From a virus (taxonomy: Duplodnaviria > Heunggongvirae > Uroviricota > Caudoviricetes): a stretch of 5,217 nucleotides of DNA. The stretch lies in the IMG/VR virus record IMGVR_UViG_2645727673_000004, one strand, 5' to 3'. The translations under genes were made by a program, and so were the position numbers. The notes under the pieces were generated by a model. That model made no database searches. It was not told where the DNA came from and saw only the letters and a list, made by a program, of their open reading frames with translations. Shown here piece by piece: positions 1 through 5,217 of this stretch (the stretch's first letter is position 1; the number at the start of each line of letters is the position of its first letter).

Positions 1-642
1 CGCCGTCAGTCGCCCGTCCGGTGTAAGGGAAAATGCAGGAGGATTACCGCCGCTGGTAATGGTGGGAGCCGTCAGATATTTCAGGAACACGTCGTTCATG
101 AATATCTGATCACCCTGACCAACAAACATCGGCTTTGTGTTGCCATTCGCAGGATTAATCATCGCAATCCTGTCTGCCGCCAGCAGCACCTGACTCTGCA
201 TTCCTGCTGGCGTATTCTCAATACCGGCACCGATACCCGCAATATAAAGGCGTCCGTCCTGCATCTGCTGCAGTTTCACGGCCCACATGCTGTTCAGGTT
301 ATTATTTGTATCAACCTGAACCTTCTGTATCTGCTGGATCGCTGCACTCTGGTCTTCCAGTTTCTTATTGACGGTCTGTGTGATTTCATTGCTGACATCC
401 GTAATGGATGTCCTGATTTCAGCCAGGTCAGGCGCAAGCTGACCGTTATCAATCTGCGTCCACAGCTCCTGAGCCAGATGGGTTTTCCCTATCTCGCCTT
501 TGAAAAAATCCAGATAGCCGGATGCGTCATCACTCGGCTGACCAACAGCCTCCACGAATGCCGATTTGCCAACGGTGTTCACACTGCGAACGTAAAAATA
601 ATAATTATGGCCCGGTTTGATATTGATACTGGCGGCTAACAT
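1..642 (-). CDS. Lambda J-like tail-tip / host-specificity protein, distal fragment; 5'-truncated and running off the window at its 3' side
   Basis: Minus-strand frame is open from the window edge to ATG at 640-642 (214 codons). Translation is [34 protein letters not shown]...[98 protein letters not shown], which I recognise as the conserved distal part of lambdoid J-family proteins (Fn3-like YYFYVRSVN strand). An in-frame TAA sits two codons upstream (646-648) and there is no SD before the ATG, so the ATG is probably fortuitous. Absent from the ORF track because its stop is outside the window. Confidence 0.6.
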
Positions 643-660
643 CAATTAAGGAGGTTCAAC

Positions 661-783
661 ATGTTTCATTCCACAAATCATCAGGCTGTAATTATGGCTG
701 CATCAGCTTGTGCCACAGACCTTTTCCGCTTCACTTTGAGCCTGATTCATTTCTACCTGACCGGCTCGCCTCTATCTTTTTAA
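661..783 (+). CDS. Hypothetical small protein (40 aa) preceded by a consensus Shine-Dalgarno
   Basis: ATG at 661 lies 6 nt after AAGGAGG (648-654). ORF is MFHSTNHQAVIMAASACATDLFRFTLSLIHFYLTGSPLSF with stop TAA at 781-783. It is below the ORF-track length cutoff. No homolog recognised; coding status uncertain. Confidence 0.3.
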   Translation: MFHSTNHQAVIMAASACATDLFRFTLSLIHFYLTGSPLSF

Positions 784-963
784 TCCCCGCTTTATCCAAA
801 TTGCATTGCCAGAATGCCGACAACAGACTGACATTCAAATCCTGACTACCTCCAATAGGCTGAGCATCCACCTATATAGTTTTAATTTTCATCAATCCAT
901 TTAACTATCGTTTAATTGTTGTCACATAGGATTCTGCCGTTTTTAACAATGCAGGATAATAAG

Positions 964-1257
964 ATGAAAAAAATGTTGTTTTCTGCCGCTCTGGCAATGC
1001 TTATTACAGGATGTGCTCAACAGACGTTTACTGTTGGAAACAAACCGACAGCAGTAACACCAAAGGAAACCATCACCCATCATTTCTTCGTTTCGGGAAT
1101 TGGACAGGAGAAAACTGTTGATGCAGCCAAAATTTGTGGCGGCGCAGAAAATGTTGTTAAAACAGAAACCCAGCAAACATTCGTAAATGGATTTCTCGGT
1201 TTTATTACTTTAGGCATTTATACTCCACTGGAAGCGCGTGTGTATTGCTCACAATAA
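964..1257 (+). CDS. bor: Bor outer-membrane lipoprotein (lambda bor family, serum-resistance lysogenic-conversion protein)
   Basis: Translation MKKMLFSAALAMLITGCAQQTFTVGNKPTAVTPKETITHHFFVSGIGQEKTVDAAKICGGAENVVKTETQQTFVNGFLGFITLGIYTPLEARVYCSQ (97 aa) matches lambda Bor nearly residue for residue as I recall it. Lipobox is LITGC. It is convergent with Rz, as in lambda. The ORF-track start at 916 adds 16 non-homologous residues; ATG 964 chosen. Confidence 0.9.
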   Translation: MKKMLFSAALAMLITGCAQQTFTVGNKPTAVTPKETITHHFFVSGIGQEKTVDAAKICGGAENVVKTETQQTFVNGFLGFITLGIYTPLEARVYCSQ

Positions 1258-1267
1258 TTGCATGAGT

Positions 1268-1285
1268 TGCCCATCGATATGGGCA
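1268..1285. terminator. Hairpin between the convergent bor and Rz stops; possible weak terminator
   Basis: TGCCCAT-CGAT-ATGGGCA, a perfect 7-bp stem, lies between the bor stop (1257) and the Rz stop (1289-1291). There is no strong U-tract on either side, so function is uncertain. Confidence 0.3.
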
Positions 1286-1288
1286 GCT

Positions 1289-1750
1289 CTATCTGCACTG
1301 CTCATTAATATACTTCTGGGTTCCTTCCAGTTGTTTTTGCATTGTGATCAGCCTCTCTCTGAGGGTGAAATAATCCCGTTCAGCGGTGTCTGCCAGTCGG
1401 GGGCTGGTTGCATTATCCACGCCGGAGGCGGTGGTGGCTTCACGCACTGACTGACAGACTGCTTTGATGTGCAACCGACGACGACCAGCGGCAACATCAG
1501 CGCGCAGAGTTTCATTTTCAGCTTTCGCATTGGCTAATTCTCTCGAGTACTTTGCATCGAGTGCAGCAACATCACGCTGACGCTGCTGCATGTCAGCGAT
1601 AGTGGCGATCGCCTGCTTCAGCTCACTGACTTTTTTATCACGCTGTTCTTTGTAGGCGATGGCGTTATCACGGTAATGATTGACCGCCCACGACAGGCAG
1701 ACGATGATGCAGATAACCAAAGCATAAATAATCGCGGCGACTCTGCTCAC
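1289..1750 (-). CDS. Rz: Rz i-spanin (inner-membrane spanin subunit)
   Basis: Translation [39 protein letters not shown]...[62 protein letters not shown] is near-identical to lambda Rz. I place the start at GTG 1748-1750, which overlaps the R stop (GTGA) and has GGGGGA 7 nt upstream; this gives 153 aa as in lambda. The ORF-track start at 1765 is a TTG with no SD. Confidence 0.85.
1348..1530 (-). CDS. Rz1: Rz1 o-spanin (outer-membrane lipoprotein), fully embedded in Rz in the +1 frame
   Basis: 60-aa [63 protein letters not shown] has lipobox LVVVGC and a proline-rich stretch, and is near-identical to lambda Rz1. It lies entirely inside Rz. Confidence 0.85.
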
Positions 1751-2280
1751 TGCTCTATCCCCCAACAGGCTAATGCGCTTTCCTGGTCACGACGAATAAC
1801 CTGTCCATAGCAGTTATTTGAACGTATGCGGCAATCGCGCCCACCATCTTTTATCCACCAGCGAATCGCCTCGCATGCGCCCTTACGATCACCGGCATTC
1901 AGCCGCTTATAAAACGTCGACGGGAAACACTTACCGGGGCCAATGTTATAGGGACAGAATGACGCTATACCCGCTTTTTGTGGTTCGGTCAGTAGTACTT
2001 TAATATTGCGCTCCACCCATGCCAGCGCCTTATCACGCTCAATGGCGTTGACCTGGTCGCATTTTTCCTTCGACAGTTTCATACCGGGAAAAACGGGTTT
2101 TCCATCCACCATCGTGGCACCCCGACAGATGGTCCAGATGCCGGACCCATCGCGGTATGCCGTTGTGTGGTTACCTTCTTTTTCATCCAGAAACTGGTCG
2201 AGAATATCAGGCGCGGGCGCACCGACGGCAATCAGTGCCAGAACGGCAGCCGACAGGCCGTATCTGATTTTTGCGTTCAT
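1747..2280 (-). CDS. R: Endolysin, glycoside hydrolase family 24 (T4-lysozyme-like) with N-terminal SAR/signal-anchor segment
   Basis: 177-aa ORF with ATG start. N-terminal weakly hydrophobic Gly/Ala-rich segment [18 protein letters not shown] is followed by the catalytic E-x8-D-x5-T pattern ([16 protein letters not shown]). It matches the endolysins of Stx/lambdoid phages that I recall, and its stop overlaps the Rz start. Confidence 0.9.
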
Positions 2281-2343
2281 GGATATTTATCAGGATTTAT
2301 CGGTTTCTGCCCACGGACAGGTTTATCTGTTCCGGTCAGTGAC

Positions 2344-2694
2344 TTAAGGTTGTGATTCCGGAGGAGTCTTCAGAGAACCAGTAATTCTTCCCGGTAGCTT
2401 TCCTTTGTAGGTTATCCATACATTCTGCGCCTCTAAAATTACGGGGCGCTTTTCCGGCGACTGCTCATCCCCTTCACATAACCCGGCAGCAACATCCAGG
2501 AAGACCTGTCTGATACTCATTCTGGCTGCTGCCTCATAAAACTCCAGCGCGGCACCTTCAACACGGTCCAGCGAGATGTCCAGGTCAAAAATTTCACCGT
2601 CAAAGCGTTTTTTGTCCCGTAACGCTAAAGTTACCGTAACTTTATTCTCAAAATTGCGGATCCCTTTCACAATCAGTTCATAGTTTTGAGTCAT
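2344..2694 (-). CDS. DUF1327-family protein (YdfR-like) located between holin and endolysin
   Basis: 116-aa ORF MTQNYELIVKGIRNFENKVTVTLALRDKKRFDGEIFDLDISLDRVEGAALEFYEAAARMSIRQVFLDVAAG... resembles E. coli Qin-prophage YdfR, which lies between essQ and rrrQ (from memory). ATG at 2694 has GGGGAGAG upstream and sits 4 nt after the holin stop. Confidence 0.7.
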   Translation of the reverse strand: MTQNYELIVKGIRNFENKVTVTLALRDKKRFDGEIFDLDISLDRVEGAALEFYEAAARMSIRQVFLDVAAGLCEGDEQSPEKRPVILEAQNVWITYKGKLPGRITGSLKTPPESQP

Positions 2695-2698
2695 TGAA

Positions 2699-2914
2699 TT
2701 ACTCTCCCCGTGCCGCCTTACGACGGTCCTCTCTGATTTTGAAATACAGGTTAGTCAGATATGTCAGCAGCCCAAACAGCAGACTCCCCAGCACGCCTAT
2801 TGCCGCCCACTGAGACGGGGAAACCCTGTCCAGCAACTGCAGGAACCAGTAGCCCGTTCCCACCGCTGACGTGGTGTATGACACACCTGTTGTGATTTTT
2901 TCCATCTGGTCCAT
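2699..2914 (-). CDS. S: Class II holin / pinholin of the phage 21 S family, with dual-start motif (antiholin from Met1, holin from Met4)
   Basis: Translation [71 protein letters not shown] (71 aa) closely matches S21 as I recall it. Two in-frame ATGs at 2912-2914 and 2903-2905 give the classic dual start, with GGGAGA upstream. The ORF-track N-terminal extension to 3019 begins at GTG and contains a terminator, so it is rejected. Confidence 0.85.
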
Positions 2915-2946
2915 ACCCCGTCTCCCGTTATCCGGAAGCTGACAAC

Positions 2947-2978
2947 AATAAAAAAGCCACCAGTTAACTACTGATGGC
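2947..2978 (-). terminator. Rho-independent terminator on the late strand, immediately upstream of the holin
   Basis: Minus-strand RNA GCCAUCAG-UAGUUAA-CUGGUGGC forms an 8-bp stem with one G-U pair, followed by UUUUUUAUUG. Confidence 0.5.
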
Positions 2979-3221
2979 TCTGATAACTCATGCAAGCGTC
3001 TCAGACGATCCACTGACACTACCGGTGAGTTTAACGATACCTTCCATTTGACTGGCTCACTTTTTATGATGATGCCGGTGTATTTATCTCCAGCACCAGA
3101 CTTTCTATCTCAACGCCATACGTTGCATTTTTGGTAATATCCGTCAGCGTCAGTGCATTTAGTCCCACTGCCAGACCGTCTTTTATGGTCTGGAATGCCG
3201 GGCCAGTACGATGACGTAGTA

Positions 3222-3410
3222 TCACTCCGGCTCAGTTGCACCACTGACCACCACATCACCTTCTGCTGCAATCGCCTGCATCAGGGTATAAGGGGTTATG
3301 GCCACCGGACTACCAAACGGCTGCCAGCCCTCTTTCAGTTTATGTGTCAGCTTTTCCGCAAGATCTGACGGCGGCGCCGCCCTGACAACATCATAGTGTT
3401 TAAATGCCAT
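3222..3410 (-). CDS. Small DUF1737-like protein (62 aa)
   Basis: ORF MAFKHYDVVRAAPPSDLAEKLTHKLKEGWQPFGSPVAITPYTLMQAIAAEGDVVVSGATEPE carries the EGWQP-G motif that I associate with DUF1737 small proteins. ATG 3408-3410 is preceded by GGTGGAAAG; an alternative ATG at 3425 (MVERT...) has no SD. Confidence 0.55.
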   Translation of the reverse strand: MAFKHYDVVRAAPPSDLAEKLTHKLKEGWQPFGSPVAITPYTLMQAIAAEGDVVVSGATEPE

Positions 3411-3670
3411 GGTTCTTTCCACCATCTGAAAAATAATTCTTTAAAATACCAGACATGTAACACAGAAAAAACACAAAACCATACCTTAAATAGAAACCTG
3501 ATCATCAAGCAGATATGCATGGATAAACTACAAGACGAGATATAAACCACCCTGCATTTAAATAAACAATAAACAACATCAGAAAAATAATTCTGCTCTA
3601 TGGTTTATATTCAAAAATATCATTTATACTTTTCAGAACATCACCAGCAAGGCATAAACAAGGAAGCTAA

Positions 3671-4006
3671 ATGAAGTGGATTGTAATTGATACAGTTATC
3701 CAGCCATCATGCGGAATATCTTTTTCAGTCATATGGAGTAAAGTAAAATTAATAATCTGGTATCAATCGGATGCTTTCTTACCTCCTGAAAGTATATTTA
3801 CACTGACTCACACAGGTATCATGCTCAATAACAAAGTGCTACCTGTAACCATTTACAACGTAGTACCATTCAATAAAACATTCTGGAATTTAATCAAAAA
3901 CAGCCAGGAATGCCCTACAAATACAGATAACGTATTGAATGAATGCTTTAATAACCGTTGCATTCTGCAAATATGTCCTTATGGACTAAAACAACAAAGT
4001 CCATAA
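3671..4006 (+). CDS. Hypothetical protein, AT-rich orphan ORF (111 aa) opposite to the late operon
   Basis: ATG at 3671 is preceded by AAGGAAG (3660-3666). A 111-codon open frame in strongly AT-rich sequence is unlikely by chance because stop codons are AT-rich. Protein is [111 protein letters not shown]; no family recognised. Confidence 0.45.
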
Positions 4007-4027
4007 GGAGTTTACTCACATCTGACA

Positions 4028-4062
4028 AAATCAATATAAACAGCCCCTCCGGAGAGGGGCTG
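4028..4062 (-). terminator. Rho-independent terminator on the late strand (3' end of repeat unit R1)
   Basis: Perfect 9-bp GC-rich stem CAGCCCCUC-(4-nt loop)-GAGGGGCUG at 4041-4062, followed on the minus strand by UUUAUAUUGAUUUUGUC. There is no U-tract on the plus side. Confidence 0.6.
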
Positions 4063-4276
4063 GAGAGTGGCGCTATGTGCCATTGCATGGTGCCGGGTGC
4101 CTCCCGGTGAATTCAGTACCAGCACCTGAATCCGCGATTATCCCATATACCTACTCGCTGATTACCCCTCCGCACAGGGGGATTCACCATGCGAAATTTT
4201 TTAACAAACTTCCCGCCGGCCAGACAATAATCGCCAGCCTGAATTATGAGCAACGTGGCATTTTACGGGAAAACTG
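4041..4276. repeat. Repeat unit R1 of a diverged ~240-bp direct repeat (paralog of 4505-4746)
   Basis: Aligns with 4505-4746 along its whole length with several indels, roughly three-quarters identical by eye. Shared blocks include the 20-mer AGCCCCTCCGGAGAGGGGCT, GCATGGTGCC-GG-GCCTCCCGGT-AATTCAG, GGGGGATTCACCATGCG and TTTTTAACAAA...CCAGACAAT. Confidence 0.75.
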
Positions 4277-4283
4277 TTTTCTG

Positions 4284-4310
4284 CAGTAAAAAGGCCCGCC
4301 GGAGCGAGCC
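4284..4310 (-). terminator. Imperfect GC-hairpin terminator on the late strand, upstream boundary of R1
   Basis: GGCCCGC-CGGA-GCGAGCC at 4293-4310 has a 7-bp stem with one mismatch and the same CGGA loop as the repeat hairpins, followed on the minus strand by UUUUUAC. Confidence 0.4.
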
Positions 4311-4496
4311 TGGAAGGATAGCGGTCATGTGATGCCGGTTTCCCGGTAACTCAGCATCGGTATCTGAGTCAACGTTTTCTCTACTGGGTCATTTCCGATA
4401 CGTTCCGCCTTCCGGCAGACTTTCATCACGTCAGAAAATATAGCACCCTGAGTAACAGGACAGTACTCAGAATTCAGGAAACTGTGACACATCCTG

Positions 4497-4524
4497 CACA
4501 GAAAAGCCCCTCCGGAGAGGGGCT
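4497..4524 (-). terminator. Rho-independent terminator on the late strand (3' end of repeat unit R2)
   Basis: Perfect 8-bp stem AGCCCCUC-(4-nt loop)-GAGGGGCU at 4505-4524, followed on the minus strand by UUUUCUGUGC. Confidence 0.55.
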
Positions 4525-4746
4525 GAAGTATAGCCTAATTTCTGTCTGTCGCATGGTGCCAGGGGCCTCCCGGTAAATTCAGCCTGTCTACTGAATTTGC
4601 ATGTTCTCTGGATCATACACTTTGCCAGATGCCCCGCCGCTGAGGGGGATTCACCATGCGATGTAATTTTTAACAAATTCTCCGGCAGCCAGACAATCAT
4701 CAAGCTGTGGAATTGTGAGGTATTTAAAAATTTCAACGGGTAACTG
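4505..4746. repeat. Repeat unit R2 (paralog of 4041-4276)
   Basis: See R1. Same block order and orientation, and the same palindromic 20-mer at its left end. Confidence 0.75.
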
Positions 4747-4890
4747 ATACCCTGCTAATCGCCTGATGCTTTCTTTTTCAGCAACGGGAAAGCAACAACC
4801 ACACACCCGCCACCAAAACACCATCAGACAGCACCGACATTATCCGGCTGCTGAAGTCCACCATCACCACCAGAAACAACAGGAGTGCAA

Positions 4891-4939
4891 CCACAGCTGC
4901 TTAGAAGGCAATTGCTCTGCCCGGCTGAGCTAACAACGC
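4891..4939 (-). pseudogene. Degenerate tRNA-Arg(UCU)-like fragment (5' half only: acceptor arm, D-arm, anticodon arm)
   Basis: Minus strand reads GCGTTGT-TAGCTCAGCCGGGCAGAGC-A-ATTGC-CTTCTAA-GCAGC, with the D-arm and anticodon loop (U33, anticodon UCU) arranged like argU-type tRNA-Arg. No T-arm (no GTTCGAATC) or acceptor 3' strand follows, so it is a remnant. Confidence 0.3.
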
Positions 4940-5039
4940 TGAATACCGATAATGGACCGCCATCGGGGACCCGCCCCCGCACCAACAACCCTGTTATCGT
5001 GTCGTCTGCTCTTCCTGATAAGCTAATGGCGGTTTGTGA

Positions 5040-5115
5040 TGGTGGCCCTTGCTGGATTTGAACCAGCGACCTGGCGATTATGAGTCGCTCGCTCTCACCA
5101 CTGAGCTAAAGGGCC
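5040..5115 (-). tRNA. tRNA with CAU anticodon, most similar to tRNA-Ile2 (ileX/ileZ-like, lysidine type); may be annotated tRNA-Met
   Basis: Minus strand GGCCCTTTAGCTCAGTGGTGAGAGCGAGCGACTCATAATCGCCAGGTCGCTGGTTCAAATCCAGCAAGGGCCACCA is 76 nt and folds as a canonical cloverleaf: 7-bp acceptor stem, GCTC/GAGC D-stem, anticodon loop CUCAUAA, T-arm GCTGG-TTCAAAT-CCAGC, encoded CCA. It differs at only a handful of positions from E. coli ileX as I recall it. Confidence 0.9.
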
Positions 5116-5150
5116 GGGAGTAGAATAATAACGGTCCGTAATTAATTCCG

Positions 5151-5178
5151 CAATAAAAAACCCGCTCGGCGGCGGGTT
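5151..5178 (-). terminator. Rho-independent terminator on the late strand upstream of the tRNA (tR'-like)
   Basis: Minus-strand RNA AACCCGC-CGCCGA-GCGGGUU forms a 7-bp stem followed by UUUUAUUG. Its position upstream of the ileZ-like tRNA matches the tR' position in Stx-type phages. Confidence 0.55.
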
Positions 5179-5217
5179 GTAGAAACTCTTCTAACGCCAG
5201 GCATAAAAAGCCCATTA

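Follow-up and report, generated by a model that had tools for sequence, protein, structure and literature searches.

The 5,217-nt stretch of DNA analyzed here (the window) reads on its minus strand as the late region of a lambdoid prophage, based on the open reading frame (ORF) list, on Pfam, ARAGORN and Rfam searches and on the RefSeq annotation of identical DNA. The following features can be recognized:

1-642, minus strand: J′, a 3′ remnant of the tail-tip/host-specificity gene J and a probable pseudogene (translation, 100% DNA identity, Pfam)
637-638: deletion junction, a TA dinucleotide common to both parents (three-way alignment)
639-963: leftover of the intergenic DNA between bor/iss and an HNH endonuclease gene (100% identical to M217, ON470607 and ON470612)
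661-783, plus strand: small 40-codon ORF (ORF list; hypothetical protein in ON470612.1)
964-1257, plus strand: iss/bor, intact, encoding a 97-aa outer-membrane lipoprotein (Pfam Lambda_Bor, PF06291, E = 3.7e-30; identical to WP_000738421.1)
1289-1750, minus strand: Rz (i-spanin), intact (Pfam Phage_lysis, E = 9e-50; DNA identical to M217)
1348-1530, minus strand: Rz1 (o-spanin), intact, nested in Rz in the +1 frame (Pfam Rz1, E = 3e-20)
1747-2280, minus strand: phage lysozyme (endolysin, 177 aa), intact (Pfam Phage_lysozyme, E = 1.5e-23; RefSeq WP_000992097.1)
2344-2694, minus strand: YdfR/DUF1327 protein, between holin and endolysin (Pfam DUF1327, E = 5e-42; RefSeq annotation)
2699-2914, minus strand: class II holin (P21 S type, 71 aa), intact (Pfam Phage_holin_2_1, E = 9e-33; RefSeq WP_000372595.1)
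3671-4006, plus strand: IraM-like gene, 111 aa (RefSeq 'anti-adapter protein IraM')
4032-4220 and 4496-4689, minus strand: two copies of the STnc100 sRNA (Rfam)
5040-5115, minus strand: Q-proximal tRNA (ARAGORN, RefSeq)

The initial annotation had proposed that the prophage keeps a lysis cassette together with bor, and both are present as intact genes. The class II holin, the endolysin and the nested Rz/Rz1 pair follow the canonical order of an SRRz/Rz1 cassette, all four with full-length Pfam matches, and the DNA is identical to that of the intact M217 prophage over positions 637-5196. Base for base, the holin, YdfR, lysozyme, Rz, Rz1 and Iss genes are the same as in relatives that have the complete module. 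The iss/bor product is a typical member of the Bor/Iss lipoproteins: the family profile is matched from position 1 to 75 of 75, a signal peptide and a lipobox (MKKMLFSAALAMLITG/C, LITG/C) are present in a protein of ~97 aa, and the identical RefSeq protein is named 'increased serum survival lipoprotein Iss'.

Several further elements lie between the holin gene and the right end of the window. The two STnc100 copies are arranged in tandem ~466 bp apart, with the Q-proximal tRNA on one side and the IraM-like gene on the other, and score 132 and 138 bits (the Rfam gathering score is 47). Each copy is terminated by a GC-rich hairpin, GCCCCTCCGGAGAGGGGC, and repeat families D1-D4 of our repeat scan of the window correspond to these copies. 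The tRNA is called tRNA-Met (anticodon CAT) by ARAGORN and tRNA-Ile by RefSeq for the identical gene; it is presumably a lysidine-modified Ile2-type tRNA. Lambdoid and Stx phages commonly encode tRNAs of the Ile2 type downstream of Q. The IraM-like gene, on the strand expressed in the lysogen, is an IraM paralogue carried by the prophage. Its product has a precomputed PF11183 (PmrD) match in the contig data and returned no family at E ≤ 0.1 in our Pfam scan.

At the left end of the window, the minus-strand frame of J′ is open from position 642 to the window edge (214 codons), and the gene continues past that edge. Mapping of residues onto a 1,159-aa homologue indicates that J′ keeps residues 774-1159, and the window holds 212 of the ~386 retained codons. 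The C-terminal tail-tip fibre region that identifies the gpJ/TipJ family (Phage_Tail_Tip, then Ig_GpJ_C) is retained, with Phage_Tail_Tip (PF09327) matched at E = 4.1e-28 over residues 101-212 of the window fragment. The length of ~1,130-1,160 aa and the N-terminal FNIII-A_GpJ, Phage-tail_3 and Ig_J domains of a complete gpJ are missing, and the match to Ig_J_second is truncated, covering profile positions 62-104 of 105. Because residues 774-1159 alone remain and the frame starts in mid-domain, J′ is a gene fragment and not a functional member of the family.

The abrupt start of the J-like frame at 640-642 with a stop two codons upstream, noted in the initial annotation, can be read directly from the minus strand, which runs TAA (648-646), TTG (645-643) and ATG (642-640). 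The ATG of bor/iss is at position 964, so the separation between J′ and bor, earlier given as about 320 bp, measures 321 bp. Matches from a megablast search of 5,426 complete Escherichia coli genomes break sharply at this point. In 26 complete genomes, full-length gpJ genes match window positions 1-638 at 100% over their 3′ third (BLAST), and hundreds of complete E. coli genomes match positions 637-1300 and 637-5217 at 100%. When compared with the late region of intact HK97-type prophages at the potB site, positions 637-5217 are 99.98-100% identical, a match that covers the Q-proximal tRNA, holin, YdfR, lysozyme, Rz/Rz1 and iss/bor; for M217 the lone difference is base 5197.

The J-side and bor-side matches overlap by 2 bp (TA, positions 637-638). 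In a three-way alignment that sets the window against both sides (J and bor) of DETEC-P169, M217 and 23AR1183, the exact breakpoint is 636/637-638/639, with J-derived DNA ending at 636-638 and bor-side DNA starting at 637-639. The joint reads ...CTGGCGGC-TA-TCCAG in the J parent, ...CTCGAA-TA-ACATCAATT in the bor-side parent and ...CTGGCGGC-TA-ACATCAATT in the window, and the 30 nt to either side are unrelated between the parents. Both breakpoints could thus be mapped against intact relatives, as the initial annotation had suggested, and the microhomology amounts to merely 2 bp, which is within chance expectation. The alignment and the repeat scan reveal no IS element, no att-like site or repeat and no extended homology at the joint, and no repeat family touches positions 600-680; an IS-mediated or site-specific event is ruled out on these grounds. 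Since IS elements and long homology are both absent, the joint probably arose by illegitimate (homology-independent) recombination. The junction is deterministic and does not have the character of a statistical signal.

The two flanks of the junction lie in one and the same intact prophage, where they are collinear and co-oriented, in DETEC-P169 (NZ_CP116166.1), 23AR1183 (NZ_CP195377.1) and M217 (NZ_AP019189.1), all of which carry an HK97-type prophage at the potB site. The spacing of the flanks, which equals the deleted length, is 17,093 bp in DETEC-P169 and M217 and 17,094 bp in 23AR1183. In the locus extracted from DETEC-P169, where both flanks are on one strand, the J flank stops at 20638 and the bor flank begins at 37730. 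This relative matches the J flank at 100% and the right flank at 99.45% (16 scattered SNPs), and M217 matches them at 95% and 100%, respectively. To the left of the equivalent of position 637, M217 has a spacer of ~200 bp followed by genes for an HNH endonuclease, a P27-family small terminase (TerS), the large terminase (TerL) and the portal, and beyond these an HK97 protease, capsid, connector, tail genes and a 1,159-aa J.

The interval that is absent from the window comprises 19 complete genes plus J codons 1-772, according to the DETEC-P169 annotation. Its packaging and head genes encode the HNH endonuclease, TerS, TerL, portal, prohead protease, major capsid protein and head-tail connector and closure proteins; its tail genes encode the tail tube, chaperones, tape measure, M, L, K and I. 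In HK97-type phages cos lies between the HNH and TerS genes, and cos would therefore have been deleted as well. With collinear flanks and the loss of the packaging and virion assembly genes, the locus has the structure of a prophage rendered cryptic by internal deletion. The opposite polarity, in which the window is ancestral and the 17 kb were inserted, is ruled out because J is cut in mid-domain here and is full length in thousands of genomes. The earlier proposal of an internal deletion of packaging and morphogenesis genes is therefore borne out by the position of the flanks, which are co-oriented in a single prophage at a distance of 17,093 bp, and by the annotation of the interval between them. 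What has to be revised is the nature of the missing module, which is HK97-like (P27-family TerS, HNH, HK97 protease, capsid) and not lambda Nu1/A-like.

The J allele of the window matches DETEC-P169 and its late region matches M217. No single intact relative with both flanks at 100% was found, and none of four more carriers of the 100% J allele that were checked (three Rac-site prophages and one HK97-type prophage with YfbU replacing bor) matched both flanks. The parent prophage was probably a mosaic of known variants, as judged from these alignments. The identical (100%) 638-bp 3′ segment of J also occurs in at least three prophage backbones: (i) a Rac-site P22-capsid type, (ii) a potB-site HK97 type with bor and (iii) an HK97 type with YfbU instead of bor. 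This distribution is a clear case of modular exchange of the receptor-binding end of J. We also note that the intact relatives may themselves be decaying: the HK97 prohead protease of M217 is annotated as frameshifted (28144-28742 of the extracted locus), and in DETEC-P169 Rz1 is annotated and Rz is not (38441-38623 of the extracted locus), with SNPs at the equivalents of window positions 1343, 1581 and 1601.

Is J′ a gene in its own right? The initial annotation had recognized that a complete stand-alone gene with homologues of the same length would argue against a deletion. Some features could be taken to favor a domesticated J′, i.e. a functional, truncated receptor-binding or tail-tip protein made from a new ATG: the frame is open for at least 214 codons and starts with an in-frame ATG, the C-terminal Phage_Tail_Tip region is kept, and two other strains retain C-terminal fragments of J beside bor. 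However, the frame begins in the middle of the Ig-like domain Ig_J_second and full-length homologues have 1,159 aa, so this objection to the deletion fails. The first two codons, ATG TTA, are wholly or partly bor-side DNA; the ATG itself (642-640) derives from the bor side and is in frame by chance. No Shine-Dalgarno (SD) sequence precedes it, the DNA at that position being CCTCCTTAATTG. Analogous fragments are pseudogenes in RefSeq and all have different breakpoints, and a recent deletion within a gene whose intact form is 100% identical fully accounts for the open frame, the length of which reflects the recency of the deletion. Predicted J′ proteins starting at ATG or TTG are absent by exact sequence from a collection of 15 billion proteins (four starts tried), none of which has such a length and start, an absence that counts for little by itself because the NCBI pipeline labels fragments of this kind as pseudogenes and assigns them no protein. 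The sole predicted form present in this collection is a 368-aa version with a GTG start, and it was rejected as a carrier of the junction because its three contigs hold a frameshifted Rac-site J, or contig-end or internally disrupted J fragments. A functional J′ is thus extremely unlikely. From the mid-domain start, the fortuitous ATG and the lack of an SD sequence, J′ is most reasonably viewed as an untranslated dead remnant, i.e. a pseudogene.

Two further alternatives concern the origin of the joined segments. The junction is private to the source strain. None of the megablast matches among the 5,426 complete E. coli genomes spans the junction region (positions 400-900), the 28-mer that crosses the joint has no exact match in GTDB representative genomes, JGI metagenomes or IMG/VR, and megablast returned no spanning match in INPHARED phages or PLSDB plasmids. 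A look-up of contigs based on Iss yielded only intact lambda-type or HK97-type prophages and was uninformative, as Iss occurs in >27,000 blocks of the collection. Being absent from every collection searched, the junction has no independent confirmation, and this uniqueness would be expected of a sequencing or assembly chimera in which a J fragment and a bor/lysis region from different places or prophages were joined artificially. J genes and bor/lysis cassettes are moreover multi-copy in E. coli, with a median of 2-3 places per genome, and assemblies often break or misjoin there. Graph assemblers, however, misjoin through shared k-mers, and parents with 2 bp in common offer no k-mer path; the joint lies in unique-looking sequence on both sides, away from any repeat boundary. 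The order and orientation of the flanks are exactly those expected of a simple deletion within one prophage, and finished genomes contain scars that are just as clean, with 3-bp microhomology. We consider a chimera unlikely. Rearrangement between prophages, with J′ from the Rac site (trkG/ompN-sit) joined to the bor side of the potB site by a large chromosomal deletion or rearrangement, is suggested by the 100% J allele, which resides mostly in Rac-site prophages (14EC029, VTB97432v, N51 and MEI4O1-23), and by genomes such as M217, where the right flank is 100% identical and the potB-site J just 95%. Yet the same J allele is present in potB-site prophages with this iss/lysis module (DETEC-P169 and 23AR1183), so that no second prophage is needed, and since the two prophages are co-oriented, such a join would remove ~250 kb of chromosome between the sites. 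On the K-12 map the interval between the Rac and potB sites holds essential genes. This makes an inter-prophage event very unlikely.

We therefore consider it highly probable that the window carries the scar of one internal deletion of 17,093 bp in a potB-site HK97-type lambdoid E. coli prophage, generated by illegitimate recombination. One end of the deletion would lie 327 bp upstream of bor/iss, ~200 bp before the HNH endonuclease gene is reached, and the other at J codon 773; all head, tail and DNA-packaging genes would have been removed and the last third of J joined to the DNA upstream of bor/iss. The remaining prophage would be able neither to package DNA nor to build particles, and would retain within the window an intact holin, YdfR, endolysin and Rz/Rz1 along with the lysogen-expressed iss/bor. 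Upon induction, any J′ transcript would be no more than the distal end of the late transcript antiterminated by Q, as judged from lambda pR′. In practical terms, J′ should be annotated in this strain as a pseudogene and the prophage as defective, a copy that would be particle-incompetent but in which the lysis cassette is complete and iss/bor, a serum-resistance gene, persists. The deletion is an ordinary step of prophage decay and a previously uncatalogued instance of it. It adds another clean, base-resolved example of decay of an E. coli prophage by illegitimate deletion in which lysis genes and genes beneficial to the lysogen are kept; its value is local, and it opens no new question.

The bor-upstream segment at 639-963 is followed leftward in the intact relatives by ~200 further bp and then by the HNH gene, and it presumably contains the bor/iss promoter. 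An Rfam scan of 600-963 found nothing, and a promoter and terminator scan of 560-1320 remained at chance level. The 40-codon ORF in this segment (product MFHSTNHQAVIMAASACATDLFRFTLSLIHFYLTGSPLSF) lies on the same strand as bor and 180 bp upstream of it. It is a candidate gene: it has a near-perfect SD sequence, AAGGAGG, at 648-654 with a 6-nt spacer and is listed as a hypothetical protein in ON470612.1, is unannotated in RefSeq and has no Pfam match. As the joint lies 10 bp upstream of the SD sequence, a native promoter located further upstream would have been lost. The deletion has placed a sigma-70-like pair from inside J′, antisense to it (578-605, plus strand; TTCACA, 16-nt spacer, AATAAT; 10/12 matches), ~43 nt upstream of this SD sequence, and such a pair is within chance expectation (1 found versus 1.9 expected).

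The closest known counterparts of the window are the intact potB-site HK97-type prophages of DETEC-P169, 23AR1183 and M217, together with the partial phage records ON470607 and ON470612. These relatives share its late region (Q, tRNA, IraM-like gene, holin, YdfR, lysozyme, Rz/Rz1 and iss) at 99.5-100% identity as well as its gene order and orientation, and DETEC-P169 and 23AR1183 also have the same J allele at 100%; what sets the intact prophages apart is the 17,093-bp block of packaging, head and tail genes, which is absent from the window. Related scars are seen in AF44 (NZ_OZ547155.1) and EC147566 (NZ_CP139360.1), where, as in the window, a truncated 3′ end of J lies a few hundred bp from iss/bor and is followed by an intact lysis cassette. 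AF44 has undergone two clean deletions in the same prophage family that left a 698-bp tape-measure fragment between J′ and bor; its joints have ATA microhomology (J/tape-measure, extracted locus 6615-6685) and AAT microhomology (tape-measure/bor-upstream, 7310-7380). In EC147566, the bor region beside J′ is of the lambda type (Nu1/DUF3950) and includes ~295 bp of unrelated filler. None of these breakpoints coincides with that of the window. The scars in AF44 and EC147566 are independent of the event in the window and are evidence of recurrent deletion of this kind in the prophage family.

It might further be asked whether loss of the morphogenesis block is selected or driven by a hotspot instead of being random decay, because three unrelated strains have independently joined a 3′ fragment of J to DNA upstream of iss/bor, and two of the J breakpoints (AF44 and the window, at J codons 764 and 773) are only 25 bp apart. 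We regard this as decidedly unlikely. If true, it would point to a fragile site in J, or to selection for a module of J C-terminus, lom, tail fibre, iss and lysis cassette with particle production disabled.

The best-known parallel is provided by DLP12 of E. coli K-12, which also keeps borD beside truncated packaging and tail-fibre gene fragments. In this lambdoid prophage most reactivation and particle functions have been lost and a functional S-R-Rz/Rz1 module persists, and domestication of this lysis module has been proposed (PMC7918800). Like the window, DLP12 is a lambdoid remnant with a retained lysis module, but the prophage, the integration site and the breakpoints are different. Whereas DLP12 is old and fixed in K-12, the scar described here is private to one strain, and intact relatives still match its flanks at 100%.

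Follow-up and report, generated by a model that had tools for sequence, protein, structure and literature searches.

A small hydrophobic-peptide ORF at a prophage deletion junction belongs to a probable gene family with podophage-type promoter look-alikes upstream

A 40-codon open reading frame (ORF) beside a deletion junction in a defective prophage belongs, as we hold with good confidence, to a real and undescribed family of small genes. In intact prophages these genes are preceded by tandem look-alikes of the promoters used by the single-subunit RNA polymerases (RNAPs) of T7- and SP6-type podophages. We propose that a podophage infecting such a lysogen would transcribe the gene itself, that the small peptide would be toxic and the infection would be aborted, and that the copy described here was disarmed by the deletion; we put the probability of this overall reading at about 0.55. 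The ORF lies in the window, the whole 5,217-nt stretch of DNA that was analysed, where it is intact and its control region is gone.

Results

The window as a whole is a defective lambdoid prophage, with the phage forward direction on the window minus strand. Its left end is occupied by the 3' part of a lambda-type tail-tip gene J, assigned by homology (1-636, minus strand), which runs off the window and which over 401-638 is 97.5% identical to a pseudogene of strain AF44 annotated as 'phage tail tip domain-containing protein'. On the other side of the small ORF lies its neighbour, the bor/iss lipoprotein gene (964-1257, plus strand; named from the Iss/Bor annotation in matching records), which is outside the cassette. 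Beyond it come a DUF1737 gene, a holin, a YdfR-family gene, a lysozyme and Rz/Rz1 (1289-3425, minus strand), an IraM-like ORF (3671-4006, plus strand), two strong and one weak match to the STnc100 sRNA family (4032-4689, minus strand) and a tRNA with anticodon CAT (5040-5115, minus strand). An Rfam scan of the window gave no match within 600-960.

The small ORF and its translation signals can be read directly from the window. The Shine-Dalgarno (SD) sequence TAAGGAGGT (647-655, plus strand) is followed by an ATG at 661, 5 nt past the 9-mer and 6 nt past its GGAGG core, and the initial annotation was right to call this start near-ideal. The ORF (661-783, plus strand; 40 codons and a TAA at 781-783) encodes MFHSTNHQAVIMAASACATDLFRFTLSLIHFYLTGSPLSF, and it does lie, as had been described, just upstream of bor on the same strand, 180 nt away. 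The window holds a single AAGGAGGT-N5-ATG; allowing at most one mismatch, 0.14 matches are expected by chance, and 26 of 200 shuffled sequences contained at least one. In one window alone the signal is only mildly unusual. It owes its significance to conservation, because every related locus retains the SD and the ATG, even where the flanks are unrelated. The 9-mer is identical in Shigella phage SfIV and in the aligned E. coli prophages, and its core is weakened to GGAAG in one subgroup (loci L039 and L080). A fold prediction for the native leader leaves the SD unpaired.

For the peptide in the window, AlphaFold predicted a single helix spanning residues 2-34 (mean pLDDT 83). Its best 19-residue hydropathy segment scores 1.40, against 0.90 for the SfIV peptide and up to 2.4 in other classes, so that by sequence the hydrophobicity of the window's own class appears only borderline for a membrane span; the GRAVY of family peptides ranges from 0.45 to 1.69. 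Sequence searches with 1-10 family peptides gave no credible match in Pfam, PHROGs, NCBIfam, PADLOC or the PDB. Among the possibilities first raised for the ORF, a small membrane peptide is the one that we favour, given a conserved hydrophobic family of 32-41 residues, conserved translation signals and the predicted helix.

The junction that had been placed just upstream of the ORF is real. Homology breakpoints put it at 636-637, with the J fragment on the left and prophage sequence on the right: J homology (minus strand) reaches 636-638, and alignment to intact prophages sets in at 637, 10 nt before the SD. Further left, the intact relatives (E. coli M217 and phage ON470612) have about 200 nt of intergenic DNA, followed by genes for an HNH endonuclease and for a small (P27-family) and a large terminase. 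Compared with these relatives, the window carries an internal prophage deletion that starts 10 nt ahead of the SD, takes out the packaging, head and tail genes and ends midway through J. The exact junction was not found in 5,426 complete E. coli genomes or in the GTDB species representatives.

The sequence has a second and older mosaic joint at about 849/850. The window is 86% identical to SfIV over 637-850, where the SfIV homology ends, and lambda-type sequence begins at 849, the segment upstream of bor (849-963) being 100% identical to lambda and phage 434. This alignment indicates that a lambda-type Rz/Rz1-bor module replaced SfIV-type lysis genes at the joint.

Across the joint, and antisense to the last 53 nt of the small ORF, runs the 3' relic of a lysC/Rz1-like o-spanin gene (731-859, minus strand; stop codon at 731-733), 86% identical to the end of SfIV gp53. 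Read on the minus strand, 731-850 forms the 3' end of the Rz1-like o-spanin gene of SfIV and of those E. coli prophages in which the gene carries the PGAP name lysC, and PGAP annotates the equivalent of 731-859 in strain MLI107 as 'Rz1 lytic protein, pseudogene, missing N-terminus'. The relic shares with LysC/Rz1-like o-spanins (Pfam PF23793) the conserved C-terminal tail ...QCNLDKAGI(K/R), encoded in the window as ...QCNLDKAGIKKIEASRSGRNESGSK, and differs from them in having neither lipobox nor N-terminus: about 37-40 C-terminal codons remain. Judged from its sequence, 731-859 is a relic and not a gene, because the lambda-type Rz/Rz1-bor module has taken the place of the lipobox and N-terminus.

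The same 40-codon ORF is found in M217-type prophages, with an identical peptide, and in phage ON470612, where it is annotated as hypothetical. The ORF of SfIV has the same length, SD and ATG and an identical C-terminal half. In intact HK97-like prophages and in SfIV the ORF has the lysis genes on one side and the HNH/terminase genes on the other; it is convergent to lysC, whose 3' end it overlaps. The index of the assembly collection has the exact window peptide in 237 blocks, and in all 10 of the places listed, each of them an intact prophage, the HNH, small terminase and large terminase genes lie upstream.

We searched IMG/VR for further members with a pattern drawn from the lysC tail. This anchor was chosen against ascertainment bias: it lies outside the ORF except for its first base, which is the last base of the stop codon. 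The scan returned 104 distinct upstream regions, 80 of which contained a hydrophobic ORF of 32-41 codons ending at the same stop, embedded in the 'GI(K/R)' codons of lysC. An ATG with a GGAG-core SD 5-8 nt upstream was present in every one of these 80 loci. The peptides and their flanking DNA fall into several classes that cannot be aligned with one another, for example MSHIEIIQLIDSYVLLATHIICLIIAYRKLIADLSRRS, MSQNQFFELAKAYADGINAIISLICLLIAKHYGVLQYF and MLEVLNSLAPFAPAINAIVILICSIIAKYYGVLPLPF, with MLKISLLSTIVNHKITFAVIYFLLSLIHFYLTGSPLSF in Klebsiella. In SfV-type phages the cassette is absent and lysC abuts the HNH gene. The overlap with the lysC tail is 89% identical in Klebsiella loci and M217-type prophages, where no more than a relic of the overlapping lysC is left. 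The full cassette, unannotated, is present in 626 of 5,426 complete E. coli genomes (about 11.5%), and it also occurs in prophages of Klebsiella, Shigella, Enterobacter and Pseudocitrobacter. The window ORF has the family's ATG and GGAG-core SD, and its 40 codons end inside the lysC relic; the third family feature, a T7-group promoter within about 450 nt upstream of the ORF start, is absent from the window and present in 74 of the 80 relatives.

In the antisense overlap, codon position 3 of the ORF faces lysC position 2, and ORF position 2 faces the lysC wobble position. Within the window's E. coli class (23 distinct DNAs), substitutions in the overlapping codons 25-40 were nine synonymous and two non-synonymous for the ORF, distributed over its codon positions as 1, 1 and 9 (binomial P = 2e-4, or 2e-3 with transitions only). 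Every ORF position-3 change in the overlap falls on lysC position 2, and the resulting lysC replacements are K/R and N/S. In sequence that is lysC only, the bias flips to the lysC wobble position (60 v 24-27). This pattern suggests that overlap substitutions in the window's class spare the frame of the small ORF and not that of lysC. The initial annotation had held that alignment of the region to an unrelated longer gene would count against a small gene; 731-859 does align, antisense, to a lysC/Rz1-like relic, but the way the overlap has changed leaves the case for the ORF frame in place.

Outside the overlap the signal depends on the class. Codons 2-24 of the window's class carry 8 synonymous and 28 non-synonymous substitutions, which is the neutral expectation, with no purifying selection. 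When the N-terminal halves of the other classes were pooled, 34 of 90 substitutions were synonymous against 23% expected (P = 0.001), consistent with modest purifying selection, and the second codon position was the least variable. The G2 class follows the lysC wobble position in the overlap, not that of the ORF.

The first sign of an unusual control region was that the aligned upstream regions of the relatives contain look-alikes of single-subunit phage RNAP promoters. We built position weight matrices (PWMs) from 17 annotated T7 promoters, 13 annotated K11 promoters and 11 SP6 consensus-match sites (the SP6 sites all on the forward strand), over a 23-nt span from -17 to +6, and scanned 2.23 million positions of temperate-phage loci with a site threshold of at least 12 bits. 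The scan gave 207 sites, of which 195 were on the ORF strand and no more than 560 nt upstream of the ORF stop, where 5.6 would be expected. One to four tandem matches on the same strand, of T7, SP6, K11 and Klebsiella SP6-like podophage types, precede the ORF in 74 of 80 loci. The association is exclusive: 74 loci had both ORF and promoter, six had the ORF without a promoter, 24 had neither, and none had a promoter without the ORF (Fisher P = 3e-18). The six comprise the window and five loci with look-alikes of other specificity (e.g. T3-like).

Natural promoters score 26-39 bits, with minima of 26-30 (T7, 26.0; K11, 29.7). The top T7-type cassette site, CAATACGACTCACTATTGGGGAA, scores 32.1 bits, the SP6-type site of SfIV, ATTTAGGTGACACTTTAGAAGGA, 31.9 bits, and a further cassette site, TAATGCGACTCACTATAGAGAGA, 31.7 bits; the K11-type site AATTAGGGCCCACTATAGAGACC, at 28.8 bits, is slightly under the K11 minimum. 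The M217-type prophages, the window's intact relatives, carry ATTTACTGGACACTATAGAAGGA (29.0 bits, SP6) and CAATACAACTCACTAATGGAGAG (22.4 bits, T7-like). The latter falls below the T7 minimum and matches other T7-family phages over 21-31 nt. By score, several of the relatives' sites fall within the range of natural T7- and SP6-type promoters, and polymerases of these types may recognise them.

Several of the sites directly match sequences of particular podophages. ATTTACTGGACACTATAGAAGGA, the second promoter of the M217-type prophage, is identical at 23 of 23 positions to a site in the E. coli Vectrevirus AAPEc6, whose first 32.4 kb hold 10 promoter-like sites, all on the forward strand, one of which (a 22/23 match) precedes the capsid gene. 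The second Klebsiella element matches, at 20-21 of 23 positions, copies of the forward-strand motif TAATAGTGGCGAGTATAGAAG, present 11 times in Klebsiella phage FBKp16, a member of the Molineuxvirinae, and the third has one match per genome in KP34-like phages. The matches are to lytic podophages of the host genus concerned: E. coli and Shigella arrays combine T7/Berlin-like with SP6/Vectrevirus-like sites, and Klebsiella arrays combine T7/K11-like and Klebsiella-SP6-like sites with the KP34-matching element. Low-stringency BLAST of the leaders hit hundreds of Autographiviridae genomes of 38-45 kb, often in several places each, and some of the matched podophage sites are annotated as 'promoter' (T7 and Yersinia phage records). 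The first promoter is followed by a palindromic hairpin, whose variants GTCCAAC..GTTGGAC and GTCTCAC..GTGAGAC differ by two compensatory pairs; the same hairpins stand beside promoter-like sites in Vectrevirus.

In the complete SfIV genome, the best T7-type (26.2 bits) and SP6-type (31.9 bits) hits both fall at this locus, and the next reach at most 14.3 bits. We considered whether the sites might serve a polymerase of the prophage's own and rejected the idea for SfIV, in whose complete genome no RNA polymerase gene was found. We also rejected the view of the cassette as a fragment of a podophage genome: its matches at E <= 1e-5 are to temperate phages only, and podophage matches are limited to promoter- or hairpin-sized stretches.

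Host-type promoters are missing from the same region. The native upstream region (locus L001, 2600-3400) contains zero sigma-70-like sites. Upstream of the ORF in the window there is one, against 2.1 expected from shuffled sequences, that is, at chance level; this pair of hexamers from the promoter scan, TTCACA-16-AATAAT (578-605, plus strand), lies within the J fragment and is the sole promoter-like site now upstream of the ORF. Scans for terminators and sigma-70 promoters upstream of the ORF yielded nothing convincing in either the window or the native context. The deletion took all the phage-type promoters and the hairpin of the ORF's upstream control region, and a PWM scan of the window found no phage-type promoter (best scores 0.3, 7.8 and 6.5 bits). 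The window copy retains the SD, the ATG and the full ORF, identical to the common allele, and is probably an orphan, unable to respond and silent, because the deletion removed its promoters.

Discussion

T7-type phages inactivate the RNA polymerase of the host and rely for transcription on an enzyme of their own that is highly promoter-specific (PMC11436027). Under the reading that we favour, the cassette would be silent in the lysogen until a T7- or SP6-type phage infects, whose RNA polymerase, active after host transcription shut-off, would transcribe it. The hydrophobic peptide would then accumulate and damage the inner membrane, and the infection would be aborted. Having several promoters would widen the range of phages covered, and alleles that differ in the specificity region (-12 to -8) would track different polymerases. 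We regard the defensive role, taken by itself, as having close to an even chance of being correct. T7-type phages degrade host DNA, and the time for cassette expression would therefore be limited, which counts against defence; so do the neutral evolution of the N-terminal half and the borderline hydrophobicity in the window's class, and the consideration that the promoter-plus-hairpin modules could be podophage recombination scars.

More specifically, the arrays in these temperate phages of Enterobacteriaceae may act as a sensor without any sensor protein, in which decoy promoters tuned to T7-like, SP6/Vectrevirus-like, K11-like and possibly KP34-like polymerases are wired to a tiny membrane toxin. 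We hold this version tentatively, at slightly under even odds; in it, the allelic swaps at -12 to -8 would be the record of an arms race with polymerase specificity.

An alternative, which we consider unlikely, is that the ORF encodes a small prophage membrane protein unrelated to foreign polymerases, acting in lysis timing, superinfection exclusion or as some other moron, expressed by host RNAP or from prophage transcripts, while the T7/SP6-like sites are recombination scars or mosaic-boundary sequences. The conserved translation signals suit such a protein equally, its position is moron-like, the cassette being present or absent between lysC and the HNH gene, and the repetition of hairpin-plus-promoter modules in SP6-like phage genomes makes their capture by recombination plausible. 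However, a gene of this sort is hard to square with the missing sigma-70-like promoter. Nor would scars be expected to stack look-alikes of several podophage groups immediately before the SD, all pointing the same way, in many divergent lineages, with none in the 24 loci that lack the ORF and almost none elsewhere in 2.2 Mb.

Less probable still is a pair resembling a type I toxin-antitoxin or antisense system, in which the ORF mRNA and the convergent lysC/late transcript, overlapping over about 50 nt, would control each other and serve prophage maintenance or lysis control, the window holding a decayed remnant. The peptide has the right character for this (small, hydrophobic and helical, with a strong SD), and the overlap with the lysC 3' end is conserved, with constraint in both frames. 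Yet no dedicated antitoxin RNA or promoter was found, Rfam gave nothing in 600-960, the peptides show no similarity to known type I toxin families, and the cassette persists in Klebsiella loci and M217-type prophages, where lysC has decayed. The promoter array would also go unexplained, although such a pair could coexist with the abortive-infection reading.

We find it similarly improbable that there is no gene at all, the open frame arising from a spacer and the reverse strand of the lysC tail, and the 'SD' being a part of some other DNA or RNA element, for example in the late transcript of the other strand. In its favour, the 17 C-terminal codons are antisense to lysC, neutral evolution is seen in the N-terminal half of the E. 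coli class, the ORF is never annotated by PGAP, and SfV-type loci keep an open antisense frame without an SD. Against this, an ATG with a well-spaced GGAG-core SD and 32-41 codons recurs where the N-terminal and upstream sequences are unrelated, overlap substitutions in the window's class are synonymous for the ORF and non-synonymous for lysC, and the other classes vary least at the second codon position.

The remaining suggestions of the initial annotation, a leader peptide or upstream ORF of bor/iss or what is left of a longer gene that the deletion cut short, accord with the ORF's strand, its 180-nt distance from bor and its place at the junction, but can be set aside as very improbable, since the ORF occurs without bor in SfIV and Klebsiella phages, the segment upstream of bor belongs to a different mosaic piece, of lambda origin, that joins at about 849, and the identical 40-residue ORF is found in intact prophages and is therefore not truncated, the deletion having cut the upstream control region instead.

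If transcription by podophage polymerases aborts infection as we propose, the cassette would be a very compact anti-phage device, of about 300-450 bp and without a sensor protein. It would explain how a defence based on gene expression can work after T7-type host transcription shut-off. It would also bear on therapy with Autographiviridae (K1-specific and Klebsiella podophages), to which lysogens could be non-permissive, and prophage DNA would become a readable catalogue of the promoter specificities of podophages that the host has met. The window copy would be a naturally disarmed allele and could serve as a natural negative control. For annotation, the family is a concrete case of a probable real gene of fewer than 50 codons overlapping another gene in antisense, and the cassette escapes both annotation and defence-finder tools.

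Comparison with known systems

In layout, the closest counterpart is the late (class III) transcription unit of T7, the phi10 leader of which is used in pET vectors. Intact relatives share with it a 23-nt promoter of the T7 group, a hairpin close to or at the point where the transcript is predicted to begin, the SD AAGGAGGT and an ATG. In contrast to the T7 unit, the cassette resides in temperate phages without a single-subunit RNAP (as in SfIV), has several tandem promoters of different specificity and drives only a peptide of 36-41 residues; the window copy differs further in having no promoters.

Type I toxins (Hok/Gef, Ldr, TisB, Ibs, ShoB and ZorO) resemble the ORF product as small hydrophobic helical peptides with a strong SD, a convergent overlapping transcript and a home on a mobile element, and hok/sok has been reported to exclude T4. 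The two are not related in sequence: 10 representative peptides gave no match in Pfam, NCBIfam, PHROGs or PADLOC that would place them in a type I toxin family. No antitoxin sRNA was identified for the ORF, whose sole partner on the other strand is the late transcript or the 3' end of lysC, and no dedicated sRNA promoter was found. The proposed trigger also differs, being transcription by the invader's polymerase and not decay of an antitoxin RNA.

Switching by an invader's own factors is known elsewhere. P4 late promoters are activated by the P2 Ogr protein, the lactococcal AbiD1 is likewise switched on by a phage-encoded factor, and in the engineered lactococcal 'triggered suicide' cassette a phage-inducible promoter drives a lethal gene. 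The logic would be the same, silence until the invader supplies the transcription machinery, but here the sensor would be the promoter specificity of single-subunit RNAPs, arranged as an array of several specificities in a natural prophage.

Lambdoid morons (bor, lom and HK97 gp15) are, like the ORF, accessory genes between conserved modules of the opposite strand, present or absent in close relatives, and the ORF of the window adjoins one of them, bor. A typical moron has a sigma-70 promoter and a terminator of its own and is expressed in the lysogen, whereas the ORF has no sigma-70-like promoter, the single site in the J fragment of the window being at chance level.

Literature searches of limited coverage, which are weak evidence of absence, found no description of such a system. 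On the sequence comparisons made here, prophage-borne abortive infection with a small membrane toxin would be of a known kind, and the protein-free sensing principle would be what is new.

Overlap of the small ORF with lysC

The small ORF (661-783, + strand) overlaps the 3' end of lysC, the Rz1-like o-spanin gene on the opposite strand, and the overlap falls exactly on a part of LysC that differs widely in sequence and length. Among the related loci L004-L137, the tail C-terminal to the conserved ...QCNLDKAGI(R/K) motif was very variable in sequence and ranged from 8 to 20 residues in length. In the class to which the window belongs, the changes in the LysC tail were non-synonymous and amounted to conservative replacements. 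Judged from these sequences, the tail in this class behaves as if its constraint were set by the antisense small ORF, not by lysC itself.

Deletions between J and bor

A second locus, L003 of E. coli AF44 (NZ_OZ547155; approximately 2957-3035 in locus coordinates), also carries a J fragment fused beside iss/bor, matching the window at approximately position 782. This deletion is independent of that in the window. Its end point lies approximately 145 nt further right, and the entire small ORF has therefore been removed. The two separate J-to-bor-region deletions thus have end points less than 150 bp apart.

Cargo gene, sRNA matches and tRNA in the window

An IraM-like ORF of 111 aa (3671-4006, + strand) is a cargo gene within the prophage late region; its counterparts in matching genomes carry the annotation anti-adapter protein IraM. 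Together with a tRNA gene this ORF flanks three tandem matches to the sRNA family STnc100 (RF02076), all on the - strand; two were strong (4032-4220 and 4496-4689; 132.5 and 138 bits) and one weak (4285-4460; 30 bits), the Rfam gathering score being 47. The tRNA gene (5040-5115, - strand; anticodon CAT) was called tRNA-Met by ARAGORN. It occupies the position of the tRNA genes found in Stx-type lambdoid phages, and because of this position it may be of the Ile (lysidine) type.

Promoter-like elements and the cassette hairpin

Klebsiella cassettes (for example that of L030, - strand) carried an element, AATTTAA(A/T)GTTACCGGAGTAGGAACAG, approximately 130-150 nt upstream of the ATG. In KP34-like Klebsiella podophages each genome contains a single match to this element (96% identity over 24 nt), which in one record adjoins the RNA polymerase gene. 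Phage-type promoter look-alikes outside the cassette were very few; among them was the K11-like AATTATGCGCCACTATAGACAGA (16.9 bits), found in three loci (L027, L070 and L094) on the - strand, 413 nt right of the lysC-tail anchor, where it lies on the opposite strand within the lysis region.

A palindrome after the first promoter was conserved in the intact prophage L001 (2919-2948), in L004, L008 and L030, and in others, and was absent from the window. One version, TTGTCCAAC-NN-GTTGGACAA, occurred in its commonest form in 41 loci, and another, TTGTCTCAC-NN-GTGAGACAA, in 10; two compensatory pairs separate them. A separate observation concerns locus L006 of E. coli B-JRPT-4119, in which the HNH 5' end and promoter/hairpin region are tandemly duplicated (1100-1240 versus 1390-1530 of the locus), the upstream duplicate having a degraded Shine-Dalgarno sequence (ATTACGGAGCTTCAACAC) and no ORF. 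The cassette hairpin was scored as terminator-like in our scan. The lytic SP6-like podophages AAPEc6 and FBKp16 have the same palindromes beside promoter-like sites, and in cassette and lytic phages alike the hairpin could act in termination or insulation, be a site of processing, or be bound by a protein.

Follow-up and report, generated by a model that had tools for sequence, protein, structure and literature searches.

A YdfR (DUF1327) gene between holin and endolysin in a lambdoid Escherichia coli prophage, and the Shine-Dalgarno-less leader of its endolysin

The open reading frame that separates the holin and endolysin genes of this lambdoid prophage (positions 2344 to 2694, minus strand) is a real gene under purifying selection, and it belongs to the YdfR/DUF1327 family. 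Genes of this family are mobile, moron-like accessories of phage late operons; in E. coli they sit in the slot between the holin gene (S) and the endolysin gene (R), and they are not a dedicated component of the lysis machinery. The nucleotide sequence indicates that ydfR is translated from a Shine-Dalgarno (SD) site in the last codons of the pinholin gene, the same site that serves the endolysin in P21/DLP12-type cassettes. For the signal-anchor-release (SAR) endolysin R itself, we infer de novo, SD-independent initiation on a conserved, AU-rich leader of 14 to 26 nt that is predicted to be unstructured, without re-initiation after ydfR. Taken jointly, a mobile accessory ydfR, local SD-less initiation of R, and a tentative role of YdfR in RNase E or RNA binding make up the best explanation of the locus, one to which we would give about an even chance of being right as a whole.

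The ydfR gene and its setting

The window, by which we mean the whole stretch of 5,217 nt analyzed, comes from the late region of a lambdoid E. coli prophage, whose lysis genes lie on the minus strand. Around those genes lie the following features.

Left of about 637, minus strand: internal part of a gene for a lambda-J-like tail tip protein, an open frame without a start
964-1257, plus strand: bor/iss
3222-3425: DUF1737 ORF
3671-4006, plus strand: IraM-like ORF
5040-5115: tRNA(CAT)
Two strong copies and one weak copy in the window: STnc100 sRNA family

In a chromosome that is 97.7% identical, the J-like gene is annotated as a pseudogene that has lost its N-terminus and abuts iss. This, together with the missing start of the window copy, implies that the head genes and most of the tail genes have been deleted and that the prophage is defective, so that the window copy of ydfR may not be expressed at all. 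The segment from 1700 to 3000 is 100% identical to phages vB_EcoS-640R1, -733R4, -716R1, and -813R8, and in those four records the ORF corresponding to 2344-2694 is annotated as a "putative YdfR family protein." The lysis cassette consists of five genes.

2699-2914, minus strand: class II (S21-type) pinholin (PF04971, 112.5 bits, E 9e-33; phrog_9876/20, holin)
2344-2694, minus strand: ydfR, 116 aa (PF07041, DUF1327, matched over residues 1-112, E 5.3e-42, 142.4 bits)
1747-2280, minus strand: SAR-type endolysin of the T4-lysozyme family, rrrQ type (PF00959, E 1.5e-23)
1289-1750, minus strand: Rz i-spanin (PF03245, E 1e-49)
1348-1530, minus strand: Rz1 o-spanin, embedded in Rz (PF06085, E 3e-20)

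Thus, the parts that define a pinholin-SAR endolysin cassette are all found in the window: a class II holin with dual start M1/M4 (ATG at 2914 and 2905; N-terminus MDQMEKI, from the sequence), a SAR lysozyme with the E-8-D-5-T spacing, and Rz with an embedded Rz1. The SAR features of the endolysin, assigned by inspection, are a Gly/Ala-rich, weakly hydrophobic N-terminal segment and an E35-x8-D44-x5-T50 triad. The GTG start of Rz overlaps the endolysin stop (GTGA), and the annotation of Rz and Rz1 matches that of the identical phage record. The P21-type arrangement, in which the endolysin abuts the holin and is served by an SD in the 3' end of the holin gene, is not found here; ydfR fills that place, and R begins 421 nt from the last holin sense codon and 418 nt from the holin stop. 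The first-pass annotation had described a DUF1327-like gene wedged into the lysis cassette, and the PF07041 score, which lies above the gathering cut-off of 25 bits, confirms this description.

The same order is known from the Qin prophage of strain K-12 (essQ-ydfR-rrrQ-rzpQ, where YdfR is b1555) and from most Stx phages. The Qin locus shares with the window the Pfam family, the succession of class II holin, ydfR, and rrrQ-type lysozyme, the 4-nt spacing behind the holin, and an SD-less endolysin start with ATAAATATC before the ATG. It differs in that K-12 YdfR has 103 aa, with an unrelated 29-aa tail and a stop that overlaps the rrrQ start (ATGA), whereas window YdfR has 116 aa and ends 63 nt upstream of R. 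Of 80 IMG/VR loci with a closely related endolysin, 75 carried enough upstream sequence to be judged, and all but one of these (74/75, with rrrQ-type endolysin) had the order holin-ydfR-endolysin; gene-order conservation, which the first-pass annotation had proposed to check, is thus high. A 581-nt query comprising ydfR and the adjoining holin and endolysin ends hit 4390 of 5426 complete E. coli genomes, and a 1301-nt cassette query (1700-3000) matched 366 phage records, mostly of Stx1a-, Stx2a-, or Stx2c-converting phages. Since existing annotation of K-12, of Stx phages, and of the identical phage records already covers the gene, its family, and its position, the feature as such is not new.

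Window YdfR is a small, soluble, acidic protein (116 aa, 13 kDa, pI 5.2, GRAVY -0.34). No membrane segment or signal-like N-terminus was found in it (the maximum Kyte-Doolittle value in a 19-residue window is 1.03). It divides into two parts.

2473-2694, minus strand: ydfR codons 1-74, conserved DUF1327 core (AF2 pLDDT 73-91 over residues 1-70, obtained with a deeper alignment)
2344-2472, minus strand: ydfR codons 75-116 and stop, lineage-specific C-terminal extension (pLDDT <50, predicted disordered)

Two AlphaFold models agree on the predicted core fold, which comprises three antiparallel strands (residues 5-14, 18-27, and 34-43) followed by a long helix (50-73). The signature of the ~72-aa core, made up of invariant or near-invariant alignment columns, is present in the window protein (Y5-E-L7, R44-x-E-G, and L50-E-F-Y-E54 ... 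A57), and Y53 and E54 are invariant even in relatives from Pantoea, Yersinia, and Sodalis. No solved structure or informative fold neighbor was found for YdfR; fold searches returned nothing above noise, so the fold speaks neither for nor against RNA or RNase E binding.

Comparison with diverged copies gave dN/dS values of 0.19 to 0.41, including pairs with dS up to 0.84. The gene is a mosaic: relative to the O157 copy (L004), the N-domain has a dS of 1.7 and the C-terminal part one of 0.26. The latter is exchangeable, and other E. coli variants reach 176, 183, 268, or 287 aa. PHROGs assigns family members to five groups, distinguished only beyond about residue 77-113 and all labeled "unknown function." The family is small, accounting for 319 of 5.8 billion clusters at 90% identity and for 88 of 1.84 billion representatives at 50%.

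Distant relatives and the slot for a convergent ORF

A profile search extended the family to N-domain-only, stand-alone proteins of 72-76 aa in Pantoea, Yersinia, and Sodalis, with N-domain identity falling to about 25-35%; two further proteins carry tandem copies. The genomic contexts of these distant relatives, taken from exact look-ups, place some in lambda-like tail clusters, namely between M and L (loci L087, L096, and L094), between L and K (L098 and L099), or after I (L086), and others just upstream of holins (L089 and L091). With relatives lying between tail genes or ahead of holins, the family is not tied to lysis.

In several respects ydfR behaves like the lambdoid late-operon morons bor, lom, HK97 gp15, and stx, which likewise show presence/absence polymorphism, varied slots, and lower G+C. 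It is present or absent between conserved flanks (DLP12 has none), it occupies different slots in other genera, and its G+C content is shifted (0.467, versus 0.542 and 0.528 for its neighbors). The convergent orientation of the gene that neighbors ydfR (see below) is itself a bor-like trait. Unlike morons, ydfR runs in the direction of the late operon and is joined to the holin at the level of translation, and a crude consensus scan, which is a weak negative, detected no promoter or terminator of its own; the gene therefore falls outside the strict moron definition. Its orientation and its junction with the holin make expression late, rather than in the lysogen, probable.

The neighborhood of these genes has a second recurrent feature. 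Nine of the 11 distant contexts have a small convergent ORF (70-182 aa) that begins 10-40 nt behind the DUF1327 gene or overlaps its 3' end, and a convergent ORF also lies beside ydfR in about half of the E. coli loci, where the long-gap variants have antisense ORFs of phrog_2411, 2572, and 1853 between ydfR and R. The convergent partners fall into at least eight families without mutual similarity, except that the partner ahead of the holin in L091 and the partner between M and L in L096 are homologous (hhalign E 1e-30). No Pfam match was found for the convergent ORFs, and no PADLOC defense-family match for them or for YdfR. That DUF1327 genes repeatedly occur next to a hypervariable convergent ORF, at several different sites of the late operon, may be new, if modestly so.

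The window itself bears a trace of this arrangement. In a pairwise alignment, it matches a locus of the L024 type on both sides of a partner-ORF block of ~280 nt.

2307-2343, minus strand: variant-specific part of the gap between ydfR and R, homologous to the right side of the ~280-nt convergent-ORF block of L024-type loci

The 63-nt gap can, on this alignment, be divided into an empty slot of 37 nt and an endolysin leader of 26 nt. The difference between the two loci is compatible with loss of the partner in the window or with its gain in L024.

One way to read the pairing is that YdfR is half of a two-gene mobile module, for example, a late-acting antidote to, or regulator of, a moron that the lysogen expresses, with the window copy left as an orphan. 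The frequency of the convergent ORF in distant and E. coli contexts would fit such a module, as would the homology of the L091 and L096 partners, whose pairs occupy different slots, and the alignment of the window to an L024-type locus minus the partner block. However, at least eight dissimilar partner families without a Pfam or PADLOC match are better accommodated by a slot for variable cargo than by a fixed pair, and ydfR genes without a partner (the window type, K-12, and Sodalis) are common and still under purifying selection. We regard the module as a rather doubtful account of ydfR.

The first-pass annotation had also proposed that the interposed protein may modulate lysis, and this proposal has lost ground. 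In its most specific form, YdfR would be a cytoplasmic regulator that tunes pinholin triggering or the release of the SAR endolysin, for instance through contact with the pinholin's basic C-terminal tail, to which an acidic protein (pI 5.2) would be suited. The position of ydfR between S and R, with a strong SD right behind the holin, its constancy there in 74 of 75 loci with an rrrQ-type endolysin, and the two distant lineages in which the gene lies directly upstream of holins all point in the same direction. Yet the protein has neither a membrane segment nor a signal sequence, its relatives at M-L, at L-K, and after I are far from lysis genes, and its C-terminal half is freely swapped between variants. 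P21/DLP12 cassettes, which use the same holin family, have no ydfR, and P21 lysis works without such a gene. Nor does YdfR resemble the known antiholins and membrane-acting lysis regulators (S107/S21-71, T4 RI, and P1 LydB), being encoded by a separate ORF and devoid of a localization signal; confinement to lysis cassettes, which would be expected of an antiholin, is contradicted by the relatives among the tail genes M, L, K, and I. Over-expression of K-12 ydfR, moreover, caused no growth defect (PMC13232886). A lysis regulator thus seems unlikely, and a mobile accessory gene remains the preferred description of ydfR.

Start sites of ydfR and the endolysin

Two short elements, one at each end of ydfR, carry the argument about translation.

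2702-2709, minus strand: SD of ydfR, GGGGAGAG, within the last holin codons (predicted anti-SD duplex, -8.5 kcal/mol)
2281-2306, minus strand: conserved SD-less, AU-rich initiation block, AAACCGATAAATCCTGATAAATATCC, directly 5' of the endolysin ATG

At the upstream junction, the holin stop (TAA, 2701-2699) is followed by the 4-nt spacer TTCA (2698-2695) and the ydfR ATG (2694-2692); the earlier observation of a 4-nt distance and a strong SD is correct on both counts. The junction reads GGGGAGAGTAATTCAATG in the window, versus GAGAGGTGAATAATG at the essD/rrrD junction of DLP12, where the equivalent holin 3' end supplies the endolysin directly with an SD and a stop/start overlap. The P21 and DLP12 cassettes (S21-R21-Rz/Rz1 and essD-rrrD-rzpD) share with the window the dual-start holin family, a SAR lysozyme with the E-8-D-5-T triad, embedded spanins, and the SD in the last holin codons. 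They differ in what follows: the DLP12 endolysin comes straight after the holin (TAATG overlap) and uses the holin-end SD, whereas in the window ydfR holds that place, and the endolysin is of a different lysozyme lineage with an SD-less, AU-rich leader.

At the downstream junction, the ydfR stop (TAA, 2346-2344) is separated by 63 nt (2343-2281) from the endolysin ATG at 2280. This ATG is the start because an in-frame TGA TAA at -12 to -7 bars an upstream start and no other in-frame start is nearby, the next in-frame ATG being codon 57. The best anti-SD duplex between -20 and -4 of this ATG has a free energy of +0.6 kcal/mol; the corresponding figures for holin, ydfR, and Rz are -7.4, -8.5, and -8.4 kcal/mol, with a median of -2.2 over all window positions. 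That the endolysin lacks an SD in the 63-nt gap, as the first-pass annotation had noted, is therefore upheld, and the observation is general, as no SD precedes the endolysin in any of the 23 distinct junction variants among 85 related loci. A conserved cryptic SD upstream of 2280, which would have spoken against an unusual start, was looked for and not found; what is conserved is the AU-rich, SD-free block. The only candidate, UGAU at -12 to -9, could pair with the 16S 3' end with a positive duplex energy and was rejected.

The block at 2281-2306 has an A+T content of 75% and contains a tandem GATAAAT direct repeat as well as the in-frame TGA TAA. Its last 14 nt, CCTGATAAATATCC, show at most one base change in all E. 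coli phage junction variants except L041 and K-12 Qin, and nearly every junction variant ends in the consensus (A/G)AAnCCGATAAATCCTGATAAATATCC-ATG. The exceptions are of different kinds: L041 has an 11-nt insertion between the block and the endolysin ATG, and in K-12 Qin the region is ydfR coding sequence, of which only ATAAATATC is kept before the rrrQ ATG. Across the 85 loci, ydfR stop and endolysin ATG are spaced by -4 (the K-12 ATGA), 50, 55, 63, 321, 343, 359, 409, and 452 nt. The long gaps often hold an antisense ORF, and the block before the ATG is still kept; in L043, ydfR is absent and the same block precedes the endolysin.

Unstructured, AU-rich initiation sites are served by ribosomal protein S1 together with the local lack of structure. 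The endolysin start has the marks of SD-independent initiation, i.e., no anti-SD complementarity, a leader high in A+U, and a start that is predicted to be locally unpaired. The mean predicted probability of being unpaired from -15 to +12 of the endolysin ATG is 0.77, compared to a window background of 0.42 ± 0.10, and no other start region of the cassette is predicted to be as accessible. SD-less initiation at unstructured sites has published precedent (PMC3121790, PMC5397173).

Three other candidate explanations of the start were examined and set aside. An AUG-looping hairpin (CUGAU/AUCAG) had a z-score of -1.69, and its 3' arm is broken without compensation in several variants (AUCAA), so that it does not qualify as a conserved structure. 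No short upstream ORF ending at ATGA exists in the window. An internal promoter giving a leaderless R mRNA is at most a remote prospect, because a crude consensus scan of the minus strand from 2281 to 2760 found no sigma-70-like site and the GATAAAT repeats are, by eye, poor -10 elements; the same scan found neither a sigma-70-like promoter nor a terminator in the gap between ydfR and R.

The first-pass annotation had left a choice between translational coupling and an unusual initiation, and it is the second that stands: the block is kept at distances from -4 to 452 nt, with ydfR or without it, which argues for local, SD-independent initiation of R and not for coupling. In a coupled arrangement, ribosomes finishing ydfR would have to scan across the 63 nt or re-initiate beyond them for R to be translated (coupling or 70S scanning). 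The lack of an SD before R, the overlap of the ydfR stop with the rrrQ start in K-12 Qin, and the lack of a promoter or terminator in the gap are compatible with this. But an identical block precedes the ATG at gaps of 50 to 452 nt, also with an antisense ORF in between and in the ydfR-less L043; the window has no short ORF ending at ATGA; and 63 nt is a long distance for efficient re-initiation. A stop that overlaps the start or lies within a few nucleotides of it, as in coupled pairs, is seen only in K-12. We consider coupling quite improbable for the window, and since the K-12 overlap would permit it, it may contribute in some variants.

It is hardly credible that ydfR is a decaying or hitch-hiking remnant retained solely for sequence needed by R: the defective state of the window prophage, the many truncated or fused variants, and the restriction of the family to few members of the Enterobacterales (with the cluster numbers given above) would suit a remnant, but the dN/dS values of 0.19-0.41 over pairs with dS up to 0.84, the conservation of the N-domain at about 25-35% identity as an intact 72-76-aa ORF in other genera, and the fact that R needs only 14-26 nt downstream of the ydfR ORF do not.

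The preferred course of events is thus that ydfR would be read from the holin-end SD and that R would be started separately on its own AU-rich leader. SAR endolysins are exported by Sec, and if produced in excess they can bring about lysis even when no holin is present (from the P1 Lyz and R21 systems). A weak start site may suit such an enzyme and might serve to hold a self-activating lysin at low abundance. The conserved SD-less leader of rrrQ-type SAR endolysins may be a second modest novelty of the analysis.

A possible RNase E or RNA role and what it would mean

Pfam and PHROGs still list the function of the family as unknown, as the first-pass annotation did, but this is now out of date: binding of the K-12 protein to RNase E and RNA was reported in 2026 (Gopel et al., RNA Biol; PMC13232886). 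In a two-hybrid screen with RNase G as bait, a clone of YdfR residues 1-72 was recovered three times, and this clone was also positive with full-length RNase E, RNase E 1-597, and RNase G; full-length YdfR in a short-linker fusion gave a signal only with RNase E 1-597 (PMC13232886). RNase E 1-598 co-eluted with Strep-YdfR, whose eluate contained DNase-resistant nucleic acid, and RNA was found to co-purify, although, as the authors concede, the RNA may have been bound by a contaminant (PMC13232886). Over-expression of K-12 YdfR changed few transcripts and left growth unaffected, and the RNase E interaction is documented for the K-12 orthologue only, by two-hybrid assays and by co-purification from over-producing cells (PMC13232886).

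Over residues 1-74, window YdfR is 80% identical and 95% similar to the K-12 protein. This degree of identity to the K-12 fragment, whose targets were RNase G and the catalytic, N-terminal half of RNase E, makes action on RNase E or RNA the most likely activity of window YdfR, and we tentatively see it as a late-expressed cytoplasmic binder of one or the other; as a specific claim transferred by homology, it is possible rather than probable. YdfR would then modulate mRNA decay late in infection rather than act on the lysis machinery. Phage proteins that target RNase E include T7 gp0.7, T4 Srd, and phiKZ Dip. YdfR would be like them if the K-12 data carry over (PMC13232886).

A bolder idea would unite this activity with the convergent ORFs. 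The DUF1327 core might be an RNase E- and RNA-binding adaptor that travels with a hypervariable convergent gene, with the window holding an orphan adaptor without its partner. At the onset of late transcription, YdfR would guide RNase E onto the lysogen-expressed convergent transcript or neutralize the product of that transcript in some other way. If true, a prophage would shut off its own lysogenic-conversion or exclusion cargo in lytic growth, and the pair would be a new kind of two-gene phage module. We think this very unlikely to be correct as it stands.

The RNase E study also cites an envelope-integrity phenotype for ydfR (PMC13232886). The main text of Paradis-Bleau 2014, the source for that phenotype, contains no mention of ydfR. 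If the phenotype is real, it could be a polar artefact on the SAR lysozyme, the Keio insertion being located just upstream of rrrQ.

Nothing in these results would surprise a specialist. Their practical value lies in what they allow: the comparative evidence indicates that translation of R can be studied with the 26-nt leader alone and that ydfR can be deleted without an expected coupling artefact, and the SD-less start of the SAR endolysin offers a tidy natural example of SD-independent initiation. Most E. coli lambdoid prophages have a YdfR-family gene among their lysis genes, and Stx1- and Stx2-converting phages show the same arrangement. Because the lysis step of Stx phages releases Shiga toxin, even a modest effect of YdfR on late mRNA stability or on lysis would be relevant.

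The two ends of the window

At the left end, bor/iss is immediately adjoined by an open frame that lacks a start:

1-636, minus strand: lambda-J-like tail tip protein, internal part only

In NZ_OZ547155, the counterpart of this gene is annotated as a pseudogene without its N-terminus. The head genes and most of the tail genes are absent from the window's prophage, which is therefore defective.

The right end carries small RNA genes, a tRNA, and an open reading frame annotated in other records as the anti-adapter protein IraM:

4032-4220, 4496-4689, and 4285-4460, minus strand: STnc100 (Rfam sRNA family), three copies, Rfam matches
5040-5115, minus strand: tRNA, anticodon CAT, ARAGORN
3671-4006, plus strand: IraM-like ORF

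The STnc100 copies are arranged in tandem, with the tRNA on one side and the IraM-like gene on the other. Two are strong (132 to 138 bits); the third is weak, its 30 bits falling short of the gathering score. Every one of the three has a CCCCTCCGGAGAGGGGC hairpin at its end. The IraM-like ORF is low in GC (0.34) and opposite in orientation; it matched phrog_4407 (function unknown) in PHROGs and returned zero matches in a Pfam search. ARAGORN reads the CAT tRNA as Met, whereas PGAP labels a homologue tRNA-Ile; if the PGAP label holds, this would be a lysidine-modified phage tRNA of the ileX/ileZ type.

Upstream of and within the holin gene

Two features, the second read from the sequence, lie here:

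2953-2981, minus strand: terminator-like hairpin with a T-run after its 12-bp stem
2905-2914, minus strand: holin dual start, M-D-Q-M

The holin ATG follows 39 nt downstream of this hairpin, and only a Q-modified polymerase would be expected to transcribe past it. The dual start differs from the M-K-S-M of S21, whose sequence appears in P0025. Unlike in S21, the residue gained by the longer holin product of the window is acidic rather than basic, and thus the usual charge logic of the antiholin form may not apply here.

The ydfR-endolysin slot and distant DUF1327 genes

Related loci carry convergent ORFs, antisense to ydfR and R, in the slot between these genes:

L024, 2123-2395
L048, 2127-2387
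L041, 2083-2364
L044, 2058-2372
L043, 2010-2396

The slot is hypervariable: these ORFs (86 to 128 aa) represent no fewer than three families unrelated to one another (phrog_2411, 2572, and 1853), and their 3' ends overlap that of ydfR by up to 59 nt. In L041, a local duplication repeats the last part of the conserved leader just 5' of the endolysin ATG (…GATAAATATCCATCCATATCC-ATG), which shows that this leader tolerates small insertions.

Two loci with distant DUF1327 relatives also carry convergent partners, listed here together with proteins that have tandem domains:

L091, 5560-5811: partner ORF; its pair with the DUF1327 gene lies ahead of a holin
L096, 4247-4486: partner ORF; its pair with the DUF1327 gene lies between tail genes M and L
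L091, 5001-5531, and protein P0191: two tandem DUF1327-like domains

The tandem proteins are 170 to 176 aa long, with two domains each. The DUF1327 genes of L091 and L096 are divergent and occupy different genomic slots, and their partners are homologous (hhalign E 1e-30). Homologous partners in two different slots suggest that a DUF1327 gene and its convergent partner can move together as a unit.

Follow-up and report, generated by a model that had tools for sequence, protein, structure and literature searches.

Why does the interval between the antiterminator gene Q and the holin of an E. coli prophage carry five intrinsic terminators, all facing the direction in which the lysis genes are transcribed? 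We address this question for a viral stretch of 5,217 nucleotides (IMGVR_UViG_2645727673_000004; hereafter the window), in which a preliminary description had singled out this series of sites. In the reading that we consider probable, the window holds, on the minus strand, the lysis region of a lambda-type E. coli prophage together with the leader of its late genes, organized as a multi-terminator insulation scheme. This reading builds on sequence features, homologies, conservation and strand bias, from which we infer promoter activity, termination efficiency and read-through by Q, with lambda and Stx phages as the models. In the lysogen, transcripts from the late promoter pR' would stop at the first terminator (T1), followed by a series of cargo units ("morons") that would each be transcribed independently and bring their own stop, with the fifth terminator (T5) serving as the last gate before the holin. 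Upon induction, Q would load onto the polymerase paused at pR', and the Q-modified polymerase would then pass all five sites and reach the holin, endolysin and spanin genes.

Five co-oriented terminators on the late strand

The stems of the five sites, as placed by a consensus scan, and the tails bearing on the discussion below are as follows:

5178–5159, minus strand: stem of T1, followed by a T-tract at 5158–5151 (tail UUUUUUAUU), at approximately +41 to +68 from the inferred pR' start
4524–4505, minus strand: stem of T2
4311–4292, minus strand: stem of T3
4062–4041, minus strand: stem of T4 (tail UUUAUAUU)
2981–2953, minus strand: 12-bp stem of T5, followed by a T-tract at 2952–2943 (tail UUUUUUAUUGUUG), the whole element spanning 2943–2981

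Over the whole window, T1–T5 are the five best terminator-like matches of the consensus scan, all five on the minus strand, out of 16 sites of any quality (compared to 4.6 ± 2.4 in shuffled sequences). Under stricter criteria (a stem of at least 7 bp, at least 5 G–C pairs, a loop of 3–8 nucleotides and at least 5 T in 8), the window contains exactly five minus-strand sites and no plus-strand site, compared to a mean of 0.12 and a maximum of 1 in 300 dinucleotide shuffles with both strands counted together. Both scans thus bear out the earlier claim that five terminators face the late strand. The positions originally given for them agree with ours to within a few bases, except that the T5 stem extends to 2981 and not 2978. 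The five sites have stems of 7–12 bp with 5–7 G–C pairs, and a T-rich tract directly 3' on the transcribed strand. It had also been claimed that none of the sites has a U-tract on the plus side, which likewise holds: the 15 nt beyond each hairpin on the plus strand read GTAGAAACTCTTCTA, AAGTATAGCCTAATT, GGAAGGATAGCGGTC, GAGAGTGGCGCTATG and TGATAACTCATGCAA, with no U-tract among them. We rejected the possibility that these are bidirectional terminators, given that the strict scan returns no plus-strand site at all.

The calculated hairpin energies, including short flanks, are −11.2, −17.3, −15.6, −20.3 and −17.0 kcal mol–1 for T1 through T5, and the corresponding tail scores (d'Aubenton-Carafa-type) are 4.76, 3.65, 3.88, 3.45 and 4.18; the same scoring gives 4.27 for lambda tR', 4.69 for 933W tR' and 5.39 for the terminator of the small RNA (sRNA) PasD. 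The uninterrupted T runs of T2, T3 and T4 extend to only 4, 5 and 3 nucleotides, respectively, which makes these the weaker sites, and T2–T4 may be leaky, judging from their short and interrupted U-tracts (tail scores of 3.45–3.88, compared to 5.39 for PasD). We note that lambda tR', with its long interrupted stem, escapes the gapless hairpin scan, so that all terminator counts given here are lower bounds, comparable within one method only.

The Q gene, pR' and the first terminator

The elements at the right edge of the window are the following:

Stop codon 42 nt past the right window edge: Q gene, 273 aa (PF03589, 182.8 bits against a cut-off of 26.7)
Approximately 5253–5219, minus strand: −35, −10 and +1 of pR', just off the right edge, read from locus L001
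5151–5217, minus strand: pR' leader RNA within the window, from approximately +3 to its end, including T1

The Q/pR' module predicted to lie beyond the right edge is therefore present, with a lambda-like pR' whose inferred start lies 2 nt outside the window. In locus L001, this promoter reads TTGATT-16 nt-TGgTAAATT, followed after 6 nt by AATAATGGG at +1 to +9; it matches 8 of the 12 hexamer positions and falls under the threshold of our promoter scan in a sequence-level test. Most of the 80 homologous loci carry AACGATGGG at +1 to +9, in an arrangement identical to TAAATT-N6-AACGATGGG of lambda. By its sequence, AATAATGGG downstream of pR' is a −10-like, sigma70-dependent pause element of the lambda type. 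The comparison with lambda pR' was made by eye, as aligning the pR' regions of this phage, 933W and lambda automatically was not informative.

The likeness to the lambda Q/pR'/qut/tR' system extends to the Q family (PF03589), a promoter directly past Q with the −10 sequence TAAATT, the spacing to a −10-like pause element and the GGG after it, an intrinsic terminator, the subsequent order S, R and Rz/Rz1, and bor on the opposite strand. In contrast, Q here is 273 aa long with an extra N-terminal part, compared to 207 aa in lambda; the spacer between −35 and −10, where lambda Q binds, is unrelated to that of lambda; the leader would measure approximately 68 nt, compared to 194 nt; and lambda has one terminator, with tR' and S not separated by cargo, whereas the present phage adds four further terminators and 2.3 kb of cargo.

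T1 is a candidate for the tR' of this phage, as pR' transcripts in the lysogen should end there. Of the 58 loci with the same Q, 55 have a strict-criteria terminator 73–82 nt past the Q stop codon. Phage 933W carries a similar first hairpin (ACCCGCC...GCGGGT and a T run) approximately 25–53 nt past its mapped pR' start, and shares the order Q, pR', terminator, pT and ileZ-type tRNA. The agreement with pR'–tR' organization is thus more than the resemblance previously pointed out. Q of 933W (157 aa, DLP12/H-19B-like) belongs to a different family from Q here. We note, however, that in 933W/Sp5 the 3' end of the lysogenic pR' transcript, the 258-nt StxS, was reported at the second terminator, at +258 (PMC7547250), which casts some doubt on the efficiency of T1-type hairpins; here, one terminator precedes the tRNA. 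We also considered whether the pR' leader could be the 66-nt sRNA HnrS (EcOnc10), and rejected this, as EcOnc10 of Sakai Sp12 lies downstream of Rz, in the position of bor, and does not adjoin Q.

Cargo units between T1 and T5

Past T1, the following features precede the pre-holin terminator:

5125–5153, minus strand: putative tRNA promoter pT (TTGCGG-17 nt-TATTAT), overlapping the T-tract of T1, with the sequence taken from L001
5040–5115, minus strand: tRNA with anticodon CAU (ARAGORN; Rfam tRNA model, 72.5 bits; tRNA-Ile according to PGAP)
4778–4894, minus strand: DUF3927 ORF of 38 aa, directly upstream of the first sRNA unit (PF13064, 42.6 bits)
4496–4689, minus strand: STnc100 sRNA copy a (RF02076, 138 bits), the 3' hairpin and tail of which are T2 (4497–4524)
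4284–4460, minus strand: diverged STnc100/PasD-like unit c, the 3' hairpin and tail of which are T3 (4284–4311)
4031–4220, minus strand: STnc100 sRNA copy b (RF02076, 132.5 bits), the 3' hairpin and tail of which are T4 (4031–4062)
3671–4006, plus strand: IraM-family anti-adapter gene, converging on T4 (NF007393, 162 bits against a cut-off of 121) and annotated as IraM in matching genomes
3064–3425, minus strand: remnant of a nanS-p/SASA-type esterase (PF08410; incomplete according to PGAP)

The cargo would accordingly consist of the tRNA with pT and the DUF3927 ORF, three tandem sRNA genes, the opposing iraM-like gene and the esterase remnant, with each of the three sRNA genes ending in its own intrinsic terminator (T2, T3 and T4). 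The preliminary description had overlooked that T2 and T4 lie inside STnc100 genes and that T3 ends a paralogue, as well as the tRNA and pT homologue between T1 and T2.

The tRNA sequence is identical to ileZ of phage 933W, and the region of pT is homologous to the feature annotated as "pT; putative tRNA promoter" in the 933W record. In the Stx2 phage of Sakai, dRNA-seq has placed a transcription start downstream of tR' and upstream of the tRNAs (PMC7547250). The esterase remnant is made up of a DUF1737 N-terminus (3222–3425) and a C-terminal ORF of 53 aa (3064–3225), which match residues 1–56 and 610–640, respectively, of the 645-aa 933W esterase in blastp.

Copies a and b are both full-length, covering model positions 1–206 of RF02076 at scores far above its gathering score of 47 bits. 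The RNAs are predicted to extend from approximately 4659 to 4497 (copy a) and from approximately 4192 to 4032 (copy b), where the 5' end of copy a was set by aligning it with that mapped for PasD2, GCAUGGUG. In its minimum free energy fold, copy a forms an 8-bp closing helix around a multibranch core, with the terminator hairpin 3' of it. Unit c, at 30.0 bits (E = 9e-4), lies under the RF02076 gathering score; it nevertheless aligns with copies a and b over a CUGAnUU..CCGG..GGCAnCA core, and in 8 other loci a unit 90–100% identical to it again lies between two STnc100 copies. From this alignment and conserved position, unit c appears to be a diverged relative of STnc100, which we do not count as a member of the family. 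Its identification as a PasD gene was rejected, as it fits neither STnc100 nor PasD cleanly; its T3 hairpin resembles the 933W terminator past argO.

PasD1/PasD2 (EcOnc13) and STnc100 (EcOnc27/sRNA103) share the position between Q and the holin, directly past a DUF3927 ORF, and the order DUF3927 then PasD is also found in prophages PP2 and PP4 of E2348/69. Common to these RNAs are the 5' segment GCAUGGUGAAUCC..GG, the closing-helix architecture and an intrinsic terminator at the end. PasD shares only its 5' ~45 nt with the STnc100 copies and itself falls under the RF02076 threshold, differing from the copies in the window in its 3' half and its 8-U tail, where the latter have short U-tails. 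While Zhu et al. describe Pas genes as typically single per prophage region, three tandem paralogues are found here.

Members of these families are expressed as discrete RNAs. In EDL933, STnc100 copies are expressed without induction at RPKM values of 97–1897, with one confirmed by Northern blot (PMC5331693), EcOnc27 binds Hfq (PMC12711010), and PasD1 and PasD2 are discrete, Hfq-dependent RNAs of 172–173 nt with their 5' ends at the conserved GCAUGGUG (PMC8550237). The sRNA units of the window would probably have promoters of their own, based on the PasD2 5' end, although the proposed promoters are weak matches (TTGTCT-18 nt-TAAAAA) and the consensus scan calls none on the minus strand. As PasD2 has been classed as 3' UTR-derived (PMC8550237), some of the sRNA units may instead be processed from longer transcripts.

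Taking this into account, at least one promoter, and probably four, would fire downstream of tR', in which case one terminator could not keep lysogenic transcription off the holin. With pT, and probably the sRNA promoters, located downstream of T1, the later terminators are plausibly needed to shield the lysis genes.

The closest parallel is the late leader of 933W/Sakai Sp5, which runs pR', StxS/tR', pT, ileZ-argN-argO, stx2AB, STnc100/EcOnc27, AsxR, esterase and S, and which shares STnc100 cargo and an esterase gene before the holin with the present phage. The 933W GenBank record lists three "possible rho-independent terminators" between pR' and stx, all co-oriented. The window differs in having no stx, a single tRNA, three tandem STnc100-family units where 933W has one, and a remnant in place of the esterase. 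More generally, according to Tree et al. 2014 (PMC4104026), moron insertions are tolerated past Q-antiterminated pR', a region in which sRNA genes are found, and morons have been described as autonomous promoter-gene-terminator cassettes of the lambdoid late operon (Juhala et al. 2000, as cited in PMC4104026). The present units resemble morons in their variable presence, their bounding by terminators and, according to data on family members, their expression from the prophage, but differ in that the cargo is mostly non-coding (sRNAs and a tRNA) and the promoters are putative.

We surveyed 80 loci in which Q is 94–100% identical, and in which the interval between Q and the holin measures 740–6907 nt and contains 0–4 sRNA units; cargo units vary in presence between otherwise near-identical phages. 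In 58 phage loci with the same Q, there are 1–6 terminators between Q and the holin, mostly 2–3, with only 0–2 sites on the opposite strand. Five terminators in 2.3 kb is near the top of this range but not unique: 8 of the 58 loci have five or six, and one has 6 in 1.87 kb. The description of the arrangement as unusually dense thus holds only in relative terms, given these eight loci, the dependence of the count on the number of sRNA cassettes and the three terminators of the 933W record. The five terminators are ordinary parts of a lambda-type late leader, and the locus exemplifies, in dense form, a design that is already known; the established picture of Q antitermination is unchanged. The region is found at high identity in 356 of 5426 complete E. 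coli genomes (~6.6%), and is therefore of relevance to the annotation of prophage sRNAs and to the reading of lysogen RNA-seq data. Under the insulation scheme, it would be a compact example of how lysogen-expressed cargo (a tRNA, sRNAs and an RpoS-stabilizing IraM paralogue) can be packed into a late leader without the risk of accidental lysis.

The strongest competing explanation, which we nevertheless consider unlikely, is that T1 alone controls the late operon and nothing significant starts past it, T2–T5 being a pure by-product, that is, 3' ends of the cargo that serve sRNA stability and Hfq binding and play no part in silencing the lysis genes. The survey lends this some weight, as the number of terminators follows the number of sRNA cassettes (loci with no sRNA unit have 1 terminator, those with 1 unit mostly 2–3, and those with 3–4 units 4–6), and so do the sufficiency of tR' alone in lambda, the weakness of the proposed sRNA promoters and the classing of PasD2 as 3' UTR-derived. 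Against this, a pT homologue lies directly past T1, a tRNA start is known from mapping in the Stx2 phage of Sakai, uninduced cells contain abundant related sRNAs, and T2 and T3 precede units c and b, which therefore need either their own starts or read-through. Furthermore, a terminator lies within ~130 nt of the holin in nearly all architectures, even in minimal ones without sRNA genes (locus L027).

The pre-holin terminator

Downstream of T5 lies the lysis cassette:

1289–2914, minus strand: lysis cassette downstream of the terminators (PF04971, PF07041, PF00959 and PF03245; ORF list; annotation of identical records)
2699–2914, minus strand: class II holin
2344–2694, minus strand: DUF1327/YdfR
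1747–2280, minus strand: lysozyme
1289–1750 and 1348–1530, minus strand: Rz/Rz1

The end of the T5 stem is separated from the holin ATG by 38 nt, a gap that leaves no room for a promoter. That T5 is a conserved element had also escaped the preliminary description. The element is found upstream of the holin in many prophages, and across 16 distinct variants the homologous hairpin is 95% paired, with compensatory double changes in 5 of 10 pairs, compared to 16–68% pairing in slid controls. This hairpin is kept even in variants in which the T-tract has decayed to CTCTTGTTG or ACTTGTTG. In unrelated pre-holin modules, different terminators are found 40–130 nt before the holin, such that nearly every architecture, including L027, has a terminator within ~130 nt of it.

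The retention of the T5-type hairpin despite T-tract decay, together with the short U-tracts of T2–T4, would also fit the hairpins being mainly RNA processing or stability elements of a long late mRNA, providing 3' protection after cleavage or 5' control of holin translation, and not stops. We judge this to be less probable still than a pure by-product, as all five sites combine canonical G+C-rich stems with T-rich tails that score within the range of proven terminators, all five are co-oriented with transcription, and family members yield discrete RNAs ending at such hairpins. That the hairpins are there by chance, or form a REP-like generic repeat without transcriptional meaning, is scarcely credible, as the nearly identical stems of T2 and T4 (AGCCCCTCTCCGGAGGGGCT), which might be taken for a dispersed repeat, follow from the paralogy of the whole 190-nt sRNA genes, T1, T3 and T5 differ in sequence, their homologues stand at fixed positions in other phages, and the five sites observed against 0.12 expected in shuffles, together with the Rfam matches, effectively refute it.

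Within the insulation scheme, the preservation of the T5-type hairpin by compensatory changes where the T-tract has decayed suggests a second job for it. Given that nearly every architecture has a co-oriented pre-holin terminator, selection could have made such a site the general "last gate" in front of lambdoid lysis cassettes, possibly also acting on the 5' end of the holin message, its stability or its translation, and a partly leaky series of terminators could tune the timing of lysis, by setting how much antiterminated transcription reaches the holin; we put this forward as a speculative extension with a small chance of being correct. A limited literature search returned no description of a pre-holin terminator, which does not show it to be undescribed.

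Finally, we considered T5 as the terminator of a PasA-like sRNA, and rejected this, as the PasA terminator faces the opposite way to T5, which points in the late direction, and a blastn-short comparison of PasA with the window gave only chance matches of 10–12 nt, outside the interval between the esterase and the holin. In prophage PP2 of E2348/69, a separate T5 homologue lies nearer the holin.

Gene order and the late-strand terminators

Over 2900–5217 the window is 100% identical to four deposited E. coli phage records, and hundreds of chromosomes match it, with at least 80% of its length present in 356 of 5426 complete E. coli genomes. The following order comes from the annotation carried by the identical records and from Pfam and NCBIfam scans:

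Features between Q and the left part of the window
Just outside the right edge, minus: Q, the late antiterminator (record annotation, Pfam)
5151–5178, minus: terminator T1
5040–5115, minus: tRNA
4778–4894, minus: DUF3927 ORF
4030–4700, in the minus-strand gene order: non-coding stretch
4496–4689, minus: copy a, full-length STnc100 (RF02076; Rfam 138 bits, gathering score 47), with T2 at 4497–4524
4285–4460, minus: unit c, a diverged third unit (RF02076, 30 bits, under the gathering score of 47), with T3 at 4284–4311
4032–4220, minus: copy b, full-length STnc100 (RF02076; 132.5 bits, gathering score 47), with T4 at 4031–4062
3671–4006, plus: IraM-family gene
3064–3425, minus: DUF1737 ORF and 53-aa ORF
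2943–2981, minus: terminator T5
2699–2914, minus: class II holin
Past the holin in the late direction, minus: YdfR/DUF1327, lysozyme, Rz/Rz1
964–1257, plus: bor/iss

The window comprises a lambdoid prophage's late leader and lysis region, and late transcription runs from right to left. Judged from its sequence, it has the layout of a known system, namely a lambda-type module of Q, the late promoter pR′ and its terminator tR′, followed by moron cargo and, last, a conserved pre-holin terminator; most of the cargo consists of curated sRNA genes with their own terminators. The preliminary description, which placed five terminators between the Q side and the holin and had the lysis genes reached only by a Q-modified transcript, is right as an observation and, as an interpretation, holds in outline. 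Only two points are mildly new: the cassette of three sRNA units in tandem, and the pre-holin hairpin's apparent generality and conserved structure.

T1–T5 are the five top-ranked matches of a consensus scan, all on the minus strand. A strict scan (stems of ≥7 bp with ≥5 G-C pairs, loops of 3–8, ≥5 T in 8) returns exactly these sites on the minus strand of the window and none on its plus strand, compared to a mean of 0.12 sites on both strands (maximum 1) in 300 dinucleotide-preserving shuffles. This bears out their assignment to the late strand. The claim that they lack a U-tract on the plus side holds as well, as none of the five has a T-rich tract there. Their hairpin energies span −11.2 to −20.3 kcal/mol and their T-tract scores 3.45–4.76, with lambda tR′ at 4.27 and the mapped 933W tR′ at 4.69 under the same scoring. 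The T runs are shortest in T2, T3 and T4, which may leak given these short U-tracts.

We note that at the left end (1–636, minus) a truncated tail-tip (J-like) gene abuts bor/iss. In most matching genomes and phages this place is taken by an HNH endonuclease and terminase, and their similarity to the window begins at 637. Packaging and head genes have probably been lost from the source prophage, which may be defective.

Q, pR′ and the candidate tR′

In the comparison locus L001, which runs on past the right edge (window position x corresponds to L001 position x + 3101), the Q gene, whose 273-aa product belongs to PF03589 (the lambda Q family), stops 42 nt past the window edge. Directly 3′ of this stop stand TTGATT, 16 nt, TGgTAAATT, cgtcat and AATAATGGG, the lambda counterpart being TTGACT, 17 nt, TAAATT, tgactc and AACGATGGG. 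The inferred pR′ start is window 5219, 2 nt outside the window, so that the Q/pR′ module expected just beyond the right edge is indeed there. In lambda, Q loads at the sigma70-dependent pause that is caused by a −10-like element at +1 to +6. The exact AACGATGGG occurs in most of 80 IMG/VR loci with 94–100% identical Q, and the pause-element variants among them change only at +3 and +4, keeping A at +2 and T at +6; this variation may tune pause strength. The forms of +1 to +6 in near-identical phages (L001 8320–8312, which is window 5219–5211, and L005–L084) are AACGAT, AATGAT, AATAAT, AACTAT, AAAGAT and AACAAT, and the GGG that follows is as invariant as A at +2 and T at +6.

The T1 stem lies at 5178–5159, and T1 thus spans about +41 to +68 from the inferred start, giving a leader of ~68 nt. 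Its position after pR′, together with the finding that 55 of 58 loci with the same Q and a recognisable holin have a strict-criteria terminator 73–82 nt past the Q stop, makes T1 the tR′ candidate of this phage. A hairpin very like T1 lies about 25–53 nt after the mapped pR′ start of 933W/Sp5; however, the lysogenic transcript StxS of 933W/Sp5 is reported as 258 nt, ending past this hairpin at a second terminator (PMC7547250), and T1 can therefore not be taken to be efficient.

tRNA and sRNA cargo

The T1–tRNA segment contains TTGCGG, 17 nt and TATTAT and is homologous to the 933W region annotated 'pT; putative tRNA promoter'; the window tRNA is identical to 933W ileZ. ARAGORN calls it tRNA-Met (CAT) and PGAP tRNA-Ile, presuming lysidine modification. 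Given the pT homology, and since in the Sakai Stx2 phage dRNA-seq maps a primary tRNA start site past tR′ (PMC7547250), lysogen transcription very probably restarts after T1, and probably also starts at each sRNA unit. Transcripts started after T1 would have to be halted before the holin, a need that fits the terminator counts of the 58 loci.

Copy a has T2 as its 3′ hairpin, copy b has T4 and unit c has T3. The 5′ segment of the window units (GCAUGGUGAAUCC...) is also present in PasD1 and PasD2 of EPEC E2348/69, whose 5′ ends were placed at the G of this segment from RNA-seq coverage, in agreement with Northern band size (PMC8550237); alignment to these ends puts the RNA starts at ~4659 (copy a) and ~4192 (copy b). 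The predicted fold of a unit is an 8-bp closing helix round a multibranch core, then a linker and the terminator, and the putative promoters are weak matches. PasD2 is listed as 3′-UTR derived (PMC8550237), and in E2348/69 prophages PP2 and PP4, as in the window, the first sRNA unit directly follows the DUF3927 ORF. Nearly all of the eleven STnc100 copies of EDL933 are transcribed without induction, one being Northern-confirmed (PMC5331693), and the copy past stx2B overlaps the Hfq-bound sRNA EcOnc27 (PMC12711010), an overlap that we confirmed in 933W. According to Zhu, Shabalina and Storz, PasD and STnc100 are related sRNAs of prophages and lie between Q and holin (bioRxiv 10.64898/2026.05.13.724894).

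Each STnc100 copy has the same plus-strand promoter-like motif in its 5′ flank (TTAACA, 16 nt, GACAAT; 4201–4228 and 4670–4697), directed outward from the sRNA. Divergent or antisense transcription could start there, or the motif may be present merely because the two copies are repeats. An inverted repeat, CTGAGTA...TACTCAG (4444–4462, minus), overlaps the inferred extended −10 of unit c (TGcTATATT). The T3 hairpin (AGGCTCGCTCCGGCGGGCCT, 4292–4311) is close in sequence to the post-argO terminator of 933W (AGGCTCGCTTTTGCGGGCCT, L086 3385–3404), and cargo cassettes may swap terminator modules. The IraM-family gene, encoding an anti-adapter (RpoS stabiliser; NF007393, 162 bits), lies on the opposite strand within the late leader and converges on T4, with no canonical plus-strand terminator after it; upstream is an AT-rich stretch (3430–3660) with a 21-nt direct repeat (3420–3440 and 3574–3594).

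The pre-holin hairpin and terminator density

Only 38 nt separate the end of the T5 stem from the holin ATG, leaving no room for a promoter. E2348/69 PP2 and PP4 and many IMG/VR loci have a hairpin homologous to T5 at an equal distance from the holin, and an alignment of 16 distinct variants has 95% of cells paired, with compensatory double changes in 5 of 10 pairs, compared to 16–68% paired when the 3′ partner is slid by 1–3 columns as a control. Many variants have an ORF upstream whose stop lies about 10 nt short of the hairpin. Where pre-holin modules are unrelated in sequence, they have their own, different terminators 40–130 nt before the holin, and a minimal locus with only tRNAs between Q and holin (L027) has one as well. 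Some T5-type variants (L088–L167, ~30–75 nt before the holin start codon) have a degraded T-tract (CTCTTGTTG, ACTTGTTG), yet compensatory changes have kept their stem perfect, and there are hints in the sequences that this hairpin may have a role besides termination. Since the DUF1737 ORF (67 aa) and the 53-aa ORF next to it match residues 1–56 and 610–640, respectively, of a 645-aa protein, the SASA/nanS-p esterase of phage 933W, a large deletion has removed the interior of the esterase gene here.

Strict same-strand terminators between Q and holin, which are lower bounds because the strict scan misses lambda tR′, number one in 4 of the 58 Q-anchored loci, two in 22, three in 21, four in 3, five in 6 and six in 2, with 0–2 sites on the opposite strand. 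The count grows with the sRNA units, from 1 with none, through mostly 2–3 with one, to 4–6 with three or four. The arrangement had been called unusually dense, and in relative terms it is, the window's 2.13 terminators per kb topping a holin-anchored sample with a median of 0.62; it is, however, not unique, as 8 of the 58 loci have five or six, among them L036 with six in 1.87 kb. The 933W record already annotates several 'possible rho-independent terminators' in its late leader, and the region past the Q-antiterminated pR′ is known to tolerate morons and carry sRNA genes (Tree et al. 2014, PMC4104026). The triple cassette of STnc100, unit c and STnc100 is found again in several different contexts.

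Follow-up and report, generated by a model that had tools for sequence, protein, structure and literature searches.

IraL is a fourth RssB anti-adaptor and was described in the uropathogenic E. coli strain CFT073 (Hryckowian et al., mBio 2014, PMC4045071). It raises both the level and the stability of RpoS in log phase, and in two-hybrid assays it binds RssB, namely the N-terminal domain (PMC4045071). Since 2014, then, iraL has been a known gene with a name, a mapped position and a characterised function. K-12 IraM (YcgW, b1160), an RssB anti-adaptor induced by Mg2+ starvation through PhoP, has four C-terminal cysteines in common with IraL, and its gene is likewise AT-rich. However, the DNA upstream of K-12 iraM is unrelated to that of iraL, K-12 IraM does not have the QQSP tail, and IraM binds both domains of RssB whereas IraL binds the N-domain only (PMC4045071). 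Structural work on IraM shows it bridging the two domains of RssB; the 4-5-5 face of the receiver is blocked and RpoS cannot engage.

K-12 iraM (positions 6681–7004 of the K-12 locus inspected, L002) is found in the chromosomal order bluR-ycgX-iraM, beyond the icdC pseudogene; its neighbour ycgX encodes a DUF1398 protein. The same gene order is also present in Shigella flexneri and other E. coli. Because the gene is outside the annotated e14 feature, K-12 iraM is not strictly 'on e14' as PMC4045071 states.

The classical lambdoid morons (bor and lom of lambda; stxAB) resemble iraL in that they are self-contained cargo in or beside the late operon, are expressed from the prophage and benefit the lysogen. 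IraL is unlike them in acting on host proteolysis and sigma-factor control and not at the cell surface or as a toxin, and iraL, unlike stxAB, is oriented against the late transcript. PmrD (PF11183), the connector that protects phospho-PmrA, is similar to the IraM family in being a small beta-barrel that binds a receiver domain; its target, however, is PmrA, while that of IraL is RssB.

We compared these systems with a 5,217-nt stretch of viral DNA (hereafter the window, which means the whole stretch analysed). The window corresponds to the late region of a lambdoid prophage in which the late genes are on the minus strand, and its features are the following.

964–1257, plus strand: bor/iss, a second opposite-strand moron (Pfam Lambda_Bor, E 4e-30; RefSeq, increased-serum-survival lipoprotein Iss)
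1289–1765, minus strand: Rz/Rz1
1747–2280, minus strand: lysozyme
2344–2694, minus strand: YdfR/DUF1327
2699–2914, minus strand: P21-type holin
3222–3425, minus strand: DUF1737 ORF (Pfam DUF1737, E 4e-17), the 5' remnant (3225–3410) of a nanS-p (DUF1737-SASA) esterase gene
3426–3670, plus strand: AT-rich (GC 0.30) probable iraL upstream regulatory region, lying between the divergently transcribed iraL and nanS-p remnant
3559–3575, minus strand: PhoP-box-like direct repeat TGTTTA-TTGTT-TATTTA (TGTTTATTGTTTATTTA), one mismatch to (T/G)GTTTA-N5-(T/G)GTTTA
3604–3609, plus strand: probable −35 hexamer TTTATA, with T in place of the C of CFT073 (TTTACA) at 3608
3625–3630, plus strand: −10 hexamer TATACT, from the motif and from homology to the CFT073 promoter
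3638, plus strand: putative transcription start site, placed by homology to the CFT073 5'-RACE end
3660–3666, plus strand: ribosome-binding site AAGGAAG, 4 nt ahead of the ATG
3671–4006, plus strand: probable iraL coding sequence, 111 codons with an ATG start, RssB anti-adaptor of the IraM family
3976–3987 and 3998–4009, plus strand: arms of a perfect 12-bp hairpin with a 10-nt loop, enclosing the stop codon (4004–4006)
4032–4220, minus strand: STnc100 sRNA copy 1 (Rfam RF02076, 132.5 bits), its terminator hairpin (4041–4062) facing the 3' end of iraL
4285–4460, minus strand: STnc100 copy 2 (30 bits, below the RF02076 gathering score of 47), terminator 4292–4311
4496–4689, minus strand: STnc100 copy 3 (138 bits), terminator 4505–4524
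5040–5115, minus strand: tRNA with a CAT anticodon (ARAGORN, tRNA-Met; RefSeq, tRNA-Ile, the ileZ type of lambdoid phages)

The initial annotation of this DNA had singled out 3426–4006 as an AT-rich stretch bearing an orphan gene opposite to the lysis genes, and most of that description was borne out. The GC content is 0.322 in this stretch against 0.493 in the remaining window (0.298 for 3426–3670 and 0.339 for the ORF), and the lowest-GC 581-bp segment of the whole sequence begins at 3424. The 111-codon ORF, the AAGGAAG and TATACT motifs and the five cysteines (residues 14, 81, 92, 97 and 102; there are also four tryptophans, at 3, 22, 30 and 72) were all present where claimed. The genes for holin, YdfR/DUF1327, lysozyme and Rz are all on the strand opposite to the ORF, and the tRNA and the repeats are on its far side. 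A chance ORF was ruled out by shuffling, since only 4 of 5000 mononucleotide shuffles of 3426–4030 gave an ATG-ORF of at least 111 codons (mean longest, 42), and by the dN/dS ratios given below. We also looked for a minus-strand gene beneath the ORF; the only frame of at least 40 aa there is a 46-aa ORF overlapping the 3' end.

The claim that the protein belonged to no recognisable family did not survive the protein-level searches. The NCBIfam model of IraM (NF007393) scored 162 bits against a cutoff of 121, with residues 1–110 placed on model positions 1–113 of 114. Using phmmer, residues 1–78 aligned without gaps to PDB 8twd (IraM residues 1–78) with an E of 8.7e-32. The protein is identical to K-12 IraM at 67 of 107 residues (63%; gap-free) and to IraL (c1429) of CFT073 at 109 of 111 residues, the two changes being I25V and T98I. 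These matches rule out an orphan gene; what had been taken for one is 98% identical in protein sequence to the characterised CFT073 IraL and belongs to the IraM/IraL/RssC family.

The 2014 study defined the iraL lineage by a nucleotide identity to CFT073 iraL of at least 95% in the coding sequence and at least 96% upstream, and reported that the upstream region is at least 96% conserved among iraL strains (PMC4045071). The window copy is 98.8% identical to CFT073 iraL in the coding DNA and 96.3% identical (9 differences) in the 245 nt upstream, so that it falls within the iraL lineage on both counts; its nucleotide identity to iraM-type genes is only ∼71%. In a megablast search with the 631-bp region, we found iraL-type DNA in 1446 of 5426 complete E. 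coli genomes, and among the 100%-identical matches listed (strain M217 is one such genome) the ORF carries the PGAP label 'anti-adapter protein IraM'. More than a thousand genomes have the gene annotated as IraM in RefSeq. On the strength of these sequence comparisons, we consider it highly likely that the ORF is iraL, a lambdoid-prophage moron encoding a 111-aa RssB anti-adaptor. An AlphaFold2 model built from a 16-sequence alignment (mean pLDDT 37.5, pTM 0.23) was too poor to confirm the fold. The value of this check lies in the removal of a false 'orphan' and in the precise placing of the gene as a Q-to-holin moron.

A different assignment, a PmrD-like connector acting on a response regulator other than RssB, would be suggested by the precomputed Pfam labels, which are PF11183 (PmrD) for all the homologues (P0001–P0020), and by the published structure of IraM, the fold of which superposes on PmrD at ∼1 Å. 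These labels disagree with our hmmscan against Pfam-A, in which the ORF protein and six homologues matched no family and gave no PmrD match at E values up to 10. The binding of IraL to RssB and its stabilisation of RpoS (PMC4045071) also argue against this assignment, as does the conservation of all the residues that contact the N-domain of RssB. We regard a connector for another regulator as very improbable and retain the assignment to iraL.

We compared the ORF protein with the contact residues of IraM, namely clusters I–III and Pro66 of Brugger et al. 2023. All five residues of cluster I, which contact the receiver domain of RssB (I4, I6, W22, K26 and I42), are identical. In cluster II, which contacts the C-terminal domain of RssB, three of five are identical (T13S and L75I being the changes), and in cluster III two of four (H63N and I64V). 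Pro66 is kept, making 11 of the 15 IraM contact residues identical, and the four substitutions are all among the nine IraM residues that touch the C-terminal domain and linker of RssB. The predicted pattern of contacts fits the reported N-domain-only binding of IraL. For the window allele, we infer both binding to RssB and slowed degradation of RpoS by ClpXP.

The cysteines C81, C92, C97 and C102 (C-P...C-x4-C-x4-C-P; window 3911–3976) are invariant in the 16-sequence family alignment; one Stx-phage variant has C92G. These C-terminal cysteines may form a metal site or disulfides. The published IraM structure left out the C-terminal tail on account of its lower conservation and its flexibility.

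The reading frame is preserved among the relatives. Neither an indel nor a stop codon interrupts the 107-codon alignment of iraL with K-12 iraM and two Stx2-phage variants. The dN/dS ratio between iraL, iraM and the Stx-phage variants is 0.10–0.17; dS is saturated, but the synonymous bias is clear. This shows purifying selection on the iraL-family protein. Frameshifts, stops and a lack of synonymous bias, which the initial annotation had named as evidence against a real gene, were thus not found across these relatives.

The promoter could be placed by comparison with CFT073, where 5' RACE of iraL gave an mRNA 5' end of ACATCACCAGCAAGGCATAAACAAGGAA... (PMC4045071). From position 3638, the window reads ACATCACCAGCAAGGCATAAACAAGGAAG, and its 5' UTR agrees with the published one as far as the ribosome-binding site; CFT073 iraL and the window copy have the same −10 and 5' UTR. 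The TATACT hexamer, which had been picked out from the letters as −10-like, is situated 7 nt upstream of 3638, and because the published 5'-RACE start corresponds to this position, it is very probably the real −10. The C-to-T change at 3608 lowers the match of the −35 hexamer to TTGACA from 5/6 to 4/6. Other differences from CFT073 are A/G at 3637 and changes beside the ribosome-binding site at 3666 and 3668. A −35 point mutation was reported in the second iraL copy (iraL2) of JJ1886 and in other strains, and its expression was left open by the authors (PMC4045071); T3608 is presumably equivalent to that mutation. The exact 61-nt promoter allele was found in 284 genomes. With its 15-nt spacer, the iraL promoter escaped a simple sigma-70 scan of the window.

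In a lysogen, iraL would be transcribed from its own sigma-70-type promoter, with the −10 at 3625–3630 and the start near 3638. This transcription would oppose the Q-dependent late operon and would end at the hairpins around 3976–4062, either that at 3976–4009 or the STnc100 terminator at 4041–4062. IraL would then bind the response-regulator-like adaptor RssB. Because RssB bound by IraL could not deliver the stress sigma factor RpoS to ClpXP, RpoS would be stable even in growing cells, and the prophage would in this way rewire the general stress response of the host.

How strongly the window allele is expressed bears on this scheme. The gene may be iraL and yet be transcriptionally weak or silent in this allele, through the −35 change and/or through H-NS acting on the 30%-GC upstream region, so that little stabilisation of RpoS would be seen in laboratory conditions. 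The change at 3608 leaves the −35 at 4/6 when the 15-nt spacing is already poor, the promoter is absent from the output of the simple scan, and the upstream GC is 0.30. The K-12 relative points the same way, as work of Battesti from 2012 is said to have found repression of iraM by H-NS. The mRNA of CFT073 iraL is up by 1.6 log2 at 37 °C versus 23 °C, which is compatible with a thermally relieved silencing, and the authors of the IraL study had similar doubts about JJ1886 iraL2 (PMC4045071). On the other hand, the 61-nt promoter allele has been retained in the 284 genomes, the ORF is intact, and CFT073 iraL, with upstream DNA 96% identical to that of the window, is expressed in log phase (PMC4045071). 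Because of this expression in CFT073, iraL is not generally silent, and of the possible H-NS silencing proposed in the initial annotation the sequence shows the AT-richness only. We consider a weak or silent allele unlikely, and an expressed iraL remains the preferred reading. It could matter whether this widespread −35 variant is an expressed one. IraL was also found to rise in a fur mutant of CFT073.

The PhoP-box-like repeat is situated 63–79 nt upstream of the putative start and at −112 from the ATG. It is the sole match to the box with at most one mismatch in the window, where 0.13 are expected, and at least one such match occurred in 25 of 200 shuffles (12%). The box recurs in three Stx2-phage variants at this site (−112/−113 from the ATG) and with this orientation, perfect in two of them and with one mismatch in the third; these are homologous promoters and not independent occurrences. 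The site is inside the best-conserved block of the promoters of iraL and the Stx2-phage variants, which are otherwise ∼70% identical. We used K-12 iraM as a positive control and observed PhoP-box matches with two mismatches only, no more than expected by chance and at other distances; because of this result the motif test is of low power. We therefore treat the candidate PhoP box at 3559–3575 as a lead only, and a literature search found no experimental link between iraL and PhoP.

If this lead were followed, PhoP/PhoQ would control iraL through 3559–3575 (in response to low Mg2+, acid or antimicrobial peptides), in the manner of K-12 iraM, rather than the gene being simply constitutive. The dependence of iraM on PhoP, the uniqueness of the one-mismatch box in the window and its recurrence in place and orientation within the best-conserved promoter block of the Stx2-phage variants are in line with such control. 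So is the lack of a well-matched −35 at the optimal distance, a usual trait of activator-dependent promoters. The 25 chance matches in 200 shuffles of a T/A-rich region, the shared ancestry of the boxes, the distance of ∼70 nt to the start site and the two-mismatch result for the K-12 control weaken the case, and IraL acts in unstressed log-phase cells (PMC4045071). On balance, PhoP/PhoQ control of iraL appears possible and rather doubtful, and simple expression from the iraL promoter is the reading that we carry forward. A functional box would give lysogens of either kind, iraL or Stx2, a way of stabilising RpoS in response to PhoPQ signals (low Mg2+, acid, host peptides); resistance to stress and acid could then be affected, and perhaps prophage induction.

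The surroundings of the gene agree with those of the characterised iraL. The CFT073 iraL locus has the same arrangement as the window, with Q, tRNA-Ile, DUF3927, the opposite-strand iraL, DUF1737, holin, YdfR and lysozyme. It differs from the window in having three tRNA genes between Q and iraL as well as an IS200, where the prophage of the window has one tRNA and no IS200. The tRNAs in this interval are Ile-Arg-Arg in CFT073 and in Stx phages. In all four of the iraL loci inspected (CFT073, M217, E. albertii and another E. coli), the gene is on the opposite strand, with Q/tRNA on one side and the holin gene on the other. The suggestion that the cargo occupies the site equivalent to that of stx is upheld by these four loci in the Q-to-holin slot and by sister variants that directly adjoin stxB2. 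The view of the gene as AT-rich cargo acquired independently, a moron that has a promoter of its own and runs antisense to the late operon, is supported as well; the gene has the marks of a phage moron, namely a prophage location, its own promoter and hairpins, and a GC content of 0.32 against 0.49. A member of the family is present in only 46 of 50,697 phage records, and most lambdoid phages have none.

On the 5' side of iraL is the nanS-p remnant, which is transcribed divergently from it. The remnant is identical at 49 of 55 residues to the N-terminus of a 645-aa esterase of an Stx2c prophage, and PGAP flags it as incomplete. A 53-aa ORF that follows the DUF1737 ORF corresponds to the tail of NanS-p, residues 610–640 (both within 3064–3425, minus strand). 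As judged from these matches, nanS-p is here a gene with a large internal deletion, of which the first 55 and the last ∼30 codons are left.

On the 3' side, the tandem STnc100 copies are the elements that had been noted as 'repeats', each of which ends in a GC-rich terminator hairpin. The convergent pairing of an iraL-family gene with STnc100 was also observed at three further loci (L004, L005 and L006), from Stx2 phages and from E. albertii. STnc100 has been connected with the PasD sRNAs in a 2026 preprint, which does not mention IraM or IraL. The RNA fold of 3960–4075 has an energy of −41.4 kcal/mol (z −5.6), and the hairpin at 3976–4009 may be a 3' stabiliser or a weak terminator. Its 3' arm is inside a ∼30-nt stretch that is missing from the Stx2-phage variants, which stop at codon 107. 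The four extra residues of IraL (QQSP) and the hairpin at the stop codon accompany a TAA-to-CAA change and this ∼30-nt stretch (window 3976–4030).

The convergence of iraL with the Q-dependent late transcript and with STnc100, conserved in all the phage-borne lineages inspected, would also be expected if the locus worked at the RNA level, with antisense transcription from 3638 hindering the expression of the late and lysis genes and the ORF being incidental. The strong purifying selection on the protein (dN/dS 0.10–0.17, no indels) argues against this view, and K-12 iraM acts as a protein outside any late operon. As IraL moreover binds RssB as a protein (PMC4045071), we hold a purely RNA-level role to be highly unlikely, and keep to iraL as a protein-coding anti-adaptor gene.

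Related genes are present in the Stx2 phages. In Stx2c, Stx2a and Stx2k/e-type prophages (L005 5016–5339, L004 5113–5436 and L013 3206–3541), the gene that directly follows stxB2, on the other strand, belongs to the IraM family and encodes a product 74–76% identical to IraL. Taken together, the other IraM-family lineages (proteins 59–76% identical) are in the same slot and the same orientation, two of them immediately downstream of stxB2. An IraM-like gene was found in 41 Stx2 phage records, mostly unannotated, and a literature search turned up no work on the function of the Stx-phage copies.

The IraM-like genes of the Stx2 phages (phages 2851 and 1717, the O157:H7 Stx2c/Stx2a prophages and the Stx2k/e-type phage of STEC409) encode proteins 74–75% identical to IraL and share with iraL the slot, the antisense orientation, the convergent STnc100, the divergent nanS-p and a homologous promoter block with the PhoP-box-like repeat. 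They are unlike iraL in encoding 107 aa, in having no 3' hairpin insertion, in having TATAAT as the −10 and in adjoining stxB2. The neighbours recur in most loci, with STnc100 converging on the 3' end and nanS-p diverging from the 5' end, and every phage-borne lineage examined has this layout in antisense orientation within the Q-to-holin slot. Tentatively, Stx2-type lambdoid phages may have carried the IraM-family genes, paired with STnc100, as a conserved cargo module for a long time, possibly a PhoP-responsive one, rather than as an occasional passenger; we put this forward as a possibility and not as the expected outcome. If the family is PhoP-regulated, a link would follow between prophage carriage and the RpoS-dependent stress resistance of pathogenic E. 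coli.

A scan of species-representative genomes gave seven loci only, in Escherichia, Shigella and one Citrobacter, and did not reach rssC of Salmonella. One lineage of the family (P0007, 70% identical; L015 4001–4321) was observed outside a phage late region, beside an IS21 element, a gene for a GGDEF protein and a PerC-family gene.

Follow-up and report, generated by a model that had tools for sequence, protein, structure and literature searches.

Three tandem units of the STnc100/EcOnc/PasD type in the late region of a lambdoid prophage

Small RNAs of lambdoid late regions

STnc100 is a gammaproteobacterial sRNA that was first predicted in Salmonella; E. coli O157 EDL933 has 11 copies, and northern blot evidence is available for STnc100_4 (PMC5331693). 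Relatives in the Sakai and EDL933 strains were described as EcOnc04, EcOnc05, EcOnc06, and EcOnc27/sRNA103 (Tree et al. 2014; Gruber and Sperandio 2015). EcOnc05, EcOnc06, and EcOnc27 have been documented by Hfq crosslinking and northern blotting, with EcOnc05 being among the most abundant Hfq-crosslinked unannotated sRNAs and giving a northern band of ~222 nt, and Tree et al. (2014) found such sRNAs downstream of PR', at the moron site, in at least eight Sakai prophages (PMC4104026). Our literature search for targets of EcOnc04, EcOnc05, and EcOnc06 found none. A second group, PasD1 and PasD2 of EPEC E2348/69, was reported from Hfq RIL-seq and northern blotting (Pearl Mizrahi et al. 2021, PMC8550237); the PasD seed, UGUGAG, directly precedes the terminator, and the ends of the RIL-seq chimeras fall within the linker and terminator (PMC8550237). 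A shared ancestor of PasD and STnc100 has been proposed (for PasD, see also the preprint of Zhu, Shabalina and Storz 2026).

Other small RNAs of this region resemble the units described below in part. AgvB and AsxR (RF02702, RF02703) occupy the same moron site, bind Hfq, and combine a conserved scaffold with a short variable targeting segment, but they are only 51-60 nt long, have a variable 5' part and a conserved 3' part (the reverse of the units here), and are unrelated in sequence. Lambda 6S RNA, or StxS, is a short PR' transcript that starts at PR' directly after Q and is ended at tR'.

Three units on the late strand

We analysed a 5,217-nucleotide stretch of viral DNA (IMG/VR record IMGVR_UViG_2645727673_000004), here called the window, whose minus (late) strand carries three tandem STnc100/EcOnc/PasD-type units: R1, a middle unit, and R2. 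The original prediction, made from the letters of the sequence, had described R1 and R2 as two diverged copies of a candidate prophage small RNA. All of the sequences and coordinates that it quoted are present in the window, and the two copies are 65% identical over the whole unit, but a third unit with its own terminator (stem 4292-4311), which it did not list, lies between them. Both R1 and R2 match the Rfam model RF02076 (STnc100) over its full length on the minus strand, R1 with 132.5 bits (4032-4220, E = 6e-30) and R2 with 138 bits (4496-4689, E = 2e-31), compared with the curated gathering score of 47 bits; given these E-values, the likeness and structure of R1 and R2 is far above chance. 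A model of the core that we built scores 118 bits for R1 (4085-4192) and 86 bits for R2 (4551-4659). With STnc100, R1 and R2 thus share a full-length match (132-138 bits), the helices, the terminator, and a prophage late-region context, and nothing essential differs. The covariance-model search proposed at the outset therefore bore out the sRNA interpretation, with a family that has already been described.

R1 (4028-4192, minus strand) is an allele of EcOnc05. From the predicted transcription start to the terminator stem it differs by one substitution from EcOnc05 of prophage Sp4 in E. coli O157:H7 Sakai, and the published EcOnc05 northern probe matches window positions 4129-4163 exactly, although the R1 promoter variant and the sequence beyond the R1 terminator are not those of Sp4. 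The predicted transcript runs from a G at 4192 to about 4028-4035 (~160-165 nt), and the interrupted U-tract leaves room for longer forms. It has a predicted folding energy of -69.8 kcal/mol (z = -3.1). A structured core at 4085-4192, defined by the minimum free energy (MFE) fold, the RNAalifold consensus, and pair counts, is closed by a helix, P1, formed by 4185-4192 and 4085-4092, which encloses a CCCCC/GGGGG helix, a variable hairpin, the AUUCAG/CUGAAU helix, and a CCGGG/CCCGG hairpin. The core is followed by a linker at 4063-4084 (RNA AAUGGCACAUAGCGCCACUCUC), a candidate seed whose position matches that of the PasD seed, and by an intrinsic terminator at 4041-4062, a 9 bp stem with 7 G-C pairs and a UCCG loop, then UUUAUAUUGAUUUU.

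R2 (4497-4659, minus strand) has the same organization, with a predicted transcript from a G at 4659 to about 4497 (~163 nt) and a folding energy of -64.9 kcal/mol (z = -3.2). Its terminator stem-loop at 4505-4524 has 8 bp, 6 of them G-C, and its linker at 4525-4550 (RNA GACAGACAGAAAUUAGGCUAUACUUC), again a candidate seed, is related to the EcOnc27/sRNA103 linker ACAGAGAUUAGGCAUAUAC. In NC_002695.2 the probe target of EcOnc27 falls outside the Hfq-CRAC peak coordinates published for this RNA, pointing to an offset between assembly versions, and for this reason peak positions were left out when assigning the Hfq-binding part. Upstream of the R2 -35 element, the R1/R2 alignment extends through 4700-4746, which is ~60% similar to 4230-4276 and belongs to the duplicated DNA unit.

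The middle unit (4285-4432, minus strand) is more diverged, with a core at 4327-4431, a linker at 4312-4326, a terminator stem at 4292-4311, and a U-tract to about 4285. Its match to RF02076 (4285-4460) reaches 30 bits (E = 9e-4), below the gathering score of 47, and a family model built without it gives a full-length but weak match at 4327-4431 (13.9 bits, E = 0.039); the 53 bits that it scored with our first core model are circular, as the middle unit was in the seed. The terminator is 74% identical to that of R1 and regularly spaced, and in the RNAalifold alignment P1 persists with two of its pairs replaced on both sides, one by G-C for A-U and the other by A-U for G-C. P1 is not formed in the MFE fold of the middle unit; a 90%-similar variant present in other arrays has a perfect 8 bp P1 and keeps the candidate promoter. 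From synteny, the shared terminator, the retained helices, and the alignment, the middle unit is probably a diverged STnc100 relative rather than a certified member.

The window units are relatives of PasD, though distinct from it. The two have the same gene order (Q, DUF3927, sRNA, holin), begin with GCAUGGUGAAUCC at the 5' end, and are alike in closing helix and predicted promoter layout; PasD1 in E2348/69 lies directly after DUF3927 and before the holin, as do the units here. However, the CCGGG/CCCGG hairpin is missing from PasD, whose linker (with the seed UGUGAG) and terminator are also different and which scores only 38-41 bits against RF02076. A search of the window with the PasD northern probe, allowing up to 4 mismatches, gave no match. 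PasD copies are also reported to be dispersed, whereas the window units are in tandem.

The locus is placed by an identical, annotated prophage in E. coli M217 (NZ_AP019189.1), in which the gene order is Q antiterminator, tRNA-Ile, DUF3927, these units, an iraM-like gene, DUF1737, holin, lysozyme, and Rz. The array thus occupies the moron site of a lambdoid prophage, with Q/PR' on one side and the lysis genes on the other, and the holin, lysozyme, Rz, and Rz1 open reading frames (ORFs) of the window agree with this lysis-cassette context. The units are arranged head-to-tail and converge on the iraM-like gene; in Sakai, by contrast, the EcOnc RNAs and an antisense sRNA (AsxR, AgvB, EcOnc08) are described as facing each other in convergent pairs. 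An Rfam search of the window up to E = 1 gave no match to RF02702 or RF02703, the AgvB and AsxR families. The exact triple is carried by about 650 complete E. coli genomes. Tandem arrays are also seen elsewhere, with nine triples, two doubles, and one quadruple among 102 sites. In hundreds of E. coli genomes, RefSeq/PGAP leaves these sRNA genes unannotated or places them under a spurious partial 'hypothetical protein'.

A terminator scan of the window returned 10 terminator-like sites compared with 1.6 expected from shuffles. Three of these are minus-strand stem-loops with T-rich tails, one per unit, and the stems at 4041-4062 and 4505-4524 are among the scanner-positive sites. Terminators were thus correctly located in the original prediction, but calling them strong was generous, as R1 and R2 have short or interrupted U-tracts (UUUAUAUUGA, UUUUCUGUGC); such tracts are not ideal for binding the Hfq proximal face. 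A further terminator at 5159-5178 follows Q and is the likely counterpart of the 6S/StxS terminator. Like 6S/StxS, the STnc100 units would give short, terminated late-region RNAs of a lambdoid phage that are read through in the presence of Q, but they lie 500-1100 nt further downstream than the 5159-5178 terminator and have putative promoters of their own.

Conserved helices and putative promoters

Folded independently as single sequences, R1 and R2 adopt the same architecture, in which P1 sequesters the 5' end. The long-range inverted repeats noted in the original prediction, GCATGGTG (4085-4092) with CACCATGC (4185-4192) in R1 and CGCATGGTG (4550-4558) with CACCATGCG (4652-4660) in R2, correspond to this helix, which is a consensus helix of the family with compensatory changes. 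Likewise, the internal stem that had been seen to survive with unrelated loops, ATTCAG-TACCAGCAC-CTGAAT from 4111 in R1 and AAATTCAG-CCTGTCTA-CTGAATTT from 4575 in R2, is a compensated consensus helix of the family.

Among 36 distinct family members, 97.4% of cells pair, whereas sliding the partners lowers this to 41-55%. Of the 24 pairs, 15 change on both sides; these double changes cover 56 cells, as opposed to 8-14 after sliding, a level reached in none of 500 shuffles. This large alignment was fitted to a covariance model, which favours pairing. Changes on both sides are seen for 10 of the 24 pairs in an alignment made with MAFFT only. The compensated pairs include all seven in the AUUCAG helix and four of the six in P1. 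The homologs were all fished with two exact anchors, so that variation inside the anchors is censored, and the alignment is centred on E. coli phages because a contig scan with CATGGTGAATCCNCC (14 specified bases, 596 Gb) gave only chance matches in unrelated phyla, which were set aside. Within this range, the paired positions compensate without uncompensated drift, as conservation at the RNA level would have it.

The core is the best-conserved part of the family, and the loop and junction sequences GAAUCC and ACCGGGAGGCACCCGG are nearly invariant. Comparison of 66 distinct units reveals a modular family, in which the conserved 5' structured core is joined to swappable 3' linker/terminator cassettes: 13 tail types are found on nine core types, and a single core type, C1, occurs with seven different tails.

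A scan with a generic sigma-70 consensus found no minus-strand promoter here. The original prediction had singled out TTGTCT as the best -35 candidate, and comparison across the family indeed identifies this hexamer as the conserved -35 of a putative promoter; what was taken for a poor -10 is better read as an extended -10, TGnTAAAAA. For R1, the promoter (4198-4227, minus strand) is predicted to comprise TTGTCT at 4227-4222, an 18-nt spacer, TGnTAAAAA at 4206-4198, and then 5 nt to a +1 at 4192, a reading of the sequence that agrees with PasD1 homology and family conservation. The putative R2 promoter (4667-4696, minus strand), read from the sequence and from family conservation, has the same spacing between TTGTCT (4696-4691) and TGnTAAAAA (4675-4667), with 7 nt to a +1 at 4659. 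Of 31 distinct upstream variants, 29 keep a TTGTTAAAA-type element 6-8 nt from the +1, in most cases together with a TTGNNT -35 at 17-nt spacing, and it is this comparative evidence that supports TTGNNT-N17/18-(TG)nTAAAAA, 5-8 nt from the +1, as a promoter. For the middle unit, the candidate is an extended -10, TGCTATATT (4437-4445, minus strand), with no good -35 and a predicted +1 at about 4429-4432; TGCTATATT is identical in the 90%-similar variant despite different flanks.

The estimated 5' end of PasD1 (NC_011601 1060260) falls, by our reading within about 1 nt, at the start of GCAUGGUG, downstream of TTGACT-N18-TAAAAA. In view of this end and of the conserved -35 and -10 elements, positions 1-29 of the RF02076 model appear to be promoter DNA rather than RNA. 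The predicted R1 and R2 length of ~163 nt is shorter than the northern sizes of relatives (177-247 nt), and some 5' or 3' ends may therefore differ from those predicted.

Proposed function of the array and competing explanations

The explanation that we favour, and in which we have considerable confidence, is that the array consists of three tandem, independently transcribed sRNA genes of the STnc100/EcOnc/PasD type on the late strand at the lambdoid moron site. Each gene would have a sigma-70-type promoter (TTGTCT-N18-TGnTAAAAA for R1 and R2, TGCTATATT for the middle unit), and transcription would start at the first base of the closing helix, in which GCAUGGUG pairs with CACCAUGC, so tying the 5' end into a ~108-nt core with three or four hairpins; a short single-stranded linker and the intrinsic terminator would follow. 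In a lysogen each RNA would be made alone, ending at its own terminator. Discrete transcripts and Hfq binding have been shown by others for close relatives, and by analogy the RNAs of the window, R2 and the middle unit included, would associate with Hfq and use the variable linker adjoining the terminator to base-pair with mRNAs (or other sRNAs). As the linkers of the three copies differ, the array may combine three specificities with a single conserved scaffold. In the lytic cycle, Q-modified polymerase coming from PR' would pass all three terminators and continue into the lysis genes.

Protein-coding explanations fare poorly. Searches of all overlapping ORFs against Pfam and NCBIfam, a six-frame test of openness and phase, and inspection of the mini-ORF from the +3 AUG were all negative. 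That a protein-coding gene was duplicated and decayed into these units is hardly credible. PGAP does place a partial 'hypothetical protein' pseudo-CDS over R1 (window 4078-4203, plus strand), a 399-nt hypothetical ORF lies antisense to PasD1 (E2348C_RS28255 overlaps PasD1), and 28 of 38 distinct cores, mostly near-identical C1 variants, leave one antisense frame open. However, none of the overlapping ORFs matches Pfam or NCBIfam, and the substitutions within helices are compensatory. The 17-mer GGGGGATTCACCATGCG, found at 4177 and 4644, lies at offsets 1 and 2 (mod 3) in the ORFs 4077-4289 and 4597-4743, so that, as the original prediction had pointed out, its frames differ between R1 and R2; moreover, the relative phase of the two most conserved motifs takes all three values (22, 9, and 7 cores), and therefore no frame can be conserved. 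The check for a degraded protein gene thus yielded neither a family nor a conserved frame. Dual-function RNAs that also encode a tiny peptide from the +3 AUG (MVNPP...) are very improbable too. This AUG is invariant, and some EDL933 STnc100 copies have high ribosome coverage, with RCV values up to 3.2, but other copies have values of 0.04-0.24 (PMC5331693). The ORF varies from 5 to more than 61 codons, with sequences that are unrelated between members beyond residue 9, and the AUG lies inside P1 and lacks a Shine-Dalgarno sequence; the first nine codons are conserved because P1 and P2 are formed there.

A third proposal dispenses with a function in trans, the units being stacked terminator or insulator modules that block read-through from PR' (or from the moron) into the lysis genes in a lysogen, with short RNAs as by-products. 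In lambda, only Q-modified polymerase gets past such terminators, and three terminator-like hairpins that follow one another immediately before the lysis cassette on the late strand, together with the extra terminator at 5159-5178 after Q, speak for such insulation. A terminator needs ~30 nt, however, yet a 108-nt core with four covarying helices and a conserved putative promoter is maintained upstream of each; the terminator U-tracts are weak, and the relatives are abundant Hfq-bound RNAs with many RIL-seq partners. We regard a role purely in cis as improbable, and an insulating role may well coexist with a function in trans.

The remaining alternative has the same identity for the units and differs in mechanism alone. 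Here the core rather than the linker would be the business end: it would bind or act as a decoy for a protein (ProQ, RNase E, or some other factor, for instance) or else form a cap that stabilises the RNA autonomously, and the 3' parts would be largely interchangeable terminators. The core is the most conserved part, with GAAUCC and ACCGGGAGGCACCCGG nearly invariant, the tails are freely swapped, the 5' end is sequestered in P1, and the EcOnc05 and EcOnc06 northern probes lie within the core, which must therefore be stably present in the mature RNA. Against this, both the RIL-seq chimeras and the target motif of PasD point to the linker and terminator (PMC8550237), PasD is a functional Hfq partner without the CCGGG hairpin, and Hfq is the sole protein partner reported. 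On balance we consider this mechanism rather unlikely, and prefer base-pairing through the linker.

The modular pattern also suggests, tentatively, a 'plug-and-play' sRNA platform, in which the multi-helix core that buries the 5' end serves as an autonomous stability or protein-binding module, phage recombination adds interchangeable linker/terminator (seed) cassettes and promoters, and arrays of 2-4 copies give several specificities per prophage. Paganini et al. reportedly described HUS-associated variants downstream of stx2a, and relatives lie next to stx2 and have been linked statistically to clinical outcome; if the platform interpretation is true, the HUS-associated variants would act by altering the promoter (extended -10, discriminator) of that phage's STnc100 copy. 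The value of the present findings is in annotation, as the window units belong to one of the most abundant Hfq-bound prophage sRNA families of pathogenic E. coli. Three small additions could guide experiments: the tandem triple has three different linkers, the 5' end of the Rfam model appears to be promoter, and the family follows a modular pattern of core plus cassette.

Two units and a probable third copy in a known RNA family

The whole window was scanned against Rfam 15, and both diverged copies noted in the original prediction, R1 (4041-4276) and R2 (4505-4746), match RF02076 (STnc100) on the minus strand far over the gathering score of 47: R2 with 138 bits (E = 2e-31, 4496-4689) and R1 with 132.5 bits (E = 6e-30, 4032-4220). 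The observation holds, and reading it as prophage small RNAs is correct, yet the family is already described, as Rfam RF02076 and as EcOnc04/05/06/27, and is related to PasD. All of the sequences and coordinates quoted originally are found in the window. The two copies have an overall identity of 65% and share a 17-mer (at 4177 and 4644) that the local ORFs read at different phases. Both have the long-range inverted repeats of 8-9 nt (4085-4092/4185-4192 in R1, 4550-4558/4652-4660 in R2) and the ATTCAG/CTGAAT stems with unrelated loops, starting at 4111 in R1 and 4575 in R2; in the RF02076 consensus, these helices correspond to the closing helix and to one of the internal hairpins. Each unit is closed by a minus-strand terminator-like hairpin (stems at 4041-4062 in R1 and 4505-4524 in R2), and the scan detected 10 terminator-like sites, where shuffles predict 1.6.

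The count of two units was too low, as a third terminator-closed unit is present between them. Its terminator (stem 4292-4311, minus strand) has 74% identity to that of R1 and a regular spacing, and its RF02076 match (4285-4460, 30 bits, E = 9e-4) is sub-threshold; a model built without this unit scores it at 13.9 bits only (E = 0.039). The closing helix is kept and departs from the consensus by two double changes, and the AUUCAG-type and CCGG hairpins are kept as well; the closing helix is not formed in the MFE fold. As a candidate -10 the unit has TGCTATATT, identical in an independent array despite different flanks. In a differently composed triple (L129 among others), a variant of about 90% similarity retains this -10 element, and its 8-bp closing helix is perfect. 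We regard the middle unit as probably a diverged member of the family. Of the tandem arrays among 102 sites, 9 are triples (of two compositions), 2 are doubles, and 1 is a quadruple. The largest array seen, on viral contig L127 (2326-3350, minus strand), has four tandem copies with diverse cores scoring 65-83 bits.

PGAP annotates no RNA gene over the region; what it has there is a partial 'hypothetical protein' on top of R1, at 9078-9203 of L001, the record of the identical E. coli M217 prophage (window 4078-4203, plus strand). RefSeq also has a 132-aa hypothetical protein antisense to PasD1 (3301-3699, minus strand, of the E2348/69 locus record L002). In both cases a conserved sRNA gene has probably been overlaid with a spurious ORF call.

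A covarying core and its alternative explanations

When folded separately, R2 (4659-4497; -64.9 kcal/mol, z = -3.2) and R1 (4192-4030; -69.8 kcal/mol, z = -3.1) adopt the same architecture, with an 8-bp closing helix from nucleotide 1, internal hairpins, a single-stranded linker, and the terminator. Homologs were collected from 120 viral contigs using a two-anchor pattern, giving 66 distinct units, and the distinct cores were aligned to derive an RNAalifold consensus and a covariance model, with which 125 hits (36 distinct) were aligned. Among the 36 distinct sequences, 97.4% of cells pair, compared with 41-55% when partners are slid. The homolog alignment contains compensatory changes at paired positions, with 15 of the 24 pairs changing on both sides (56 cells versus 8-14 when slid, a level reached in 0/500 shuffles), including 7/7 in the AUUCAG helix and 4/6 in the closing helix, in an alignment that is fitted to the model and in which anchors were required to be exact; a MAFFT-only alignment still yields 10 compensated pairs.

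The view that conservation is not at the protein level is borne out. A coding reading of the units is excluded by the lack of both a protein-family match (none of the overlapping ORFs matched a family in Pfam or NCBIfam) and a conserved frame, and the two most conserved motifs occur at all three phases (22, 9, and 7 cores). An AUG at +3 could open a conserved peptide, but the ORFs that it starts range from 5 to more than 61 codons and are unrelated in sequence beyond residue 9, and such a peptide is therefore unlikely. If the units acted purely in cis, as stacked terminators, the 108-nt covarying core and its own predicted promoter would be left unexplained, although the units may additionally insulate the lysis genes. 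Within the small RNA interpretation, the conserved core may do no more than cap and stabilise the RNA, or may itself be an effector.

Predicted promoters and 5' ends

The estimated PasD1 start (NC_011601 1060260) coincides, to within about 1 nt by ruler reading, with the beginning of GCAUGGUGAAUCC, downstream of TTGACT-N18-TAAAAA. The same minus-strand layout is found at R2 (TTGTCT 4696-4691, an 18-nt spacer, TGnTAAAAA 4675-4667, and 7 nt to G 4659) and R1 (TTGTCT 4227-4222, an 18-nt spacer, TGnTAAAAA 4206-4198, and 5 nt to G 4192). Across the family, a TTGTTAAAA-type element is kept 6-8 nt from +1 in 29 of 31 distinct upstream variants, most of which have a TTGNNT hexamer 17 nt upstream of it. 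Judged from these comparisons, the TTGTCT noted originally probably belongs to a conserved promoter, and its supposedly poor -10 is better read as an extended -10; the call rests on comparative evidence because a generic promoter scan does not report it. Positions 1-29 of the RF02076 model align to the conserved -10 element and spacer (window 4660-4689 and 4193-4220), upstream of the mapped PasD 5' end, and are probably promoter DNA.

On the plus strand, a promoter-like site (TTAACA-N16-GACAAT, 9/12 matches) is conserved in both R1 (4201-4228) and R2 (4670-4697) and mirrors the sRNA promoter, its -35 lying over the sRNA -10 and its -10 over the sRNA -35. It may give divergent or antisense transcription.

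Paganini et al. described HUS-predictive variants at +90 and +103 after stx2B. In Sakai Sp5 (record L246, outside the window) these fall at 538 and 551, about -14 and -1 to -4 of the predicted start. They correspond to the extended -10 TG region and the discriminator T-run of the Sp5 STnc100/EcOnc27 copy, which suggests that the variants change its promoter, not the RNA. In a strict count +90 is a G with T's on both sides, so the numbering may be shifted by one.

Published relatives and the prophage late region

The prophage sRNA family STnc100 is known and multi-copy, with 11 transcribed copies in E. coli EDL933, one northern-confirmed (PMC5331693); the Hfq-bound sRNA EcOnc27/sRNA103 overlaps the copy that lies 75 nt downstream of stx2B. 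Tree et al. (2014) reported Hfq-crosslinked sRNAs in at least 8 Sakai prophages, where they map to the moron insertion site 3' of PR', and their northern probes for EcOnc05 and EcOnc06 match the window, exactly at 4129-4163 and with one mismatch respectively. In alignment, R1 differs from the Sakai Sp4 locus by one substitution between the predicted +1 and the terminator stem, which by sequence identifies it as an EcOnc05 allele. A 2026 Storz-lab preprint linked STnc100 to the EPEC sRNAs PasD1 and PasD2, defined through Hfq RIL-seq and northern blots, via common structure and synteny. PasD1 scores only 38-41 bits against RF02076 and, like the window units, lies in E2348/69 directly after a DUF3927 gene and before the holin.

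The units are modular, splitting into 10 promoter, 9 core, and 13 tail types, and core type C1, that of R1, is found joined to any of 7 tails and 6 promoter types. Tail types have counterparts among published RNAs: T5 and T9 are the EcOnc04 and EcOnc27 probe targets, and T2 is the PasD tail. In PasD, the linker and terminator hold both the seed (UGUGAG) and the RIL-seq chimera ends, and by analogy the minus-strand linkers of R1 (4063-4084), the middle unit (4312-4326), and R2 (4525-4550) are candidate seeds. They are completely different from each other; that of R2 resembles the EcOnc27 linker.

Many complete E. coli genomes carry the 801-nt region at 100% identity; it is matched in 2862 of 5426 genomes (656 with coverage of at least 80%), and has 461 records at least 99% identical. 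In strain M217 the late strand reads Q antiterminator, tRNA-Ile, DUF3927, sRNA region, DUF1737, class II holin, YdfR, lysozyme, and Rz, with an iraM-like gene and iss/bor on the opposite strand. In the window the lambdoid lysis cassette (1289-3019, minus strand) is of the ordinary type, with class II holin, YdfR-like, lysozyme, and Rz with embedded Rz1 lipoprotein genes, and a Bor/Iss-type lipoprotein gene (964-1257, plus strand) is opposite. Between Q and the array is a minus-strand tRNA with a CAU anticodon (5043-5115, Rfam 72.5 bits), annotated as tRNA-Ile (ileZ type) in the identical genome; Stx phages have the same placement. The Q gene ends just beyond the window edge, and about 80 nt downstream a minus-strand terminator-like hairpin, AACCCGCCGCCGAGCGGGTT then TTTTATTG (5159-5178), probably represents tR'. 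The right edge of the window may therefore encode a short PR' transcript of the StxS/6S kind.

Convergent on R1 is a 111-aa plus-strand ORF (3671-4006) that matches NCBIfam NF007393, anti-adapter protein IraM (162 bits; cutoff 121), and no Pfam family. A perfect 12-bp inverted repeat, TCCTTATGGACT/AGTCCATAAGGA (hairpin 3976-4009), overlaps the stop codon of this ORF and resembles a terminator for it. An RssB anti-adaptor carried as a late-region moron beside Hfq sRNAs would tie the prophage to RpoS control.

Follow-up and report, generated by a model that had tools for sequence, protein, structure and literature searches.

Genomic setting

The window, i.e. the whole stretch of 5,217 nt analyzed here (IMG/VR record IMGVR_UViG_2645727673_000004), is 99.9% identical to many E. 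coli chromosomes and represents the late region of a lambdoid (lambda-like) E. coli prophage, including the "moron" segment between Q/tRNA and the lysis cassette. In the annotated genome M217 the minus strand carries, in this order, the gene of the antitermination protein Q (just outside the window), a phage tRNA gene with the anticodon CAU (5040..5115, minus strand; tRNA-Ile in RefSeq), a DUF3927 gene (4894..4778, minus strand) and an unannotated stretch that holds the small RNA (sRNA) genes described below. An iraM-like anti-adapter gene follows on the opposite strand (3671..4006, plus strand), and then, again on the minus strand, a DUF1737 remnant, a class II holin, YdfR, lysozyme and Rz, with iss/bor on the opposite strand. 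Within the late operon the tRNA gene precedes the array of sRNA genes, and the iraM-like ORF is convergent with the array; in a 99.9% identical genome RefSeq names WP_001333560.1 "anti-adapter protein IraM". No stx genes are present in this region, and the annotated context contains no recombinase gene near the palindromes. Between Q and the holin gene we found four terminator-like hairpins on the minus strand, at 5178..5159, 4524..4505, 4311..4292 and 4062..4041, the first of which is tR'-like.

The palindrome and the divergence of the flanking repeats

The 20-mer AGCCCCTCCGGAGAGGGGCT occurs in two exact copies in the window, at 4042-4061 and 4505-4524, which are 463 bp apart in direct orientation and have the loop CGGA on the plus strand. 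The preliminary description was right that the 20-mer is identical in both repeats and right about the position of the second copy, but had placed the first at 4043-4062. No other site in the window matches AGCCCCTCCGGAGAGGGGCT with up to three mismatches, and no match was obtained in 200 dinucleotide shuffles. The third hairpin, reported earlier as having the same CGGA loop on a different stem, is real and reads A4292-GGCCCGC-CGGA-GCGAGCC-T4311 on the plus strand.

The repeats around the two 20-mers have indeed diverged, being ~70% identical over 291 aligned columns, 39 of which contain gaps. They are thus old copies rather than products of a recent duplication, which had been named as a circumstance that would undo the original reading and which we reject as the source of the two identical 20-mers. 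The longest perfect run between the repeats (21 nt) is at the hairpin; further perfect runs include one of 19 nt (TCGCATGGTGAATCCCCCT) and three of 10 nt, so that the hairpin is not the sole conserved block. A run of at least 21 nt arises in ~3.6% of match-string shuffles (p about 0.036). By itself, the pairwise "perfect conservation" is therefore weak evidence of constraint, exceeding chance by a small margin; what argues strongly for constraint is the alignment of the whole family. Two points were absent from the preliminary description, namely that the repeats are opposite-strand genes of a known sRNA family and that the hairpin sequence is generic.

Three tandem genes of the STnc100 family

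The Rfam scan of the minus strand of the unannotated stretch yielded three matches to STnc100 (RF02076, gathering score 47 bits). Copy C (4689..4496, minus strand; 138 bits) and copy A (4220..4032, minus strand; 132.5 bits) both cover the full model (1-206) and score above the gathering score, and copy B (4460..4285, minus strand; 30 bits) scores below it. In each of the three alignments the palindrome aligns to the terminal helix of the Rfam model, from which it follows that the "repeat copies" are tandem genes of a catalogued sRNA family and that the third hairpin is part of a middle copy that has diverged. Our own covariance model (R1, see below) assigned 163.5 bits to copy C, 176.9 bits to copy A and 34.7 bits to copy B (E = 2.8e-7). 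The setting of the genes, in the late/moron region of a lambdoid prophage as seen in the 99.9% identical annotated genome, is that of STnc100, and BLAST searches with the window's STnc100 copy matched 354 phage records, mostly of Stx phages. The NCBI annotation pipeline omits STnc100 genes in these genomes, and one place bears a spurious antisense pseudogene call.

The RNA ends and promoters of the three copies were inferred by homology, from the mapped ends of PasD2. This sRNA of EPEC E2348/69 was mapped to NC_011601.1 741157-741328 (PMC8550237 supplement); in the genome sequence it starts exactly at the G of GCAUGGUGAAUCC (GCAUGGUG), ends in the terminator U-run and is preceded by TTGACT-18-TAAAAA-7-G(+1), homologous to the promoter place of copy C. 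On this basis copy C (4497..4659, minus strand) would give an RNA of ~163 nt, from 4659 to ~4497, copy A (4033..4192, minus strand) an RNA of ~160 nt, from 4192 to ~4033, and the diverged paralogue copy B (4286..4430, minus strand) an RNA of ~145 nt. A sigma-70 promoter of its own seems to precede each gene. The putative promoter of copy C (4667..4696, minus strand) consists of TTGTCT (4696..4691), an 18-nt spacer and the extended -10 element TGtTAAAAA (TAAAAA 4672..4667), which lies 7 nt before G4659; that of copy A (4198..4227, minus strand) has the same composition, with TTGTCT at 4227..4222, an 18-nt spacer and TGtTAAAAA (TAAAAA 4203..4198); and for copy B we predict an extended -10 element TGcTATATT at 4445..4437 (minus strand). 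The TAAAAA elements lack the usual final T. The promoter blocks TTGTCTGG and TTTGTTAAAAA are conserved in 23 diverse copies of the family.

Single-sequence folding of the predicted full-length RNAs gave -64.9 kcal/mol (z = -3.2) for copy C, with the architecture of the family, -50.3 kcal/mol (z = -2.8) for copy B and -69.8 kcal/mol (z = -3.1) for copy A. Common to the three folds are a long-range closing helix, internal hairpins, an unpaired linker of 23-27 nt and the terminator. The closing helix is formed by GCAUGGUG/CACCAUGC in copies C and A and by GUGAUG/CAUCAC in copy B; the single-stranded linker of copy C has 26 nt.

The palindromes as probable intrinsic terminators

Read on the minus strand, the three hairpins have stems of 8-9 bp with 6-7 G-C pairs and a C(UCCG)G tetraloop of the UNCG type. 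In copy C (4505..4524, minus strand; -17.3 kcal/mol, z = -3.2) the hairpin is AGCCCCUC-UCCG-GAGGGGCU, followed by UUUUCUGUG at 4504..4496. In copy B (4292..4311, minus strand) it is AGGCUCGC-UCCG-GCGGGCCU, with one U·G pair, followed by UUUUUAC. In copy A (4041..4062, minus strand; -20.3 kcal/mol, z = -4.2) the 20-mer at 4042-4061 is extended by an extra C-G pair to 9 bp and followed by UUUAUAUUGAUUUUG; 36 nt separate this hairpin from the stop codon of iraM, which runs towards it. The U-rich tails (UUUUCUGU in C, UUUUUAC in B and UUUAUAUU in A) have no counterpart on the plus strand. The U-tract of copy A is interrupted (GUUUAUAUU), so the efficiency of termination there may be modest. A terminator scan of the window placed all three hairpins on the minus strand with T-rich tails, among 10 sites in total against 2.3 expected.

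The hairpins thus combine a stable G+C-rich stem-loop with an adjoining U-rich tract on the transcribed strand, and their position is that of the 3' end of a transcription unit: in the Rfam alignment they fall on the terminal helix, and the mapped PasD2 RNA ends at the corresponding place. We predict, with a probability of about 0.9, that each palindrome is the Rho-independent terminator of a minus-strand sRNA gene, three of which (C, B and A) stand in tandem. The palindrome is real, and it is an ordinary feature of a known family.

Family-wide covariation

We aligned 23 diverse copies of the family with MAFFT and built the covariance model R1 from that alignment; a search with R1 identified 125 copies, 83 of them distinct, from 100 sources. 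RNAalifold applied to the 23-copy MAFFT alignment recovered helices like those of the Rfam model and revealed compensatory changes in the terminator. In the R1 alignment of the 83 distinct copies, which is fitted to the model and so favours structure, but whose helices are the same as those obtained from the independent MAFFT/RNAalifold alignment, 99.2% of cells are standard pairs and 27 of the 35 pairs show compensatory (two-sided) changes. None of 500 shuffles reached the observed covariation, and slid controls were 38-52% paired. The terminator helix (helix 6 of the family alignment) covaries in all 7 of its 7 pairs, with 98.8% of cells paired; each position of the stem tolerates compensatory swaps. 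Since a finder of perfect-stem hairpins is biased to paired terminators, the claim of covariation rests on the covariance-model alignment together with RNAalifold. The conserved structure of STnc100 (closing helix, hairpins, linker and terminal hairpin) is thereby recovered.

How special is the 20-mer?

The exact 20-mer terminates 34 of the 83 distinct family members (~40%) and is missing from the other 49, and its inner 16-mer occurs in 47 of the 83; these fractions refer to homologues gathered from viral contigs by the 20-mer and the core motif, a mix of loci that is not an unbiased sample of terminator types. The alternative terminal hairpins of the family include AUCCCCUCUCCGGAGGGGAU, ACCCCUCUCCGGAGGGGU, AGCCCCCUCUUCGGAGGGGGCU, GGCCCCUCAUAGCAGGGGCC, GGCUCCUCAUCGCAGGAGCC and the PasD-type GGCUGCGCAUGGCGCGGCC.

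Bacterial contigs representing one genome per species contain the 20-mer in at least 120 stretches, against ~1 expected by chance. At least 119 of these lack the STnc100 core and come from unrelated species (e.g. Steroidobacteraceae, Arthrobacter, Xanthomonas, Photobacterium). In the 119 unrelated occurrences listed, the 8 nt after the 20-mer, taken in the orientation with the UCCG loop, contain 5.8 T on average, and 89 of the 119 have an ORF of at least 80 codons that ends within 120 nt upstream (median 24 nt). The 20-mer also closes unrelated phage genes (loci L208, L213 and L221). It is thus a generic, near-optimal terminator hairpin that arises by convergence, and an extra sequence-specific role of the 20-mer itself, e.g. 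in contact with a protein, is not favoured.

Copy B as a probable maintained paralogue

A complete scan of the viral contigs detected the motif specific to copy B in 117 of them; the flanks were complete for 116 B copies, of which 97 are bordered by an STnc100 core on either side. In these 116 viral contigs two alleles of B predominate, which are distinguished by compensatory changes within the second hairpin and by a terminator that has been rebuilt. Because the differences between the alleles are compensatory and STnc100 genes stand on both sides, copy B looks like a maintained paralogue and not a decayed one. We also considered the identity of copy B with PasD and rejected it, as PasD is a subfamily with a long linker and another terminator. 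More speculatively, and with odds that we consider to be against it, copy B may represent an unnamed STnc100/PasD-related subfamily under structural selection, and the core and terminator blocks may be recombination joints that shuffle promoters, bodies and linker/seed modules. If this were true, the shuffling of modules among lambdoid prophages would create new sRNA specificities.

Proposed mechanism and alternative explanations

The hairpin and U-tract would release RNA polymerase at the end of each sRNA gene and, in analogy to other Hfq-dependent sRNAs, would form a stable 3' end, which protects the RNA and to which Hfq binds. The linker of 23-27 nt is the likely region of base pairing and contact with Hfq; that the RNAs are Hfq-dependent base-pairing sRNAs is inferred from the relatives EcOnc27 and PasD. 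In the lysogen, the series of terminators together with the tR'-like hairpin at 5178..5159 would also block stray, Q-independent transcription into the holin and lysis genes, and upon induction of the prophage Q-modified polymerase starting from pR' would presumably read through all of them to the lysis genes.

A possible, if rather doubtful, extension of the last point is that the hairpins are primarily cis-acting insulators, which silence holin and endolysin unless Q reads through, and that the short RNAs are by-products with no function in trans. This would agree with the presence of four minus-strand terminator-like hairpins between Q and holin, with their position ahead of the lysis cassette, and with the observation that family members can have one hairpin sequence in place of another. 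However, the upstream core of 110-130 nt is conserved more strongly than a spacer and its helices covary, each copy has its own conserved promoter-like blocks, and homologous genes give discrete RNAs that accumulate bound to Hfq and have numerous partners in RIL-seq. An insulating role is in any case compatible with the explanation of the palindromes as terminators of sRNA genes and not exclusive of it.

The identity of the arms would follow from the terminator function if nearly any single change weakens a near-optimal hairpin, and recombination among the sRNA modules of prophages would also spread the same 3' module; we attribute the identical arms to these two causes together. That gene conversion over short patches, or recombination, between copies in tandem or in different prophages made the 20-mers identical, in place of purifying selection on each copy, is unlikely. 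Traces of exchange are evident: locus L174 corresponds to the window without the body of C and without B and the promoter of A, with the crossover inside the conserved core block; locus L127 joins an A-type body to a B-type gene (a different downstream module), its identity to the window stopping exactly at the 3' edge of the hairpin; and in the family alignment one and the same linker-plus-terminator module recurs in combination with differing variable hairpins. Judging from these joins, the conserved blocks appear to be sites where prophage modules recombine. The suggestion in the preliminary description that the palindromes may mark boundaries of rearranged segments is in this way borne out in a mundane sense, since the hairpin ends a promoter-to-terminator cassette and modules join at the conserved blocks. 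Yet conversion alone explains neither the compensatory changes in every pair of the terminator nor the independent 20-mer terminators in at least 119 unrelated species, and a patch of 21 nt is short for RecA-dependent conversion. Recombination thus probably contributes to the identity of the arms but does not replace selection for the terminator.

The preliminary description had left two alternatives, the stem of an RNA terminator and a DNA site for a dimeric binding protein or recombination. The former is corroborated by the hairpin, the U-tail, the coincidence with the 3' end of STnc100 and the covariation. The latter, i.e. an operator or the crossover site of a recombinase or invertase, is in our opinion very improbable, even though the arms are perfectly inverted repeats of each other, 463 bp separate the two copies and the boundaries of modules coincide with the hairpin. 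The paired cells of the family alignment contain 143 G·U/U·G combinations versus 7 A·C/C·A, which indicates a constraint on RNA made from one strand and not on a symmetric DNA site; the strand-independent constraint on a symmetric duplex with conserved sequence that would characterize a DNA palindrome is thus not what we observe. The T-tract is present on one side only. The hairpin of copy B loses a pair on the plus strand, where its U·G pair turns into a C·A mismatch, and is accordingly weaker there (-10.3 kcal/mol, z = 0.14, as compared to -15.6 kcal/mol, z = -3.9, on the minus strand). Moreover, the copies are in direct and not in inverted orientation, ~60% of the homologues have other hairpins at the same place, the 20-mer is widespread downstream of genes in unrelated phyla, and the vicinity contains no recombinase gene.

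Finally, we regard as practically negligible the chance that the palindrome, although G+C-rich, extragenic and present in more than one copy, is a member of a REP/BIME-like family, because a BLAST search with a 30-nt query around the hairpin matched 2,435 of the 5,426 complete E. coli genomes searched, with 1-9 sites in each (median 2), and 118 of the 135 occurrences of the 20-mer among the viral-contig matches listed stand behind an STnc100 core. It is absent from 2,991 of the 5,426 genomes (55%), and the genome closest to the window has just the window's two copies, which is not the distribution of a repeat dispersed in many copies in the core genome. The REP-like repeat was rejected by this search. 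The earlier concern that the 20-mer might be common genome-wide is thus unfounded for E. coli.

Implications

The finding changes little, as a striking intergenic palindrome of a prophage turns out to be the ordinary terminator of a catalogued sRNA family. Nonetheless, the three sRNA genes, including the sub-threshold middle paralogue, merit annotation. Identical G+C-rich, UNCG-capped hairpins recur by convergence across bacteria, and such hairpins should therefore not be read as binding or recombination sites without checks of strand asymmetry and covariation.

Comparison with known systems

STnc100 is among the most frequently annotated sRNAs (PMC9029176). The family RF02076 was first listed in Salmonella, and 11 copies are annotated in E. 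coli O157:H7 EDL933; the 11 copies of EDL933 are transcribed according to RNA-seq, one of them having been verified by Northern blot (PMC5331693). Copies A and C share with RF02076 the closing helix, the hairpins, the terminal hairpin and the site in the late region. What differs in the window is that three genes stand in tandem, that the middle one is below the threshold and that the array converges on iraM and not on an anti-sRNA.

In Stx2 phages an STnc100 copy lies 75 nt downstream of stx2B (PMC12370729). EcOnc27/sRNA103, credited to Tree et al. 2014 and to Gruber and Sperandio 2015 in the papers that cite them (PMC7873438, PMC12711010), is located downstream of stx2B and is Hfq-bound (PMC7873438, PMC4104026, PMC12711010), as seen by Hfq-CRAC (PMC4104026, PMC7873438), and stx2-adjoining relatives have been statistically linked to clinical outcome (PMC12711010). 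The genes of the window resemble EcOnc27/sRNA103, which overlaps an STnc100 prediction, in occupying a moron site between pR' and the lysis genes. The gene of Stx2 phages, however, forms a convergent dyad with the anti-sRNA AsxR, whereas the window has no stx and no Rfam match to AsxR/AgvB (RF02703/RF02702) at E-values up to 1; matches at the gathering threshold were also absent from loci L154, L127, L174 and L248. Hence, the second A-rich hairpin that follows many of the homologues is not ascribed to an anti-sRNA.

A common ancestor of PasD and STnc100 has been proposed (bioRxiv 10.64898/2026.05.13.724894). The three copies resemble PasD1/PasD2 (Pearl Mizrahi et al. 2021; Zhu, Shabalina and Storz 2026 preprint) in the structured core, the type of promoter and, as predicted, the start at the 5' strand of the closing helix and an end within the U-tail of the terminator, and the PasD-type locus L248 scores 116.9 bits for STnc100, i.e. 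above the gathering threshold. PasD differs by its linker of ~61 nt and by the seed UGUGAG next to the terminator GGCUGCGCAUUGCGCAGCC, a combination that is absent from the window's three copies with their linkers of 23-27 nt; among the loci examined, PasD-type 3' ends occur only elsewhere (e.g. L248, L273, L285).

As to the hairpins themselves, they are like canonical intrinsic terminators with UNCG tetraloops, with a G+C-rich stem, a C(UCCG)G loop and a 3' U-tract, and differ from them in nothing substantive. The sole notable point in this comparison is that the exact 20-mer arose repeatedly in unrelated bacteria. At the level of the whole array, the sRNA genes resemble the promoter- and terminator-bounded "morons" of lambdoid phages (Juhala et al. 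2000, as cited in PMC4104026), in that they are self-contained cassettes that end at the hairpin and have mosaic breakpoints at its edge.

The middle gene of the sRNA array

The middle member of the array of three tandem minus-strand sRNA genes (A, B and C) is the sRNA-like gene B (4286-4445, minus strand), which scores 30 bits against the Rfam family STnc100, below the gathering threshold of 47. Gene B retains the extended -10 element TGcTATATT, the architecture of the STnc100 family and a strong terminator. The gene B motif GTTACCGGGAAACCGGCATCAC is present in 117 viral contigs, and STnc100 genes lie on both sides of B in 97 of 116 viral-contig copies. Two alleles of B were found, which differ by compensatory changes. 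We suggest that gene B may represent an unnamed subfamily.

Comparison of the viral contig L174 (3866-4354) with the window (4919-3964) revealed that L174 corresponds to the window without ~480 bp, comprising the body of C, all of B and the promoter of A. The junction falls within the conserved core block GCATGGTGAATCCCCC, from which we infer that the array gains or loses genes through homologous recombination among its copies.

The 20-mer palindrome, read as the terminator hairpin of A (4042-4061) and C (4505-4524), occurs in identical form in no fewer than 119 bacterial species from unrelated lineages (loci L002-L121, bacterial genome contigs), where ~1 would be expected by chance. When oriented by the UCCG loop, it is followed by a T-run in nearly all unrelated-species occurrences among the matches listed. 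The 20-mer seems to represent an "ideal" terminator hairpin that has evolved convergently.

Other features of the array and its flanks

On the plus strand, promoter-like TTAACA-16-GACAAT sites are found at equivalent positions in both repeats (4201-4228 and 4670-4697), mirroring the inferred sRNA promoters and oriented away from the genes those promoters serve. They may have arisen by chance from the A/T-richness of the promoter sequence, or they may be divergent promoters. RefSeq leaves all three sRNA genes unannotated and places a partial pseudogene ("hypothetical protein") antisense to copy A (~4077-4202, plus strand; positions 9178-9303 of locus L001). This ORF is probably spurious. The iraM-like gene has its stop codon within a perfect 12-bp inverted repeat (3976-4009; TCCTTATGGACT / AGTCCATAAGGA, 10-nt loop), which shows no clear U-tract on either strand.

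In the interval from the Q gene to the tRNA, the minus strand contains a terminator-like hairpin AACCCGCCGCCGAGCGGGTT (5159-5178), followed by TTTTTATTG. This hairpin probably represents the late promoter's tR', in which case a short transcript from pR', equivalent to lambda 6S RNA or StxS, may terminate there. The tRNA itself (5040-5115, minus strand) has a CAT anticodon and is assigned as tRNA-Met by ARAGORN and as tRNA-Ile by RefSeq. A plus-strand Rfam match to "Plastid-ycf2" over the same position was rejected as a sub-threshold antisense-tRNA artefact (36 bits vs. a gathering score of 65.7). If the RefSeq assignment is correct, the tRNA is presumably lysidine-modified, as with the ileZ genes of Stx phages.

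Follow-up and report, generated by a model that had tools for sequence, protein, structure and literature searches.

The tRNA cluster and its prophage setting

The window analyzed here is a 5217-base stretch of DNA. Near its high-coordinate end it carries an intrinsic terminator, an intact tRNA gene with a CAU anticodon (ileZ), the remnant of an arginine tRNA gene (argN), and the 5′ stump of a second one (argO), all of them encoded on the minus strand, so that they run from high to low coordinates (Table 1). Near-identical records and Pfam matches give a minus-strand order of Q, terminator, tRNA, DUF3927 ORF, three STnc100 elements, IraM (antisense), DUF1737, holin, YdfR/DUF1327, lysozyme, Rz/Rz1, and Bor/Iss (antisense). 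By this gene order, the window is the late region of a lambdoid prophage. The cluster thus occupies the position of the Stx-phage tRNA module, between Q and the lysis genes of the late operon; in identical or nearly identical records, Q ends ∼144 bp upstream of ileZ, ∼40 nt past the end of the window. Both the ileZ-argN-argO cassette in this position and its link to stx are textbook knowledge for Stx phages. Positions 637-5217 match phage vB_EcoS-640R1 at 99.98% identity and many Escherichia coli chromosomes, for example that of strain M217, at 100%. The full window, end to end, was absent from the complete RefSeq E. coli genomes, in which the best match reached 92% coverage at 97.7% identity.

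Table 1. Features of the tRNA region and neighboring elements in the window
Feature	Coordinates	Strand	Basis or remark
tR′-like intrinsic terminator	5159-5178	minus	Terminator scan: AACCCGCCGCCGAGCGGGTT then TTTTATTGCG; 7-bp GC-rich stem, 6-nt loop
T run of the tR′-like terminator	5158-5153	minus
Promoter-like TTGCGG-17-TATTAT	5123-5151	minus	By eye
ileZ, intact tRNA, anticodon CAU, tRNA-Ile2 type, encoded CCA end	5040-5115	minus	ARAGORN and Rfam
argN pseudogene, 80 nt	4953-5032	minus	Alignment to phiP27 and Stx2a argN
argO 5′ stump, 42 nt	4898-4939	minus	41/42 match to argO (tRNA-Arg UCU)
Deletion junction AAGCA/GCTGTGG	4897-4898	minus	Sequence comparison with DS566, script-confirmed
5′-shortened DUF3927 ORF, 38 aa, GTG start	4778-4894	minus	Pfam DUF3927, E = 5.8e-11; RefSeq WP_000226111.1
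Three tandem STnc100 (RF02076) elements	4689-4032	minus	Rfam
STnc100 copy 1	4689-4496	minus	138 bits
STnc100 copy 2	4460-4285	minus	30 bits, below gathering
STnc100 copy 3	4220-4032	minus	132.5 bits
gpJ internal fragment (tail-tip gene), 215-aa open frame leaving the window	1-638	minus	Joined directly downstream of bor/iss

No stx ORF was found in the window, as the original prediction had stated, and none in the 12.5 kb that are annotated in the phage record of 99.98% identity. The flanking DNA was also examined, as had been proposed: a Q gene and a pR′-like site lie upstream. The slot downstream of the tRNAs in which stxA and stxB would be sought holds the DUF3927 stub and the STnc100 copies, and the region is therefore not that of an Stx-converting phage. 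A GC-rich hairpin closes each STnc100 copy (copy 1 by terminator scan, the others by Rfam alignments). In Stx2a_WGPS2, an STnc100 homologue lies directly 3′ of stxB (locus 4670-4908). STnc100, an established family of prophage sRNAs, is related to PasD (bioRxiv 10.64898/2026.05.13.724894).

At the low-coordinate end of the window, the gpJ fragment is fused downstream of bor, and the annotated layout of isolate AF44 is the same. This fusion implies that the terminase, the head genes, and most of the tail genes have been deleted, and thus that the prophage is defective. Two further genes run antisense to the late operon, an IraM-like anti-adaptor gene (3671-4006, plus strand) and a Bor/Iss lipoprotein gene (964-1257, plus strand). 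IraM-like and Bor/Iss genes are typical lysogenic-conversion morons.

The intrinsic terminator lies 43 nt upstream of ileZ, and the outer end of its stem, 5178, coincides with the upper bound that the original prediction gave for the tRNA region. In strain M217, the same terminator site is found ∼80 nt downstream of the Q stop codon. From this position, the hairpin is presumably the Q-antiterminated tR′. Inspection of the M217 locus by eye revealed a TTGATT-16-TAAATT element with a TG extension immediately past the stop codon of Q, with a −10-like CATAAT behind it; the element spans M217 locus 1208-1235, which is 9-36 nt past window position 5217. It is pR′-like, and the hairpin at 5178-5159 would end a transcript of ∼65-70 nt, a layout that we take to be comparable to that of lambda 6S RNA or StxS of Stx phages. 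A second promoter-like sequence, TTGCGG-17-TATTAT, ends 10 nt upstream of ileZ and is conserved in phiP27 and in the Stx2a phage; the block of homology with these phages begins exactly there. A promoter scan returned no promoter on the minus strand between 4400 and 5217 and none between Q and ileZ in the M217 locus, the pR′-like and ileZ-proximal sites both falling below its threshold. The placement of the cluster just downstream of Q and tR′, which had been put forward as the rule for Stx and related phages, is borne out for the window by the near-identical records; it does not carry over to the Stx2 phages, in which a DNA methyltransferase gene precedes the cluster.

Identity of the CAU tRNA

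ARAGORN called exactly one tRNA in the window, at the position of ileZ and with anticodon CAT. The Rfam tRNA model scored this gene at 72.5 bits (gathering 29, E = 5e-15), in agreement with the earlier description of the CAU-anticodon tRNA as intact. The RNA would form a canonical cloverleaf with a CAU anticodon and discriminator A73, as is characteristic of tRNA-Ile2. Its single noncanonical pair in the Rfam alignment, A27-C43 at the top of the anticodon stem, is common to every Stx-phage ileZ examined and is thus no mark of decay. All 76 positions are identical to ileZ of Stx2a_WGPS2, so that the first member of the module is present in the window.

A CAU anticodon could also belong to an elongator tRNA-Met, which would not read AUA. 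ARAGORN names the gene tRNA-Met, a call made from the anticodon alone, and several GenBank phage records annotate it in the same way. Relative to the genes of E. coli K-12, however, ileZ matches ileX at 68 of 76 positions and metT at only 54 of 77. In its acceptor stem, GGCCCTT/AAGGGCC, the pairs C4-G69 and C5-G68 agree with ileX, whereas that of metT reads GGCTACG/CGTAGCC (T4-A69, A5-T68). As Ikeuchi et al. reportedly found in 2005, C4-G69 and C5-G68 let TilS tell tRNA-Ile2 from tRNA-Met, and ileZ has both of these pairs. The anticodon loop, CUCAUAA, and the discriminator base are likewise shared with ileX, and the 6-67 pair has changed in a compensatory manner, from C-G to U-A. The two genes differ in that ileX is a chromosomal core gene and has G27-U43 where the phage copy has A27-C43. 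Finally, RefSeq/PGAP annotates the identical sequence as tRNA-Ile. We therefore regard tRNA-Met as an improbable identity for this gene, and annotations of the CAU tRNA of the window as Met are probably wrong.

Taken as a tRNA-Ile2 gene, ileZ is probably functional, and its product would depend on lysidine and read AUA codons. We infer its transcription, its lysidine modification, and a benefit to phage or host from the arrangement of the locus. Q would let RNA polymerase that starts at pR′ read through tR′, and with ileZ so close behind the terminator, its transcription as part of the late transcript would be expected whenever Q allows read-through. The weak, conserved promoter-like site just upstream may also drive ileZ. 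Host tRNA-processing enzymes would then cut the tRNA from the transcript, and host TilS would convert C34 to lysidine, such that AUA could be read. Because the prophage is defective, late transcription may never be induced.

The ileZ tRNA may help the translation of AUA-rich phage genes. In the genes of the window, AUA accounts for 13 of 58 Ile codons, or 15.5 per 1000 codons overall, and AGA for 11.9 per 1000. These figures are several-fold above the E. coli averages of roughly 4-5 per 1000 for AUA and 2 per 1000 for AGA. AGA is thus still frequent despite the loss of argO, and codon demand alone fails to explain which tRNAs survive.

Deletion within argO

The argO stump keeps the 5′ strand of the acceptor stem, the complete D arm, the 5′ strand of the anticodon stem, and the anticodon loop with UCU. 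Three of the five bases of the 3′ strand of the anticodon stem are left; the break falls at GCA/AT, and the remaining 35 nt of the gene are deleted. The sole substitution relative to argO is an A-to-G change in the D loop. Rfam sees the stump only as a 3′-truncated tRNA (17 bits, E = 0.32, below gathering), the 3′ half of argO was not found anywhere in the window, and an intact argO (anticodon UCU) is accordingly missing as the third member of the module. The original prediction had described a tRNA-Arg(UCU)-like fragment at 4891-4939 that retains an acceptor, D, and anticodon arm and lacks a T-arm. The fragment is real and its makeup is as described, save that the anticodon arm is incomplete on its 3′ side; its boundary required correction, because it ends at 4898 and positions 4891-4897 already belong to the DUF3927 ORF region.

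The DS566 prophage represents the undeleted state of this locus, with the order ileZ-argN-argO-TerB family-DUF3927. Relative to DS566, 654 bp are absent from the window, corresponding to DS566 locus positions 847-1500. The missing DNA comprises the 3′ half of argO, a terminator-like hairpin that was identified by eye, the TerB-family gene, and the opening codons of DUF3927. At the junction, the argO stump runs into codon eight of DUF3927, and there is neither microhomology nor a repeat. Both DS566 and phage mEp460 carry a full argO with near-identical flanks, and on this comparison, argO is judged to have been halved by one defined 654-bp deletion rather than by gradual decay.

The DNA between argO and STnc100 varies among phages. 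This slot holds stxAB in phiP27 and WGPS2, TerB and DUF3927 in DS566, and 531 bp of other DNA in mEp460. That different phages carry different cargo after argO supports the reading of the slot as a cargo hotspot subject to recombination. Decay or recombination at such a hotspot had been suggested at the outset; the hotspot is upheld by the varying cargo, whereas the loss of argO is accounted for by the defined deletion. By its position, the TerB-family gene of DS566, together with DUF3927, is a two-gene cargo in the slot that stxAB uses in toxin phages. Within DS566 locus 1052-1644, DUF3927 is a small hydrophobic ORF that overlaps the end of the TerB-family gene. It encodes 54 aa in DS566 versus 38 aa in the window, where the ORF has lost its first codons and its TerB partner and has no obvious ribosome-binding site.

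tRNA genes are common targets of integration, with the anticodon arm as the classic region of crossover, and a stump that breaks off in this arm could be the attachment-site scar of an element that integrated site-specifically into argO. Integration, however, normally keeps or duplicates the 3′ part of the tRNA, and here it is the 5′ part that survives. No integrase is adjacent in the window or in near-identical annotated records, and the DS566 flanks are contiguous across the 654 bp, which are ordinary prophage DNA, with a junction devoid of repeats. Given that the window has no argO 3′ half, that no integrase lies nearby, and that the undeleted state is preserved in DS566, we rejected an attachment-site scar as a very unlikely origin of the stump. 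A deletion within argO remains the preferred explanation.

The argN remnant and its relatives

The ∼100 bp between ileZ and the argO fragment had been read as a spacer. This is incorrect, because the argN pseudogene occupies most of the interval. The cluster has thus lost two members: the argO remnant had been recognized as one of them, and argN, present as a pseudogene, is the other. The argN remnant still has the D arm, the T stem, and both strands of the acceptor stem. Its anticodon arm has been swapped for unrelated sequence that forms a 7-bp hairpin with a 3-nt loop, and its T loop reads GCGGGT, without TTC, versus TTCGAGC in intact argN. ARAGORN made no call for the remnant in the window, and a 171-nt search with the Rfam tRNA model gave no match even at E <= 10. 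The predicted fold lacks an anticodon loop, and its z-score is −1.0; 35 of 200 shuffles fold equally well. The intact argN (tRNA-Arg, anticodon UCG) expected as the second member of the module is therefore not present; by all of these features, argN is dead, a pseudogene.

The replaced anticodon arm is common to the argN remnants of phiP27, mEp460, and the window. A scan of IMG/VR with an 18-nt exact word inside this arm returned at least 120 loci; the matches listed, together with the window and other relatives, make up 125 remnant-bearing loci. From the matches listed, we assembled a set of 105 IMG/VR loci that have ileZ, the remnant, and a full argO. Because the loci were picked by a word inside the remnant and include many near-identical prophages, the resulting diversity figures are descriptive and constitute no formal selection test: among these 105 loci from the matches listed, ileZ occurs as 7 alleles (pi = 0.005 per site) and argO as 10 (pi = 0.012), both at fixed length, whereas the DNA separating the two genes falls into 21 alleles and 10 length classes. 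Among the matches listed, the T loop TTCGAGT is kept in phiP27-type remnant alleles and lost in window-type alleles, and slippage has produced runs of G4 to G16 in the T arm of the remnant. The acceptor-stem changes CCGTC, CCGGC, GACGG, GGCGA, and AGCGG are never compensated among these matches, and some of the remnant alleles listed have U8 changed to G. As far as allele comparison can tell, this pattern of variation is the signature of a pseudogene beside constrained genes.

Deletions add to this picture. Across the 125 loci assembled from the matches listed, the window, and the other relatives, argO is full in ∼110, cut at the junction of the window in 5, and absent in 4. A second, independent deletion was found in three IMG/VR loci among the matches listed (L025, L035, and L054). 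It involves a shared word, GGTTGTTG, that occurs in the replaced argN arm and inside DUF3927, and it takes out the remainder of the argN remnant, the whole of argO, and the greater part of DUF3927.

These data also bear on the possibility that the argN remnant is a functional tRNA-like RNA, for example a decoy or a processing signal. RNAfold does return an acceptor stem, a D arm, the 7-bp replacement hairpin, and a T stem, and the replaced arm is conserved in >120 loci, although these were picked by an exact match inside the arm. The fold is nonetheless no better than that of shuffled sequence, the Rfam tRNA model fails to recognize it, and its alleles accumulate uncompensated acceptor mismatches, the U8-to-G change, a G run of varying length, and outright deletions. 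On the fold statistics and the allele pattern, we rejected a functional tRNA-like remnant, which has very little probability left, in favor of a pseudogene.

Positions 5155-4898 of the window are colinear with the tRNA clusters upstream of stx in phiP27 (91.9% identity) and Stx2a_WGPS2 (87.1% identity), in an alignment of 258 bp with E = 6e-102. With only ileZ intact, the locus is thus an Stx-phage-type cluster that has lost members, as originally proposed. That the likeness of 4891-4939 to tRNA-Arg arose by chance or from a generic tRNA-like motif can be dismissed, because the stump departs from argO at a single position, none of 200 dinucleotide-preserving shuffles gave a match, and the fragment sits inside this colinear alignment; the similarity to argO over random sequence that the original prediction demanded is thereby established.

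Among the relatives, Stx2a_WGPS2 (NC_049941; 933W/Sakai Sp5 type) shares with the window the module, its order, and ileZ; also conserved are the ∼40 nt that precede ileZ, the spacers between the tRNAs, and the 5′ half of argO. It differs in having three intact tRNAs, all of them annotated in its record, stxAB after argO, and the DNA methyltransferase gene before ileZ, where the window has an argN pseudogene, an argO stump, no stx, and tR′ directly before ileZ. The closest Stx-phage match is phiP27 (an Stx2e phage, NC_003356), which has the replaced arm at the argN position. Both ARAGORN and the annotation of the phiP27 record give only ileZ and argO, leaving the argN remnant unannotated. Unlike the window, phiP27 has the TTCGAGT T loop in its remnant, a full argO, stx2e, and a C13-to-A change in ileZ. 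Phage mEp460_ev081 (LR597641) is 99% identical to window positions 5215-4898, including tR′, ileZ, and the dead argN allele, but has a complete argO, followed by the other DNA in the slot and a DUF3927-like ORF with a different N-terminus. The cS76a prophage has an argO-DUF3927 junction identical to that of the window. In DS566 and cS76a, unlike in the window, argN is intact and a methyltransferase gene lies upstream.

Of 5426 complete E. coli genomes, 321 contain the argO-DUF3927 junction, and in 240 of these it accompanies the dead argN. In strain cS76a, the identical junction stands beside an intact argN. The same junction in two argN backgrounds indicates that it has moved between them by recombination. 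The window combines an mEp460-like left side with a cS76a-like right side. Among the matches listed and the relatives, 85 of the 125 remnant-bearing loci have the mEp460 layout, and none combines the argN remnant with the TerB/DUF3927 layout. With no remnant-bearing TerB parent found, the window is best read as a recombinant of two backgrounds and not as the direct product of a deletion in any one of the genomes sampled.

Together, these data make it very likely that the window carries a Stx-type ileZ-argN-argO cassette in an stx-free, defective E. coli prophage, with ileZ working, argN dead, and argO cut by a deletion. An old event would have swapped the anticodon arm of argN, and later mutations would have wrecked its T loop. 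The single 654-bp deletion would have halved argO and taken with it the TerB-family gene and the start of DUF3927, and recombination among prophages would then have spread the resulting junction.

More tentatively, selection may maintain ileZ as a moron made up of its own promoter and tRNA gene, which would serve the host as an extra AUA decoder even in a defective prophage, with the arginine tRNAs dispensable and repeatedly lost; we hold this to be possible, though on balance doubtful. In DS566, a hairpin and T run were identified by eye just after argO. With the conserved TTGCGG-17-TATTAT site at its other end, this hairpin suggests that the tRNA cassette is a self-contained unit of promoter, genes, and terminator. 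Selection for such a moron is consistent with the near-invariant ileZ across the 105 loci among the matches listed and with the graded decay of argN. It is also consistent with at least two independent deletions that remove argO and with the promoter-like site that travels with the cassette. The ileZ-only state occurs in 240-321 of 5426 complete E. coli genomes.

The tRNA module as such is not new, and in hundreds of genomes the ileZ copy and the DUF3927 stub are already annotated features in RefSeq. A literature search on the ileZ/argN/argO tRNA genes of Stx phages found nothing relevant, and the argN remnant with its graded decay, as well as the precise limits of the 654-bp deletion, may so far be undescribed. 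The argN remnant and the argO deletion are routine prophage erosion and represent no new type of element, and their significance beyond annotation is small. They document a partly decayed Stx-phage tRNA cassette in a defective lambdoid prophage that lacks stx and is common in E. coli, and they show that the slot after argO, the site of stxAB in toxin phages, is a hotspot of recombination and deletion with alternative cargo. The unannotated argN and argO remnants are usable as markers of mosaic ancestry in Stx-phage late regions.
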